Source of the DNA: Mantamonas sphyraenae STR306
Taxonomy: Eukaryota > Protista > CRuMs
Length of the DNA: 64,000 nucleotides
Assembly (NCBI GenBank): GCA_026936335.1
Contig: JAPMXV010000061.1
Location: 186,001-250,000 of the forward strand
Direction: 5' to 3'
Under the pieces are notes generated by a model. It had not been told where the DNA came from and ran no database searches. It was given only the letters and a program-made list of their open reading frames with translations. Below, one piece after another: positions 1-64,000 of this stretch. The position numbers and the translations under genes were made by a program. How positions within the stretch are numbered: position 1 is the first letter of the stretch; each line of letters begins with the position of its first letter.

Positions 1-491
1 ACCATGATTACCTGCCTGTGTTCCAGGTCCATGATCTGGTCACGGGCCAGGCCGTCAACTACACCGGGTTGTACCGGTGGGAGGTGATTGGGGCAGGCCC
101 CACGGCAAAGGACATCACCCCGTTCCGTCCCGACCAAATGGCTGGGTTCAACCAGTTCATTTGGACGCCCATTCCCGAACCTTTTACATTCTTTTCGCTG
201 GCCAACAATGGGCTGACGTGGGTGTGTGCGCCGGGCACCCCGTGTTCGTCGCCGTGGCCCAACTTCCCAGGCACTCCCGAGTACTACCTGCGCATCCGTG
301 TGGACACCAGCCCCGACCCAAACACCTACTGCAACTACCAGCATGAGTATGTTGTGCGTGTCCATGGCATTAGCATGGACTTTCAAACCACCATGCTCTT
401 TGCAGGCGCCTCCTTTGCCATCTTCCTCCTCGCCTCCCTTTGCTGCATGCTCTACTTTGACGCACAGAAAAAGAAGCAGAAGCGAGAGTGA
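1..491 (+). CDS. CATSPERG: CatSper channel auxiliary subunit gamma-like protein, C-terminal part (5' truncated by window edge)
   Basis: Frame is open from position 3. Ordered motifs DLVTG..Y...VIGAGPT...FN..IWT...GLTWVC....PC...PEYY..V...TYCNYQ.....VHG followed by one TM helix match my recollection of the CATSPERG C-terminus (DLVTG, VVGGGPT, GIEWLC..PC, PEFF, TYCNYQ, IHG, TM). Confidence 0.75.
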   Translation, partial: HDYLPVFQVHDLVTGQAVNYTGLYRWEVIGAGPTAKDITPFRPDQMAGFNQFIWTPIPEPFTFFSLANNGLTWVCAPGTPCSSPWPNFPGTPEYYLRIRVDTSPDPNTYCNYQHEYVVRVHGISMDFQTTMLFAGASFAIFLLASLCCMLYFDAQKKKQKRE

Positions 492-528
492 GCAAACAAT
501 GGGTGGGTGGATGGGAGTAAAACACATG

Positions 529-1302
529 TCAATGATTCCCTCGCTGCTCCTTGCCCAGTTCCCGGATGATCTCCTGCAACTGTACCCTTCGTTCTGTAAT
601 CCACTTTTGGGTCACTGTGTCGTTGAGATCGGCGGAAATGGTGTCCCACAATCCCTTCCCATCCTCAGTGTCCTCCTGCTTGTCGTCGTGGTCTTCCTTG
701 CCCTTGCCCTGTTGAGCCACCACAGCAGACACCAGGTGTTCAGTGACACCCACCACAAACATACCACAGTCATACGAGTTGCTTTGCCTCGGCGTGTCCA
801 CCGACACAAAGGCAGGCGTGTCGTTGACGTCCAGAAATGGGGTCACCTTGCGGCTGATGCGCTTGGCTGCACTTTCGTTGAACCCCGGGATGGAATCGAG
901 GTAGTAGTAGGTGTTGTCCTCCCTCACATACACCATCAACGACCAGTGTGAGCCGCCCAACCTGTCCACAGTCTGGTTGTTGTTCACTGGGATGAACACG
1001 AGCGAGCGTTGTGCCAGCTCCAACGGGCCCAGAGCCAGCGCACACTCTTCCACGTCGTTCAGGAATGTCATCATCATCACCGTCGCAGGTGACACCAGCA
1101 ACACATGAGGCAACTCCCGTTCCAGGTCCTGTTCCTCGCTGGCATACATGTAGGCAAAGGTGATCACCGCATCGTTCAACCACTGCCCGTCGTCCAGCAA
1201 CGCCACATCCGACTCTCGCAACGACACATCCGCATACGTCAACACAAACCTGTCCTCCCCACCCTCGCTCCTGTCACCTCCTGCTGCCTTTGTTGACGAC
1301 AT
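529..1302 (-). CDS. SENP8: NEDD8-specific protease SENP8/DEN1 (Ulp1/C48 family)
   Basis: LTYADVSLRESDVALL, WLNDAVITF, GGSHWSL, LDS and QSNSYDCGMFV supply the His-Asp-Cys triad. Confidence 0.9.
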   Translation of the reverse strand: MSSTKAAGGDRSEGGEDRFVLTYADVSLRESDVALLDDGQWLNDAVITFAYMYASEEQDLERELPHVLLVSPATVMMMTFLNDVEECALALGPLELAQRSLVFIPVNNNQTVDRLGGSHWSLMVYVREDNTYYYLDSIPGFNESAAKRISRKVTPFLDVNDTPAFVSVDTPRQSNSYDCGMFVVGVTEHLVSAVVAQQGKGKEDHDDKQEDTEDGKGLWDTISADLNDTVTQKWITERRVQLQEIIRELGKEQRGNH

Positions 1303-1377
1303 GGTGGTTGCGCAAGGGCGGTGTGTGTTTTCCGTGTTTCGTTTTTTTCATTTGCAATGTCTGTTGAAATGACCACA

Positions 1378-2482
1378 TCAGCAGGTGCTGTCAATCCAGC
1401 ACAACCAGGAGCAAGTGGTGGCAGCTGCTGCTGCCTTGTCCTCGTTCTCATCGCTGACCTCGACCTTGGGCACGCGGCCGTTGAAGGCACGGGTGATGGC
1501 AATGTTGCCGTCGATGTTGGACGAGGCCTTCTTGATGGCAGCACAGTCGTACTTGCATGCAGCAAGCTTGGTCTTGGCTGCATTCAGACACGTGCTCCAA
1601 CGCGGGTGCGAATCGGTCTGGCTCTTGACCACAACCTGCTCCAGGGCGTTGTACGAATCACCGCCGACCTTGGGGCACGTTGCCTTGGCCTGCTTGCTCA
1701 GGTTGTCGCAAAAGGTCATCATGAGGGCATCGGCCTCCTGTGCATCCTCCTCTGCATCTGCATCTGCATCCTCATCCTCCATCTTGTCCTCACCCTCAGC
1801 CACGGCTGCCTTGGCCGTCTCCACCTGCGCTTCCTCTGCCTCTCCGCTTCCTCTCCACTGTCGGCCTCCTCTGCCTCCACATCGCTCATCCCATCCTCCT
1901 CCTCCTCCTCGTTCGCAAATTCATCGTCTGCGCTGTCCTCTGCGTCCGCCTCCTCCTCGTCCTCGTCTTGTTCGTTGTCCGAATCGTTGTCCTGGTCCAG
2001 GTCGTCCACATCCGTGGCCGCATCCGACTCCAGTGCCTCATCCTCGTTGCTCTCCTCCTCTGCACCCCTGTGTGTATGCCCATCCCCAACCATGTGGTCA
2101 GCCTCCCATCCTCCACAAACTCACCCAGCGTCCTGGAAAAGGGCATTCTTCGCAAGGCCCGCTTTTGCAGAGGGCGAAAAAAAACGCCACCCACACGGCG
2201 CGTGCCTGTAAAACGCGCTGTACAGCTGCACATGGGGGGCATCCGGCGAGGAACGGTGCATTCACACACGTGACACACACACACAAAGAGAGAGAGACGG
2301 ATTGTGTCCACTTACGAGTTCTCCTCTTCCTGCTCCGAAGCATCGGAAGCCACGTCCAGGTCGGACGATTCGACGTCCGCCGCAGACTCGGCCTGCGTGC
2401 TGGCTGCAGTCTCCTCCTCCGCCACAACGGCAAACACAGAGCCCGAAATCAACAAAATCAGCAGAGCAAAGGTCACACGCAT
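1378..2482 (-). CDS. Secreted acidic/Cys-rich precursor family, copy 1 (divergent; tail CSWLCWIDSTC); apparent 1-nt deletion near 1840
   Basis: Exon 1 is 2482-2316 (signal MRVTFALLILLISGSVFA); phase-2 GT-AG intron 2315-2068; then acidic tract, C-x10-CP...KLAACKYDC and the tail. The frame changes at gcggagaggcag. Confidence 0.8.
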
Positions 2483-2581
2483 GTTCCAACAAGTGTGTGT
2501 GGTTTTTTTGGTTTTGTTTGGCAAGGCTCAGGCGCCGGCGCGGAAAACCACACAAAAAAAAAGACACCCAACCACACACCG

Positions 2582-3263
2582 ATGAGAAGCACTGCCGTTG
2601 CCGCTGTCGTACTGCTTATATTGGTTGCCTTTTCTCTGGCTGCTGATGCAGACGAGAAGCAATCCGTGAGCGCAGACGAGCACCAAAAGGTCTTGGACTC
2701 GATGCTTGCCGAGGAGGCTCAACGCGCCGCCAACGAGGATGGCTGGGCCATCGAGATCCAGGACGACCTTGAGGTGCAGGATGCTGACGAACGACGCCGA
2801 GCCGGTGGCTCAACGGACATTTACGGCGCCGTGGCTGCCCAGCGCGTGAGTGGATTGGTGGCCAGCCATCACCAAGCGAAAAAAGTGCACTGTGCTCCAC
2901 GCGTCTCTTTCGTCTGCCCCTGACACACACAGGACACGCGCACACACGCAACACACACGCAACACACAGTTCTGCGACACCGTGCTTGCGTCCACGAACC
3001 CGGCGTGCCCGCAGCCGTACAGTTCCGAGTTCAACGGCCTCGTGGCCCTGGTCAAGCAGATGTACGCTGGAACGGACCCGCACTTCGTCGCCAAGGGACA
3101 GGAGGCCCAGCAGAAGCTGTCCAACTGCCAGTACCGATGCGCATACCTCCGCCGGTACAGCAGGCACTTCCGCCGTGGCCGACTGCACCCTCGCATGGTC
3201 GAGGACTCCGACGAAGATTTCGGCGGCTGCTCGTGGCTGTGCTGGATCAACAACAGCTGCTAA
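2582..3263 (+). CDS. Secreted acidic/Cys-rich precursor family, copy 2 (intact)
   Basis: Exons 2582-2845 and 2970-3263 (phase-0 intron gtgagt...cacag). Signal MRSTAVAAVVLLILVAFSLA; FC..NPACP..FNGLVALV..KLSNCQYRC; ends EDSDEDFGGCSWLCWINNSC*. Confidence 0.88.
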
Positions 3264-3449
3264 AGAACGTGCCGTCGAGAGCGAGAGCGAGGCAGTGACC
3301 CGTGCCATGTGAATGCAACCGTCCTCTTTCCCTCGCATTGCGTACACCCGTATCAACCGCCTTAGTGGTTTCCGCTGTTAGAATTTTGATTCACATTGAA
3401 ATCCATGTGGATGTCAAAAGTATTATATTGTGGTTTCAATCAAAATTTG

Positions 3450-5432
3450 TCACTCTACGTCGACGGCGTTCAACATCCACTCGACCATCTCGATGGCTTC
3501 CGCCATCTGCGCGACAGCGGCGTCAGCCCCTTCTTGCCGCGCTTCTTGGATCCATACCTGCAGCTGCTCCCACTCCTGGCGCAATGGTTCGTGCATGGCG
3601 CTCAGCTCCGCGTGCACAGCCGCCGCCGTCTCGTTGTCGCCGCTTGCCACAGCCTGTTCAAACGCCCCGCGCATCTCGCCCACCATATCTGGGTTGAACT
3701 GGCTGACAAACGCAGCCTGCTGCTGCTGGCCCTGTCCGTCTCCGCCATCTCCGCCCGCTCCATCCAGTCGAGCCAGTTCCGCCTCTGCCTCCTCGATGGC
3801 CGCCTTGATCTCCATCGCCGTGCCAAAGTCCTCCCTGTCTTTGGCATCCTGGAGTGCCGCATACATTTCGCCTAGGTTGGCTTCGATGGTGGCCCTGTAA
3901 GCCACATGCGCCTGCATGGCCTCCTCGAGCTCGGCCATGGCCGCCTTGATCTGCAAGCAGTCCTCAAAGCGATCCTGCTGCTTGGCCAGGTCAAAGTCTG
4001 CCTGCCATTCAGCCAGCAACGCCTCTGGATTGGGTGGGAGCTCAGGGAGCAGGCCAGCCGAGCCCTGTTGCAACAGGAACTGGATGCGTGCATCCAACAG
4101 ATTCAACCTGTCAGCCACCCGCCCTGCCTGCTGTTCCTCCCCTGCCAGATACAATTCCTGGTACATCGATTCCAACTCTGCCATCTCTGCCTGCAGACTG
4201 TCCACATCCCGTGCCTCAAACTCCGCCTCCGTTTCGTTCTCAAAGCCAAAGCCACCACCACGCTGCTGCTGCTGCTGCGCCTTGGCACTACGACCAGGAG
4301 GCAATGGGGGCAACTTCTTGTTGTGTGCATGCGGTGTCCCCCTCTGTGTGTTGAAGTTGTCGCCGACAGCAGCAGCAGGAGGCACTGGAGGCAGACTTTT
4401 GCGCTGTTCCTGACTCTCTTCCACCTTTTCCTTCCTGCGCCTTTCGGCCTCTTCCACCTGTCTCTTGGCCAATGCCACCACCCTCTCCTGCTCCGCTTGC
4501 TTGCGTTTGATCTCCTCCTCCCGTTTCTTCCGTTTGGCTTCCTCCTTGGCTGCCTTTTTCGCCGCCTTGGCCTCCTGCTTGGCACTCTTGCTCCGTTGCA
4601 TCTGGGCGTTTGTGTACTCCTCCGCCCTTGCCGCTGCCTCCTCCAATTCCCGCTTGCTTTCCTCCTGGATCTGCTGTGACACTGGTTCGTTCGACATGGC
4701 CCCATGCAACACTTTCGCCGCTGCCGTCTTGGGTTCATACCTGGCCACCTGTTCCTTCTTCAAACTCCACGACCTCTTCCTCGGCTTCGCCTCCCCCTCC
4801 TCCTCCTCCTCCTCCTCCTGTCCATACTTGGCACTCAGATACTGTGTCTTCTGCCCTTGCACCGATTGCCCGTTTCCGTGCATGTTGCCTGGCTTCAGGT
4901 GCTTGGATGGCACCGGCGGAGGAGGTGGCGCTGGAGCAGACCCTCCCCGCCCACCTTTGGCCGTCTCCTGCGACGGAAGTTGCACACGTGGCATGCCCAT
5001 CTGTGACGCACGCATGCTCAGTCGTTTGGGTTTCTCGGGCACCGCTGGTTTGGGGATGTCTGCCAGCACGTTGGCCAGCGAGTCGACGTCAAAGCCATCC
5101 TCTTCCGCTCCTGCTGCTCCTCCTGCTCCTCCTCCTCCCTCTTGTTCTGCCCCTTCCCATTGCCCCATCCCTCCTGAGTGTTGTCCATCCGTGTGACTGC
5201 CGATGTCATTGTCATCGTCACCAAAGTGCAATGAGGCCAACACATCGCCAAGACGGTCGGCCGTCCCTGCGCGATCTCGAGCCAGCGTGGGCTGCAGGTG
5301 GTTCAGTCGCTTGTCAAACACAGGCACAGGCGGTGCATCATCATAGCCCCCATTCGCCTCCCATTGTTCTTGTTGATGTTGTTCCACTTCCTCACTCTCC
5401 TTCAATGCTCCGACCAATGCATCCAGGTCCAT
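3450..5432 (-). CDS. Uncharacterised scaffold protein: LD-like motifs, Pro-rich motifs, coiled coil, C-terminal UVR (UvrB/UvrC)-like repeats
   Basis: Long ORF, probable start MDLDALVGAL. Several PxxP motifs. Repeats such as LQDAKDREDFGTAMEIKAAIEE and DLAKQQDRFEDCLQIKAAMAEL. Confidence 0.7.
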   Translation of the reverse strand: MDLDALVGALKESEEVEQHQQEQWEANGGYDDAPPVPVFDKRLNHLQPTLARDRAGTADRLGDVLASLHFGDDDNDIGSHTDGQHSGGMGQWEGAEQEGGGGAGGAAGAEEDGFDVDSLANVLADIPKPAVPEKPKRLSMRASQMGMPRVQLPSQETAKGGRGGSAPAPPPPPVPSKHLKPGNMHGNGQSVQGQKTQYLSAKYGQEEEEEEEGEAKPRKRSWSLKKEQVARYEPKTAAAKVLHGAMSNEPVSQQIQEESKRELEEAAARAEEYTNAQMQRSKSAKQEAKAAKKAAKEEAKRKKREEEIKRKQAEQERVVALAKRQVEEAERRRKEKVEESQEQRKSLPPVPPAAAVGDNFNTQRGTPHAHNKKLPPLPPGRSAKAQQQQQRGGGFGFENETEAEFEARDVDSLQAEMAELESMYQELYLAGEEQQAGRVADRLNLLDARIQFLLQQGSAGLLPELPPNPEALLAEWQADFDLAKQQDRFEDCLQIKAAMAELEEAMQAHVAYRATIEANLGEMYAALQDAKDREDFGTAMEIKAAIEEAEAELARLDGAGGDGGDGQGQQQQAAFVSQFNPDMVGEMRGAFEQAVASGDNETAAAVHAELSAMHEPLRQEWEQLQVWIQEARQEGADAAVAQMAEAIEMVEWMLNAVDVE

Positions 5433-5524
5433 GACGACAACTTGCGTTGCCTCCAACGACGCCCTCCCCCCCCTTCCCCTGCAATTGCATGTCAACATGA
5501 TGATGGGACATCCACACACTGTGT

Positions 5525-6208
5525 TTACTCCTGGGCAGTAGTCTCATCGTCATCCACCTCAGCCTGGAGATCCTCAGCGTCGGAATCAATGTCGCTTGCG
5601 TTCTCCTGGGTCATGGTCTTGCTTGCTGCATCCTCAGCATCCTCCTCATTGTCCAACTGCTCCTGTTCCGTTTCGGCGTTGGCCTCTGCGTCGTCCTCCA
5701 CGTCTTCAGCGTGCTCATACTCCTCCTCCTCTGCCTCCTCATCGCTGTCCAGGTCAGACTCTTCCTCCGCTGCCTGCTCCTCCGCATCAGACTCGTCTTC
5801 ATCCTCAATCCCACTGTCCAGTTCTCCCTCACTGTCACTGTCCTCCTCCGATTCCCTGCGTGTGTGTGTATGTGAGTGTGTGTGTGTTGCATGGGGGCAG
5901 GTCTTGTGTCAGGTCTACACTTCCAACCACAAAAATTCCACCTCCCCCCCATTCTTTTCCACACTCCTCCGTCACAGACACCCACTCGCCACACCGTTCC
6001 TCCTCATTGGGTTCTCAACCTACACGGCGGACTCCTGCTCCTTCTCCTCCTGGGTCTCCTGCTGGACTTCTGTCGCAGCAGGGACCTCCATCTTGGCGGC
6101 GGCGGCAGGCTCAGCCACCACTTCCGGGGCAGCAGCCTTCTCCTCCACGGCCACAGCCATGGTCACAAGGGCAATCAAGGCAACAAGGGCAATCAGCGAG
6201 CGCTGCAT
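5525..6208 (-). CDS. Secreted poly-acidic protein; precursor-family copy 3 lacking the Cys domain and tail
   Basis: Exon 1 is 6208-6024 (signal MQRSLIALVALIALVTMAVA); phase-2 intron 6023-5856 (gtaggt...cgcag); exon 2 (5855-5525) is Asp/Glu-dominated and ends DDDETTAQE*. Confidence 0.75.
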
Positions 6209-6313
6209 CTTTTTCGATGTGAGCGTGTGGTTGGATGAATGGGATTGTCTTGTTTGCTCCAGCTCACTTGCACCCTGCCCACGTTCTCCTTCTCGTTGTC
6301 CTGGCTCACCGCA

Positions 6314-6838
6314 TCACCTCTTCACCACCAGGCGCTTCATGTGCCGGATCACATCCTCGCCGTGCTTGCCCCATCGCATGGTGATGGCCACGTGGGCAGC
6401 TGTCCACTCTGTAAACAAGCAGTCGTACCTCTGCCACCCTACCCGTCTCAACCATCGTTTGATCTGTCTCAGTTCCTTCCTCAGTTCATCCGAAGAGAAC
6501 TCTTCCTCCTCCTCCTCATCACCATCATCATCATCATCATCATCACCATCACCATCCAGCTTGTTCACTTTCTCCTCTTCCCGCTCGTACACCTCACTGT
6601 GCACAATGTGTGGATGCTCCTCATCGATTCCCTTGATGTCCTCCGCCTCCATGTCCCGATACGGATTGCGGCTGCACAATGCAGCCGTGCAAAACGGCAC
6701 CTGCAGCTCCCAAAACACATTTGTGTACAGCACACGCTGTTCAAACCTTCCCAACGCCTCCATGTACGGTGATTCCGGGTGTGCCATGTGCCACAGCAGC
6801 GGTTTGCCCTCCTTCTCCCCACTGCCGGATGTTGTGCC

Positions 6839-6871
<33 letters not shown>

Positions 6872-7342
6872 CGACTCCTCCACAGACACACTGTCGGCCA
6901 GAAGCAGCTGTTTGCCTGTCTCCCCCAACAGCGAGTTGACCCACCAGTGTACGGTGTTGTTGAAATAGGTGCGCTGTGGCCTGCGCACGCCCATGTGTGG
7001 CGTCACAAGGGTGACAAACGACCCCAGCGTCACCGTGTCCAGCACTCCACGCTGCAACAGTTCCCCCATCGCATAGCGTCCATACAATCCACCCAATGAG
7101 TGACAAACCAGATCCATCTCCTCAATGCTTCCCTCGTGGCTGTCCAGCAGCGCTTCGATTTCGTCCGCCACACGCTTTCCGCCCGCGTCCACCCCGTCGT
7201 ATGTGCCCCAAAAGTACGCGTTGGACGTGCATGCATGCAGCATCACCTCGTTGCCATTGTTCCCCTCCTCAAACACACCCATCACCGCATCCCAGTCTTT
7301 CTGAGTGCCGTTCAGGCCGTGCACAAAACACACCAACTTCAT
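6314..7342 (-). CDS. DUF676/ROG1-like putative serine esterase/lipase (alpha/beta hydrolase)
   Basis: FVHGLNG, TYDGVDAGGKRVA, CHSLGGLYGRYA, TPHMGVR, GETGKQLLL, AHVAI. Confidence 0.85.
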
Positions 7343-7374
7343 TTTCGTCTGCCTCACCCTGCGCCACCTTCTCT

Positions 7375-9203
7375 TCATTGTGCCTCAAACTGCTCCATCA
7401 GAGCGGCCTGTTCGGCAACATCCACCTCGTTCACATCTACAGGGTATTCGGACGCACCTCCCCGGAAAGCTGCAACGACTGTCCCGATGTCCGGAATCGC
7501 GTCCACCAAGTCCCACAGGCGCTCCTCCTCGTCCAGTTCCTCGAATTCGTTGTCGTAGAAGTGGTCGTCCAGGTCATCTTCATCCTCCGTACCACCGTGC
7601 CCCCCGTCCCCGCGCATCGTGTCTGTCCAGGGTTCGTCAATGGGCTCCGTCAGCTCCTCGTACGGGATGCGAATGGGTGTACAGCAATTGTACAGGATGG
7701 ACACCCCCTGCACGTAGTCCAGCAGATCCCTGGGCAGCCGATCTTCCAATTGACTGTTCACTCTCTCCACGACAATCTCCTCCTCTTGCACCATGCCCAT
7801 CTCCGACTCTACATCCATCCCCATCCCCATCCTCATCCCCATCCCCATCCCCGTCTCCGTATCCATCCCCGTGTCCAAATCATAGTCGATGTCCTCTCTG
7901 TCGCCGTCCACCGAAAACGGGAGCACGTGTGCCTTGACCACCGCCGCCGCCGCAAGCTGTTTGAGACTGGGCAAGCGCACATCGTCAAAGAACGGGTGTT
8001 CCAACGCCTCGGCCGCACTGATACGATCCTGTGGTCGCATGGCCAGCAGCTTGCGTAGCAGATCATCTGCGTCTGCGTCGTCGTGCAGGATGGGCACCCC
8101 CAGGCTCATCTCCTCCTTGGGTCTCCATTTGGGAAATGAGGCGTTCCAAAACTTCAGTTTAGACACACCCGGCCAGGTGTCCTCGTTGGGTGTGCCCATC
8201 ACGCGAAAGATGCGATACAGCTGGTCGATTTGCGAGTCGCCAAGAAACACCGGGCAGCCGTTGAACATTTCGGCGATGGCACAACCGGCGGACCAAATGT
8301 CCCCGCGAGTGCCGTACTCACATTCGCCCAGGAGCACCTCGGGAGGCCTGTATGCACACGTGGTCACTGTCGGGGAGTACGCCCTGCCCCACCGTCCTTC
8401 CCGCTCATCATCCTCGTCCATGCTCATGTCCAGCGAGCGACACATGGCAAACGAGGTGAGCAACAGCCGCCCGTCGTCGCCGATGTGGCACTTGGAAGGC
8501 TTGATGTTGCGGTGCACAACCTTGATGGAGTGCAGATACTTCAGGGCACACAGCAGCTGGTACGCATAGTTCTGTGCGCAGTCACTCTGTGTGTCAATAC
8601 GCCCTGATTCACACGCTCACTCGTTCACCTTTTGCGTTGTGCCCCACCCCCCCCCCACACCTCGCACGCGCCACAAGCCACTCACCTTCATCACCCACAG
8701 ATACGCCTCGGGCGACGGCGAGATATGGTCATAATAATAGATGAGAGTGCCCAACGAGTGGTTCAGCCTCTCGTAGACGATAAACACGCCTTGCGGATCC
8801 ATGATCACCTCTTCCAGGCTGTGGGGAACGGAAAGTGCTGGGTAAGCGTGCAGATCTCGGGAAATCGAGAAACCGAGCACTTTTGGCGCCAACTGCCCCT
8901 CGGGCCTTACCTGACGATGTTTGGATGATGGGAAACCTGTTTGAGCACAGAAACTGCACGCAGCGTGGTAGGGTCGATGCCCTCCGACTCTGATTGCAGG
9001 TACTGGGCCAGTTTGAAGGAGCCGTCGTTCAAGTTTCGAGCAATGTGTGTGTGGCGCTGCTGCGTGGCCGAATGGTACCACACGTGCCTCCGTGCTTGCT
9101 CCTCGTCCTCAACCTCCAATGGAGGAAGGCGTGGCACCACATTGGCCTCCAGATACCGATTCAACACATCGCCAAACACCTCGTGCTTGGCGTACTTTTC
9201 CAT
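7375..9203 (-). CDS. CDK-like pseudokinase with acidic C-terminal extension
   Basis: Exons 9203-8911, 8818-8686 and 8571-7375. CDK C-lobe is recognisable (YRPPEVLLG, DIWSAGC, GDSQIDQLYRIFRVMGTPNEDTWPGV, RISAAEALEHPFF), but catalytic motifs read HRNIKPSK and SFA. Confidence 0.85.
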
Positions 9204-9478
9204 CTCTGCTCCCCTCACGTTGGCATACCGCGCGCAAACGCAGGTACCCACAATCGTTCAACAACATCCAACGACAGCAGCATTGCCCTTCCTTCCCTCG
9301 ACACAAAGCAAGTGGATTTCGTTGAAAAATCGGTTGTTTTCTTCCCCATTCTGCGCGTCCGCACTTCAGCGTGCCTGCTTTGCCACAGGTCGCCACCGCA
9401 AACTCCGCCTTTTGTGGGGGTGAGGGTGAATGAACGAGTGATGATCAGAGGTGACATCACATCAACGTGTGCAGCTGT

Positions 9479-10502
9479 TTAGCAGCTGTTGTTGATCCAG
9501 CACAGCCAGGAGCAGCCGCCCTGGTCCTTGTTCTCGTCCTCGTCCTCAACGGCCTTGGGTGTCCAGTCGTCATCGAGAACCGTGAGCTTGCTCCATATTG
9601 GTAATCCTGCGGCTGAAGAACTTGATCAGAGCGCAGTTGTACTCGCACTTGCGAAGCTTGTTCTGGGCGGCGAGGGCAGCGTTCTTTTCCAGGGCGGTCA
9701 TCTGGTTGGGGGCAGTGCGCAGCCTCTCCACAAGCTTCACCAGGTTGTTGAAGGCGCTGGAGAATGCCTTGGGGCACTTGGGGTTGCCGCTCACCAGGTA
9801 CTGGCAGTACTTGTTGTACGAGGAGCTGGAGGAGATGCCGAAAATGCCCTCGTTCTCCTCGTCCTGGTCCTCGTCGTCCACAGCCTTGAGACCAGTGTAC
9901 CACTGTTCCATGTCGGCGTCCACGTCGTCCTCAGAGTCGGCCTCCGACTCTTCATCGTCGTCCTCGTTGGAAGAGGCGTCCTCCACGTCGTCCTCAGCCT
10001 CAAGCTGCGCCTCAACGTCGTCGCTTTCTTCCGCCTCCGAGTCCTCTTCGTCCTCGGAAGAGTCCTCCACGTCCGAGTCGGCATCCGCCTCACTCTCCTC
10101 CTCGTTGCCATCCTCACTCTCCACCTCGCTGATATTCATGTAGCGCATTTACATGTCAGCTAACCGCGTGCGGGGCGGGCAAAACAATCGGGCCAAGAGA
10201 AAAAAAATGCTTTGCAGAGGGCCGATTTGTGTGCTTGCCAACTTTTGACCGGCGCTGGAGCACCTGAGAGAGCCCATACAAAGTGGGTGAAAGTACAGGA
10301 CGCAAGACAAAGTCGGGCGCAAAACAACCAGCGTCCGGGCACGCATGCACATGGTCCACCTCTACGCCTTGGCAACTTACGCTTCGGCAGGCGATTCCTC
10401 CTGGGCCGTTTCGGCAACAGCCTCAACCGCAGGGGCTTCCTCAGCGACTGCAACCGCAGCGCCGGCAATCAACAGCACAAGCAGGGCAATGGTAATGCGC
10501 AT
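9479..10502 (-). CDS. Secreted acidic/Cys-rich precursor family, copy 4; apparent frameshift between about 9575 and 9620
   Basis: Exon 1 is 10502-10381; phase-2 intron 10380-10129; YNKYC..NPKCP..FNNLVKLV..KLRKCEYNC. The tail EDEDENKDQGGCSWLCWINNSC* is in the +1 frame. Confidence 0.82.
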
Positions 10503-10633
10503 GGTTGGTGGGATCGGGTTTGTGTTTGCCAAGTTCGCGTGCAGGCATTCCATCGCACACACACACCTACACACACGCACAAGTGATGATGATGATGAGA
10601 GTGTGTGCAATCAATGGGGTTTGTTCACGGTGC

Positions 10634-11624
10634 TTAGCAGCTGTTGTTGATCCAGCACAGCCAGGAGCAGCCGCCCTGGTCCTTGTTCTCGTCCTGAACC
10701 ATCCATGGCACGGCCTCATTGTGCTTGGAGATCGTGCCCTCTGCGGTCATCCACGTGTCGATGCTCTTGACAGTGGTGCAGCTGTACTCACACTTGGCCA
10801 GCTTCGTCTCGGCAGCCTTGGCAGCCTTCTTCTCCAGAGCCGTCATCGAGTTGGGCTGGTTGCGCGAACGCTCCACCAGAGTCACCAAGGCGTTGAACTG
10901 CATCGAGTTGGGCGTGGGGCACTTGGGGTTGCTTGTCGTCAGCGTCTTGCAGTAGTTGTTGTACGCAGACTGGGACACAAAGTACGAGCTCAGGCCGCGC
11001 TCGTTTTCATCATCATCGCTGTCCTCCATGCCCTCATACCACTGCTGCACATCCTCATCCTCCTCCTCCTCATCCTCAGACGACTCGTCACCGTCGGTTT
11101 CGGCCACCTCGTCGGCTTCCGAGGCCTCGTCGACGTCGTCCGCGTCGAGGTCCTCCTCCGCCTCCAGCTGTGCTTCATCCTCCTCATCTTCATCCTCATC
11201 ATCCTCAGTGTCGTCGCTCTCCACCTCACTCTCAACCTCGCTGTGAGTTGTGCCATGCGTGTCCGAGGTGTCAGCGACGGCGAGAAAAAAAAACACACAC
11301 AGGAGGGGAATTTGCAAGGCGGGAGTGTGTTTCATCGCCCTCGCCTGCTCCCTACACACGCCGTATGCATCATCGAGTTGCACCCACGCATTGTCACCGT
11401 ACATGGCCACTCGATGATGCACACAACACGGGTGTAGGTGGCCTGCGCGGTGGTCAAACTCGCCCTTGGGAGAAAACGTACGCTTCCGCTTCCTCAGCAG
11501 CAGCAGCGGACGAATCCTCGTCCGCAGCCGTTTCGGCAACAGCCTCAACCGCAGGGGCTTCCTCAGCGACTGCAACCGCAGCGCCGGCAATCAACAGCAC
11601 AAGCAGGGCAATGGTGAAACGCAT
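10634..11624 (-). CDS. Secreted acidic/Cys-rich precursor family, copy 5 (intact)
   Basis: Exon 1 is 11624-11482; phase-2 intron 11481-11241 (gtacgt...cacag); YNNYC..NPKCP..FNALVTLV..KLAKCEYSC; ends QDENKDQGGCSWLCWINNSC*. Confidence 0.9.
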
Positions 11625-11732
11625 GGTTGTTCAGTTTTTTTGGTTGAGTGGCGAAGCACAGGTCTTTGCGACTCCACTCTCACACACTCACACACGCTCA
11701 ACTCAGCAAGCAAAGCAAGCAAAGCAAGCGAT

Positions 11733-12791
11733 TTAGCAGCTGTTGTTGATCCAGCACAGCCAGGAGCAGCTGCCCTCGTCCTCGTTCTTCTCCTCCTCCT
11801 GGTCCTGAACACCGCCAAAGCCGCCCCAGTCGCCGCCAGGTTGGTTGTTGTTGTTGTTGTTGCTGCTCTGGCCTGTGGTGAACACATCCATACCGTTGCG
11901 ACCAGAGATGATGTCGTAGGCATCGCTGATCAGCCTGCAGCTGTACTTGCACCTGCGCAACTTGCGCTCGGCAGCACGAGCAGCCGTACGCTCCACAGCG
12001 GTCATGCTACGCGGCTTGGTGTGCAGACGCTTCACCAGACGCACGAGCGAGTTGAACGCCCACGAGTTGGGTGTGGGGCACCTCGGGTTGGATGACACCA
12101 ACGACTGGCAGAACTGATTGTACTGCGCGTCTGTGGTAGCAAAGATGTTGAACTTCTCGCCCTCCTCCTCCTTCTCAGACACCTCCTCTTCGGCCTCCGA
12201 GTTCCACTCAGCATCGTCATCCTCCTCACTCTCGTCATCATCCTCCTCCTCCTCCTCCTCCTTCTCCTCCTCCGAGTTGTCACCTTCGGCGGCCTCCTCA
12301 GACGACGAATCCTCCTCCTCCTCCTCAGATCCTCATCCGTAAACTCGTCCTCCACATCGCTGTCAAACGCACATATTCGCCCACGGCACGTGTGTCGTGT
12401 GCGTCGTCAGAGTCAGTCTCGCTGCGCCTGTGACAAAGCAAGAAAAAACGGCGCCGTTTGCAAAAGAGGGAAATTCTGGATTTTGTGTGCCAGGTTTGCG
12501 TCCGGCCACGTTTGCCGTCGCCCACGTGACACCTGCGGGTCTGTGTCACATGCGCAGCACATCATCGGCTGGACGCTATCGATGCCCAGACGGTTGGGTG
12601 GGCGGGAAACGCAGGCAATGGGGAATGGTCACGTACAGGGCGTCGTCTTCGTCTGCGCTGTCCTCAGCAGCGGGCGCTTCTGCGTCCGCGGCCTTCTCCA
12701 CCGTCTCCGTCTCGGCAGCCGCAGGGGTCTCCTCCACGGCCAGCACAGCACCGGTCAACAGCAACACAAGCAAGGCAATTGTCACACGCAT
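11733..12791 (-). CDS. Secreted acidic/Cys-rich precursor family, copy 6; apparent 1-nt deletion near 12330
   Basis: Exon 1 is 12791-12637; phase-2 intron 12636-12360; YNQFC..NPRCP..FNSLVRLV..KLRRCKYSC; ends EEKNEDEGSCSWLCWINNSC*. Confidence 0.82.
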
Positions 12792-12886
12792 GTTGTGTAG
12801 TCAGGGGTTTTGTTTGTCGGCCCAGACGCAACGCGATTTGCCACTGATGACCGACCATCCATCCCATCCATCAGCTCCCACCCCAC

Positions 12887-15304
12887 TCACAGGTTACGTT
12901 GCAGCCAGTCCAGCACACGCGTCTCATACTGCAGGGCATTGGCAATCTGGCGAGTGCCGTGCCGTTCGCTGGGAAACAACAAGAGATCGTAGGGTTTGCC
13001 CTTGGCGTTGAGCACCTCCAACAGCTCCGCCGTGTGTTGAAAGTGCACGTTTTCGTCAATCAGTCCATGCACAATCATCAGGCGGCCACTCTCCTCGGGG
13101 AAGCCGTCCGCGTACGACAACACGCTCCCGGCCTCGTATGCCTCCGGTGCATCCTGTGGCGTGTCCATGTACCGTTCCGTGTAGCCTGTGTCATACAACT
13201 CCCACCGTGTCACCGGCGCACCCGACACCGCCGCCCGGAAAAAGTCGGCGTGCTGACACATGGCCATCAGGGACATGTACCCACCGTAGCTCCAGCCGTT
13301 GACGGCAATGCGTTCAGGGTCGACAAAGCCACGCGTGGCCATGAGGTGTTTGAGGCCCGTGATTTGGTCGTGCAGTTCAAAGGTGCCCATGGCTGTGCGA
13401 AGGTGGCCCTCAAAGGCCAAGCCACGGTTGTTGCTACCACGGCCGTCGATGCACACCACAGCGTAGCCCAGGTGAGCCATGGCCTGGAAGCGCATGAGAC
13501 GAGGCCACATGAACGTGTCTCGCACGAGTTGCACGTGGGGTCCGCCATAAATGTACAGCAGTGTGGGCAGGGCCGCCGCCCCGTCATCCACAACGTCCTC
13601 CTTGCCTCCAGGCAGCAGGTACCAGCCGTGGCACGTGTCGCCGTTCTCGTTGACAAAGTCAAACAGGTGCGGGGTGTGCACGTCAAAGGATTGGGGCCTG
13701 GTGAGTTGCACCTGATCCTGCAGCGTCCACAACGGGGTGGCAGCCGACGAGGCATCCTCCGCAGAGGGAAGTTGCATGAGAGCACACACAGGCGTGTCGG
13801 CCAAGGTGGAGTACACTGTGGCAAACAGGGTGGCGTCGTCCGGGTTGTTGAACACCACCCCACCGTGATCGTAGGCCGCATTGGTCAACAGCTGCACCGT
13901 TTGCGAGCCATCCAAGGGACTGCGGTACACATTGTTGCGCAACACAGAGTCTCGCGTGGCCGAATACACCACCGCCGTCCCTGCGTCACACAGGGCCACG
14001 GGTGCATCGTTCACCTGCCACTCACCACTCGTCACCTGCACCGGCTCTCCCTTGACCACGGAGTCGCCTCCGCTGGCATCCAGATCCAACTCTTGCACAT
14101 ACAGGTGACGGAATCCCGTGCGTTCGCTGGCAAACAACAGTCGCGGCGTGTCTCCCGGAATGAAGCGCAGCAAGTCGGTGACGTTGTACCACAGCTCCGT
14201 GTTTTCCTCCAACACCGTGCGTGGGTTCACCAACGCCCCTCCCTTCACATCCACATCCCACACCACAACCTCCATGTGTTGTTGCTTGCGGTCCAGAAGC
14301 TGTGCCCACACACGTGTGCCGTCGGGGGTCCAGCCAAGACGAGGAATGTACTCCACCCACCCGTGCGTCTCCTCCAACGGCTTCTCCGTGGCCAGGTGAC
14401 ACACAGACGATGCCAATGCGTCGAAACAGGCCACATGCAACGAGGACACGGCGTTGGGTTCCCCTGCCTGCGGGTACCGGAACACATCGGCATTCCCCGT
14501 GTGGCCCACTTCCGGGATCGCATACTTGGGCACCGCTGTTTCGTCTACACGCACATACAGCATGCGATACGCTGTGCTGCTTGCATCCTCATCGCCATCC
14601 TCATTGCCCCCGTTGCTTCCGTGCACCACAGGGCACCAGTAGTAGCCTGTGAAGCGGTCAAACTCCTCCTGGATGATAAACTCGGCCACGCCTGCCGTGA
14701 TTCCCTGCGACGCATCCTCCTGGGTCAATGCACTCGTGACACCGTTGTGCTCCACACACACGTTGCCATCCACAATGTAGGACAGAAAGTGCAGGTCGGG
14801 GCTTGCGTTCAGATCCAGGCGGGTGCGTGCCTCTGCTCCCAAGGCCGCAAAGGACAACGGTCCAACGCCATCATGCTCCGCCACACTGGCACTGTACACC
14901 GACGAAGAGTGGCTCAGCACCATTTGGTCTCCTTGCATGAAGAAGCCTGTCACGCCTGTGTTGGACACCGACGCACCACGCATCCGTTCCCTCATCAGGA
15001 TCTCCTCCTTGCTCAGAGCAATCTCCCGGCCCTCGTTGCCTGCCTCGTTCTGCACCGATGCAAACTCAAACCACGGTGCCACTTGTGCGGTGTCGTCTGC
15101 AGACGAGGTGGAGGCGGACGAGGAGGAGGGCGTCGTTGCACAAAACGCGGAACGCTCACCCTTTGCAGGACGGCCCATGAAGTACACAATGGGCTTGCTG
15201 GGATGGATGTGCAGGCTGGATGGGATGCCTGCCACCCCGCGGGATGAAAGCATCTCTGCGAGCAGTGCCTTGGTGTTGGTCTTGGATGATGATGAGCTCG
15301 ACAT
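12887..15304 (-). CDS. DPP9: Dipeptidyl peptidase 8/9-like (S9B), no signal peptide or TM anchor
   Basis: QEEFDRFTGYYW, YGGPHVQLV, GWSYGGY (Ser), YDTGYTERYM, HGLIDENVHF (Asp), ERHG (His). Confidence 0.9.
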   Translation of the reverse strand: MSSSSSSKTNTKALLAEMLSSRGVAGIPSSLHIHPSKPIVYFMGRPAKGERSAFCATTPSSSSASTSSADDTAQVAPWFEFASVQNEAGNEGREIALSKEEILMRERMRGASVSNTGVTGFFMQGDQMVLSHSSSVYSASVAEHDGVGPLSFAALGAEARTRLDLNASPDLHFLSYIVDGNVCVEHNGVTSALTQEDASQGITAGVAEFIIQEEFDRFTGYYWCPVVHGSNGGNEDGDEDASSTAYRMLYVRVDETAVPKYAIPEVGHTGNADVFRYPQAGEPNAVSSLHVACFDALASSVCHLATEKPLEETHGWVEYIPRLGWTPDGTRVWAQLLDRKQQHMEVVVWDVDVKGGALVNPRTVLEENTELWYNVTDLLRFIPGDTPRLLFASERTGFRHLYVQELDLDASGGDSVVKGEPVQVTSGEWQVNDAPVALCDAGTAVVYSATRDSVLRNNVYRSPLDGSQTVQLLTNAAYDHGGVVFNNPDDATLFATVYSTLADTPVCALMQLPSAEDASSAATPLWTLQDQVQLTRPQSFDVHTPHLFDFVNENGDTCHGWYLLPGGKEDVVDDGAAALPTLLYIYGGPHVQLVRDTFMWPRLMRFQAMAHLGYAVVCIDGRGSNNRGLAFEGHLRTAMGTFELHDQITGLKHLMATRGFVDPERIAVNGWSYGGYMSLMAMCQHADFFRAAVSGAPVTRWELYDTGYTERYMDTPQDAPEAYEAGSVLSYADGFPEESGRLMIVHGLIDENVHFQHTAELLEVLNAKGKPYDLLLFPSERHGTRQIANALQYETRVLDWLQRNL

Positions 15305-15497
15305 TGGAATGGGGGTTCAGCTCGGAAGAATTTTGGTGAGACGAGACGGCGCCTCTTCTCACAAGTCAACTCTTGCTCCGTTTTGTGTGCATCGCAAGCC
15401 TCAGCATTCAACTGAGAACGCTGAAGAATCCACTTTCCACATACCAACCACCACCACCACCCTCCCAAGCTGGACCTCTGACCGCAAAACACAGACA

Positions 15498-17003
15498 ATG
15501 TCGCGTTCGATTTCCCGGACGACGAGTCGCAGCACACGCTCCAAAAACAACATCGGCACCTCCAACCGCCGCTTCTCGGTGGCCATGGATCTGACGTCGC
15601 TCAACCAGGTGTTTGGCTTTGACAAGAAGATCTGGTTTGAGTATGCGGGTGTGGTGATGACATGTGTGGCGTTGAACATTGGGTTTGGCGGCCTGTTGTC
15701 CCTGCTCAACTACGAAGCAGACCCGTACCGGTACTTTATGCCGCTGGGCCTACACGAGGACGACTTTCCAATCACCTTTTTCACCTTTGTATCCACCCTG
15801 GGCTACTTTGTCTACAACGCCATCCTCTTCTACGCCACGGGAGGCAAAGAGGGTTTGCGCTGCGTGGTGTACTCCCTCATCACCCCCGTCACCGTGCTCT
15901 TCACCTTTCTGGCCATCATGCACGCCGCCGTGCCGCAAACCTTTGACACCACCACCAACTCTCGCATCTTTAGCACGTACATTTCCCTCTCCTTCTTTAT
16001 TTCCGTGATGGTCTTTGCGTACTACTTCATGCCACGCAAGGCTCACAACCGCAGGGTCCTGTGGATGCTCAACATGATCCGCCTCGACACTGTCGACTTT
16101 ATTACCAGCAACGTTCTGGCCTTGGCTGTCATCCAGGGCATCGAGGCGGCTGGAAACGTGCCTCTGCTGCCCGTGGTCATCCAGATCTTGCTCTCGCTCT
16201 TCCGTGTCGGCGTCATGGGCCTCCAACGCACCTTTGTGGGCAACATGATTGTGGGTCTTCGTGATGAGCTCGGCTACGATGCCACTCGCCTGTACCACTT
16301 TACCCTGTACACCGTCATGGCGTACATCACCTTTTTCTCCCGTTTGGCCATCCTCTCCATCCCCTCCGTGGAGAACACGGTGCTCACTGTGCTCGTTGTC
16401 ACAGCCTACCGTTCCATCTCGCGAATCTACTCTCGTGACTTTCTGCGCACGGTGCGTGAGAAGCTGGGCGTCACGGACGACCTCTCCGAAAGCGTGCGTG
16501 ACGAACTGTACGAGGATGTGCTCAAGGCAGACACTCTGCTGTCGTACACAAGCACCATTGCCGTGGCCATCACCGCCATCTTTTTCGTGCGCTGGTGCCC
16601 CTCCTGGAATCTGGCCCAGATTTGCAGTGTCAACAACCCCACCGTTGTGCTCGTCGCCAACATGTTCATCCAGCTCGCCGGTGAAATGATTGTCGACGCC
16701 GTGGCCTTCCGATTTGCCACTGCAAACATTTCCCTCTTCAACTCCTTTGAGAAGGAAAAGGTGTTGTTTGCCGTGGCCTTGACCATCATCTCGGCCATCA
16801 ATCTCATGCTCGTGCCTCTGGTGGGCCAAAGCACCATCCGCCCGCCCTCGGGCGAGCTCATTGCCAACATCCTGCCCGCCGTGGGAGTCGTTGTCCGAAT
16901 CGTCCTGCTCATCACTCTGGAGATCAAGAACAGGTGGTTCAGCTCCCGTGCCGACGCCAACAATGACATGGAGGCTACCGTGAGCCGTGGAGGCCACCGA
17001 TGA
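15498..17003 (+). CDS. Uncharacterised polytopic membrane protein (roughly 10-12 TM helices)
   Basis: Intronless ORF with many hydrophobic segments and gene-like codon usage; no family recognised. Confidence 0.7.
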   Translation: MSRSISRTTSRSTRSKNNIGTSNRRFSVAMDLTSLNQVFGFDKKIWFEYAGVVMTCVALNIGFGGLLSLLNYEADPYRYFMPLGLHEDDFPITFFTFVSTLGYFVYNAILFYATGGKEGLRCVVYSLITPVTVLFTFLAIMHAAVPQTFDTTTNSRIFSTYISLSFFISVMVFAYYFMPRKAHNRRVLWMLNMIRLDTVDFITSNVLALAVIQGIEAAGNVPLLPVVIQILLSLFRVGVMGLQRTFVGNMIVGLRDELGYDATRLYHFTLYTVMAYITFFSRLAILSIPSVENTVLTVLVVTAYRSISRIYSRDFLRTVREKLGVTDDLSESVRDELYEDVLKADTLLSYTSTIAVAITAIFFVRWCPSWNLAQICSVNNPTVVLVANMFIQLAGEMIVDAVAFRFATANISLFNSFEKEKVLFAVALTIISAINLMLVPLVGQSTIRPPSGELIANILPAVGVVVRIVLLITLEIKNRWFSSRADANNDMEATVSRGGHR

Positions 17004-17078
17004 ACACAAAAACGAAGAGGCAGAAAGATTGTGGGATTGTGGGGGGAAGGAAAAGGGATGGAGGCACATTCCAACAAT

Positions 17079-18981
17079 TCATTCCAACAAACTGCTCTCG
17101 ACAAAGTTGGGCTTCTCGCTCTTGCCAATGGTGTACACACAGAAGCCGATGTCCTGGAGGGCCTTGCCATCGAGGATGCCACGGCCATCAAAGACAAAGG
17201 CAGGCTTCATCATGCTGTCGTACATCTTGGCATAGTCGAGTTCCTTAAACTCGTCCCACTCGGTGAGGACCACGAGGGCATGCGAATCCTTGGCAGCCTC
17301 GTAGGGGTCGTCCACCGTGGTGACAAAGTCCTCGGGGTCAGCCGATCCCTGCAGGACGCCGTTGAGATCGTTCATCATCTGATCACGCGCCACCTTGGGG
17401 TCGTACACCTTGAGGGAGGCACGCTCCTCAATGAGGTCTGCACACACGTAGATGGCGGCACTCTCGCGGGTGTCGCCGGTGTCCTTCTTAAAGGCAAAGC
17501 CGAGGACGGTGATGCTCTTGTTGCGCACCGAGTTGAACATGGAGCGGACAATCTTGCGAGTGAAGCGCTTCTTCTGGTAATCGTTCATGGTGACGACCTG
17601 GTCCCAGTACGCAGCCACCTCCTCCAGGCCAAACGTCTCACACAGGTACACCAGGTTCTTGATGTCCTTCTGGAAGCACGAGCCGCCAAAGCCCACCGAG
17701 GCACGCAGGAACTTGTTGCTGATGCGCGAGTCACGCCCAATGGCATTGGCCACTTCGTACACATCGGCCCCGGAAGCCTCACACACGGCGCTGATGCTGT
17801 TGATGGAGGAGATGCGCTGTGCCAGAAAGGCGTTGGCCACCAGCTTGGACAACTCCGACGACCAACGGTTGGTGGTGATGATGTTGTCCGGGTTGACCCA
17901 CTGTGCGTACACGTCGACCACCTTTTGCATGGCCGCACGCGCCTCCTCCGTGTTGTCCTGGCCACCAATCAGAATGCGGTCCGGGTTCTCCAGATCCGTC
18001 ATGGCCGTACCCTCGGCCAGGAATTCCGGGTTGGACAGCACATGCCATTCACAAGACGTGTTGTTTGTCTTGAGGATGGTCTCGATGGAGTCCGAGGCAC
18101 GCACGGGCACCGTCGACTTTTCCACAATCACATACGAGCCCTCCTTGCATGCCTGGAGGGGAACAGAGAGAGACAGGGGGGGAAAGGGTGGAGGGGGAGG
18201 CAAGGGAAGCAGGCAGGGGTGTGAGTTTCGTGTGTGTGTAGGAAGTGCGTGCGGGGAAAGGGAATGTGGTTGCCGGATTTCAGGGTTGCGGATCCCCGAC
18301 CGCGTAGCTTGGCGCATGCTCTGCGGGCGCCTAGAAGCCACGGGCGCGGGTGGAATGGCATGGGCTGGCAAGAGATGGTTGCAATCGATGTGCACCATCA
18401 TCTACTGCGTATGCACAATGCCGAAACATGGGTCGTGTGTGTGTGGAGAGGGGAGAAAACGTAGGGAGGCGCAGAAACGGCGGGGAATGCACACCACGTA
18501 CAGCAGCAATGCTACGTGCGGCGCTCTCGACGTAAGTGAGGTCAGCAGCCTTGCCTGTTGGGGAAGGAGAAAGCAAGAAAGAATGAAGGTGTGAGCGAGG
18601 GGCGTGTGTGTGTGAGCGCGTGTGGGTCTGCAAGGTGGGCAGCGGTTTCCAGAGAGGGCAAAACGCACCCTTGCCGACGCCCGAGCTCTTTGTGGGGGTG
18701 CCGACGGCGATGAAGATGACATCGGCGTCCTGCATGACAGACGTGTCTGTGGTGAAGAAGAGGTTCTTGTTGCGCACGCTCATGACAATATCCTCGAGGC
18801 CGGGCTCAAAGATGGGCAACTTGTCGGAGTTCCAAGCGTCGATGCGCGCCTGCCACACGTCGACAATGGTCACGGTGATGTCCGGGCACTTTTCGGCAAT
18901 CTTGGCCATGGTGGGACCACCCACGTAGCCTGCACCGATGCACACAATGTTCTTGACTGGAGCCGAGCTGCTGCTGCTCAT
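17079..18981 (-). CDS. UGDH: UDP-glucose 6-dehydrogenase
   Basis: Exons 18981-18669, 18554-18502 and 18152-17079. [47 protein letters not shown]. Confidence 0.97.
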
Positions 18982-19056
18982 GGGGGGAGAGAAGTCGAAA
19001 AGGGGGATGGCTGCGCCGTCGCATGCAACCGCACCCACCGTTCAACACAACCATTC

Positions 19057-19561
19057 ATGAGTGCCACACAGGATGATGAGATGGAGGTGGTGACAAAGAT
19101 GGGCCAAAAGGTGCAACGTTGGCAAGTGAGCGGCAGCGCGACGGTGGGGGAGATCAAAGACAAAGTGGCCTCTGGCAAACAGCATGTGCAGGCCGTCGTG
19201 GCAGGTTCACCCCTTGCAGACTGTGTTCCCGTGGCCAGTGTGCCACAGACCACAGTGGAGGAGCCCATGCGAGTGACCGTGCTCAGCAACGGGGCCACGG
19301 AAGTCACGGTGGTGTTGCCCGATTCCGCTTCCGTACACACAGACACTGCCCTTGTACACGGGCTGTCTGTCCGCACAAACCTTTCAAGAGATGTTTCCCC
19401 ATCTGGATTGGTCGTCCTTGCAGCTGGTGGTTGCTGGCAAGGTGCTTGCTGCAAGCAACGACGACAACGACCACGACGGCAGTCTCTCCCTCGCCGACGC
19501 TGGCATTGCACCGGGCTCACTCGACGGCACCATTGAGATCCAAGAGACTGAACAGGGATGA
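19057..19561 (+). CDS. Probable tandem ubiquitin-like domain protein, frameshift near 19375
   Basis: ATVGEIKDKVA...VVAGSPLAD in one frame, then LQLVVAGKVL...SLADAGI in the next frame. Divergent from UGDH across 75 nt. Confidence 0.55.
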
Positions 19562-19634
19562 CGTTGCAGAGGAGGGCATTGGACACAACAGGGCGGCCCC
19601 GGGGAAGGGGATTCACAGAAATGGCAAGCCCTGT

Positions 19635-20186
19635 TCATTGGCATTCGGCCGGAGGTGTGAAATCCGAGTCGGGAGGCTGTTGCATGTCGACGTGGGAAAA
19701 CTCTTTCTGAAGGTACGGAGTGAACAGGAGCACAGGGGTGTCTGCACCCTGCACAAAGCCGTAGGTCCAGTCGTTGGAGGCTGTGGTGAACACATCCACC
19801 GTCTGTCCATTGACCTGTGTGGTGTGGTTGTACGTAGATGTGGGCAGGTCGTGGTAAAAGTCCTTTGCAGAGCCGTTGACTTCGATCTTGGTGCACTTGG
19901 AGCCCGCGGAAAAGTACGACAGGTTTTTGGCCCACAAATAGAGAGTGTCCACTTGGATGCCGTCCGTGAGCAAGTATGTGAGACGACTACGATCTGTGAT
20001 GGTATCCATGGCCCAGTGGCCCTTTGCATTTCCCTTGGGGTTGAGGAGGACAACGTCGGAACTGAAATGCTTCGGCGCTGGCGGCGGCGTCGGTGTGGGG
20101 ACCGCTGCGAGGGCCCATGTGGAACTTTGGAGAGAAAGGAGGATGAGGAGGAGGAAGAGGAGGAGATTGGTGGATGATGCAAACAT
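19635..20186 (-). CDS. Secreted/lysosomal ependymin-related (EPDR, LolA-fold)-like protein
   Basis: Signal peptide, Pro linker, beta-rich body with one central Cys, VNGQTVDVF, and terminal PDSDFTPPAEC typical of ependymin-like proteins. Confidence 0.6.
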   Translation of the reverse strand: MFASSTNLLLFLLLILLSLQSSTWALAAVPTPTPPPAPKHFSSDVVLLNPKGNAKGHWAMDTITDRSRLTYLLTDGIQVDTLYLWAKNLSYFSAGSKCTKIEVNGSAKDFYHDLPTSTYNHTTQVNGQTVDVFTTASNDWTYGFVQGADTPVLLFTPYLQKEFSHVDMQQPPDSDFTPPAECQ

Positions 20187-20250
20187 TCCGATGGAGGTGG
20201 ATTGGGTTGCGTTGCGTTGCGTTGCGTTGGTTTCTCGGGGCATTTCAGCT

Positions 20251-23200
20251 TCATTGCGTGTCACTGGAGTCATTTTGCCCTTCAACAACCACCTGTGGAT
20301 GGTCGTGTGCATCCAATTGTTGATCACCACGATCACCATGATTGTCCTCTTCTTCGATTTCTTCCTCGTCTGTTGTTGTACTTGATTCAACCACCGGCTC
20401 CTCCTTCTCCTCCTCCTTCTCCTCCTCCTTCTCCTCCACATTCACCACCGGCTGCCCTTCTTCCTCGTCCACCGGTTCATGGCCCTGTTGTTCCCCAGAG
20501 GGCCCCGGTTCGCGGTCGGCAGAGACTGGATGATCGCCGTGGAGGAGGGTGGCGACGTGCGAGGCGAGCTTGCCCTTCCATCCGGGTGCATGGGTATCTA
20601 CGGGACGCAAGCCTGTGTTGGAGTCGCGTTGGAGGATGTACAAAAGGGAGGCGGCGAGAGACTGGGTGGGTAGGGAGGAGGCGGCGTGTGCAAGGGCATA
20701 CGCGTTGGCGAGGTCGTCTGCACTGTGCATGGTGCCACAGGCAGGACATTGCAGAGTGTACCATGTGACGGCGTGTGCGTGAGACCACTGGCCGAGGGCA
20801 CAATGGAGACAGCCGACTTGAAGGACGACGCCGCGGGAAAGACAACGGTGCCACTCGTCGGCCAGCAGGGCCTCGACGACAGCGGCACAGGCAAGCAATG
20901 TGCGCAACAAGAGACTGTCGTCATGGTTGCCGTATACAAGCAGCTGCAGATTGCCCTGGAGGCCCGGGCGTGCGTCAAGGACGGCCGTGACGCCGTCGCG
21001 TGTCAGGATCATGCCGTGGCGCCACGGGTGAGTGGCCCAGGCACTGAGGCGCACCATGGCCTGAAGCACGAGTCTGTAGGGCAGTAGACCCTCAAATTGG
21101 TAGGTGAGACGACGCACAGGCACGCCGCCTGCAGCGACGTCGTCATAGATGCGCTGGCGAGGCAGACCGCCGGTGAGCGGAAGCAGCGCGGGAAACACAA
21201 AGGTTTCGCCGCCCGAGGGACGGTACGCCAGTTCGAGACGGTGCAGAATGTCCTCCAGGCTGCTGTGCATCTTGCCAGGGTAGGCATGCCAGAGTTGGTA
21301 GCGCAGGACAGAGCGACGTACCACGCCGTCACGTATGCCTTCGCCACCGTCTCCCTGTCCCGCTCCTCCTCCCCCTCCTCCCCCTCCGCCACCACCTCCT
21401 CCGATCCCGCTTGCCATGGAGCCGTCGCCCGTGCCTCCGACACCGCCGCCGCCGTGGCGGAGGGTGACGACGCTGGCAAGGAATTCGGGCAGCCAGAGGA
21501 CATCCATGGAGAGGAGGGCAGCACGGGAAGCGAGGCGACCGCCCGGACTGTCAGCCCAGGCGTGGATGAGACCCCAGTTGTGATAGTCGGCGAGGTGGAC
21601 TGTGACTTCGCCGACGTCTGCGTCGAGACCACAGTCGCTGGCCATTTGGGCGGCGTAGTGGACGTCGACAGGCAGCACGTGGGCCTTGCCAGCCTCTTCC
21701 AGGGCCACAATGAAGCGGGATTCTGTGTGTTGCACGGTTTTCAGCACGTGGGGCATGCCATTAGCAGCACGCACGAGGGCAGCCTTGATGTCGCGCACGG
21801 CAGCGTTTGTGGCGTTGCCAAAGTCGCTTAGTTCGATGCAGTGGACGCCGAGAAGCGACAGACGCGGATCAAGGTGGGCTGCAACGTAAGCGGAGTCCAC
21901 GCGCGGGGCACCCGTGCCTGCGTGTGTGCCAACCACCATGACGGCGTCGCCATCGGCAGCATGCAAGCGAATCTGTTCCAGGTGCCAGGCCACACCGCCG
22001 TCGTCGTCTGCATCCAGAGTGGAGTAGACAAGCAGGTGGAGGGCAGGGCCGGTGAGAAAGAGCGGATGGGTGGCATGGTACACGGGCTGGCCTCCAAAGT
22101 CCCACGCATTGAATGTGACGGGCACTTGGTTGCCACGCGCCTCTTCAGTCCACTCTTCAACACGCACGCCGTCTGTTTGCTCCTCGCCCGTGTCTGTGAA
22201 GCGGTTCCAGCGCAGCCTGTGGAGCAGACTGGTCTTGCCACACTGTGCACGGCCGACCAACAGCAATTTGCAGCGACACACAAGGGCAGTGGGTCCATCG
22301 CCGTCCTGTAACGGGGCATACTCGTTGTACTCGGCGGTGACGGCACGCAGAAACTGCACAATGTGCTTCTGCGACTTGCCCCACAGCTCCAGGGGCACCT
22401 GACGGATGGCCTTGGCCGGGATGCCCTCACGCTGGGCCACACCCAGGATGCGCAGACACTTTTGCACGCTTTGTTCGTCGTTCTTCCAGATCTGGGCCGG
22501 AATGAGGGTAAAGAGGTGATTGGGCACCACGGCCACCTCCAGCGTTTTGATGTAATCCAAGACGTGGGCGGCACCAGCCTCCCACTCGGACTCGCTGACA
22601 TGTTCCAACAGCTCTTTGGGGATCTGTTCCTGGTTGATGCGTGTGTGCACCTCAATCTTGGTGTCCAGGAGGCTGGCATAGTTGTTGCCCGTGGTGTCGC
22701 ATGCGGTGATGGCCCCATTCACAGCCAACATGTCCACCAACGCCTGCACTCCGGTGGTTCCCAACTCATTCCACGACACATCCAACAGTCGCAGGGTGCC
22801 ATTGTCCACCAGGGCATCGGCCAGGGAGGCAGCTCCTCGGTCTCCAATCTCGTTGCCCCCCACATTCAACGCCGTCAGCGATCCGTTGCTACGCAGCATG
22901 TCTGCCACCGCAATGGCCCCTTCCAACCCCAACTTTGTGTTGTATATCGACAGTGTGGCCAGGGTGGGTCCAGCAGGCGTGTTTTGCAATTGCGGAGGAC
23001 GGCGGCTGCTGCTGCTGCTCCCGCTGCTGCTGTTGGGCGACGAGGGGGCCGGGGGAGTCAGGGTCTCGGCAATGCTCATGATGCCTTCGGGACCCAATGG
23101 GTTGTAGTTGAGGTTGAGGGTGTGGAGGCGAGTGTTGCGTCGGAGTGCGTCGCCCAGGCAAAAGGCGCCCCATTCGCCAATCTCGTTGGCGGACAAGTGC

Positions 23201-23985
23201 AGAGTGCACAGGCTGTCGTTGTGTGTCAGCGTGTCTGCAAACGCCTCGGCTCCAGAGTCTCCCATCTCATTCAAGTCGTTGCGTAGCAACGTCAACGACG
23301 TGTTGGCCCTCAGCGCAGGTTGCAGCTCCGTGGCAGCGCTTTGGGAAAGGTTGTTTTCTGAAATCCAGCACGGTAGGGAAGGGGGGGGTGTGAGTGGGGA
23401 CATGAGGACACAAGGTGGGGATGTGAGGAAATGGGAGGGTTACGGGGAAGGGGAAGGGGGTGTACATACGGCCCATGTCGAGCTCCTCCAAGCGAGTGTT
23501 GTAGCGGATGAGGTCGGCCAGGTACGAGACGGATTCGTCGCCGAGGTCGTTGTCTGTGGGGAGTGGAGGAGCAACGGGTTGGATGGGTGGATACCGGGGG
23601 GAAAGGGAGGGGAGGAGGAGGAGGGGAGGGGGGAGGGGAGTGGCAAAGGAGTGAGCGGGGTTGAAAACGAGCACAGAAGGACAGGAGGGAAGGACTGACT
23701 CTTGAGGTTGAGGGCACGGATGTGACAGTTGTCCTTGAGAGCCACACAGACCATGGCAACGCCTTCGGGGCCGATGTGGTTTGCTTCGAGGTTGAGGGAG
23801 TGGAGAGAGGTGCAGTGTTTGAGGGCATTGGCCAGGATGAGAGTGCCCGACGTGCCAATGTTCTTCTGCGACAAGTCCAGATCGTCCAACTTGTCGTCGC
23901 GCAGCTGCGCGGCAATGGCCGTCAGCTCTTCGTTCAGGCTCAGAGGCTGCGTGGACTGTTTGCGCCCTGTCAACGACTTGAGCAT
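20251..23985 (-). CDS. Roco protein: RNI-like LRRs, Roc GTPase, COR and zinc ribbon; no kinase domain
   Basis: Exons 23985-23700, 23553-23470 and 23357-20251. KLLLVGRAQCGKTSL, TDGV, WDFGGQPVYHATHPLFLT, VVGTH; CLHC...CPAC near the C-terminus. Confidence 0.88.
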
Positions 23986-24220
23986 GGGAGGTGGGAAGGG
24001 GGAGGGGGGTGATTTGGATGGGGCTTGGTTTTGGAACCCGAGACGAGGGAAATGATTGGCTGAGGTGGAGGATGCGGATGCCTTTGGGCTCATTCGATCC
24101 AGTACATTCTTGAGTGTACGCCCGTTGTTACCATGCACTTTGGCGTTGCAATGCCCGTCGTGGCATCGAAGAACGAGCGAGACCATCGACATTGTTGGAT
24201 TTTGGCATGTCCAGACGCGT

Positions 24221-25339
24221 TCATTCTCGACCATTGGTGGCAGGTGCGACCGGCCACTCCGACATACGACTGTGGATGACAGAAACGATGCTGGCGTGTC
24301 CCTGCCTGCTGGCAAAGGAGGCCAGAGTTTCGCCTCCAATGTCCACGTTTGCATCCGCTCCGTGTTGCCACAACTCCACAAACGTGTCCGTGTGACCCTT
24401 GTACGCAGCTGCCACGATGGCCGTGCACCCATTGTCGGGATGCGTTTCCACCTCTGCCCCAGCCTGCAGCAGTGCCAAAACCACGTCCGTGAGGCCGTTC
24501 CAGGCAGCCTCATACAGCGGCGGTAACAATCCATGCTCAATGGGCACATCTGGGTGGCATCCATGTGTGGTAAGGGTGTCGATGACGCCGACATTGCCCG
24601 TTTGGGCGGCAATGACCAAGGCGAGGGCACAGCCGCGAGAGCTGGGGTTGGCCCCAGCGTCCAACAACACATCAATGGCCTTTGTGTAGCCATTGGTGGC
24701 AGCCAGGGTGATTGCATTTTGGCCATCGTCGGATGTGCATTGCTCTGGATCTGCCCCTGCTGCAAGCAGCACCTGCATCGCATCCACATGGTTCTGCCAC
24801 GCAGCAGCAATCAACGCAGTGGCCCCTTCGGCACACTTGGCATCCACACAGGCACCCGAGTCCACCAGCCGCTGCACCGTCTCTGTGTGTCCGTGTTGCG
24901 CGGCCATTCTCAACGCGCTCTCCCCATTGCTCTTGCATGCATCGACATCAGCTCCGGCGTTCAAGAGTGCATCCACTGTGTACACATCGCCTACCCGGCT
25001 GGCAATCATCAGCGCCGTCTCGCCGTCGGGAAAGGCAAAGTTGACGTCGTCTCCTCGAGCTCCAGCCAGCGCTCGAACTGCCTCGGCGTCTCCATTGGAC
25101 GCAAACATCATCCTCCTCCACATTTCCCTGTGTCCCCATGCTTGGGTGTCCTCCCCGTCCTCTGTGGCAGGTGTGGTGCTTGTTGCGGGGCCCATGGGGA
25201 TCCCCGAAACCCCAGACTCGCGCTTAGTTTCCTCCTCCATGGTGCGTGTGGGAGACAGTGAGAGCACGACGTCCCTGGCTTCGTCATCCATCCGTTTGTT
25301 GTGGTCCAGCTGTGAAGAGGATGAATCGACGTGACTCAT
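24221..25339 (-). CDS. Ankyrin-repeat protein (about 8 repeats)
   Basis: Repeated GxT(A/P)LxxAAxxGH motifs (GETALMIASRVGD, GESALRMAAQHGH, GATALIAAAWQNH). Confidence 0.88.
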   Translation of the reverse strand: MSHVDSSSSQLDHNKRMDDEARDVVLSLSPTRTMEEETKRESGVSGIPMGPATSTTPATEDGEDTQAWGHREMWRRMMFASNGDAEAVRALAGARGDDVNFAFPDGETALMIASRVGDVYTVDALLNAGADVDACKSNGESALRMAAQHGHTETVQRLVDSGACVDAKCAEGATALIAAAWQNHVDAMQVLLAAGADPEQCTSDDGQNAITLAATNGYTKAIDVLLDAGANPSSRGCALALVIAAQTGNVGVIDTLTTHGCHPDVPIEHGLLPPLYEAAWNGLTDVVLALLQAGAEVETHPDNGCTAIVAAAYKGHTDTFVELWQHGADANVDIGGETLASFASRQGHASIVSVIHSRMSEWPVAPATNGRE

Positions 25340-25380
25340 GCAAGAAAACGACACTTGGATTGCAATGGCGGGCGGGCGAT

Positions 25381-28300
25381 TCACTTCCTCCCACTCGCAT
25401 TCCCACTCGCTTGGATGGCTTCCAACCCGGCGCCAAGTTCCCAACAGCCGTCACAGACGCGCACGGGTTTGAGGAACCCCATGTGTGGGATGGTGCGTGT
25501 GTGGTCGGAGCAGCCCTCGCAAAAGATGTGACCACACTGACGGCAGTAGTGTTTGCGCATGGTGAGGCCAAAGCTTTGCGTGCATGCGTAGCAATACTTG
25601 GCTGCCCGCTCGTTGTCTCTGCGGGGCGGCTTGACGAGTTGGATTTCGCCGTACTTGTGGCCACCTTGTGCGGCGACGGCGTTGACAAACTTGTACACCT
25701 TGAGCCATCCAATGCACTTGTCCACGCGATGGACCGTGCCCCACACGGTTTGAAGGACGAGCAACCATCGTGAGGCGACGATGGCGGTGGCGGCGACAAG
25801 GCGGTACGTCCGTGTGGATGTGAGCACCTCCAGCTCGTTGTCTGCATCCTCCACTCCACGCAGGGCAATCACATCGGCCATTTTGATGGTACCCAAGGCC
25901 ACCTTTTCTGCAGCAGTGGCATCTTGTTCCAACGCAGCGAGCAGTGCGTCTTCGTCGTCGCAGTAGTAGAGGCAAGCGGTGGTAAGCACAAAGAGACGCT
26001 GTTTCCAGTTCTTTCGCACTCCTCCCTGCTTGGTGAGTGTGCCCATCATGATGCACTGCGTAACACTTTTGGAAGCCAGGGTGTTGAGGGTGTACACCAG
26101 CTTGTCCATGGCGGTGATCTCTGTGCCGGAAAACACACGCTCCGCATCCAGTTTCTCCTCAGACACACAGTGCATATAGTGCTCTGCCGCCAGTGCCAGG
26201 GATCGTTGCACGCGTAGGATGTGAATGCTGTCCAGATCCAACACGGTGTCGCCGCCGTCGTCCAGGACTTCCGTGCCTGCCAGCTGCTCCTCCTCCAGTT
26301 CCTCCGGCTCCTGGCCGTCCAGCAGGATGCTCTGTTGGGCAGTGAGGCCCTGCAGCACCTCCAATTGTTGCAGCAGACGAGCCTTGACACGCAGGCAGTC
26401 GCCCCACAGCAGATGGAGGGCAGGATAGTGTTCGTCGAGGCTACGATCGGCACGCTCGGCGGCCAGACAGGCACGGTTGGCCGTGCGTAGAGCCTGATGG
26501 ACCAACAGCTGTTGTCCTTCGATTTCATCCGATTGTGCCTGCATGGCACGACGCCATGTGGAGAGGGCGCCCGTGATTTTCACGCGTCGATCGGCCGTAT
26601 AGAGGCCGTTGAGCCAGCCGCGTGCGAGCATATCGGCCTGGAAGTAGAGGATGCCCAGGAGGCACAGGTGCGGATCAGGTTCGTGTTGCATAAGTTCGTC
26701 GGTGCACATCTGTTCAAACAGGGTGGCGGCGTGGTCCAGGAGGGAAAACGCCTTGCACATGTCCACCAGACGAGAGCTGACCTTTGCTTGGCCCTCTGCA
26801 ATGGGGCGCAGCCGTGTGGGACTGCGCACGGAGCCCAGACGGGATCGGGAACGTGTACGAGAGTCGGAATGAGAGAGGGAGAGGGAAGAGGCAGAAGAGG
26901 CCGATGAGGCGTTGCTCAGACTGCGCTCACGCAGCACACGCAGACCCGTAGAGCTGGACGAACGTGGCAATGCAAGCGATGACACTTGGATGTCATTGAT
27001 GGCACGCAGGCGTGGCACCTCGGGGTCGATGGAGGCATTGGAGAGAGCGCGGCCGCGTGTGGGCGGGACGAGCGATGGGGAGGCGGTTCTGGAGATGGAT
27101 GAGGAGGCGTTGTGAGATGCCAAAGACTCAGAGGTGAGGGTGATGGAAGGGACAGAGGAGGAGGAGGACGAAGATGATGATGAGGATGCTTCGTCGTCTT
27201 GATGAAGAAGCTTGGGTGCGCTGCTGCTGTGGCCATTGCTGCTGTCGTCGGTGGTGAGGGAATAAAAGGGTTCGAGAAGAGCCTGGGCCTGATCGTACTC
27301 CATGTGTGCCCATTCGAGCACGACAGAGGTGTTTGCACGCACAATCTCCTCGGTGGGCAGATGGCGCTGTGCGTCTGTATCTCGAATGAGTTGCAGCTGT
27401 CGTGCAGCGTCGCGGTACAGCATGGATGCTTTGTCGTAGTCGGGCGGAGAGACGGTGTTGCGATGGAGCGAGGCAACGTCACGCAGGCCGTCGGCCCAGG
27501 CCAGGAGTGCCTTTGCGTGCAGCTGTGCCCGTTCCACCCTCACCACATGGTTGGCGGCCAGCAATTCCTGTTCGGACACGTGTGCGTTGCAACGCATGTG
27601 CGAGGGCAGGTCGCCGTCCAGATCGAGTTCGGCCAGGCGAGCGTAGAAGCGAAAGGCCTCGTCGTAGGCGGCCGTGATGCGCTCCACGTCCTGCGGACAC
27701 AGCACAGTGCGATACAGTTCGGCCAAGTCGTGATGAGCGGAGCCCGCACGCCACAGCGCCTCCACAAGGATCCCCTTGCGTGGGGACGCGTCGAGGGCTT
27801 GTTCAAAGGCGTCGAGAGCGTCACGTAGCAACGCAGGCTGTTGTTCCTGCACCTGTTGGGGATCGGAGATGGCACGTGCACGCCGCAGGAGTAGAATGCC
27901 CAGAGGGACCAGCGAGGCGGCGTGAGCGTGCGTGGGACCTGTGTCGCGACTGAGATGACAGGCGGCGTGGGCCAGAGCCAGAGCCACCTGTGGCTGCCGT
28001 TGTTGCTGCTCGTGCAGGTCTGCCCACGCGTGCAGATGCACCTGCACGCCTGTCAGGCCTGTGTACATGTTGACGGGCACGCGGTCGATGTCGGCACGCA
28101 GGATGGCCCGCACCTGCTCCGCCGTGTATTCGGGTAGCGACAGGTCCGCATACCGATCGTCGTAGAAGGGAGAGGCATCTGCAGCCGGGCTGGGCTCGGG
28201 ATGGGCAGCGGCCGGGTCTGGATGCGGCCAACCGGTAAAGAACACAGTCCAATGGTCGGGATGCAGATGCGGGGCAGCGTGCTCCGTGTGCCAAGCTGTG

Positions 28301-30498
28301 CCTGGGAGAGTGGCACTGGCACCAAACGCGAGAAAGAGGTTGGGGTAGGCATCAGGATCGTCGTGGGCCGCGTCTGACAGGTAGGGCTGCCAGGCCTTGG
28401 GATCGTTGTCGGCGAGTGCGGCCACCCACGCATCGGCATCGTCTATAGGCGAGCCTTGGGTGTCGTACTTGAGCCAGTCGTCGTCGTGGAGGCGACGCAG
28501 GATGGGCAGAAGGGCCTGTGCGAGAGCGTCGCGGATCCCGGGAAACACTTCGTCGGCCGTGGGGGGCTTGACGGTGTCCAGGGTGGGATCGTGGTGCCAT
28601 AGTAGCTCGAGGGTGTCCAGGGTGAGGTGGGGTTGTGTGTCGAGGCGTGTGGCGTGCCAGAGGGCGAGGCGAGCAAGGCGCACTGCACGGTGGGGTGCCA
28701 GGTGGGGCAGGGCTAGTGTGACGGCATGGATGAGGGCCAAGGCGGGCTCTGGATGGCGTCTGTCCATGCGCACGGCGTCGTCGAGATCGACAAGGGCGAG
28801 GAGGAGACGGCGACGGGCTTCTGAGTCAGGATCGTGGAAAAACAGGTCGTCAGGAAAGGTGTCGCGGGAGGCGAGCTCGAGGAGGAAGCGTCCACGTAGG
28901 AGAAAGGCACGGGAGGACGGGAGGGTGTTGAGGATGTGATTTGTGTGTGCGACGGCGTAGAGGGTGAGGGTGAAGAGCTGCTCCTTGGTGACAGAGGCGA
29001 GAAAGAGCAGCTGGGGATTCCTACGGACGGAAAGCACAGCGGCGAGGGCTGCATCGAGGGCCAGGGCGTGCCAGGCGTGGGTGCGTGGCTGTGCAGGCAG
29101 GAGATCGTCGTCGGTGAGGGTTGTGGACCGAGGATGGGTAGCGAGGGTATGGAGGGCCTGCGGGGTAAGGGTAATCGCTCGCATGGTGTGTAGACGCAGA
29201 ATGGCGTAGGAACGAGAAATGGGCTGGTCACTGTGCTGATGGAGGTTGTTTAGGTGGGCTGCAGTCGGACTTGGATGTGCGCGCAGCAGACGATGTGCTG
29301 CGAGCTCAGACAAGGCCAGAGTGGCCAGATGAGGGACGGTGAGCAGGTCTGCCAGTGTGGCGAGGTGTTGCATGCCGATGCCGTGGGTGGCCAGGAGCAG
29401 GTCGAAGCGGACGGTGTCGATTGGGGCGTTTGCGTAGCGAGCATCGGCGTAGGCGGCGGCTTCCGGGAGCAGATGGTCAAGAAGGACGTCCTGGAGGGCA
29501 TCTGCCTCCAGAGTTGCCTCAAAGGCGTCGTCTGGGTGCAACAGAGGATGATCTGTGTTTGCGGAGAGGGGCACGTCGGAAGCAAGGAGAAGCGACGGGG
29601 AAAAGCCGCGCGGAAGCAAGGGTGCAGCATCGACAAGGTAGAGTTTGGAGAGGAGAGCACGCTCGGGCATGTGTAGTTGGGTGTAGAGGGAGAGAGGAGG
29701 GCTGGGCTGGTCGGGGAGGGTGGTGGGGGAGGCGTGCAGATGAAGGGCGGACGCAAGCTCGGTTGTGAGAGTGGGCACGAGGGAACGACCCGAGGTGAAG
29801 GTGGGTGGTGAGGAGGAGGAGGATGAGGATTTGGTGGTGGTGGTGTCCATACCATAGGCAAGGGTGCTGGAAGCAGTGATATCCAGTGCCGCGTGGCAGG
29901 CAAAGGCGTGGCCGGCGAGGGTGATCTGCGCCTGGAAGGGCAGCCGTAGGAGCTTGCGTGCAGTGGGCATGTCGAGAGGCCGGGAGAGGAGGAGGTGGAG
30001 AATGTGGTCGGTGACAAGCACCTCGCGTTGGGCATGGGGATGCGTGGTGGGCGTGAGGAGGGTGAAGAGCATGTTGTTGTGCAAGTAGAGGGTGTGCGGG
30101 GAGTTTGGCAGAGAGACAGGCGTTGGGAGGGTGGATGGGGAGGAGGAGGATGAGGAGGATGAAAGGTGATGGGTGACAATGAGCTCAACGGCGTCGGTGG
30201 CCTGGGCTAGGAAGTCGAGGTAGAGATGGTGGATTTCGGCGGCCAGGCGGGCGTAGAGCGAGGCGTCTGTGTGTGCGACGGGGAGGAGTTGGGCGTGGAG
30301 GGCGTGGTAGAGGTCGTTCCAGTGGTGTGTGGTGTGTTTGGTGAGCGCTGCAGCAAGAGTCGGGGAGTAGTCTAGAGTGAAGAGATGGGACTTTCGAAAG
30401 GTGAACGACGGTGGTTGTGTGAGGAGGGGAGAGGAGGAGGAAGAGGAGGAGGAGGGGGAGGAGGAGGGGGAGGAAGAAGAGGAGGAGGAGGAGGACAT
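25381..30498 (-). CDS. Large protein with degenerate CLU domain, TPR-like helices, PH domain and FYVE finger
   Basis: WNDLYH...LYLDFLAQATDAVELIV...LYLHNNMLF (CLU-like); GTLTKQGGVRKNWKQRLFVL (PH); CYAC..F....RKHYCRQCGHIFCEGCS...VRVCDGC (FYVE). Confidence 0.8.
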   Translation of the reverse strand: MSSSSSSSSSPSSSPSSSSSSSSPLLTQPPSFTFRKSHLFTLDYSPTLAAALTKHTTHHWNDLYHALHAQLLPVAHTDASLYARLAAEIHHLYLDFLAQATDAVELIVTHHLSSSSSSSSPSTLPTPVSLPNSPHTLYLHNNMLFTLLTPTTHPHAQREVLVTDHILHLLLSRPLDMPTARKLLRLPFQAQITLAGHAFACHAALDITASSTLAYGMDTTTTKSSSSSSSPPTFTSGRSLVPTLTTELASALHLHASPTTLPDQPSPPLSLYTQLHMPERALLSKLYLVDAAPLLPRGFSPSLLLASDVPLSANTDHPLLHPDDAFEATLEADALQDVLLDHLLPEAAAYADARYANAPIDTVRFDLLLATHGIGMQHLATLADLLTVPHLATLALSELAAHRLLRAHPSPTAAHLNNLHQHSDQPISRSYAILRLHTMRAITLTPQALHTLATHPRSTTLTDDDLLPAQPRTHAWHALALDAALAAVLSVRRNPQLLFLASVTKEQLFTLTLYAVAHTNHILNTLPSSRAFLLRGRFLLELASRDTFPDDLFFHDPDSEARRRLLLALVDLDDAVRMDRRHPEPALALIHAVTLALPHLAPHRAVRLARLALWHATRLDTQPHLTLDTLELLWHHDPTLDTVKPPTADEVFPGIRDALAQALLPILRRLHDDDWLKYDTQGSPIDDADAWVAALADNDPKAWQPYLSDAAHDDPDAYPNLFLAFGASATLPGTAWHTEHAAPHLHPDHWTVFFTGWPHPDPAAAHPEPSPAADASPFYDDRYADLSLPEYTAEQVRAILRADIDRVPVNMYTGLTGVQVHLHAWADLHEQQQRQPQVALALAHAACHLSRDTGPTHAHAASLVPLGILLLRRARAISDPQQVQEQQPALLRDALDAFEQALDASPRKGILVEALWRAGSAHHDLAELYRTVLCPQDVERITAAYDEAFRFYARLAELDLDGDLPSHMRCNAHVSEQELLAANHVVRVERAQLHAKALLAWADGLRDVASLHRNTVSPPDYDKASMLYRDAARQLQLIRDTDAQRHLPTEEIVRANTSVVLEWAHMEYDQAQALLEPFYSLTTDDSSNGHSSSAPKLLHQDDEASSSSSSSSSSSVPSITLTSESLASHNASSSISRTASPSLVPPTRGRALSNASIDPEVPRLRAINDIQVSSLALPRSSSSTGLRVLRERSLSNASSASSASSLSLSHSDSRTRSRSRLGSVRSPTRLRPIAEGQAKVSSRLVDMCKAFSLLDHAATLFEQMCTDELMQHEPDPHLCLLGILYFQADMLARGWLNGLYTADRRVKITGALSTWRRAMQAQSDEIEGQQLLVHQALRTANRACLAAERADRSLDEHYPALHLLWGDCLRVKARLLQQLEVLQGLTAQQSILLDGQEPEELEEEQLAGTEVLDDGGDTVLDLDSIHILRVQRSLALAAEHYMHCVSEEKLDAERVFSGTEITAMDKLVYTLNTLASKSVTQCIMMGTLTKQGGVRKNWKQRLFVLTTACLYYCDDEDALLAALEQDATAAEKVALGTIKMADVIALRGVEDADNELEVLTSTRTYRLVAATAIVASRWLLVLQTVWGTVHRVDKCIGWLKVYKFVNAVAAQGGHKYGEIQLVKPPRRDNERAAKYCYACTQSFGLTMRKHYCRQCGHIFCEGCSDHTRTIPHMGFLKPVRVCDGCWELGAGLEAIQASGNASGRK

Positions 30499-30535
30499 GG
30501 TTGATTTGGGTGTGTTGGGGGGGGGAAGGCACGAC

Positions 30536-32595
30536 TCAAGTTCCCAGGCGTGCAATCACCCGGTCGATCACCTCATCTGGAAGCGTGCTCCACAGTGCGC
30601 TTGGCTCGTATCCATCCATGCCACCTGCCTCAAACATCACCTCCCGTTCCTCCCCGTTCATCACCAACGCGACCTCCATCGCAGCATCCACATCCCCGCC
30701 CCATCCAATCCAATGCCAGGGCTTCCTCCACCCTTTCTCCCTGGTTGATGCAGCTGTTTGTGGCCTTGGTGTTGCCCCCCAGTCTCGCAAATGGTCTACG
30801 ACGGCATCCTGGACGTGTTCGATGGCCGATGCCAGCGCCGTACCCATCCCCACCACATGCGAGTCCACAGACACGCCCCACCGCAGCAACTCTGTCATTG
30901 TTGTCACGTCTCCTTGAACGGCGGCTTGGACAAACGTGGATGCCTGTTGCTTGTTGCGAACGAGCAGTTTGGTCAACTCCGGATGGCGCATCCCGCGAAT
31001 GTCCAAGCAAGTGTGATTCAGCTCCATGGCCTTGGTCAGCAAGGCCTTTCCGGCACTGTCAATGGATGTTCCCTGCAAGTTCAGGGTCTGAAGAGTGCTG
31101 TTGACGGACAGTGCATCCGCCAAGGGCTTGGCTTCCTCAATCTCGTTGTAGCTGACATCCAACTGCTGCAACGTGCCGTTGACACACAGAATGTTGGCCA
31201 GTAGCGACGCAGAATCATCAAAGATGTAGTTTCGGCCCATAGACAGGCTCCGGAGGCAATGGTTGGATGCAAGGACGCTGACAATGGCCGCAGCACCACG
31301 GTCGCCGATGTGGTTGTCGTTCAACGATAGCGTTTCGAGTGTGGTGTTCACAGCGAGCATGTTGGCAAGTGCACCTGCTCCGGCGTGACCGATGTGGTTG
31401 AAATCGAGCGACAGGTGGGACAAGGTGGCATTGCTTGCCAATGCTTCCGCAAGCATCGCAGCTTCTTTGTACCCAATGCCCTTCCTGAAGAGGGTGAGTT
31501 TCTGGAGGGTTGTGTTTGTTGCAAGTGCTGCTGCAAAGGCTGCGGCTCCTTCTTGCCCCATGTCACACTCGAGGAATTCCAGGGTGTGCAATGAGTCGTT
31601 GCCCGCAAGGGCGTTGCCAATGGCCACAGCTCCGGCTTGCTCTACGTTGCAGTTGGTGACATTCAGGCAGCGCAGGGTGTGAGTGCTCTGCAGCGCTTCG
31701 GCGAGCGCAGCGGCACCGTCGTCGCCCACATCGCATCCAAACAGACGGAGAACCCGCAACCCTGTGTTGCTGGCAAGGGATTCGCGCAAAGCAGGCGCAC
31801 CCTCCGTGCCGATGGGGAGGTGGGAGAGAAAGAGCTTCCGCAAGGTGTGGTTGCCGCTGAGACCCGAGATCAGCGTTGCAGCTGCCGTCGCGTTCGTCCC
31901 TTTGCCCTGAATGCGTAGGTTCTGTAGGGTGCAGTTGGAACGGAGCATGTCGGCCAAGGCAGCTGCTGCGGTGCAGTTGATCTCCTGCCTTGCAAGCTTG
32001 AATTCCCGTAGGCCGCTATTTGAGCACAGGGCCTCGGCGAGGGCAACCACCCCCTGCTCCTGTAGGTCACAGCCTCCCAGATCCAAATCCTGCAATGTGT
32101 TGTTGTGTTCCAACGCTTCGGCCAGTGCCTTTGCTCCTACGGGGCCGAGGTGGTTCTGGGAAAGATTCAACGCCACAAGCGTGCAGTTTACGCGCAAAGC
32201 ATCCGCCATGGAGGTCACACCGAGTGCTCCAATGTCATTGCTGGATACGTCGATGGTCTTCAGGGTCGTGTTTGTGGTCAGGGTCCTGGCCAGGGCGATG
32301 AGGCCGCTGTCGCCAAGGTTTGTCTCGTACAGGTCCAAGGCCTGCAGTGTGTGGTTGTTCTTGGCGATGGCTGCCGCCAGCAATGCTGCGCCTGTAGCAC
32401 TGACGTCCTCAAAGCCAAGGTGCAGGGTCTGGTGGTGGTCCCCGAAGAGGCAAGGGGGTGAGTGTCACGTCGGCGCAGGTTGACCTGTACTTTGAACCGA
32501 CTCACGTCTCCTGTGGCTTCCAGAGCAGATTCAATGGCTTCGGCGTCTCCTTCCTGGAGCAATTCGGGCCAATGGATCACTTCTTGACTGGTCAT
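30536..32595 (-). CDS. RNI/NLRC3-type LRR protein with ankyrin repeat and C-terminal F-box-like motif, copy A
   Basis: Exons 32595-32506 and 32428-30536; many 28-aa LRRs; AAVQGDVTTMTELLRWGVSVD; ends WSTLPDEVIDRVIARLGT. Confidence 0.88.
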
Positions 32596-32616
32596 TGTGT
32601 TGGGTTGGCGAGGAAT

Positions 32617-34703
32617 TTACGGACAACTGTTGGCTGCGTTTCCCATCCACTCCACAATCCTGTCCATCACTTCGTCTGGAAGTGTGCTCCACAGTGCGCT
32701 CGGCTCATATCCATCCATGCCACCTGCCTCAAACATCACCTCCCGCTCCTCCCCGTTCATCACCAGAGCCACCTCGATTGCCTCATCCAACTCCTTCCCT
32801 CCCACTATCCAATGCCAGGCCTTTCCCCAGCCCCTTTCGCGTGCCAAGGTGATAGTTGTTCGACGTGGTGTTGCTCCCCACTCTCTCAGCGTCTCCACAA
32901 GTTCATGCTGGCCACTCTCGACAGCAATTTCCAACGCGGTCGCTGCATGGCCCGCCCAGGTGTTGACAGAAACACCCCACTCCAGAAGATCCTCCATGGT
33001 TGCTGTATCCCCTTCAAGGGCTCTATCGAGAAACAAGGACGCCTTCTCCTGGTTGCGCTCGGCAAGCCTGACCACGGCGGCATGACGGATGCCGCGGATG
33101 CCCCAGCAGCTGCGATTTGTCTGCATCGCCTTGGCCAACGCGTCCTTTCCAACCTTTTCGATGTAGGTGCCGTGCAGAAGCAGCAGCTGCAGAGACGTGT
33201 TGTCCGTCAGCGCATTCGCCAGGGCATTGGCAGAGTCGTTTCCGACGCGGTTATTGTTGACGGAGAGCCTCTGTAGGGTGTTGTTCTCACACAATGCGTG
33301 ACAGAGAGGCACCATTGCGCCGTCGCCCAACCCGTTCATGGACAGGTCCAGCTCCTGCAGCGAGCTGTTGCAAGTCAGCGCATCGGCCAACGCCGCTCCT
33401 CCCGTGTCCCCGACGCTGTTGCCGCTGAGTTTCAGCTCCTGAAGGGTGCTGTTCACTCGGAGTGCACCGGCTAGTGCTGTTCCTCCAGTCTCACCGATGG
33501 AGGCCTGTTCCAGGCAGAGCGTGGTCAGTGTTTCGTTTGCCGACAGGGCCTTGCCAAGGGCAGTGGCGCCCGCGTCTCCAATGCTGTTCATGTGAAGGTG
33601 CAGTTCTGCCAGTGTGGTGTTCCTGGTGAGGGCGTTTGCAATTGCAGTGGCTCCTTTGTCGTCGATGTTGTTCTGCGGCAATCTCAGCCTGCGCAAGCCT
33701 TTGTTGTCCGAGAGGGCATTTCCCAGGGCGACGCAGCCGTCTTGTTTGATGTCACACGAGGTGAGGTCCAGGTCCCGCAACGTGTGGTTCCGAGCGAGCG
33801 CCTCCACAAGCGGGGCGACGCCCTCGTCACCAAACTGGCACGAATAGAGGTGGAGGGTGCGCAAGCTGGTGTTGCTGGCCATTGCTTTGGCCAACGCGAC
33901 TGCGCCCTCCACTCCAATGGGGTTGTTGCCCAGGTCCAGCGTGCGCAACGTCGTGTTCACAGCGAGAAAGGTGGCAAGCGACGCCGCTGCTGTCGCATCG
34001 ATGTTGTTGCTGTTGAGACGAAGTTGCTCCAAGTGGTGGTTGCGTCTCATGGCTTTGGCCAGTGAAGCTGCTCCGGTGGGGGTGATCTCATTGCGGCAAA
34101 GGTCAAGCGAGCGCAGGCCGCAGTTCAGTGCAAGCCCCTCCGAGAGGACAATCACCCCTTTCTCACCCAAATCGCACCCGTTCATATCCAGTTTCCGCAG
34201 TGTGCTGTTGTGCTGTAGTGCCATCGCCAGTGCTGTCGCTCCAGCACACCCCAGGAAGTTGAGACTCAAGTTGAGCTCGGTCAGGCAGGTGTTGCCTCGC
34301 AAGGCGTCACCAATGGCAGGTGCCCCGAAAGCGGACACATTGTTTTCGGACACCCGCAGAGCAAGGAGCGAGTTGGAGTTGCGAAGCAGGGCTGCTGCGC
34401 CTTCCGACCCCACGTTGTTTCGATGCAGCGCCAGACGTTTCAGCGTGTGCTCGCTTTGTGAGAGAACTCTTGCCAGAGCGACTGCTCCCTGAGGTTCAAT
34501 CTTGTGAAAGCCAAGCGAGAGAGACTGTACAGCATGCACGGGTGTGGCGATTCGGAAATTTGAGGTGTTAATGAGCGGAGGGGAAGATGGAAGTTTGTGG
34601 AAACAACACTCACTTCGCCAGCAGCTTCCACTGCAATTGCAATGCGTTCAGTGTCCCCTTCCTTGAGGATTTCTGCCCAAGGGATGCTTGCCTGAGAGGT
34701 CAT
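32617..34703 (-). CDS. RNI/NLRC3-type LRR protein with ankyrin repeat and C-terminal F-box-like motif, copy B
   Basis: Exons 34703-34614 and 34524-32617, same intron position as copy A; near-identical C-terminus EVALVMNGEEREVMFEAGGMDGYEPSALWSTLPDEV. Confidence 0.88.
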
Positions 34704-34726
34704 TTGCATTGCTGACCACAGCGCGC

Positions 34727-34905
34727 TTAGGGCACAGAACACAGTGGCTTGCCGTTTCCCATCCACTCCACAACCCTGTCCATCACTTCATCTGGAAGGG
34801 TGCTCCACAGTGCACTCATCCACTCAAGCATGACCTCTCGCTCCTCCCCGTTCATCACCAACGCGACCTCCCGCTCCATCCAATCCAATTCCAGAATTCC
34901 TGCCA
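34727..34905 (-). pseudogene. 3' remnant of a third LRR-ankyrin copy
   Basis: Translates to ..WNWIGW / EVALVMNGEEREVMLEWMSALWSTLPDEVMDRVVEWMGN with an internal deletion and no upstream LRRs. Confidence 0.8.
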
Positions 34906-35007
34906 GGATTGCTGACAGGATTCATCAACAGAGTGAGAGCGAGGGTGAGAGCGAGGGTGAGAGTGAGAGTTGTGTGTGTGATTGGATGGCAGCAAAAAAG
35001 AAAGCAA

Positions 35008-35079
35008 TGCGGTCGCCGAGAATCGAACTCGGGTCGCTTCGGCCACAACGAAGAATCTTAACCACTGGACTACGACCGC
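35008..35079 (-). tRNA. tRNA-His (GUG)
   Basis: Acceptor stem GCGGTCG/CGACCGC plus A73; anticodon arm CTTCG-TTGTGGC-CGAAG; T arm CCGAG-TTCGATT-CTCGG; followed by an oligo-T terminator. Confidence 0.96.
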
Positions 35080-35092
35080 CGAGTTTACGTGG

Positions 35093-35153
35093 GGATTTGC
35101 ATGCATTATGGCATTGGCCAACTGGGATGAGAACTTGACTCTGCGACCTGCCG
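35093..35153 (-). promoter_or_regulatory. Conserved upstream blocks of tRNA-His copy 1
   Basis: TGCCATAATGCATGCAAATCC at -34..-14 and GCAGGTCGCAG further upstream, both shared with copy 2. Confidence 0.55.
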
Positions 35154-35343
35154 GATTGTCTCTTTGGTTGCTTCCCACATAAAGTGCCTCCCGGACACGC
35201 ACGCGAGTGCACCAGCGTTCTCTCTATGCACACACACACAAAGAAACCCATGTTGGTTCCAACCCGCCCCTGTCCCCTCCAGTGCCACACTTTGCGACGG
35301 GGATGGGGCGCGGCATCGGCCAACTGAATTCACAACAACCACG

Positions 35344-36647
35344 ATGCACGCAAAATTTGCTTTTGTTGCAACAACCTTGTTGATTCTGGCTGTGTCTGCT
35401 TCTGCGTACCAAAAGATTGAGCTGAAGAAGTTCAACATCGATCAAACGCAAATGTCCGTATCTGGCCTGTCCTCGGGCGCTTTCATGGCGGTGCAGTACC
35501 ACGTGGCATTTTCCAAGCAGATGATGGGTGCTGGTGTGTTTGCTGGTGGTCCCTACGACTGTAAGTGCGGGTGTGTAGGCCGCCCTGGTGCAGCATGCAC
35601 GCAAAAGCGCCAAAGCGCGTTTTTTTTCGTAGCCAACACCCTTTTCCTCGCCCGCCCACCGCAACCACTGACACATCACACGCATGCGGGGGTGTGTTGT
35701 GTCCCACAGGTGCCCAGGGCCAAGTGGCCACCGCACTGACGACCTGCCTCAAGTTCCCTCTGGGTATTCAGCGTAAGTTGCGAGCGTTTGTGTGAACCTT
35801 CCCTCTTGCGACGTTTTGCAGCTTCAGACACCAACGCAAGGACGACACCCACTCACCGAATTGTGAGCCAACGCCTCGCCCGTGCTGTTTGCGCGTACTG
35901 CCCCCCTCCCTACTGCACACAGTGTCCATGCTGTACAACGTGGTGTCGTCGTCGGCCTCCTCGGGCAAGATCGACGACCCCAGCCACTTGTCCGCTGACC
36001 AGGTGTACCTTTTCAGCGGCACAAAGGACGACGTGGTCGAGCACGGCGTGGTCGAGAAGCTGGAGGAGTTCTACGCGCACTACCTGTCGAGCAGCAACAT
36101 CGAAACGGTGTACAACATCAGCGCCGCCCACGGAATGGTGACTGACTCGTACGGCAACTCGTGCGGCACGTTTGGCAGCCCGTACATCAACAACTGCGAC
36201 TATGACGGAGCAGGAGCACTTCTGCAGCACATCTACGCCGGCAGCCTGCAGCCGCGCACCAACTTTACGGGCAACAAGGACAACCTGTTCCTGTTTGACC
36301 AAACCAAGTACACGGGCAGCCACGCTCGCATGTACAACCAGGGCTTTGTGTATGTGCCCACGGCCTGCCAGCAGGGCGAGGAGTGCAAGCTGCACATCGT
36401 CTTTCACGGCTGCCAGCAGTCCATGCAGGAGATCAACGACCAGTACGCCGCCGACACGGGTTACAACGGTTGGGCCGAGGCCAACAACATCATTGTGCTG
36501 TACCCGCAGACGGAAAAGAGCGGCCTCGACAACCCGCAGGGATGCTGGGACTGGTGGGGGTACACCAACAAGCAGTACTACCTGCAGAGCGGCCCCCAGA
36601 TGGCAGCCGTCCAGGCCATGCAGTCCACGCTGACTGGCGCCAACTGA
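35344..36647 (+). CDS. Secreted poly(3-hydroxybutyrate) depolymerase-like esterase
   Basis: Exons 35344-35560, 35710-35772 and 35923-36647. Signal peptide; VSGLSSGAFMA; GVFAGGPYDC; GTKDDVV; AAHG; LHIVFHGCQQ; NPQGCWDWWGY. Confidence 0.9.
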
Positions 36648-36830
36648 GGATTCTGGTGATGGTAGAACGGGAGGGGGGAGGAAGGGGGGGGGGATCGACC
36701 CTCCATTCCACGGAACGGACCCATAAAGAGCCAGTCCACCACTCACAACGTGACGATTGTGTCGTACCGTGCATGCTGTGCTTTTTCATTCTGCTGCCGC
36801 TACAGCATGTACGCCCATTTGAATGCCGTT

Positions 36831-37442
36831 TCAAAACGTAAAAGAGTACGCAAGCTTGCTGTCCTCAAACGACAGCGCCTGCACGGTAGGACGCTCCACC
36901 CGTTTGACCACGCGGAGATTGATCCTTGACTGCATGCCGGCGGTCTCTTCACACAGCAGCAACGATCCACTGGAGCTGCACGAGGACGACGACGACACAC
37001 TGCTGCTACTGGGTGACATTTCCAGCGCAGAGTGGTACCGCCGCCTGGTGTTGCTCCTGCGTTTGGGCGACGGCGAGCTCATTGCAGTTCGTGTCAGGCT
37101 GTTTTCTTTGTCATCGGCGGAGGACAACGACGCCGAGTGGTTGCCGCTGTCGATGCCCGATTCGAAGCTGCGGCGCCTCTGCGAAGGGGATGCGGTCTCC
37201 CATGTGCGTGTGGTCCGCTTGCCGCGGCTCGACTGTGTCACTGTGCCCTTGCTCGGGGAAGAATTGGTGTTGATGATGTCGGAGGAGGAAGAGGAAGATG
37301 TGGAGGAGGAGGATGTCAAAGTTGACTGCATGCTCGTCTTGCTGGACATGCTACTGGTGGTGCTGTGGCTGGTGCTGTGGCTCGACGTCGAGCTGGATCC
37401 GAGGTCGCTGAAGCGAAAGGAGGGCTTGCTGGTGCGTGACAT
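36831..37442 (-). CDS. Hypothetical Ser/Thr-rich protein
   Basis: Low-complexity ORF MSRTSKPSFRFSDL...LAYSFTF with the caaccATG start context seen at other genes here. Confidence 0.45.
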   Translation of the reverse strand: MSRTSKPSFRFSDLGSSSTSSHSTSHSTTSSMSSKTSMQSTLTSSSSTSSSSSSDIINTNSSPSKGTVTQSSRGKRTTRTWETASPSQRRRSFESGIDSGNHSASLSSADDKENSLTRTAMSSPSPKRRSNTRRRYHSALEMSPSSSSVSSSSSCSSSGSLLLCEETAGMQSRINLRVVKRVERPTVQALSFEDSKLAYSFTF

Positions 37443-38384
37443 GGTTGATGGGGTGGTGATGATGCAACGAGGTGCTGAGGGTGCGACGGTGAATAATGTA
37501 GAGAGTGACTGTCTGAACGCATGCCATGACCGATGTGTGTGTGTACACGGGCGAGTGTGAGTGTGTGTGTGTGTGCATGTGCACGTCCGAGCGCTCGTTG
37601 GGACGCTGTCGCCGCTGGCGCGGTGGCCGTTGCTCAGGCGCGCCTCGCACGTCAGCCGACAACGGTCGTCCCGCCGGCGGCCCTCCTGCTGCGTACACCG
37701 GCTCCATGACGCCGTGGTCATGTCCCCAGACCCAACGATGGAATGTGCCACGCAGTGCCGAGGTTGTTTTTCCATTGTGATGCCAATTGGACATGACACG
37801 GCGGCCCGATGTCCAGGCCGAGGCGCTGGGCGCCAAGACAAGCAACGGCAACGGCAACCGCCACCTCGAAACGGGCAAACCATACACCGGGGACACACAA
37901 TAACCAGATGGCAGATGGCCAACGTGTTTTCTAGCGAGATCCAATGACTATGGCCCGAGTGTACGGCACACACATGGCAGGGACGGCTGGGCGCGAAGAC
38001 CGTTGACGTGTGTCGCGGCTGCCCGACACGCACACATGACCCATGCCCACATGCACTGGGACGCAAGCAGGCGGATCACACATGTGTGGGGACACCTGGG
38101 GAGGCGTGGAAATGATGCAAACAGGCATGTGTGCTGCACGCCGGGAGCCGTTGGAGCAAACGTCACGCGCGCGCGAGCTCGACGCTTGCCGCAGACGCCG
38201 CTGTGGCCGTGGCACCGTGCACACTGCACCGAGCTGACATGCACCCATGCACAAAGACACACACACATGATGCGCGGTGGTGGAGGGACATGCGGATGAA
38301 AGGGAGTGGATGGGACAGTGTTTGTAGGCGCACCTTGTGTTTTTTCGCTTGGCCAACCAGCGCAAATCCAAACGTCTCCCAAAC

Positions 38385-39399
38385 ATGGCCGACGATCAAA
38401 TGCTGGTGCTGGATCCGAGCATCCGAGACTGGGTGTTGATTCCCATCGTGTTGGTCATGTTTCTAATCGGTGTGTTTCGCCACTACTTGTCACAGATCCT
38501 GGCCTCGTTTGGTGGCGGCAGCACGGCAGCACCAGCCAACACCAGTCCACTCAAGGACATGCACAAGGTGCAAGAGGCGCAAACCCTGCTGCGGGCGCAG
38601 CGTCTGCGTTCAAACGCAGCCTACATCCCCAAGGAGAGCTTTCGCAAACGGCTGCTGTATTTCACTGCCGCGCAGTCGGGCGTGCTCAACATGCAGGTGA
38701 GCAGCGGTGGCACAAATCCCCTTTTGGATCCCATGTATTTGGTGGGCTCCATGCGCAAGAACATGGAGATGATTGTGCCCCAGCTGCTCATCATGGCCTG
38801 GGTTTCCTACTTTTTCTCCGGCTTTGTGCTCGGTAAGTGCCCTTTGCAACCAACACAGTGCGTCTCCACACGGTTGTCCATGGTCTTGGTATGCAGTGGC
38901 GGGCGGGCACGGCTGTCAAAAGGGGCTGGTGCGTGCCCCGCGCGTCTTGGCGGTGCATTCAAAGAGGGTCTCCGCGCATAGACGGGTTCGCCACTGACAC
39001 AAACACTGAGCGCACCCGTTGTGACTGCCATGGAAAACGGACCCACCAGTTCGCCTTCCCTTTCCGCTGACAGAGAGGTTCAAGATGATGCTGCAGCGAG
39101 GAATCGAGCTGGATCTGCTGGATGTGTCGTACGTCTCGTCCATGTCGTGGTACTTTCTGGCGCTGATGGGGCTGAGGGGGCTGTTCACTGTGGTGCTGGG
39201 GGAGAGTGCGGCGGTGGACGACCAGCAGGCCATGATGGCGGCGCAGGTCAACCCGCTCCTCGCCGCCGGCCAGCAGCAGGCGGACATGAGCCGGCTTTAT
39301 GCACAAGAGCGGGATAACCTGCTGCTTGTGAAGCACCAGTACCAAGGGTCAGCTGCTGAGGAGCGTGCAGTGACCAAAGCGGTTGGGCGGGAAGGGTGA
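38385..39399 (+). CDS. EMC3: ER membrane protein complex subunit 3
   Basis: Exons 38385-38832 and 39050-39399. [51 protein letters not shown]. Confidence 0.95.
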
Positions 39400-39550
39400 G
39401 CATCTGGGGTTGTGCTTGTGCGTTTCATGGGAAGAGCACACGCACTTCATACATACGCATGCATACACGTTCAAGCGCACCGCGGTGGTGCCAGTGCATT
39501 CGTGTGCGTGTGTGGGAAGCGCTCCATCTTGGAAGAAACAACGAGATATT

Positions 39551-39613
39551 CCAGCAGGTCGCAGCATCAACGAACACATCCAAGTTGCCCATTGCCATAA
39601 TGCATGCAAATCC
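39551..39613 (+). promoter_or_regulatory. Conserved upstream blocks of tRNA-His copy 2
   Basis: Same 21-nt element at -34..-14 and same GCAGGTCGCAG block as copy 1. Confidence 0.55.
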
Positions 39614-39626
39614 TACTGCAAAATCG

Positions 39627-39698
39627 GCGGTCGTAGTCCAGTGGTTAAGATTCTTCGTTGTGGCCGAAGCGACCCGAGTTCGATTCTCGGCGACCGCA
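39627..39698 (+). tRNA. tRNA-His (GUG)
   Basis: Identical 72-nt body to 35008-35079, opposite orientation, followed by an oligo-T run. Confidence 0.96.
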
Positions 39699-39786
39699 TT
39701 CCCTTCTTTTTTTTCGCCCTTCCGTAGCTTCCCTCCCGCTCCATAAGCTCCACACCCACTCTCTCCTCCACGCCTCCACGCCTCCA

Positions 39787-40311
39787 TCAATAATTCCGCT
39801 TCATTGGATCCATCCACACCACCAACTGTCCCTCCACAACCCCAATCTCCCGCAACGTTGCGTCGTTGTCCTTCGCCTCCTTCTTCCACACAATCACCTT
39901 GGCCTCCATCAAGTCTCCAATGCCCCACTTCTCCTTGATATACTCTTTTACCTCTCCCACCCTCATTGTCTCCTCCACCTCCATCTCCACCTCCCCGTCC
40001 CCGAGTGTGGTCGAATACTCCCACAACTTGATCCGCACCTTCCCCTCTCCCTCTCCCTCTCCCTCCTGCTCCGCCGGTACCAACCGCAGCCCCATCCCGT
40101 GCCCGTCTTCGTACCCCATCTCTTCCACCGTCTGACTCTCCTCCACCACCGCCCCGTCCCACCACAACCGCCACTGTTCTTTGTCCTCCTTCTCCAGGCC
40201 GGCTTTTTCCATCACTGCCTCCTTCAGCCACCCCACCGTTGCATCCATCTCCACCCCATCCACCACCGCTACGACCAACGACCACGGAACCTGTGCCACG
40301 ATCCTCATCAC
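39787..40311 (-). CDS. Tandem ubiquitin-like domain protein
   Basis: Two Ubl-like units (ATVGWLKEAV...RLWWDGAVVEESQTVEEMGY; MRVGEVKEYI...DNDATLREIGV); no C-terminal GG. Confidence 0.65.
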   Translation of the reverse strand: MMRIVAQVPWSLVVAVVDGVEMDATVGWLKEAVMEKAGLEKEDKEQWRLWWDGAVVEESQTVEEMGYEDGHGMGLRLVPAEQEGEGEGEGKVRIKLWEYSTTLGDGEVEMEVEETMRVGEVKEYIKEKWGIGDLMEAKVIVWKKEAKDNDATLREIGVVEGQLVVWMDPMKRNY

Positions 40312-40569
40312 TGTTGTTTTCTGTGTTCCGTCCCGGGCACCCTCGAAAGGATGTCCTCCTACTGTATTAATATCGCCAGGACCTCAACTGGAGAACCATT
40401 TCCCAACCCACAACAATGCGCTCTGACTCCAACACCCTCAGCTCAACTCAACCGCACTGCCAAACATCTTTCTTCATTTCATCAATTTTCCCCTACTCGC
40501 CCATCTCCTCCACCACCCTGCCCACTCCTTTCAACCCAACACCCTTCACCAACCTCGCCCTGCCCGTGC

Positions 40570-40800
40570 CAGTCACCACCTTGTCCACACCTCTTAGCTT
40601 GTCCAGCGTCGCCTCGCCTCATCCGTTAGTGCTTTGCGGGGGTACTACACTGCAGGCCCCGCAGTTGATCCAAACTCAGCAAAGGGTCAGCATCAAGCCA
40701 AGTACGCAAAAGATCTTCTTCCGTCGTTCCTATCTTTCGGGGACCTCGCGCACCGCCTCGCTTCTTGGCCGTGGGGCCGTGTAGTACCAGGAGTTCGGGT
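40570..40800 (-). mobile_element. Possible decayed IS630/Tc1-mariner transposase HTH fragment
   Basis: KRGGARGPRKIGTTEEDLLRTWLDADPLLSLDQLR resembles the Tc1/IS630 linker plus HTH. It hits a stop soon after; no DDE domain or TIRs seen. Confidence 0.4.
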
Positions 40801-40997
40801 CCCGCAACGAATTGGCCAGCCATCTCCTGTTCGTACAATGTCACGTTGTCCACCGACAATGCCACGTTGTCCACGGACAACTCTGCCTGAGTTGACATTG
40901 GATTGGAGCCAATGGCGTGGGTGAGCTTGCGTTCTTTTGGATATCAACACCGCGGCCAACTCGCGCCCACACCTCCACACCATTGCAAATCAACTCA

Positions 40998-42245
40998 ATG
41001 ACCCTCCGTGTGCTTTCCTCAATTGGCGCGTTCATGTTCATTGTGACCTTCGCATGTTGTGTGGCTGATCCTCGGCCCACAGTCGTTGACATTGAACAGT
41101 ACACGATCAGCAGCACGACCACGAACACCATCGTCCCGTTGCAATTTGATCTCCTCTCCCATTTTGGTGCGGAGGTCATGCAACCTGGAAACTTTGTGCG
41201 TGGCACGTTCACCGCTTTCGTGCGCTTCGACGTCACTCTGCCACCGGGAAACGTCGGCAACTTCTCCTTGTTCCCAGTCGAGATGCCACCGTGCAATGAC
41301 AACAATGCCCGGGACCAGGCTTCCTATACGGTGGGCTATACCACCAGCGGCAGCATGCTCTACACGCTGTTCCCATGCATCGACACGGCAGGAGAAACAC
41401 CGAGGACCGCATTCCTGAAAGCGCGCTACATCGTGCCAACAGTGCCAAGCGGAAGTTGGAACACCACACTGATAGTGGAGTGGATCTTCAACCCCTATAA
41501 CGGTGTGGAATTGACCCCTGGTGCTCAAGAAACCTCTCTGAGTGTGACAAAAAGCCACGGGAACAGGCTTCCTGCCTTTGTCACACTCAGCCCCCTGCGG
41601 TTCGACACCCCAACAACACAGGGCGCTCTGGTTATCAACATGACCGTGCCCAAAGGGGAGGACTGGCCGTTCTACACCGCCAGCGCGCACATCTACTCGA
41701 AAACCAACGACGTTGGCAGCGTGGCAGGACCACCAGAGCTCATCACCGCATCTGCGCCTTCTGGATCGTTCTGGCAAATACGTTTGGACAGCACCGCTGT
41801 GTCCAAGGACATGTCTCCCCTTGTTTTGGTCATGCAACTGATTCCCGGCATCAGCACACACAAGTCCATGACGATCCGAGCTGGGTTCGAAACCAACTCA
41901 TGCCCACGCAAGTGCCCAACCATTTCTGGTGCCCAATGCAGCTATACTGGAGGGTGCCGCTGCGCGGACAGCAACGAGGTCATGAAATTCGAGGGAGGGA
42001 ACCTCGTTTGTGCTGCCCCTCCTACACCCACACCCACACCCACAGCGACGCCCACAGCGACGCCGAAGCCAGGACTACGTCCAGGTACGGGTGATCCAAA
42101 CACCACAATCGATGTTCTCAGTGTCCTGTTGGCTCTGATCTCCACGGGCTGCGTCGGGCTGGCTGTCGCGCTGTTCCGTATGCGCCGCACGGCATCTCAG
42201 AACGGACACGTGCGCATAAACAGCTACAACGCACTGGAAGAGTAG
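40998..42245 (+). CDS. Type I membrane protein with EGF-like Cys module and PT stalk
   Basis: Signal peptide; CPRKC...CSYTGGCRC...C; PTPTPT stalk; one TM helix; cytosolic YNAL (YxxPhi). Confidence 0.75.
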   Translation: MTLRVLSSIGAFMFIVTFACCVADPRPTVVDIEQYTISSTTTNTIVPLQFDLLSHFGAEVMQPGNFVRGTFTAFVRFDVTLPPGNVGNFSLFPVEMPPCNDNNARDQASYTVGYTTSGSMLYTLFPCIDTAGETPRTAFLKARYIVPTVPSGSWNTTLIVEWIFNPYNGVELTPGAQETSLSVTKSHGNRLPAFVTLSPLRFDTPTTQGALVINMTVPKGEDWPFYTASAHIYSKTNDVGSVAGPPELITASAPSGSFWQIRLDSTAVSKDMSPLVLVMQLIPGISTHKSMTIRAGFETNSCPRKCPTISGAQCSYTGGCRCADSNEVMKFEGGNLVCAAPPTPTPTPTATPTATPKPGLRPGTGDPNTTIDVLSVLLALISTGCVGLAVALFRMRRTASQNGHVRINSYNALEE

Positions 42246-42424
42246 CTGCTTAGCTTTCAATGGGGTGCTTCGATGCAATGTACTTGTTCGTGTATTCCCG
42301 CTCATAGGACAGTACGCAGAGTCTGTAAGGCGCATCATGGCAAGCGCAGTAGCACACAACGCATTTTGGATCATGTTTTTACACTGTACAACTTCGCAAG
42401 GTTTTACTATATATGTATTCCAAC

Positions 42425-42501
42425 GAGAGGGGGGATGAGAGGACCTGAAAGAAGCCAGCGCAATCACCTGGCTTCTTTCAGGTCCTCTCATCTCCCCTCT
42501 C
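42425..42501. repeat. 77-nt inverted repeat: 34-bp arms, 9-nt loop, one G/T mismatch
   Basis: gagaggggggatgagaggacctgaaagaagccag-cgcaatcac-ctggcttctttcaggtcctctcatctcccctctc. Confidence 0.92.
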
Positions 42502-42621
42502 ACTTGTCGGACACATCACATCTTCCCCTCCCCCCTCAACCCTCCTTCCCCATCCCTCCAGCATTGCACCCACTGCACCCCATCACAGCCTGCGAAATGC
42601 AACGCGGTCAACTGCAACACA

Positions 42622-43876
42622 ATGTCGACAAAGCTTGCAGGGCTTGGCATCATCGAAAAGGACACCAGCAAGGATGTCCTGTTGACATGGTGCTACCCTG
42701 GTGTGACGCAGGAGGAGGAGGAGGTCCTCATCCGCCGCTCCCAGCTCCAGCAAGACACCGTCGAGCTCCAGTTCTTCTTTTCCCGCCTGGGCGAGCACTG
42801 GCAGTACTTTTACGTCATGTCCAACAGTGAGTGCAGTGACCCTACGTCTCTCCCTCCCCCCCTTTCCATTGTCGCCCTCCTTGCCCTCGCCTCCTACCAA
42901 CACCCTCCCTCCGCCTCACGCTCTTTGCAGCCAAAGATTCGGCCGTGGACGATCAAGTGGAAACACTCTGCCTGTGGATGCAAACCACAGAGTTTTCACC
43001 CGAAATCTACGGCGCCCTCCTTGCCTCCATGGCCAAGCTGTATCTGGTCGTCGCCTCGCCTCCTGATCTGCTCCGTGCGTATGTTTGCCTGCCCGCCGTT
43101 GTTGTTTCCACACTCGTCCCATTCCCTCTCACCTTGCTCGCTTTTCCAACCCCCCACCCTTCCCCTCTGGACCCTCCCCTGTCACTCCAAACAGCTACCT
43201 CAGCGTGTACATCAAGGGCTCCTTCTCCACAAAGGTTGCGAGCTTCAAGCTGTCCAAATACGATGCGCGGCGGTCGCTTGTGGCCAGCTCGCTCAAGGAT
43301 GTGGTGCTGATGTTTGGCGCCCACTCTGTGCTGCTGTGGCATGCCCTGCTGCTGCGCAAACGCGTCGTCGTCTACGCCGACCAGTTGGACGAGGTTCTGT
43401 CCACCGTACGTGCCCTGCCCCTCTTTGTGTGGCACAGGCAGGACTGGAGCATCCTGCGCCCGTTTGTCGCCGACATCTCCGACCCCTCTGTGGCCGACGA
43501 CCTCGCCTCAAGCCCGGCGTACATTGTCGGTGTCACCGACGCCTCGGTCAAGGACAAGTCCGACCTCTACGACGTCTACGTCGACATCCCGTCTCAAGAG
43601 GTCGTTGTCAGCGACGCGGCACGCGCCGACTTTGCCATGACCAAGCTCCACAAGGATCTCAGCAAGCAACTTGTGGCCGGCGCAGACGACGACGACGTCG
43701 GCGAGCAAACTTACATCAAAGCAGTCGCCTCCAAGACCGGCGAACTCATCAAGCAGCTGCAGTCCATTGCCGCCGGCGACAACCTCACCATGGATGCTCT
43801 CGAGCAGCAGGGCTTTGGCAAGCAGATGCAGCGCTTCATGTACAACGTTGCCCTGTGCGAGGGCATGACCGGGTGA
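42622..43876 (+). CDS. DENND10: DENN domain protein DENND10/FAM45A-like
   Basis: Exons 42622-42826, 42931-43078 and 43195-43876. GIIEKDTSKDVLLTWCYP, LLRKRVVVY, LPLFVWHRQDWSILRP, DLYDVYVD, FAMTKLHKD. Confidence 0.85.
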
Positions 43877-43958
43877 CCTTCCGCCCATTGTGAATCCAAC
43901 GAATCATCGAACAAACCTCCACTTTCATTCGTCGTCGGTGCTTGCAACACTTATGACC

Positions 43959-45935
43959 TTACATCTTGTAGACAACGTCCAGGAAACCGTACGCAAGGTC
44001 GTTGATCAGGCTCTTGTCTGGGATACTCTCAGCCATGCCGTAGATCGCTGCCGCTCCGTCTGCAAACCGCTCCGGGAACTGCGCAACCTCTTCCACACTC
44101 TCCTTGAGATCGTCGACAAACGCATCTGCGCCGCCGTCCGCCAGCGCAATCGGCATCGTCACGCACACGTGCACGCTCGTCGGGTTCTGCAGGTTGTTCA
44201 GGTTCCAGCCGCGCTTGGACATGGCCTCAGAGACGTTGAGGACGTTGTGGTTGCGCGACGAAAAGGCCACCACGGAGCTGTGGGGCCTGCCAAGGACGCG
44301 CAGGTCGTCGGGCTTGATCTCGGCGCGGATGCGTGCCTCGATGCGCTTGGCCGTCTTGAGAATGATGTCTGCGTTGCGCAGGTAGCCATCGTAGCCGTGG
44401 ATCACCATGGCGGCCCAGCACGACGCCACAAGACCACCCGCACGCGAGCCGGCAAACGTGGGGGTCGCATAGATGCCGCCCGTCCACTCCGGTTGGCAAA
44501 AGTACTGCCAGTGACGCCATTCAGTCGAACGCCACAGCAGCACCGACGAGCCCTTGGGTGCATACCCGTACTTGTGTGTGTCTGCACTCATGGACGTCAC
44601 GCCCGGCACCGAAAAGTCAAACGCAGGCACCTCGTAGCCCAGCTTCAGGGCAAACGGCAGCACAAAGCCGCCCAGGCACGAGTCCACGTGCAGGCCAATC
44701 TCGTACTTTTGAGCCAGCTGGCCCAATCGGGTGATCGGATCCACCACTCCCTGCGGGTACGCAGGCGCGCTGCCCACAATGGCAATCGTGTTGGCCGAAA
44801 TGTGCGACTCCACCACCGCAGGGTCCACCTGGAACGTCTCCTGGTCCACAGCCACCTTGATCAGCTTGATCCCAAAATAGTCGGCGCCCTTGTCAAACGC
44901 CGCGTGTGCCGTCACCGGCACCACCATCTCGGGCTCCGTGATCAGCTTGTCCTGCCGTGCCCACTCTCGGTACGCCCGCATGGCCAGCATAATCGACTCG
45001 GTACCGCCCGACGTCACGCACCCACACGACTCCGCGTCGCCATTCATCATCGAGCAGCTCATGCGCACCACCTGGGCCTCCATCTTGCGCAGGCTGGGAA
45101 ACACGTCTGGGTGCAGTGGGTTGCTCAGAGCAAACAGCGAGTATGCAGACACAAGTGTGTCCAGCAGCTCCTGGCCTGTATGCAGCCCGTCCCGTCCTTG
45201 CCGCGTCAGCCCGCCGTCGGAAAGCTCTCTCTCCCTCTCCGGCACCCCACACACCGCGCATGCATGCACGCAGGTGCCAAACGGCACCCTCTCACATACG
45301 CAGTCTCCCCCCTGCCTCCCCCTAGTCCTATTCTCACCACCTACCTCCATGATACACCGTGCCAGAGACCTTGCCGCCCGTCCAGTGGGCGTTGTCAATG
45401 TCGCGCCACGCACGCATGGCCTCCAACACACGCTCCGGAGCGATCCCATGTGCAGGAAGGTCCGTAAAGGACATGTCCGCAACTGCGTCAACACACACAC
45501 ACACCGCACACCGCACACCGCACACCAAACATGCCCACGGGTCAGTCAGTCGCACTCTCCTTTTCCACGCTTGGCGCCACAAGAGGGGATCCACCGCCCC
45601 TCGCTGGATATTTTCCTGGGTCACATACACGGGTCTTCGCTTCCGTCGCCATCCTTGTGCAGCATCGACGCCTCCAGCTTCACCAACACCTTGCTCGTGT
45701 CCTTGGCAATCTTGTCCGCCGCCAGCGTACGCAGCGTGCGCGAAAAGATTCCCTGCAGCCCTCCGTACTTGAACCACAACCGACGCACCGTGTGCAGCCA
45801 GAAAGCAAACACAAACGTCGCCAGCACCATCTGCCACCGCGTGTATCCACTAAACGCCTCTTCAAACGCATCTCCCGCCCATTTGAGCCGTTGCACAGAC
45901 TGCGACAGCGAACCAAGGAAGAACGTCCCGCTCAT
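43959..45935 (-). CDS. SGPL1: Sphingosine-1-phosphate lyase (PLP-dependent)
   Basis: Exons 45935-45629, 45482-45345 and 45175-43959. GKVSGTVYHGG, NPLHPDVFP, TSGGTESI, AHAAFDK, HVDSCLGG, SADTHKYGYAPKG. Confidence 0.95.
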
Positions 45936-46207
45936 GTTCTCGATTTGCGTTGCCCATGCTTGCGCACAACAGCGTCAACATGGTTGTCCACCCACCAACA
46001 CGCCCTCAACAGTCAAACGATACAATAGTCTACGACACATCATTCTGTAGAGTGTCAACATGGATCACAGCAGCGTCGGATTTGCCTGGCCGGACATTGC
46101 ATCCATTGCTGCACTGAAAACCCCTGTGAACCTCCCAGCCCCCCAATAAACCCCTTCCCCCCTCCCTCCATCCCTTCCCACATCTTTCATCCCCCCCCCC
46201 CCCGCCA

Positions 46208-46717
46208 TCACTCTTTGTGCGTGGGCAACTCTCCCCGATCGTCGCGCATGCCACCCCGCGATGCCCAGCGTGCAAAGCGCGTGAATGTGGCGCCATCAAA
46301 CAGACTGCCCACCACAGGCAGACCACGCAGGATGCTCAGCACCTGTGGGAAGATGGCCCCAAACAACAACACCGCCCCGTACAACTCCACCAGAAGACCT
46401 GTAAACGTCCAGCCCACAAAGATCAACACAATCCCTCCAAAGAAGAACGCCGTCCCTTTCAACTTGTACAGCCGGTCCTCCTCCGGGAAGAAAAAGTTGA
46501 CCGTGCTGCGCGGCCCAATGATCGTCGCCACCCCGCTCAAGAACATCAGGTTCCCCAGCGCCAGCAGCGGCTTGTCAAAGAAGAACAACACACCCAGAAA
46601 GGTAAACAACACCCCAAACCCCGTCAGTCCGATCCCAATTGCTGTGTTTCCCCCCCCGTTCCCGTGTCAGCTCACGCCGTCCGCGCTTCTCTCACCACGC
46701 CGAATGGCGCCAAGCAT
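46208..46717 (-). CDS. GOT1: Golgi transport protein Got1/GOLT1
   Basis: Probable short exon 46717-46696 plus 46641-46208. IGIGLTGFGVLFTFLGVLFFFDKPLLALGNLMF, KGTAFFFGG, ELYG. Confidence 0.9.
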
Positions 46718-46903
46718 CGACTATTGCCCCCCGTCCCCAACACACTCAGCGTGTGCCTTTCGTCCCGCCTCCGTGCCCACCGCCTCCCGTCCCACCAAAC
46801 TCACTGCTGCGGTCACTCATTTCAAAACCCAACATCGTCTCGTCTCCGTGTCGTCCAAATCCCTTGGCTGCCGCGTCGCCACGTCCGTTCCTCCAACGAA
46901 AAC

Positions 46904-49900
46904 ATGGACTCCATCAATTCGGAAATCCAGGCGGTGCAGTCCCGCTTACAAGCACTGCAACGCCAGGCGCATGGCACCTCGTACCAACCATCCCCGACAG
47001 CGAGTGCATCGTCGGCGCCAGTTCCGTTGCGAAGCTCCCTGCTTTCCTCGCTCTCCCTCTCCCACCAGACCACCAAACATTCCACCACCTCCTCCAAACC
47101 ATCCAAGGCCTCTTCCAAGCGCACCGCCGCCAAGAAAGGCTCCAAGAAGAAAAAGAAGCGCACCGCAGCTGCCTCCGACCCGTCCGACAACTGGCTTGAC
47201 GCCCTGCTGGCGCCCGACCCGCCCGCCGCCACCTCCACAGGCCGCAAATCCCGCAAGAGCGCCTCCTCAACACGCGGACGCAGCACAGCCGTCAAGCGCC
47301 ACGGCACCAATGCCTCATCCTCCACCAAGCGCACACGTGGCAGCAGCAAGAGCAGCAAGCGCAAAAAAACATCGTCAGCCGCGACTTCGGCTTCGGCTAC
47401 CGCTGAAGGCAACCAGCACCTCAAGCAGCGCCGCTCACACATCCTCAAGGAAGCCTCTGCCCAGCACCAACACTTTGCACAAAACTCTGCACGCTCCAAC
47501 GCCTTCAACACCATGCAGCGCGACCTTTGGTTCAACGGCAACCGCAGCCAAGCTGCCAAGACCAGCCACCACCCGGCCCCACACGCCATGTATCCGGTTT
47601 CCGAGGCCTCAGCCTCCGTTGCAGACTCTGCTTCGGGCCTCTGGTGGGACCAGGAGTCCCGATTCCCCATGGGAGTGGCCAACCACGACGAGTCCAATGA
47701 CCCCGTTGGCGACGACTACGAGGAGATTCGTCTGCAAACCCTAAATCGCGCAGAGGAACGCTTCCGCGAGTACAAGCAAGCCCAACAGGCACGCATCGCC
47801 TCCCAGTTGTCCGAGGGCCATCCCGACGATGATGACAAAGACGACAACCAAGTGTCCAACCATGGTGACCACGATGACGACGACGACGACGACGACGACG
47901 TCGATGATGATGTCGCGGCGGCCGCCACATCGTCTGCCACCTCCTCCTCTCCGCCCACTGCTTCCTCCACCACAGAAAAACCACCCACCTCTCCCCCCGC
48001 CCCGTCTGCGCATACAAACGCACCGGCGCCCGTTCCAGACACAACCATGCAGGTGGACGAGCTCGACCATGCCTCTGCACAAACCGCCACAGCCTCCTCC
48101 ACAGAGAGCCCCATTCCCAAGCGCCAGGGCTCGACAGCTCCCTCCCAGCCCCTCCTTCAACCAGCCACCTCCTCCACCTCCACCACCTCCACCACCACCT
48201 CCACGCGGCCCCTCTCGCCACCCGTCGAACCGGGGATGCCTCCCCAGCGCCAGTACGAGTCCCTCATGCTGGCCAAGCAGCGCCGCGAGTCCCAGCTGGC
48301 CGGCAACCAGCCCATCACCTCCACGCCGACTCCGAGCGCACGCGCATTCGACACCAGTGGACGCGACGTCCACCAGATGCAGCTCGCCTACCAGCAGATG
48401 CAGGCCTCGCAGCTGGCTGCCACCAACGACGTCACACGCCTTCGCTCAGACAATCGCTACCTTGCTGAGCAGCTGCAAGAGTACAAACGCAAGGCCGAGG
48501 AGTGGCAGCGGCGCGGGGAGGACGTCGAGCAGGAACTTGCCACCCTTCGTGAGGCCCACGTGCAAAAGGTGGCGGACCTCGAGGACGTCCGCTCTCAAAT
48601 GGACTATCTGCTCAAGGATAGTGAGGCCACCGCAGACGCTCTCGCCGCCCAGATCCGTGACATGACGGCCAAGAACGGCCTCCACAGTGACAACGTGCGC
48701 ATGGCCCTCGACGCAGACGTCATTGCCAAAAGCATTGATTCGTTGCAGAAACGCTTCCACACCGTGTTTCAGAGCTCCCTGCGTGCCTTCCAAATGCTCC
48801 AAGGCAACCACGACGCTGCGGACGAGGCTGCCGTCGCACAGGCCATGGCCAACAATGCCCATCTGGGCAAGGTCGAACTCGCCGCCCTCAAAAAGTTTAT
48901 GCTTCTCCAGCACGTCAAACTGCGCGAGCACAAGCAGCAAGCAGACGCCCTTCGCGCACAGCTCGAGGCCGCCGAGGGCAAACACGCATCACAACACGGC
49001 GAACACGGACAAGCCTCAGGCGCGGACATGAAACTGTTCCAGCAGCTCGACAGACAGAAGCAGGCCATCGAACGCGAACATAGCGCACGCATCAAGGAGC
49101 TCACCGACCAGGTGGCCAAACTCACCCTCAGCCTCACCCGCGACTGGTCTGAGCTGCCAGCTGCAGACAACCAGACCACCAGCAGCAGCAGCACAGGCAA
49201 TAACAGCAGTACCAACAACATCAACGCCTCCTCCTCCTCGCACGAGCACGTCCAGGGCGAAATCAACCAGATCCAGGACCTCATCTCCAGGCACAAGAGC
49301 CAAGTCGACGCCAGCATCCAGCCCAGGTCTGCACGCATCCCTGTGTACACCCTCGACGACGACCTCCTCGACCAGGAACTGAACCTCGAGCACGGCGACA
49401 CCCTCAAGGAGCAGATGTACGCCGAACTCGCAGGCACCCTCGAATCGGAAAAGAACAGGCTGCAGGGAGCGCTCAACGCAGAGATGGAGGCCAATGCCGA
49501 GTTGCGCAAGCAGCTTGACGCTGCGCGTGGCACAAACAACAACCCGGAAGCCAATCAAAGTGCGGCTGCAGACCCGTCCTCGTTGCAGTCTCTGCTCGAC
49601 GAGGCACGCGCCGAAGTCAAGAGGCTGACCAAGGAGCTGGAAATCGAACGACGCACGTCAAAGCTGCGCGACGCCGCTCTGGAGCGACTCAACAACACCA
49701 ATGGCAGCAGCAGCCCGTCGTCGTCTGCGGGATCCGCCAAAGTGCAGGCGCAGCCGACAACAGACAGCAGCGGCAGTGCGGACGAGTCCAAGCAGCTGGC
49801 TGCGTTGCAACGTGTGCTTCAACGCAAGGTTGCCGAGTTGGCAGAGGCCAAGAAGCGCATTGTGCAGTTGGAAGAGCAATTGGCGCAGTCCAACTCGCGC

Positions 49901-50671
49901 ACAGGGGACGTCCAGATGCAAATGCAGTCGCTGAGCAGCGAACTGCAATCTGCACGACGTCAAGAGACCCAGCTGCGCGCAGCGGCCTCACGCAAGGAGC
50001 AGGACACCCAGGCACGCATCGAAGCCCTGCGCACCGAGCACCAGCGCGTCCTCGATTCAATCAAGACCGAAGCCGCCCTGGAGCAGCAGCGGCTCGAAGA
50101 GGCCCTCGAACAGGCCCAACAGGAGCGTCACGCCGAGGAAGTGCTTGCTCGCGACGCCCTTGAAGAGGAGGAGTTGGCTGTGCTCGGCACCCAGCTTCGC
50201 ACACAGCTTCGTGCACTGCGCGACAGCACCGAAGATGCGGGTCATTCCGAGGCCAGTCTTGTGCACAAGTTTGAGAAGCTCACTCTCGAGCTCAGCCGCA
50301 CACGCATGGAGCTCGCGGCCATGAAACGCACCGCTCGCGAAACAGACGACGAACGCCGCGCCATGGAAAAGGCAATGCGCCGCGCAAAGATAGAAGAGAC
50401 CAAGCGACTCGAGCAAGCCACACACAGCATTGCTCGCGGTCTCGCCGATGCCTCTCCCTCTCCCTCTCCCTCTCCCTCTCCTTCGATCACCACCACCGCC
50501 GCAGCTGCGAGCAGTCCACAGGCCGCCGACACCCAAGAAACCACCGCCGCAGATCAGCAGACACAGGACAACGCGAATGACAACGACAACCAGAGTGAAT
50601 CCACCGCTCCAGTGCCGCAAGAGAGTCCCAAAGAGCCCGTCCAGGTGGATGAGGCGCAACAAGAAACGTGA
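46904..50671 (+). CDS. Large low-complexity/coiled-coil protein of unknown function
   Basis: About 1255-aa ORF with a basic Ser-rich N-terminus and long heptad regions. Confidence 0.8.
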   Translation: MDSINSEIQAVQSRLQALQRQAHGTSYQPSPTASASSAPVPLRSSLLSSLSLSHQTTKHSTTSSKPSKASSKRTAAKKGSKKKKKRTAAASDPSDNWLDALLAPDPPAATSTGRKSRKSASSTRGRSTAVKRHGTNASSSTKRTRGSSKSSKRKKTSSAATSASATAEGNQHLKQRRSHILKEASAQHQHFAQNSARSNAFNTMQRDLWFNGNRSQAAKTSHHPAPHAMYPVSEASASVADSASGLWWDQESRFPMGVANHDESNDPVGDDYEEIRLQTLNRAEERFREYKQAQQARIASQLSEGHPDDDDKDDNQVSNHGDHDDDDDDDDDVDDDVAAAATSSATSSSPPTASSTTEKPPTSPPAPSAHTNAPAPVPDTTMQVDELDHASAQTATASSTESPIPKRQGSTAPSQPLLQPATSSTSTTSTTTSTRPLSPPVEPGMPPQRQYESLMLAKQRRESQLAGNQPITSTPTPSARAFDTSGRDVHQMQLAYQQMQASQLAATNDVTRLRSDNRYLAEQLQEYKRKAEEWQRRGEDVEQELATLREAHVQKVADLEDVRSQMDYLLKDSEATADALAAQIRDMTAKNGLHSDNVRMALDADVIAKSIDSLQKRFHTVFQSSLRAFQMLQGNHDAADEAAVAQAMANNAHLGKVELAALKKFMLLQHVKLREHKQQADALRAQLEAAEGKHASQHGEHGQASGADMKLFQQLDRQKQAIEREHSARIKELTDQVAKLTLSLTRDWSELPAADNQTTSSSSTGNNSSTNNINASSSSHEHVQGEINQIQDLISRHKSQVDASIQPRSARIPVYTLDDDLLDQELNLEHGDTLKEQMYAELAGTLESEKNRLQGALNAEMEANAELRKQLDAARGTNNNPEANQSAAADPSSLQSLLDEARAEVKRLTKELEIERRTSKLRDAALERLNNTNGSSSPSSSAGSAKVQAQPTTDSSGSADESKQLAALQRVLQRKVAELAEAKKRIVQLEEQLAQSNSRTGDVQMQMQSLSSELQSARRQETQLRAAASRKEQDTQARIEALRTEHQRVLDSIKTEAALEQQRLEEALEQAQQERHAEEVLARDALEEEELAVLGTQLRTQLRALRDSTEDAGHSEASLVHKFEKLTLELSRTRMELAAMKRTARETDDERRAMEKAMRRAKIEETKRLEQATHSIARGLADASPSPSPSPSPSITTTAAAASSPQAADTQETTAADQQTQDNANDNDNQSESTAPVPQESPKEPVQVDEAQQET

Positions 50672-50705
50672 TTTCTGCTCCCCCCCGATCCCGTCCAAGC
50701 AAACC

Positions 50706-51155
50706 ATGCTCCTCCCTGCACACACCTGGTGCGACCCACAACCCAAACCCAGCATCAATGCTGCCGTTCGCAAGGCCTTTTCCCGCTGGACAGGTCTGGT
50801 GGACGACAACGACACCGAGGTGCTAGCTGACGACGAGAACCCCGGCCAAAGTGTCCGCTGTTGGCACTGCGACGCCGTCGTCTGCGACATGAGCGACCGC
50901 ATGGAGATTTCGGGTTCCTGGGAACATGTGTTCACCAATCCCAGTGGGGTCGTCTACTCCATTGTGTGCTTTTCAGCCGCCGCTGGTTGCTTAGTCGAAG
51001 GCCAGCCCATCCTCGCCCACACCTGGTTTGACGACTACGGCTGGAGCTTTGCTGTCTGTCGCGGCTGCAACCATCACCTTGGCTGGTTCTACACACACTC
51101 AGGCGACGGTGGCACCTTTTTTGGACTCATCACCAACGCCCTGCACTTTCCGTGA
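50706..51155 (+). CDS. Stand-alone CULT (cereblon thalidomide-binding) domain protein
   Basis: CWHC...FTNPSG...HTWFDDYGWSFAVCRGC..HLGW.Y...FFGL: Zn ligands and the three cage tryptophans are present. Confidence 0.88.
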   Translation: MLLPAHTWCDPQPKPSINAAVRKAFSRWTGLVDDNDTEVLADDENPGQSVRCWHCDAVVCDMSDRMEISGSWEHVFTNPSGVVYSIVCFSAAAGCLVEGQPILAHTWFDDYGWSFAVCRGCNHHLGWFYTHSGDGGTFFGLITNALHFP

Positions 51156-51342
51156 CGCAACCCACGGGCCCCACGCACCACCTCGCCATCGAGTTCCCCC
51201 CATTCCACATCCACATCCACATGCCATCTATACCTCCCCCCCAACAATTCCTCCAATGTACAGGACCACCCCGCCCGTTCACACACTCCCCTTTCCCACC
51301 CGTCTTGGCGTACCCAACCAAATCCCAATCTCCACATCCTCC

Positions 51343-52167
51343 ATGGACGGCGAAAAGGTCCGCAAGTTTGCCGAAAAGGAGCGCAAGAAAGGTGTGATCT
51401 ACCTAGCGACGGTCCCGCCGTACATGAAACCCGAAAAGGTGAAACACCTGATGGGCCAGTACGGCGACGTCCTGCGTGTGTACCTGAGTCCAGAAAACGA
51501 ATCCAAGCGCAAACACCGCGTGGCCAAGGGCGGCAACCGCAAGAAAAAGTATGTCGACGGCTGGGTCGAGTTTGCCGACAAGCGGATTGCAAAGCGCGTT
51601 GCACTGAGCCTCAACGCCACCCAGATTGGCGGGAAAAAGTCCTCCCGCTACTACCACGACATGTGGAACATCAAATATCTCAGCCGCTTCAAGTGGAGCG
51701 ACCTCACAGAAAAGATCGCTTACGACAACGCCGTCCGCAAGCAACGGATGCAAGCGGAAATGCGCCAGGCCAAGGCCGAGAACGCCTTTTACCTCGAAAA
51801 GGTCGCCCAGAGCAAGGTCCGCAAGAAGATTGAGGAAAAGAGGAAAGCCAAGAAGGCCTCTGGTAAGGCCCTCGACGACGACGACCTCCAAACCACACCC
51901 AACGGGTCCGCCGTCTCAAAATCCGCTCTCTCCGACTCGCCCCAAGCAAAGGCCCGTGCTGCCCAGTCTGCATCCAGCAAGATCAAGCGTGTGTTTCGAC
52001 AGCGTCAAGACGTTGGCCACCTCATTGACGACAAACAGCTCGACCAATCCCTCCTCAACCGCGTCATTGCCGACTCGGGCTCCACCACCACCACCCCTCG
52101 CCCTTCAAAGACAAAACGCACCACAACCACTCCTCGCTCCTCCTCCAAACGCCAGCGCACTGAATAA
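51343..52167 (+). CDS. ESF2: Pre-rRNA processing protein Esf2/ABT1
   Basis: KGVIYLATVPPYM, GWVEFADKRIAKRVALSLN, IGGKK, WNIKYLSRFKWSDL. Confidence 0.93.
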   Translation: MDGEKVRKFAEKERKKGVIYLATVPPYMKPEKVKHLMGQYGDVLRVYLSPENESKRKHRVAKGGNRKKKYVDGWVEFADKRIAKRVALSLNATQIGGKKSSRYYHDMWNIKYLSRFKWSDLTEKIAYDNAVRKQRMQAEMRQAKAENAFYLEKVAQSKVRKKIEEKRKAKKASGKALDDDDLQTTPNGSAVSKSALSDSPQAKARAAQSASSKIKRVFRQRQDVGHLIDDKQLDQSLLNRVIADSGSTTTTPRPSKTKRTTTTPRSSSKRQRTE

Positions 52168-52203
52168 ACCCGTCCACGGGCAATCTTTTCCATTCTCACC
52201 ACC

Positions 52204-54610
52204 TCAATTCTCGAATCGATCCTCCTCTTCCTCTCCTCCCGCTTGCACTTTGCCGCCTCGCCCCCACATTCCATTCCAAGCATGGCCCACCAAACTTGCC
52301 ACACTGCCAAGCCGGCCTGTCCAGCTGCCTCCGTAAATGACAGCCACCAGTTCGCTCACATACGCCCACGCCTTGTTGCTCACGGGGTACTCCAGGAACG
52401 AAGGCGGGTGCGAACGCATCGGCAGACGGTCGTTCACCACAACCTTCTTGTTGACACACTCCAGCAAGCCCTCGCGCCCACAAAACACGCCAAACCCGCT
52501 GTTCTTTACGCCTCCAAACGGCAGGTCTTGCATCAGGTAGTTGACTCCCATGTCGTTCACCACACACATCCCCGCCTGCAGCGAGTGTGCAAATCGGTCT
52601 GCACGCGCATAGTTTGTCGTCACCACTGTGCTCGCAAGCCCAAACTCCACTCCGTTTGCAATCTCGATTGCCTCCTCGTCCGTTGTCCACTTCATGATCG
52701 TCATCACAGGTCCAAACAGCTCCTCCTGCGCAATGCGCATCTCCGACGTGACCCCGGTAATCACCGTCGGCTCGTAGTAAAACCCGGCCCGTCTCGGATC
52801 CGTCCTCCGCACTCCACCGTCGCCCCGTTTGCCACCGCGTCGTCCACAAGGTCTTGGATGATCCACAACTGCTGTGGCATCGTCATTGCACCCACGTCGT
52901 GCCTGTGGTCCTCTGTCGGCGGGCCTTGGCGCAGTGCCTTTGTCTTGGCAACCACCGCCTCCACAAACTCCTCGTAGATTCCGCTCTGCACCAGGATCCG
53001 CTCCGACGCAATGCAGTTCTGCCCACAGTTCGTAAACACCCCTCGCATCGCAAGCGACACCGCAAAGTCAAACTCGGCGTCGTCGCATACAATCATAGGG
53101 TCCTTTCCTCCCAGCTCCAGGATCACCGGCGTCAGGCTCGACGCAGCCGTCTCCATCACACGTCGTCCGTTCGTTGTGCTTCCGATAAACAGGATCTTGT
53201 CCGCCCCTCCGGGGCCCACAAGCGCCTTGCCCGTCTCGGCAAAGCCCACCAGCAGCTGAACCAGGTCTGGGTTGTGCCCACACTCCTGCAACACCTTTTG
53301 GATGATCTTTTGGAACATGTCTGCGCTCCAGCTCACGTGTTCGCTCACCTTGACCACCACCGCGTTTCCTGCAAACAGCGGCGCCAGAAGCTGCCCAAAG
53401 ATGTGCTGGAACGGATAGTTCCACGGCACAATGACGCCAAACACGCCCACTGGCTCGTACACAACCTGTGCACTCTTTGTCACCAGCCCGCCCACCGGCT
53501 TGCTCTCCGCCCGCAGGTGCTTCTCCCCATTCGCAATCATCCAGCGGATCTTTTCGCACGTCGTCAGCACCTCGCCAAACTCTGCCTCCAGCAGCGTCTT
53601 GCCCGTGTCTGTGGACGTCGCCTCGCAAATGTCGTGCTGGTTCGCCACAATGAAGTCCATCAAATGCCTCAGCACGGCACGTCGCTCCTCAAACGACGTC
53701 TGGCTCCACACCCGCTGTGCCTCACGTGCACGGTCCACACGTTCGTGCACCTCTTCCGCGTCCATCGCATGAACTTCGCTGATAAACTCCCCCGTCGCCG
53801 GGTTCACGCACACAATCTTGCTTCGGTCCTCGTTGCTTGGCTGGCCCGAACGCGTGTCATTCTTTGATCCAGCACCACTTCCTGTGCTCTTTCCACCCTT
53901 TCCCTTGCTCTGAAACATTCCCGTGTCAGTCCCCCCGTGCCCTCCCGTCGCCCTCAGTGCATGTCCCCGCGCGCGTCCCAACGGTCCGCCCAACCCTGTC
54001 CCGTCTCCTCACTCCCTTTTTTTTGTGTTTCACTCACCCTGCTGCTGCGTCGCGTCGATGCCGTTGCCGTACTGCGTGTTTCGTCCGCCTCGCCCTGCTT
54101 GCTCTCCTCCTCCGGGCTCGCCCGTCGTGCTGCCCGCGCCTTCTTCTTCCGAACCGACCGTGTCACTGCAGGCGACGCCACCTTGGCACTCGCCTCTCCC
54201 ACACCCGACCCTTCCACGTCTTCCACGTCTTCCACCTCTTCCGCGTCTTCCGCGTCATCCGTCACCTTGTCCTCCGCCTTGTCCTGGACCGGCGTCTTCG
54301 GCGCCTCCTTCTTCTTCGTTTCAGCTTGCTCTTCCTTCGCCTTTGCCTTCCTCACCACCCGCTCTGCTGCAGGCTTCACCACCTTCTTCCCCCCACCCAG
54401 TCGTCCCACAATCGCAAACACCGCTACCGTCACCAAGTTTGCCAGCAGCAACACGTTCAGCAGGAAGGACAGCGAGTGCAAATCTGCAGGTTCCGGCACC
54501 AGCGCCACCACATGTGCCTGTTCACCCACCAGAGCCTCCACTGCGTGTGTCTTCAACCACGTACCCACGCCCAGTCCCAAGCTCACTGTTTGCTGCACGA
54601 CCGGATGCAT
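52204..54610 (-). CDS. Membrane-anchored aldehyde dehydrogenase (ALDH22/Msc7-like); 1-nt homopolymer deletion near 52780
   Basis: Exons 54610-54038 and 53909-52204. PWNYP, FIGS, LELGGKDP, GQNC, EELFGP, PFGGVKNSGFG. The frame breaks at gggttttactac. Confidence 0.9.
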
Positions 54611-54684
54611 TTTCGTTGCATTTCGTACCGCGACGACGAAGCGTCCCCCCCCACCCACCCCCATCCCAATTTCCCAAACGCGAA

Positions 54685-55791
54685 ATGTCCTCCTCCACCG
54701 ACCTCGACCAGCCCGCCGAGCAACCGCAGCTGGAATCCCAGCCCGTCTCCATCAAGGAGACAAAGACGGACTTTGGGGTGCTCCTCATCCAACTCGAAGA
54801 CAATTCCCCTCGCGTTGACGAGGTCGTCGTGCGCAACCGCAATCTCAATCACGACAACACCGAGCTCCTCTTTGCCGCCCTTGCCGAAAACACACACGTC
54901 ACCGCCGTCAGTCTCATGAACGACCAGCTCGACGACGTCCAGGCCAAACAACTTGCCGCCTGCCTCGCTCGCAACTCCTCCCTCCAGCTCCTCTCCCTCT
55001 CTCGCAACGCCATCGGCTCTGAAGGCGCCATGGCCATCTTTGAAAGCCTTCGTCACAACTCCTCTCTCCAGATGCTCAACCTCGCCCTCCAGGACCTCGG
55101 CGACGACTCCGATCGCAGCCCCATCGACGACGCTGCCCTCGACGTTCTTGTCGACGTCCTCAAACGCGACAACAGCTCCCTTCGCGGCGTCAACCTCCGC
55201 GGCAACCTCGACTTTACAGAGGCCTCCGTTTCACCCCTCCTGCAGGTCATGCAGGTGTACAATCCACTCGTCGACGTGTACATCGACCGCTCGGCCTCCG
55301 CCGTCTCTGCCTCCACCCACGCCAACATATCAAACCTCATTGGCAAGCAGCAACAACGTACGCAGGCTGCCGACCAGCTCCGCCAGACCCTTGCTCTCCA
55401 AGCAGCCATCGCCAGCGAGTCCACCGCGTCCAGCACTTTCACCTCCAGCACCGCCTCCAGTATCAACCCCTCCTCCTCCTCCTCTTCCAGCAGCACCAAC
55501 ACCAGCAGCAGCACCACGACAACCACAGACAAGATTCCCCTCCTCGTCACTCGCCTCGACCTCGACGGCAACGAAACAAAACACCGCGTCCAGGCCTCTG
55601 CAGACCTCACAGACTCTCCCGCTCTCCTCGACCTCATCCTCACCAAGCTCAACCTCGACTGCACCCACGATTCCGTCAAGCTGGAGTACCTCGACACCGA
55701 TTTCGACGAGTGGACCCTCGTCGACGCAGACACGCTTGATCTCCTTTCCTCTGCCGGCAAGGGGAAGCTCCGCCTCACCCAGCTCTCATGA
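54685..55791 (+). CDS. RNI-like LRR protein with C-terminal PB1-like segment
   Basis: LRRs (NSSLQLLSLSRNAIGSEGA); C-terminal VKLEYLDTDFDEWTLV...KLRL. Confidence 0.75.
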   Translation: MSSSTDLDQPAEQPQLESQPVSIKETKTDFGVLLIQLEDNSPRVDEVVVRNRNLNHDNTELLFAALAENTHVTAVSLMNDQLDDVQAKQLAACLARNSSLQLLSLSRNAIGSEGAMAIFESLRHNSSLQMLNLALQDLGDDSDRSPIDDAALDVLVDVLKRDNSSLRGVNLRGNLDFTEASVSPLLQVMQVYNPLVDVYIDRSASAVSASTHANISNLIGKQQQRTQAADQLRQTLALQAAIASESTASSTFTSSTASSINPSSSSSSSSTNTSSSTTTTTDKIPLLVTRLDLDGNETKHRVQASADLTDSPALLDLILTKLNLDCTHDSVKLEYLDTDFDEWTLVDADTLDLLSSAGKGKLRLTQLS

Positions 55792-55879
55792 TGACCAATC
55801 AACTCAGCTTGCCAATTCGAAACCCCTTCCCCACCTTTGGTTGCCTCTCCCTCCACTGTTGCCAAGCCAAAGAACCGAA

Positions 55880-58800
55880 ATGGACCCTTTCCTGGCCCGA
55901 GTGGCCATCAACAGGGACGATTCAATCTTTAGCGTGGCTACCACCGCAGCCAAAAAGGCCCAGCCCTCCGAGGCGGCCTCCTTACACACGGGAACCTCTG
56001 GGTTTGATCTCGAATCCTTGTTTTCCAACTTTGACGACCATGAGCTCGTAGACACAATCTACGCCGCGGTCCAGGACGAGATCGCACGTGTATGTGCTCC
56101 CTTTCTTCCTTATCCCTTCCTCTCACCCGTCTCGCCCCACTCTCTTCTCCTCCCTCACTTTCCACATCATTCCGTCTGGCCGTCATCCCCACCGCACCAT
56201 CCACCACACACAACCTGACACTCCGACCCAACCTCCTCATGACCCAACCCCCCTCCTCACGCCAATCTCTCCGACTCCAAGGCCTCGAGGTTTAACAGCC
56301 GTCGGCAAGTCACCACGGTTGCCACACGCGATGCGGCGCAGGTGCGTTGGAATGTTCAGAATTCTCGCCAACCGTCTGCCCCCTCCTCCGCTCACACCCC
56401 TGTCCACAATCCCATTTGCAGATTGCCAAGAAACTCCTCAGCGAGTTTGATGCCAAGGCCGACGCTGCAGAGACAACGACCGACAAGCGCATTGCCATCA
56501 CACAGCACCTTGCGGACAAGGTGCGTTCACGAGAGAGCCCTCAGCCCACCCCTCTTTGCTCCCAAACTCACCTCAGACTCGCCCATTCCGCTTCCAACAC
56601 ATCTCCCTGCCCCAGTTCTCCACACGTTCCACTCGCAACACATCAAACTCTATCCTCGCCAGCGTCGACGTAGGTTCAGAGTCCATCGTCGACAAGCTGC
56701 TGCGCATTGTGTTTGCCAACGCGAAACTGGGCGGTGGCGCACGCCAAACGCTCCTCCAGGAGTTTTCCGATTCCCAGCTCGCCGACCTGCCCTCTGGTCT
56801 GTTTTCCGACCTGCTCAACCTCCGCGGCGAGCAACAAGAGACCCAGCATCTCTCCTTTCTGCTTCTCAACCTCGTCGGACGTGCCGCAGAGGCTGCCGAC
56901 CAGCAATCCCAGGCCGAACTCGAAGCCGACCCTGCGGACGCCTCCTCTTCCACAACCACCACCGCTGCCACCACCTCGGAAAAGGCCGCTCCCACACAGA
57001 CCCCACTGCACACCGTCACACAGGCCCTCCTTAGCACCTCGGGCACAAACGACCTCTTTCTCCTGCTGCTCCTTCTTCTCCACCACGGCGACCTCGGCCA
57101 CGACCACGCCGGCGAAAAACTTGCCGTCGACGGCCCGCTCAATGCCTGGATCACGGAACACATGGACAGCATGCGTGCACACGCTCTTGCAGACGAGCCT
57201 TCCGGTTCCACAGACCAACAATCTGGCGACGACTCGGACGCCCTCACAGAAGCTCAGCAGGAGGCTCTCATGAACATGACTGCCATGAGCGGCATGCCAG
57301 ACGACTGGTGCCTTGTCGCCCTCAAGCATTCCAACTGGGACCTCAACAACGCCGTCAACTGGATCTTTGACAACACAGACCGCGCCCAGGAGCTCGCTCA
57401 CGCCGAAGTCCAGAAGAAGGCCGAACGCAAACGTGCTCGCGAGGAGGCTCGCCTTGCTGCCGAACAGGCTCTCCAGACTCAGCAGGCCAAACGTGCTGCC
57501 GAAATCGAGCGCGCAAACAACGCCATGGGCGCACTCGACGTCTCGCTCATCACACAGTCCTCCCGCACCGATGCAGACGACAACGCTTCTGTTTTTCCTG
57601 ACATGACTCCTCACCAGCTTGCTCTCGCTCTTCTCGATCTCCTGCGCCAGTGGACCGTCGCCGCGACCGTGCGTGACACGTCCGCCGCTTCCGCTTCCTC
57701 CTCCTCATCCTCCGCCCAGGCTGGTCCGTCCACGGGTGACCTTCTCGCAACCCCCGAGGATGTACACCTCGCCAACAACGCCTGCATGTGCACAGACACA
57801 ATCAGCTTTGACCTGCTCCTGCACATCCAGCGCCTTTCTCAGAAGCGCCTCCTTGACCTCACACACGAGGCCGACGTCTCTGCAAACACATCCACAATCC
57901 TCCTCTACGCGTTTGCTCTCCACGTCTCGGGCCTTCTCATGCGCTACGCCCTCGACAGCATGGCCACAGGCAAGCTGCACCAAGGCAAGAAACCCACCCT
58001 TGCCACCTCGGCTGGTGAGCGCTACTCTCGCCCCAACAGCAAACGACGAAGCAGTCGTGGCGGCTTTGAATACGATTCTAGCAACAGCCAGGCCTACTGG
58101 CTCAAGAACGTCAGTGAGTACTCGTCCCAAGCCTCCGAAGAGGCTCGCTCCATGGAAGAGGCCATGGCCCTCAGCATGCTCGACGCATCCGGCCCCCACG
58201 GCGACAACGCAGACAGTACAGACGGCACAGGCTTCGACGCAGAGGAGCGCAAGCTCCTCCACGACGCACAGCTCAACATCGACCGATGCATCTCCTCTTC
58301 GATCGAGATGTCCCTCCGAGTCGTCTCGCAGATCCTTGACCTCAACGGCAAACAGTTTTCCATTGCCAACGAACGAGTATCCGTCGAAGCCAGCAACAAG
58401 GGCTTCCAGGCCATTCTCGACCTGTATCTCGGCATCTGGCACGACCACATGTCCCTCCTCTACCCGGATCCCACCACCCATCTCAAGCTCCTCCTTGTCC
58501 TCCTGCACTACAGCCAAAACAACGACGACGCCGACGGTGGCGCTGACGACGAGGATGACGACGAGGAGGACTGTGAGGATGACACCACGGATTCCAAGCC
58601 CACACAGGACCTTGCCGCCGAAATCCACCACCTGGGCGACTTTCCTCGCTCATGGATGGACCTTGCTCAGTCACCCATCGCCACGCGCCTGCTCAGCTCC
58701 CTCATGGACGAGTTTTGCGAATCGGGTGTCATGGATCAGTTCCACATGCAATTCAAGGGGCCCAGCGACGCAAAGTTTATCCAGAGCACAGACAGCGAGG

Positions 58801-61741
58801 AGGGCGCAGCGTCGTCTTCGTCGTCTTCGTCGTCTTCGTCGTCATCGGCTTCGTCCTCTTCCACCGCAGGCACGGAGGAAACCACGACGCCGACTACGCC
58901 CAAGGCCGACCTGGAAAACTTTCTGCGTACCCTCATTACCCTGCTCAACTCGCGCGTCTCCCTGCTCGCCGCCATCTATTCTACGCATGGCAACGTCGCC
59001 CCCACCGAGCAACAGGAACTCCTGCGGAGTTTCCGCAGGCTGCTCATGCACGTGCAGGTCGAACTCCTCATGAATTGCTACTGTGACGTGGAGCGCTGCA
59101 GCGCCGACACCTCGGTGCGCACGCAAGCTTTGCTGTCTACGGGGCCCCGTGCCCTTGCCCTCCACCTGCAGACTCGTCGCCTCGACCAACGCAAGGCCGC
59201 CTCTGCCCAACCCAACGACGACGCTCTCGATGGCGAATCCCTCGCCAGGCAAACCGTCGCCATGCGGAATGACCTCGAGCGCGCCGTTGCCAACTCCGAC
59301 GCCGCAGAGGTCACTCGCCTCAGCAGCGAGCTCCAAACCATGAAGAACCTCCTGCGCACACGAGTCGAGAGCAAAAAGGCAGCCCGCTCCGCCACGGGCT
59401 CCAGCTCCGCATCACGCAGCGTCGACGTTCAGTCCCTCGCCACGCAAATTGCCTTTGTGGCCTGGTATGCCGAACACCTGCTCACCGAGAGCCACACCAT
59501 GCTGACCGAGTTTCAGGATCTGTGCAAGTCGCTCGTGGACAAGCTCAAGCCCAGCGTCGACGACGTCGCCTCCTTGACACAGCACCTGCTCCTCCTTTCC
59601 GACTCGAGCGTCAATGTGCCGCTGCGCAGCCTGTGCACCAGCCTTGCGCTCGTGCCCGCCCAGCATCGTCTCTACTTTGCGCAGCGCCTGCTGCCGTCCG
59701 TCAAATCCCTGCTCCAACTCGTGTGCGACGTGCGTCCGCGACCAGGCTCCATTGTCGAGCAGGTGTCGCGCCTCATGGCCTCTGGCAAGAGTGACAAGGA
59801 CGAAGGAACCTCTGGCAGCGACGCCCACACAAAACTGGACAAGAACGCAAAGGTCCTCGCCGACAACAGTGCGTGGCTCAACGACCTGGCCAACCTGCTC
59901 GCCAAACTCGCCGGCATGTGTGCCGCATCCATGGTCGTTGGCGACGCGGAAGCCGCAAGTGACAAGGAATCCGAGTGGATGAGCTCGCATATCCTGCGCA
60001 ACGGCCTTCGCGCACACTTTCTCTCTCGCGACCCGCAGGGAAAGTTGCGAGCCACCAAACTGGGTGCCCCGCACGACAACACGGATGCCAGCGAGCGTCC
60101 AGCGCTTTCAAAGCCGAGCGAAGGCTTGAAGAAGTCACTGTCCTATCTCATCGACCTGTCCTCAGTCAGCGGCGAGGAGGAGGACCAGTTCCTGAACGAC
60201 CTCATCGAAGCCCGTGGCCACGCGGAGCCCTTTTGCATGTGGATGAAGAACCACGTGGGAGCCCTCGCAGGTGGCGGCAAGTTTGGCGGCGATGCAGTCG
60301 AGCGCGCTGTGCGCGCTGTGGCCGCCGTGCTCCTCAAACACAGCGGCAAGCTCGTGCACACCATGTACTTTGTCGAGGCCAACTTTGCCTCGCACAACCA
60401 GCGCGAACTGGACATGGCCGTCCGTCCGCACGCGTACATGATGCACATTTGGAAGAGTGCCTCCAGCATCAAGATGCACATCCGTTCGTTGCGCAATGAC
60501 ATCATGGCCGACCAGTCACTCGACCAGGACACAAGGCGTGCCCGTGCAGACTACGCCACCCTGGCCGAGGACATTGTCCGCAAGGCGCGCTTCCTGCTCA
60601 AGTTTGCCCCTGCCGCACCGGACGCCCCTTTCGACCCGTCTGTCCTCTCGCCCGTCATGAGCGCCAGCAACAGCTCGAACAACCTGTCCGAGCTCGCAGG
60701 ACCGCTCTCGTCCCAACTCTCCAGCGACGGCAGCAGCGGCGCAGCCAGCGGCGAGTCTGCAGAGAACGTCGTCGAGTCCATCAACAGCCTCAAGGACAAG
60801 CCGCTTGCCGAGGACCCGCTCTTTGTCTCTGTTCACCAGAGTGTCATGGACTACCTCAAGTCCACTGATCCGCAACTGCGTGTGATGACAGCCAGTAGCA
60901 CGACGTCCTCGTCCTCGTCCTCCGAAAACGACGACAGCTCGGCGTCCTCGTCGCCTGCGCTGGCCGAGTGGAACCTTCCGTTGCAATGTTTGCAGGACGA
61001 CGACCCGCCCCTCATGGTTTACGTCATGGCTCGCTGTGTGCGTGCTGGCATGCGCGCAAAGGGTCTGCTTGAGTTTGTCGAGCTGCTGGAGAACACCACC
61101 GAGCCGCAGGTCCAGCTGGCCGTCATTCGCACCTTTCCGCTGGCCTTTCGCGTGCCCACAGGTAGGCGCGGTGTCATGCATGTGCTGCACGGCTTGGAGA
61201 GCGCAAGCCCGCATCTGATGGAACGCCTCCAGAATTGCTTCAAGCGCATTTTCCGTCGCTTCCTCCTCATGCTGTCGCGGCCAAATTTGAACCTGGACGT
61301 GCGCGTGGCCATCCTCAACGCTCTCGCTCTCGTCATTCGCAAGAGTGAGCACGAGTTGCTGGACGAGGCCGGAGTGTTTCCGCTCCTGCACTCCATCCTC
61401 ACCGAGAGCGCAAACCCGGACGGCGAAGACGCAGCCTCTGGCCTGCATCGAGTCGAAAGCGGCCAGGTGTTCACTCTTGATGCCTCTGCGGCCAGCAGCG
61501 GCTCCTCGAGCCTGGACGACGAGGAGCGCGCGAGGTGGCTGCGCGAGACGCACTCCACCTGCTGGAATCTCCTGCTGCTGCACACCACCCAAGTTGTCAG
61601 CGAACTCGATGTCGCCGAAGGTCAGACAAGTGGTGACTCTGCGCAGGAGAACCTCGTGCGTGCGCTTTTTGACGTGCTCATCACCGAGCTCACAAACACC
61701 AGCGCCCAAATGCGCAACGAACTGCGTGAGCAAGAGTTTGG

Positions 61742-61837
<96 letters not shown>

Positions 61838-64000
61838 GTGCAAGTAGCAGCAGCAGCAGCAGCAGCACGAGCAGCAGTGATGACAGCAAGGACAAGGACA
61901 AAACCAGCCGGCTTTCGCTCCGAACAACTGCCAGCAGATTGTGGCACATTCGCACTCGTTGATGCATCCACGCAGCTTTTGCGTGCCAGAGTTGCTTCAC
62001 ATCAAGCCGAGCAATCAGAACGGCGCAAACGTGGCATACAGCATCACGCTGTGGGTGAACCCCATGCAAATGCACATGCGCCACAAGCTGTCGTCGTCGT
62101 CGCGAATTGTATTTGCACGTGTGGACGAGAAACACTTCCGCGCCAAGTTTCTCGTTTCGTCCGTTCACACAAGCTCCGAGATGCGCAGGCTGTGCTTCTT
62201 TGTGGACGTCGTCGACCCCAACGGCGACAAACTGAAGGAAATGGTAAAGGCCGAGGTGCCTGTGGACAAGTGGTCGCACATCGCCCTGGTGGTGTCGGGC
62301 AACGACGTGGCCATGTACGTGGACGGTTCTTTGGAAACCACGGGCCAGGTGTCCTCTGGCAGCGTGGCCCACCCCACGGCACATGACAGCATGTATCTGG
62401 GCGCGCTGCCGTCGAGCCATAGCGATGTGTTGGCTGAGTACAACATGCAGGAGTCCTTCCGTGGCTTTGTGGCCGACATGCGCTATCACACGCGAGCTTT
62501 GGACGCACAGCTCATCCGCTCGCTCATGGAAACGTCGCCAGAAACACAGACTGCCAACGACACGTGCCACCAGCTCCTGTCACTGCTGGTCTCGATCAGC
62601 AGGTCGCCCACAGTGATGGATCTGCTGGCAACACCGGCCAACGTCCGCCTGCTGCTGGATGAGCTGGAAAACGGCAACGCCAAGCGTGCAGTACGAGGCA
62701 TTGAACCTACTGCGTCAGATCCTGCTCACATGAAGCCGCAGGAGGACGTGCAGGGCGTGGGCAACATGGCCGACTTGCTGCTGGACATGATTGCCGAGCG
62801 CAGCGTGGGGCTTGCCTCCAACCCGTTTGTGGACGACCACATGCATGCGCAGGCCAAGAGTGTTTTGGGCCTGCGTGCGCATCTGGTCAGCGTTGCCCAG
62901 GATCTGCTCGGGAACGAGCGATGGATGCCTGTCATGCTGGAGAGTCTGCGCCAGCGCCTGGGCCTGGCCACAGACGTTGTGAGCCTTCTCAATGCACGCC
63001 GAGCCGAGAGCGAGGCTGAAGCCGAGGCCAGCGCCCTGAAAATGTCGGCTGGTTTGCTGAAAGCAGAGCGGCCGATGGAGGCTGGCGACGTGCGACGCAT
63101 CGGAGCTGTGCTTGCCGCATTGAGCGTCATGGGCGGTCAGGAGGAGGTGCTGCGCATGGGTGCCAAGGTGCGACAAAACGAACGTGTGGGAGTGGTGGAG
63201 GAGTACTCACCGCTTGGCCTTGTTGCAGGGGTACACTGGGCGGGCGATGCACGCACCCTGCACTACGAGCAGCTGCAGGTGTTGCAAGTGGTACAGCCGC
63301 AGCTCGATGACGTTTGTGTGTCTGTGTTTGAGCAGGTGAAGGACACGTTGCAACCGCTGTTGACCAGCGTTCTCTCCAGCGAGTTTCAGACCTCGCAGGT
63401 TGACAAAAAGTACGCCCTGCAGCTGAGCAGTAGCAGAAGCCGAGGCGGAAACACAGCATTCAGCATGCTTAGCTCCTTGAAACGAGACGCAGAGGCTGCT
63501 GCTGCCTTGACCGCAGCCAACAATGGAGAGAGTGGCGCCAAACAGGGCGACGACAAGCAGGAAAGCAGCAGCAGCAGCAAGGCGGTGCAGGTCGTGTGCG
63601 AGTCGACACTCCTCCGCGAGATCCAGCTGTGTGTACTGCGTGCTCTGGAGCGGTGGGTGGAGCAAGAGTCGGTGGTCAGTTGGCTGGTGGACACCGGCCT
63701 GTTTGGCCAAGTCTGCAGCCTGGGTCTGCATCCGACGTCGAGCGACAGCAGCGACGCATCGGAATTCCACACCCTGCGAGTGCAACGCACGTGCGGCAGT
63801 ACCTGCCAAGCAGTTCTCCTGAGCAGAGTGCAGCACCAGCTGCGCGAGCGCAAGTATGGCGAGGCGATCGGAACGCAGCTTTCGGTGTCAAGGAGCACAG
63901 AGGCAGAGGAAGACACCGTCGATGCCCAGCAACTTGCAGCTCAGGACGACATGGTCCAAGAATTGGTCTCGCTTACGGGATTCGAGCCGTCGTGGGCACG
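55880..64000 (+). CDS. Giant protein with UBA and LamG/ConA-like domains, possibly a HERC/HECTD4-type E3 ligase (3' truncated)
   Basis: Exons 55880-56089, 56282-56341, 56422-56520 and 56616 onward. UBA (MSGMPDDWCLVALKHSNWDLNNAVNWIFDN). Compensating indels at about 61836 and 61900, then open to the window end with YSITLWV...KWSHIALVV...MYVDG...FRGFVADMRY and a second UBA start. No HECT domain in the window. Confidence 0.75.
61746..61835 (+). repeat. (AGC)30 microsatellite encoding poly-Ser
   Basis: Perfect trinucleotide run inside the giant ORF. Confidence 0.95.

Follow-up and report, generated by a model that had tools for sequence, protein, structure and literature searches.

Introduction

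Lineage-specific families of small, secreted, cysteine-rich proteins are common in protist genomes, and several described systems share parts of the layout reported here. Precursors of the alpha-defensin type combine a signal peptide, an acidic region and a basic, disulfide-bonded domain in this order, and their basic part evolves fast. The saposin-like pore formers (SAPLIP) of bacterivorous amoebae, such as amoebapores and naegleriapores, are small secreted or vesicular, disulfide-stapled helical proteins, sometimes made from larger precursors. Bacterial double-glycine leaders, as in class II bacteriocins, place GG right before a short Cys-rich C-terminal core, and the secretory tailpiece of IgM/IgA and the T peptide of acetylcholinesterase are C-terminal tails that drive disulfide-linked assembly and thiol-based quality control. 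CRuMs, the eukaryotic supergroup that includes Mantamonas, branches deeply and has barely been studied, and to our knowledge almost nothing is known about secretion in CRuMs cells, their prey handling, or the way they stick to and glide on surfaces. Mantamonas sphyraenae is a small, marine, free-living flagellate that eats bacteria (PMC10492846). In this work, we analyzed a 64,000-nt stretch of its contig C61 (hereafter the window, in whose coordinates positions are given unless a contig is named), for which an initial annotation had proposed a clustered family of secreted proteins.

Results

Gene models of the cluster

The initial annotation listed five genes, here called A to E, and the sequence agrees with the start and stop coordinates given for each. 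Using a six-frame scan of the window, we found the tail motif followed by a stop codon at exactly five sites, which are the sites annotated earlier. The common layout, namely a signal peptide, an acidic stretch, a four-Cys domain, an acidic spacer and a Cys/Trp tail, was present in all five genes. Their parts are as follows.

A exon 1: 2316-2482, minus strand, signal peptide and first acidic stretch; phase 2 end before a GTAAGT donor
A exon 2: 1378-2067, minus strand, acidic region; Cys domain 1543-1710; tail 1381-1413; stop 1378-1380
B exon 1: 2582-2845, plus strand, signal peptide and moderately acidic region; phase-0 GTGAGT donor
B exon 2, intact: 2970-3263, plus strand, F-C start; Cys domain 2973-3140; tail 3228-3260; stop 3261-3263
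C exon 1: 10381-10502, minus strand, signal peptide and acidic start; phase-2 GTAAGT donor
C exon 2: 9479-10128, minus strand, acidic region; Cys domain 9633-9806; tail 9482-9514; stop 9479-9481
D exon 1: 11482-11624, minus strand, signal peptide and acidic start; phase-2 GTACGT donor
D exon 2, intact in a single open frame: 10634-11240, minus strand, Cys domain 10778-10951; tail 10637-10669; stop 10634-10636
E exon 1: 12637-12791, minus strand, signal peptide and acidic start; phase-2 GTACGT donor
E exon 2: 11733-12359, minus strand, polyacidic region; Cys domain 11937-12110; tail 11736-11768; stop 11733-11735

Genes A and B stand head-to-head, only 99 nt apart, and the family genes have a GC3 of ~0.8, which is a coding signal. 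The gene models and their splicing are predicted from sequence logic. Two intron layouts were recognized, both with canonical GT..AG sites and with homologous intron positions within each layout: A, C, D and E have in common a phase-2 intron located 3' of the signal/acidic exon (the exon 2 acceptor of E is homologous to those of C and D), and B shares with a sixth gene, F, a phase-0 intron directly 5' of the first Cys. The exon 1 of B and F also has a DGWA-x-EI motif in common. Within the other group, the signal-peptide exon of A shows 70-72% DNA identity to those of C, D and E, and about 80 nt of C exon 1 are 100% identical to D. C and D form a mosaic, being 100% identical in the signal exon, 95% in the tail and 40-75% in the part that lies between these two.

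Genes B, D and F are intact. The remaining three of the six copies each carry one reading-frame change in exon 2, at about 1840-1850 in A, somewhere within 9573-9625 in C and at about 12327-12335 in E. We considered small introns in place of these frame changes and rejected them: no plausible GT..AG pair of workable length was found at the breaks in A and C, and in E the sole frame-keeping acceptor (about 12220) is implausible and has no pyrimidine tract. The assembly was made from PacBio RS II data with Racon and Pilon (PMC10492846). Errors introduced during assembly or polishing of this paralogous, low-complexity DNA may account for the frame changes.

Extent of the family in the genome

Through whole-genome pattern and profile searches, we located the sixth copy, gene F, at C61:180552-181235, 4.8 kb upstream of the window. 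The orphan family consists of six genes, A-F, at 180.5-198.8 kb of C61, about 18 kb in total. The profile and tail search of the genome, a check proposed together with the initial annotation, returned exactly six members in one cluster, and the family is restricted to it. A loose DNA pattern for C-x-W-L-C-W gave 28 matches in the 25 Mb genome; since only the cluster genes among them continue with x4-C-stop within a plausible gene, the tail pattern is not a product of chance. The C-x-W-L-C-W and W-x-C-W-x4-C-stop matches outside the cluster were set aside as chance only. A weak profile match on C39 was rejected as an additional member, being antisense to a real gene, and the neighbour at 5525-6208 was rejected as a relative having the pro-region only, as BLASTP detected no similarity between it and a family exon 1. 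Genes for a C48 peptidase, a DUF676 protein, a kinase and a DPPIV-type S9 peptidase that has no signal peptide lie nearby, and an exact-protein lookup of one neighbouring gene gave no match.

Search for relatives and folds

To search for relatives, we used single exons or open pieces as queries. In Pfam, no family reached the cut-off for the five exon pieces, and only sub-threshold low-complexity matches such as Nop14 appeared. No relative was found by a word-based search of 5.8 billion proteins, by a profile search of 1.84 billion representative proteins, in the ESM Atlas or among PDB sequences. At the level of structure, Foldseek against the PDB gave no match at E<=0.001, and a wide fold search with VIA-align reached a best Z of 5.8 for generic helical repeats only, with no specific fold. 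In metagenomes, the strict tail pattern had 0 matches; the loose tail pattern had at least 120, and all those inspected were TG-rich or out-of-frame. Within the databases searched, the family has no detectable relatives, which bears out the earlier suggestion that it is undescribed.

Signal peptide, acidic region and cysteine domain

All members start with a signal-peptide-like hydrophobic N-terminus (mean Kyte-Doolittle 2.4-2.8 over residues 4-19), and on this basis the proteins are likely secreted, as had been proposed. The Asp/Glu-rich stretch differs in length between the two groups, A, C, D and E having a very long one and B and F a shorter one. Net charges are -33 to -46 for the large exons of C, D and E, and -10 and -11 for exon 1 of B and F, respectively, where the acidic region is short and moderate. 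Because B and F keep the domain and the tail with such a short acidic region, the polyanion is the least conserved part of the protein. In D exon 2, a polyacidic region (net -46) is followed by the Cys domain, a linker, an acidic spacer, GG and the tail.

The domain follows the pattern C-x9/10-CP-x39-42-C-x-Y-x-C, with the four Cys kept in all six copies and an additional fifth Cys in A. Counting domain and tail together, B, D, E and F have seven Cys, an odd number. The domain had been described as cationic, which applies to C, D, E and F (+5 to +13, with +11 in E and +13 in F) but not to B (0), and A reaches only +3. It evolves fast, with a dN/dS of 0.45-0.86 among C, D and E (0.86 for D-E), and over domain plus tail A, B and F share only 35-43% identity with D. 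For both subfamilies, AF2 predicted a core of 3-4 helices (pLDDT 70-86), with low confidence for linker and tail. Downstream of the domain come a variable linker and an acidic spacer, then GG, GS or TT, the 11-residue tail and the stop; the linker is basic in B, where it leads into the acidic spacer and GG, and long and Asn/Gly-rich in E.

The C-terminal tail

The tail, C-[SG]-W-L-C-W-[IV]-x3-C-COOH, is nearly invariant across all six genes. The encoded peptide is the same in B, C, D and E, and A has a variant with an IDSTC end. Residues C1, W3, L4, C5, W6 and C11 are kept despite synonymous codon differences in A, B and F, so the near-invariance noted in the initial annotation is conservation at the protein level. 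Directly before the tail, B, C, D and F have GG, E has GS and A has TT. Pattern searches found the tail on no unrelated protein in this genome. All six tails contain W-L-C-W, a candidate C-mannosylation motif of the W-x-x-W type; Pfam Dpy19 (PF10034), for the DPY19 C-mannosyltransferase, had no match in the genome, in an exon-by-exon search whose positive controls also gave no match. The tail lacks a confident AF2 model.

Discussion

Proposed role of the family

The explanation that we favour is tentative as a whole. Genes A to F would be tandem duplicates, restricted to the Mantamonas sphyraenae lineage, that encode small secretory-pathway proteins. Their signal peptide would be cleavable, and the polyanionic stretch, presumably disordered, would hold the protein soluble or condensed during export. 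The domain, which would be small, helical and disulfide-stapled with a variable and mostly basic surface, would engage diversifying external targets, most plausibly the surfaces of bacterial prey or the substrate, and the tail would be read by common machinery or a common partner. An invariant tail joined to a fast domain is the opposite of what typical toxin and peptide precursors display, and therefore we read the tail, with some reserve, as a possible shared handle for sorting, anchoring or disulfide cross-linking and not as a released product. The tail might direct the proteins to a secretory or digestive compartment, anchor them at an interface via Trp/Leu/Ile, or cross-link or oligomerise them covalently via the odd (seventh) cysteine. 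Against this reading, other cargo might also be expected to carry a general sorting signal, and the GG just before the tail in four genes is also compatible with a cleavage site.

An unlikely alternative is that these proteins are peptide precursors, from which cleavage behind the acidic spacer and GG would release the 11-mer; a disulfide would close the freed peptide, which would act as a signal of some kind, for example a pheromone or a toxin, with the helical domain as a potential second product or a carrier. Such a precursor agrees with the tail being the most conserved element and the same peptide in four genes, with GG, at which bacterial double-glycine leaders are known to be cleaved, before it in four genes and an acidic spacer upstream, and with the prediction of a flexible linker and tail that stand apart from the helical core. 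The initial annotation had likewise suggested a precursor, possibly with two released products. Processing into one or two products is not supported: in the family alignments A1 and A2 we saw no conserved dibasic or other shared motif at the acidic/domain boundary or before the tail, GS and TT replace GG in E and A, and before the tail a convertase site of a known eukaryotic type, basic or otherwise, is not conserved. Each protein has a single core and no repeats, and its four-Cys domain is conserved too, beyond the requirements of a simple carrier. None of the neighbouring genes stands out as coding for a dedicated processing enzyme. Moreover, the pattern of conservation, with an invariant tail and a domain dN/dS of 0.45-0.86, runs opposite to that of known toxin and peptide precursors. 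More broadly, we regard it as improbable that the 11-mer is a new kind of eukaryotic C-terminal signal or product, whether a tag for sorting, anchoring or cross-linking that would mark out a secretory compartment or surface coat in the CRuMs lineage, or an excised, disulfide-cyclised peptide that four genes encode identically and that would serve a free-living flagellate as a ribosomal peptide signal or toxin.

Lower still we place an antimicrobial-type proprotein, whose polyanion would neutralise a membrane-active cationic domain until it is freed in the phagosome or outside to kill or lyse prey. The voracious bacterivory of the host (PMC10492846), the order of signal peptide, anionic region and basic disulfide-stabilised helical domain, which recalls defensin and amoebapore logic, a domain charge of +5 to +13 in C, D, E and F, and a rate of evolution typical of proteins facing other organisms all suit this idea, which had been put forward as an acidic propiece masking a cationic core. 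The fit is only loose, with a domain of net charge 0 in B and no more than +3 in A, and with an acidic charge several-fold above what neutralisation needs. A conserved cleavage site was not seen, the proteins bear neither a saposin nor a defensin signature, the fold searches gave no specific match, and the invariant tail is left unexplained.

We give similarly little credit to the idea that the Asp/Glu stretch is the working part of a polyanionic matrix or adhesion modulator, either a calcium-binding or condensing partner of polycationic secreted proteins in vesicles or an anti-adhesive that frees the gliding cell from its substrate, with the Cys domain and tail supplying docking and cross-links. 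The strongly negative large exons of C, D and E and the odd cysteine count, which suits intermolecular disulfides, are in line with it, but B and F retain domain and tail with a short and moderate acidic part, and there is no evidence of a partner.

Part of the family may be decaying, because three of the six copies carry a frame change, and D-E has a dN/dS of 0.86; that the whole cluster consists of recent duplicates being lost, with no current role, is highly improbable, as B, D and F are intact, the frame changes may stem from assembly or polishing, and the tail and four domain Cys persist in every copy across the deep split between B/F and A/C/D/E despite synonymous changes.

The result is a well-documented orphan family, not the discovery of a mechanism. 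Its constant C-terminal tag and fast basic domain in a compact family make it a tractable entry point to CRuMs secretion, offering targets for antibodies and mass spectrometry and a short tag transferable to reporters.

Comparison with known systems

Compared with alpha-defensin-type precursors, the order of elements is present, but the domain is predicted to be helical instead of beta-sheet, has 4 Cys instead of 6 and is followed by an invariant tail at the C-terminus as an additional element. At -33 to -46, the acidic charge lies far above that of the domain (0 to +13), A1 and A2 contain no conserved motif that could serve as a maturation site between propiece and core, and no sequence or fold similarity was found. 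SAPLIP proteins carry six Cys that form three conserved disulfides in a fixed arrangement, and Pfam SapB recognises them; the family domain has four Cys with spacings of 9-10, 39-42 and 3, no SapB_1 or SapB_2 match in Pfam, and no saposin among its fold matches. CHCH (twin Cx9C) helical hairpin proteins have two Cx9C motifs on paired helices, lack a signal peptide and are imported into the intermembrane space; the family has only one C-x9/10-C and one C-x3-C together with an N-terminal signal peptide. Nor does it resemble granins, acidic cargo of regulated secretion, as it has no Pfam match and no conserved dibasic sites.

What recalls double-glycine leaders is the GG that, in four of the six genes, stands right before a C-terminal core that is short and rich in Cys. 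In contrast to those leaders, the family is eukaryotic with an ordinary signal peptide, GS or TT stands in place of GG in two genes, and no C39-type peptidase is located nearby. Known bacteriocins differ in their cores, whereas this family has an invariant core and varies upstream of it; a conserved leader, a variable core and GG cleavage by a dedicated neighbouring enzyme, as in double-glycine or RiPP-like precursors, were not found.

The tails of IgM/IgA and acetylcholinesterase show no homology to the family tail, which has three Cys in 11 residues. By analogy, the family tail may nevertheless be likened to them as a short conserved C-terminal peptide of a secreted protein, with aromatics, a near-terminal unpaired Cys and, in most family members, an N-x-S sequon.

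Gene structure of the family

The motif C-S-W-L-C-W, then four residues, Cys and a stop codon, occurs exactly five times in the window by six-frame scan. For each locus, all three frames were read against the DNA, giving the two-exon gene models A-E. A whole-genome protein search (assembly of 25,061,354 bases, 78 contigs) added gene F on the same contig (C61), 4.8 kb upstream of where the window begins.

Genes of the family and their reading-frame changes (window coordinates, except gene F).
1378-2482, minus strand: gene A, two exons; frame change at about 1840-1850, exon 2
2582-3263, plus strand: gene B, two exons
9479-10502, minus strand: gene C, two exons; frame change within 9573-9625, exon 2
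10634-11624, minus strand: gene D, two exons
11733-12791, minus strand: gene E, two exons; frame change at about 12327-12335, exon 2
C61:180552-181235, minus strand: gene F

All six genes encode a hydrophobic, signal-peptide-like N-terminus, an Asp/Glu-rich stretch and a four-Cys domain (C-x9/10-C-P ... C-x-Y-x-C), followed by a variable linker, an acidic spacer and the tail, a C-terminal 11-mer. The five clustered genes of common architecture described in the initial annotation were thus confirmed, and gene F, the three frame changes and a division into two intron classes were added. A repeat finder independently recovered the signal exon common to A, C, D and E, the tail common to C, D and E, with an inverted copy in B, and a 5' block of 112 nt common to C and D.

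In A, C, D and E a common phase-2 intron follows the signal/acidic exon. Its donor is GTACGT or GTAAGT and its acceptor is CAG; after the codon-completing base comes E/D-V-E in C, D and E and Gly-Ala-Glu in A. Genes B and F carry a separate phase-0 intron directly before the first Cys. Because the intron positions differ, we recognize two old subfamilies, A/C/D/E and B/F. A and B, the most divergent paralogue pair inside the window, stand head-to-head, and the 99 nt of A/C-rich sequence between their start codons (2483-2581) suggests a shared bidirectional promoter.

The frames are open throughout in B, D and F, and change once inside exon 2 in each of A, C and E. No plausible small intron was found at the A and C breaks, and at the E break only an unlikely alternative acceptor would mend the frame. 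These changes may be mutations, may belong to a single allele of a diploid, or may stem from polishing errors where paralogous DNA is of low complexity. The published genome of M. sphyraenae is diploid, and its FALCON assembly (25.06 Mb, 78 primary contigs, GC 59.19%) was made from PacBio RS II reads with Racon and Pilon polishing (PMC10492846). GC is ~0.57-0.60 over the cluster region.

Neighbouring genes and open frames

The family sits among ordinary genes, which encode two peptidases (C48 and DPPIV/S9), a protein kinase, a DUF676 esterase and an unannotated protein of 689 residues; nothing among them points to a dedicated processing partner. The intron-free gene adjoining E (12887-15304, minus strand) encodes an 805-residue protein with DPPIV_N and Peptidase_S9 domains that lacks a signal peptide; a role in processing would be an attractive idea, but nothing ties this enzyme to the family. 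Between B and C, the 689-residue frame (3450-5519, minus strand) has no Pfam match, combines long Glu/Lys/Ala/Gln-rich, helical-looking stretches with proline-rich segments, and appears unrelated to the family. A small two-exon gene (5525-6208, minus strand) opens with a signal-peptide-like sequence at 6020-6208 and has a wholly acidic second piece at 5525-5701; it lacks the Cys domain and the tail, and gave neither a BLASTP alignment to a family exon 1 nor a Pfam match. Very long plus-strand frames at 1385-2923 (512 aa), 5298-6968 (556 aa) and 12899-15247 (782 aa) are low-complexity, Ser/Leu/Arg-rich and antisense to or across real genes; we rejected them as by-products of GC3-rich coding on the opposite strand.

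Family size and relatives

The loose pattern C-x-W-L-C-W had 28 matches in the genome versus 5 for the reversed control, and genome-wide no match beyond the cluster runs on to x4-C-stop in a plausible gene. Elsewhere in the genome, W-x-C-W-x4-C-stop gave triplet-repeat and out-of-frame matches only. Introns and UTRs often contain CA/TG-rich, microsatellite-like runs (L005:2560-2640; in the window e.g. 2270-2300 and 10560-10580), which inflate chance matches to TG-rich (Cys/Trp-coding) patterns in such scans. A profile of the six aligned domains and tails recovered the six family genes and one weak match, rejected because it runs antisense to a genuine gene.

Searches and folds each took one open piece as input, with exons unjoined and frame breaks unbridged. 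Pfam gave only sub-threshold low-complexity matches; a word-based search of 5.8 billion proteins and the PDB sequences gave no match, an HMM search of 1.84 billion cluster representatives gave zero at E<=0.001, and the ESM Atlas held no usable match for D or B. In the metagenome collection the strict back-translated tail pattern was absent, and the matches listed for the loose pattern were junk only. The proposal of an undescribed secreted family therefore stands, with no relative in Pfam, large protein libraries, PDB or metagenomes; the precursor, effector and extrusome roles proposed along with it are hypotheses. The libraries evidently lack M. sphyraenae's own proteins; the M. vickermani and M. 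plastica transcriptomes lay outside the search, so the family should not be called species-specific. Orphan families of small, Cys-rich secreted proteins are a common feature of protists.

Predicted fold

AlphaFold2, run on the six-sequence alignment, predicted four helices for D (residues 2-12, 23-37, 44-59 and 64-76; core pLDDT 71-86, mean pLDDT 70, pTM 0.65), with a disordered linker and a low-confidence tail. The F model has the same three core helices, and the exon boundary cuts helix 1. Foldseek against the PDB gave no match at E<=0.001, and an independent VIA-align scan reached at most Z 5.8, for generic helical repeats, under the tool's own meaningful level for helical proteins. From these helices and blank comparisons, the domain is predicted to be a small helical bundle without a recognisable relative, presumably stapled by two disulfides.

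Charge, conservation and possible function

We conclude that the six genes form a genuine orphan family of secretory-pathway proteins, expanded by tandem duplication. The organism, Mantamonas, is a free-living marine member of the CRuMs supergroup that glides and feeds on bacteria, and is not a pathogen. B, C, D and E have the same tail peptide; the A tail ends in IDSTC and the F tail reads C-G-W-L-C-W-V-N-N-S-C. C1, W3, L4, C5, W6 and C11 are kept in all six. Synonymous differences in A, B and F indicate that constraint acts on the peptide, rather than gene conversion alone. C and D are mosaics: identity is 100% in a ~80-nt part of exon 1 and 95% at the tail, and drops to 40-75% between them. 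Domain dN/dS is 0.59 (C-D), 0.45 (C-E) and 0.86 (D-E), with GC3 ~0.8. Domain and tail together hold seven Cys, an odd number, in B, D, E and F, and eight in A. The tail W-x-x-W fits the C-mannosylation consensus; DPY19 had no match in the genome in an exon-by-exon search that likewise left its controls undetected.

Given constant ends, a fast-evolving domain and no shared cleavage-site motif evident at either boundary in the family alignments, our tentative preference, held at a little under even probability, is that the tail is a shared handle. It could serve sorting, interfacial anchoring via Trp/Leu/Ile, or disulfide cross-linking via the odd Cys, and contact with changing external targets would fall to the variable domain.

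That the excised 11-mer is itself the product seems unlikely: the lack of a common cleavage motif counts against it, and the conservation pattern speaks mildly against a released C-terminal peptide. Two further readings, each somewhat less probable still, concern charge. Net charge is -37, -46 and -33 for the large exon of C, D and E and only -10 and -11 for exon 1 of B and F; the Cys domain carries 0 (B), +3 (A), +5 (D), +6 (C), +11 (E) and +13 (F). By a defensin-like logic, a bactericidal domain would be freed from an anionic propiece; alternatively, the polyanion would be the working part, partnering putative polycationic secreted proteins. A decaying cluster is very improbable.

For mechanism, the conservation pattern is the most telling feature, with both ends constant and the folded basic domain fast-evolving. 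In toxin and peptide precursors the signal and pro regions are conserved and the product is variable; the Mantamonas family displays the opposite pattern.

Follow-up and report, generated by a model that had tools for sequence, protein, structure and literature searches.

A lineage-specific family of clustered, predicted-secreted proteins in Mantamonas sphyraenae with a conserved C-terminal Cys/Trp peptide

Six genes within 18 kb of a single contig (copy0, A, B, C, D and E) encode proteins that end in the same short peptide, with the consensus C-[SG]-W-L-C-W-[IV]-[ND]-[NS]-[ST]-C. The peptide is exclusive to this family, it is under purifying selection, and three of the copies are transcribed and spliced. 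This is an expressed, predicted-secreted family without detectable relatives, and the 11-residue Cys/Trp peptide at the end of its proteins is their most tightly constrained part. The favoured reading, at a probability of roughly 0.4, is that this tail is a retained C-terminal Cys/Trp clasp or inter-chain linker module carried on a flexible acidic tether. The family itself is new, and its kind, a clustered, small and probably secreted Cys-rich protein ending in a Cys tail, draws on known themes; at present it stands as a lineage-specific family rather than a demonstrated new mechanism.

The window, i.e. the whole 64 kb stretch of DNA that was analysed, corresponds to positions 186001-250000 of contig C61 in an assembly of 25.06 Mb (78 contigs, 59% GC), all of which was searched. 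The following features were assigned, in window coordinates except for copy0:

1381-1413 (1378..1413 with TGA), minus strand: gene A tail, CSWLCWIDSTC, from the six-frame motif search
2582..2845, plus strand: gene B exon 1 (ATG at 2582, 88 codons), a predicted signal peptide and a mildly acidic, Cys-free N-terminal region
2970..3140, plus strand: gene B core, a 4-Cys domain (C-x9-C-P ... C-x-Y-x-C) predicted to form a helical hairpin
3141..3227, plus strand: gene B linker, with the acidic spacer EDSDEDFGG at 3201-3227, from the alignment (pLDDT 30-41)
3228-3260 (3228..3263 with TAA), plus strand: gene B tail, CSWLCWINNSC, from the six-frame motif search
9482-9514 (9479..9514 with TAA), minus strand: gene C tail, CSWLCWINNSC, in a different frame from the gene C core ORF in the window
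9570-10128, minus strand: gene C core ORF, with its stop at 9570-9572
10381..10502, minus strand: gene C exon 1, a signal-peptide exon (joint 10128>10381 in run X3)
10634..11240, minus strand: gene D exon 2, containing a polyacidic region (net charge -49), core, linker, tail and stop (joint 11240>11482, X3)
10637-10669, minus strand: gene D tail, CSWLCWINNSC, from the six-frame motif search
11482..11624, minus strand: gene D exon 1, a signal-peptide exon followed by a phase-2 intron (joint 11240>11482, X3)
11733..12359, minus strand: gene E exon 2, containing an acidic region, core, 56-aa linker, tail and stop (joint 12359>12637, X3)
11736-11768, minus strand: gene E tail, CSWLCWINNSC, from the six-frame motif search
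12637..12791, minus strand: gene E exon 1, a signal-peptide exon (joint 12359>12637, X3)
C61:180555-180863, 5.4 kb upstream of the window: copy0, ending CGWLCWVNNSC, from the whole-genome protein search

The six-frame motif search of the 64 kb window recovered four copies of CSWLCWINNSC followed by a stop codon (genes B, C, D and E), which agrees with the original prediction of an 11-mer identical in four copies, and a single copy of CSWLCWIDSTC in gene A, the copy that had been described as keeping CSWLCWI...C. In gene B, positions 3222-3263 consist of codons for GG, the 11-mer and TAA. The pattern C.W.CW matched five times in the window; after each match come five residues, the last of them Cys, and a stop codon, and all five copies were confined to the first 12.2 kb. 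Across the whole family W-L-C-W was invariant (6/6 copies), and every copy ends exactly on Cys, as had been claimed. A back-translated search for CxW[LF]CW returned 28 places in the genome, compared with 5 for a reversed control; a C-terminal context was present at six of the 28, these being the cluster copies only, and the remaining 22 were out-of-frame GC-rich noise on translation. A five-copy profile run over the genome found no family member beyond the six. The earlier suggestion of a general sorting tag is thereby weakened: no unrelated protein in the genome has the motif at its C-terminus, and the tail is therefore not a general tag.

In an alignment of the C-terminal exon, five sequences deep, the positions C2, C13, P14, C53, Y55 and C57 were invariant, defining the core framework C-x9-C-P and C-x-Y-x-C, along with one Val, one Pro, one Leu, the spacer Asp and the terminal C-x-W-L-C-W-x4-C. 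The net charge of the core ranged from +13 in copy0 through +5 in D and +3 in A to 0 in B. Between core and tail lies a linker of 29-56 residues with only 6-10 identical positions per paralogue pair, bearing out the description of a freely variable linker. Its last approximately eight residues are acidic, and it ends in GG (B, C, D and copy0), GS (E) or TT (A), with the quoted spacers EDSDEDFGG, DENKDQGG and KNEDEGS all found immediately before the tail. The four core and three tail cysteines give a total of seven in copy0, B, D and E, and the cysteines of the two pieces of gene C likewise sum to seven, so that the expected odd total held for most copies; the exception, gene A, has eight, the extra one being in the core, and also has the most diverged tail. 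The predicted protein layout is a signal peptide, a polyacidic stretch, a cationic 4-Cys helical core, a disordered variable linker, an acidic spacer and the tail.

The first exons begin M-R-x, continue with 15-18 hydrophobic residues and end at an A-x-A-like site, and from this signal-peptide-like character the family proteins are probably secreted. In genes A, C, D and E a phase-2 intron follows the signal-peptide exon and the remainder is a single long exon, and in B and copy0 a phase-0 intron lies immediately 5' of the first core Cys codon. The gene B intron begins with the donor GTGAGT at 2846, and this splice was placed from GT..AG boundaries and reading frame on sequence alone. Intron positions thus vary inside the family (window 2316-2970; L005:1809-1960). 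Genes A and B are arranged head to head with start codons approximately 100 bases apart. A broader superfamily sharing a common signal-peptide exon was considered and rejected, as a genome search with the first exon of gene D matched A, C, D and E only. In the middle of the cluster there is also a two-exon gene (5525-6208, minus strand) with a signal-peptide-like exon and a polyacidic exon, and without the Cys core or the tail; the genome search with the gene D first exon missed it.

Expression was assessed from Logan contigs of four public runs aligned to window positions 9400-12850, a stretch that covers genes C, D and E. Run X3 had zero depth in the predicted introns of this region and contained the joints 10128>10381, 11240>11482 and 12359>12637, all GT..AG on the minus strand. 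This is the behaviour of RNA, and it bears out the transcription and splicing modelled for genes C, D and E.

Of the five family genes in the window, three (C, E and A) contain frame breaks. In gene C, where core and tail lie in different frames, the window and the organism's public contigs are of unequal length at 9574/9575 (site 9570-9576), and runs X1 and X2 contain two forms of roughly half depth apiece at this site, which suggests collapsed haplotypes or assembly indel errors. In gene E exon 2 the frame shifts near 12324 (break at 12321-12330), and the X2 and X3 contigs lack two bases there relative to the window. Neither at the C site nor at the E site is the length difference divisible by three. 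In gene A the acidic region and the core are in different frames, both of which are open at approximately 1719-1920. The breaks are taken to be assembly or strain indels rather than pseudogenisation. Within the species, too, the gene C linker is hypervariable: eight substitutions were counted in 55 bases (9567-9621) against the public contigs, compared with only two differences listed in the adjacent core and acidic region (9778 and 9894).

To compare constraint among segments, Nei-Gojobori counts were made by segment on the codon alignment. In the tail, pN was 0-0.13 in most pairs (0.27 for copy0 versus A) with a pS of 0.2-0.6; in the core, pN was approximately 0.29-0.59 and pS 0.34-0.58, near saturation between the older copies; and in the linker pN was 0.47-0.62. 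The tail is the most constrained segment of the family proteins. Between B and D, 11/11 tail residues are identical, compared with 22/53 in the core and 7/28 in the linker, and the chance of 11/11 at a per-site identity of 42% is approximately 7e-5. Even between A and B, whose tail pS of 0.60 matches that of their cores, 8/11 residues are retained, with conservative changes at the others. The tail codons themselves vary synonymously (Leu CTG/CTC/TTG, Ser TCC/TCG and Ile ATC/ATT), and DNA similarity extends from the acidic spacer as far as the stop codon, with unrelated 3' UTRs beyond it. An end of similarity at the stop codon together with persisting synonymous changes indicates selection at the protein level and not only gene conversion. 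In C, D and E the DNA of spacer and tail is identical, so that conversion or recent duplication contributes there, a process that cannot explain the tails of A, B and copy0. Alignment and codon counts together support the view of the 11-mer as a separate unit, under selection and placed exactly at the C-terminus.

Relatives of the family were sought outside the genome, with frame-broken copies searched as separate unjoined pieces and exons used singly rather than as spliced proteins. A word-based protein search with residues 90-201 of gene D exon 2 gave no match, the profile of the C-terminal exon alignment returned 0 hits at E <= 0.001 among 1.84 billion representative proteins, a scan of metagenome contigs produced 55 pattern matches and 0 relatives, and Pfam gave sub-threshold noise only. 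In the ESM Atlas, the best match by features scored 0.80, in the range reached by shuffled proteins, and a literature search found no mention of the tail motif strings. The lack of relatives is partly due to the poor sampling of this lineage, the proteome of the organism itself being evidently absent from the libraries; the best relatives of the neighbouring DPP4-type gene are 36-38% identical (an MMETSP transcript, EukProt Nk52 and Syncephalis).

AlphaFold2 models of B and D were built on the five-sequence alignment. In the model of B, residues 11-60 (pLDDT 70-85) form a helical hairpin flanked by two short strands, and residues 61-97, comprising linker and tail, fall below a pLDDT of 50, with the tail at 30-34 and in no confident contact with the core. 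The model of D has four core helices, a linker at pLDDT 33-38 and a tail helix at residues 111-116 with a pLDDT of about 59; several structural alignments of it still extend from the core as far as residues 116-120 once low-confidence stretches have been trimmed, a weak hint that the D tail helix may lie beside the core bundle. Whether the tail packs on the core, a check for which structure prediction had been proposed, is thus answered ambiguously, with a disordered tail in B and a weak helix in D. A Foldseek search of the PDB, with nothing at E below 2, an Atlas shape search and VIA-align wide on two models returned generic helical matches only (Z <= 4.7). A homodimer prediction, which bore on the polymerisation alternative of the original prediction, scored 0.02, and this score was counted neither for nor against.

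If the tail is a retained clasp or linker, two of its cysteines would make up a staple, whether inside the tail or together with the core CxYxC in the style of a twin Cx3C, the Trp, Leu and Ile residues would form a small hydrophobic face, and the terminal Cys would be the odd seventh thiol, free to bond a second chain or a partner. This reading is favoured because the Cys spacing is invariant, two Cx3C are present, the Cys total is odd and no cleavage site was found, and because the compensating eighth Cys sits in gene A, the copy with the most diverged tail. The strong constraint on the tail and its weak helix in the D model also count in favour of a clasp. Pairing of the two Cx3C, which the original prediction had raised as a possibility, is consistent with the sequences at the level of motifs, where CxYxC and the CSWLC-type Cx3C are both invariant. 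Against a clasp, the modelled B tail is of low confidence and makes no confident core contact, in a prediction from an alignment only five deep, and a linker range of 29-56 residues would be unusual between the halves of a single fold. Furthermore, a pattern in which the most conserved element closes a rapidly evolving precursor is compatible with a released peptide too.

Several known systems resemble parts of this arrangement. The secretory tailpiece of IgM and IgA and the T peptide of acetylcholinesterase are likewise short terminal extensions giving an odd Cys count, and their unpaired Cys (with aromatics in acetylcholinesterase) serves inter-chain disulfides and thiol quality control in the ER. 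However, there is no homology with these tails, which have 18-40 residues rather than 11, the present tail has three Cys, and oligomerisation is hypothetical here. The small Tim and CHCH proteins, with their twin Cx3C and Cx9C hairpins, are similar in that one Cx9C and two Cx3C are invariant in the family with predicted helices around them, but those proteins reside in the mitochondrial intermembrane space, have no signal peptide and have short fixed loops, whereas the present family has a signal-peptide exon, a variable linker and no profile or fold match to them. Tandemly clustered small secreted Cys-rich proteins, and defensin-type precursors with an anionic propiece, are comparable in that their sequences evolve fast while the Cys framework stays fixed, and in that acidic N-terminal residues offset the charge of a cationic Cys domain; unlike in those families, there is no conserved cleavage site between acidic region and core, and an invariant terminal 11-mer is foreign to them. 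A disulfide linker or clasp, if this is what the tail is, would represent a compact, transferable oligomerisation or tethering module.

A doubtful alternative, though one that would make these genes a new kind of eukaryotic peptide precursor, is that the tail is an excised bioactive peptide, cut near the GG/GS/TT-Cys junction or after a spacer Asn or Asp and disulfide-bonded or cross-linked in the manner of a hormone or a RiPP. The tail is more conserved than the remaining precursor, it occupies the very end of the chain, with Cys as the last residue, and an acidic spacer always precedes it. Somatostatin-14 and urotensin II are likewise terminal in their precursors and end on Cys, and in these peptides, as in the contryphans, a short Trp-containing Cys peptide closes a signal-peptide precursor on or near a Cys and is better conserved than the remainder of it. 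Prohormone peptides, however, have a basic cleavage site and an even number of Cys, whereas here there are an acidic spacer, three Cys and no sequence relationship. At least two proprotein-convertase P domains (PF01483; C45:305721-305969 and C33:210730-210987) are encoded in the genome, so that processing of the Kex2/furin type is available to the organism, but in the aligned copies the tail is not preceded by any conserved dibasic, Pro or otherwise recognisable processing site, and D, E and copy0 have no dibasic or monobasic site in the last 30 residues before it. The three tail Cys are also an odd number for a closed ring, and the 4-Cys core has a conserved framework in its own right and is therefore more than a pro-region.

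The surroundings of the cluster likewise argue against excision. The flanking genes are ordinary (C48 peptidase, DUF676, kinase, DPP4-type peptidase, UDP-glucose dehydrogenase, ROCO and FYVE/PH), and Pfam annotation of 12 flanking or interspersed ORFs, in a scan that spanned window positions 532-30555, found no radical-SAM, P450, DUF3328, YcaO or POP-type macrocyclase. The excision that the original prediction had centred on thus drew no support from anything tested, there being neither a conserved cleavage site nor, among the ORFs scanned, a tailoring enzyme. A protease of an unfamiliar kind may still cut at the acidic/Gly-Gly junction or behind the conserved Asx residues. The DPP4-type S9 peptidase (12887-15304, minus strand; 805 aa, DPPIV_N and Peptidase_S9) ends 96 bases upstream of the gene E start codon, and one X3 contig continues from the gene E exons into it; it was considered as a processing enzyme and set aside, as its N-terminus is without a signal peptide or membrane anchor.

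The more elaborate version of release, in which the tail would be freed through a cleavage signal in the acidic spacer or Gly-Gly and cross-linked (by Trp-Cys or as a disulfide bicycle) into a signalling or antimicrobial peptide of 8-11 residues, is distinctly improbable. The RiPP precursors of dikaritins, amatoxins and burpitides have a Kex2 KR site, a POP Pro site or an AEP Asx site, and KR/RR and Pro are unconserved here; the Asx at tail position 8 is conserved, but the residues after it are atypical. A peptide both released and cross-linked would constitute a ribosomal peptide system, operating with no basic sites, in a protist lineage without a known one.

Alternatively, the tail could be a sorting or retention signal specific to this family, read by a receptor or by thiol quality control for delivery to a storage or regulated secretory compartment and maybe trimmed later. 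The strictly terminal position and the hydrophobic centre WLCWI are in keeping with this, as is the layout of acidic and cationic modules, which resembles granule cargo, and the C-terminal vacuolar determinants of plants have a similar terminal place and hydrophobic character. However, the motif is present in no other protein of the 25 Mb genome, and a common machinery would be expected to read its tag on more than one family, which leaves such a signal unlikely.

Very little probability was given to a glycosylation cassette, in which WLCW would be a WxxW C-mannosylation motif and NNS or NSC would be N-glycosylation sequons. WxxW is indeed invariant (6/6) and an N-x-S sequon is present in 5/6 copies, but copy A is without a sequon, the three invariant Cys are left unexplained, and a six-frame search of the genome gave no candidate for the C-mannosyltransferase family Dpy19 (PF10034), an absence that is unproven as the control genomes were uninformative. 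Equally slight is the chance that recent duplication or gene conversion homogenised the 3' ends of genes whose tails have no special function: short-read contigs do break at the tract shared by C, D and E, but A, B and copy0 differ synonymously from these three in the tail, are saturated elsewhere (pS 0.4-0.6) and yet keep the peptide, identity halts at the stop codon and does not continue into the UTR, and gene B is on the opposite strand, so that as a whole explanation this is largely refuted. The remaining probability was assigned to other explanations.

The family also has a trace in an environmental sample. In a biofilm metagenome run (X4), a 257-base contig matched the core of gene D (10797-11041) with three mismatches, and the organism or a close relative was therefore present in that sample.
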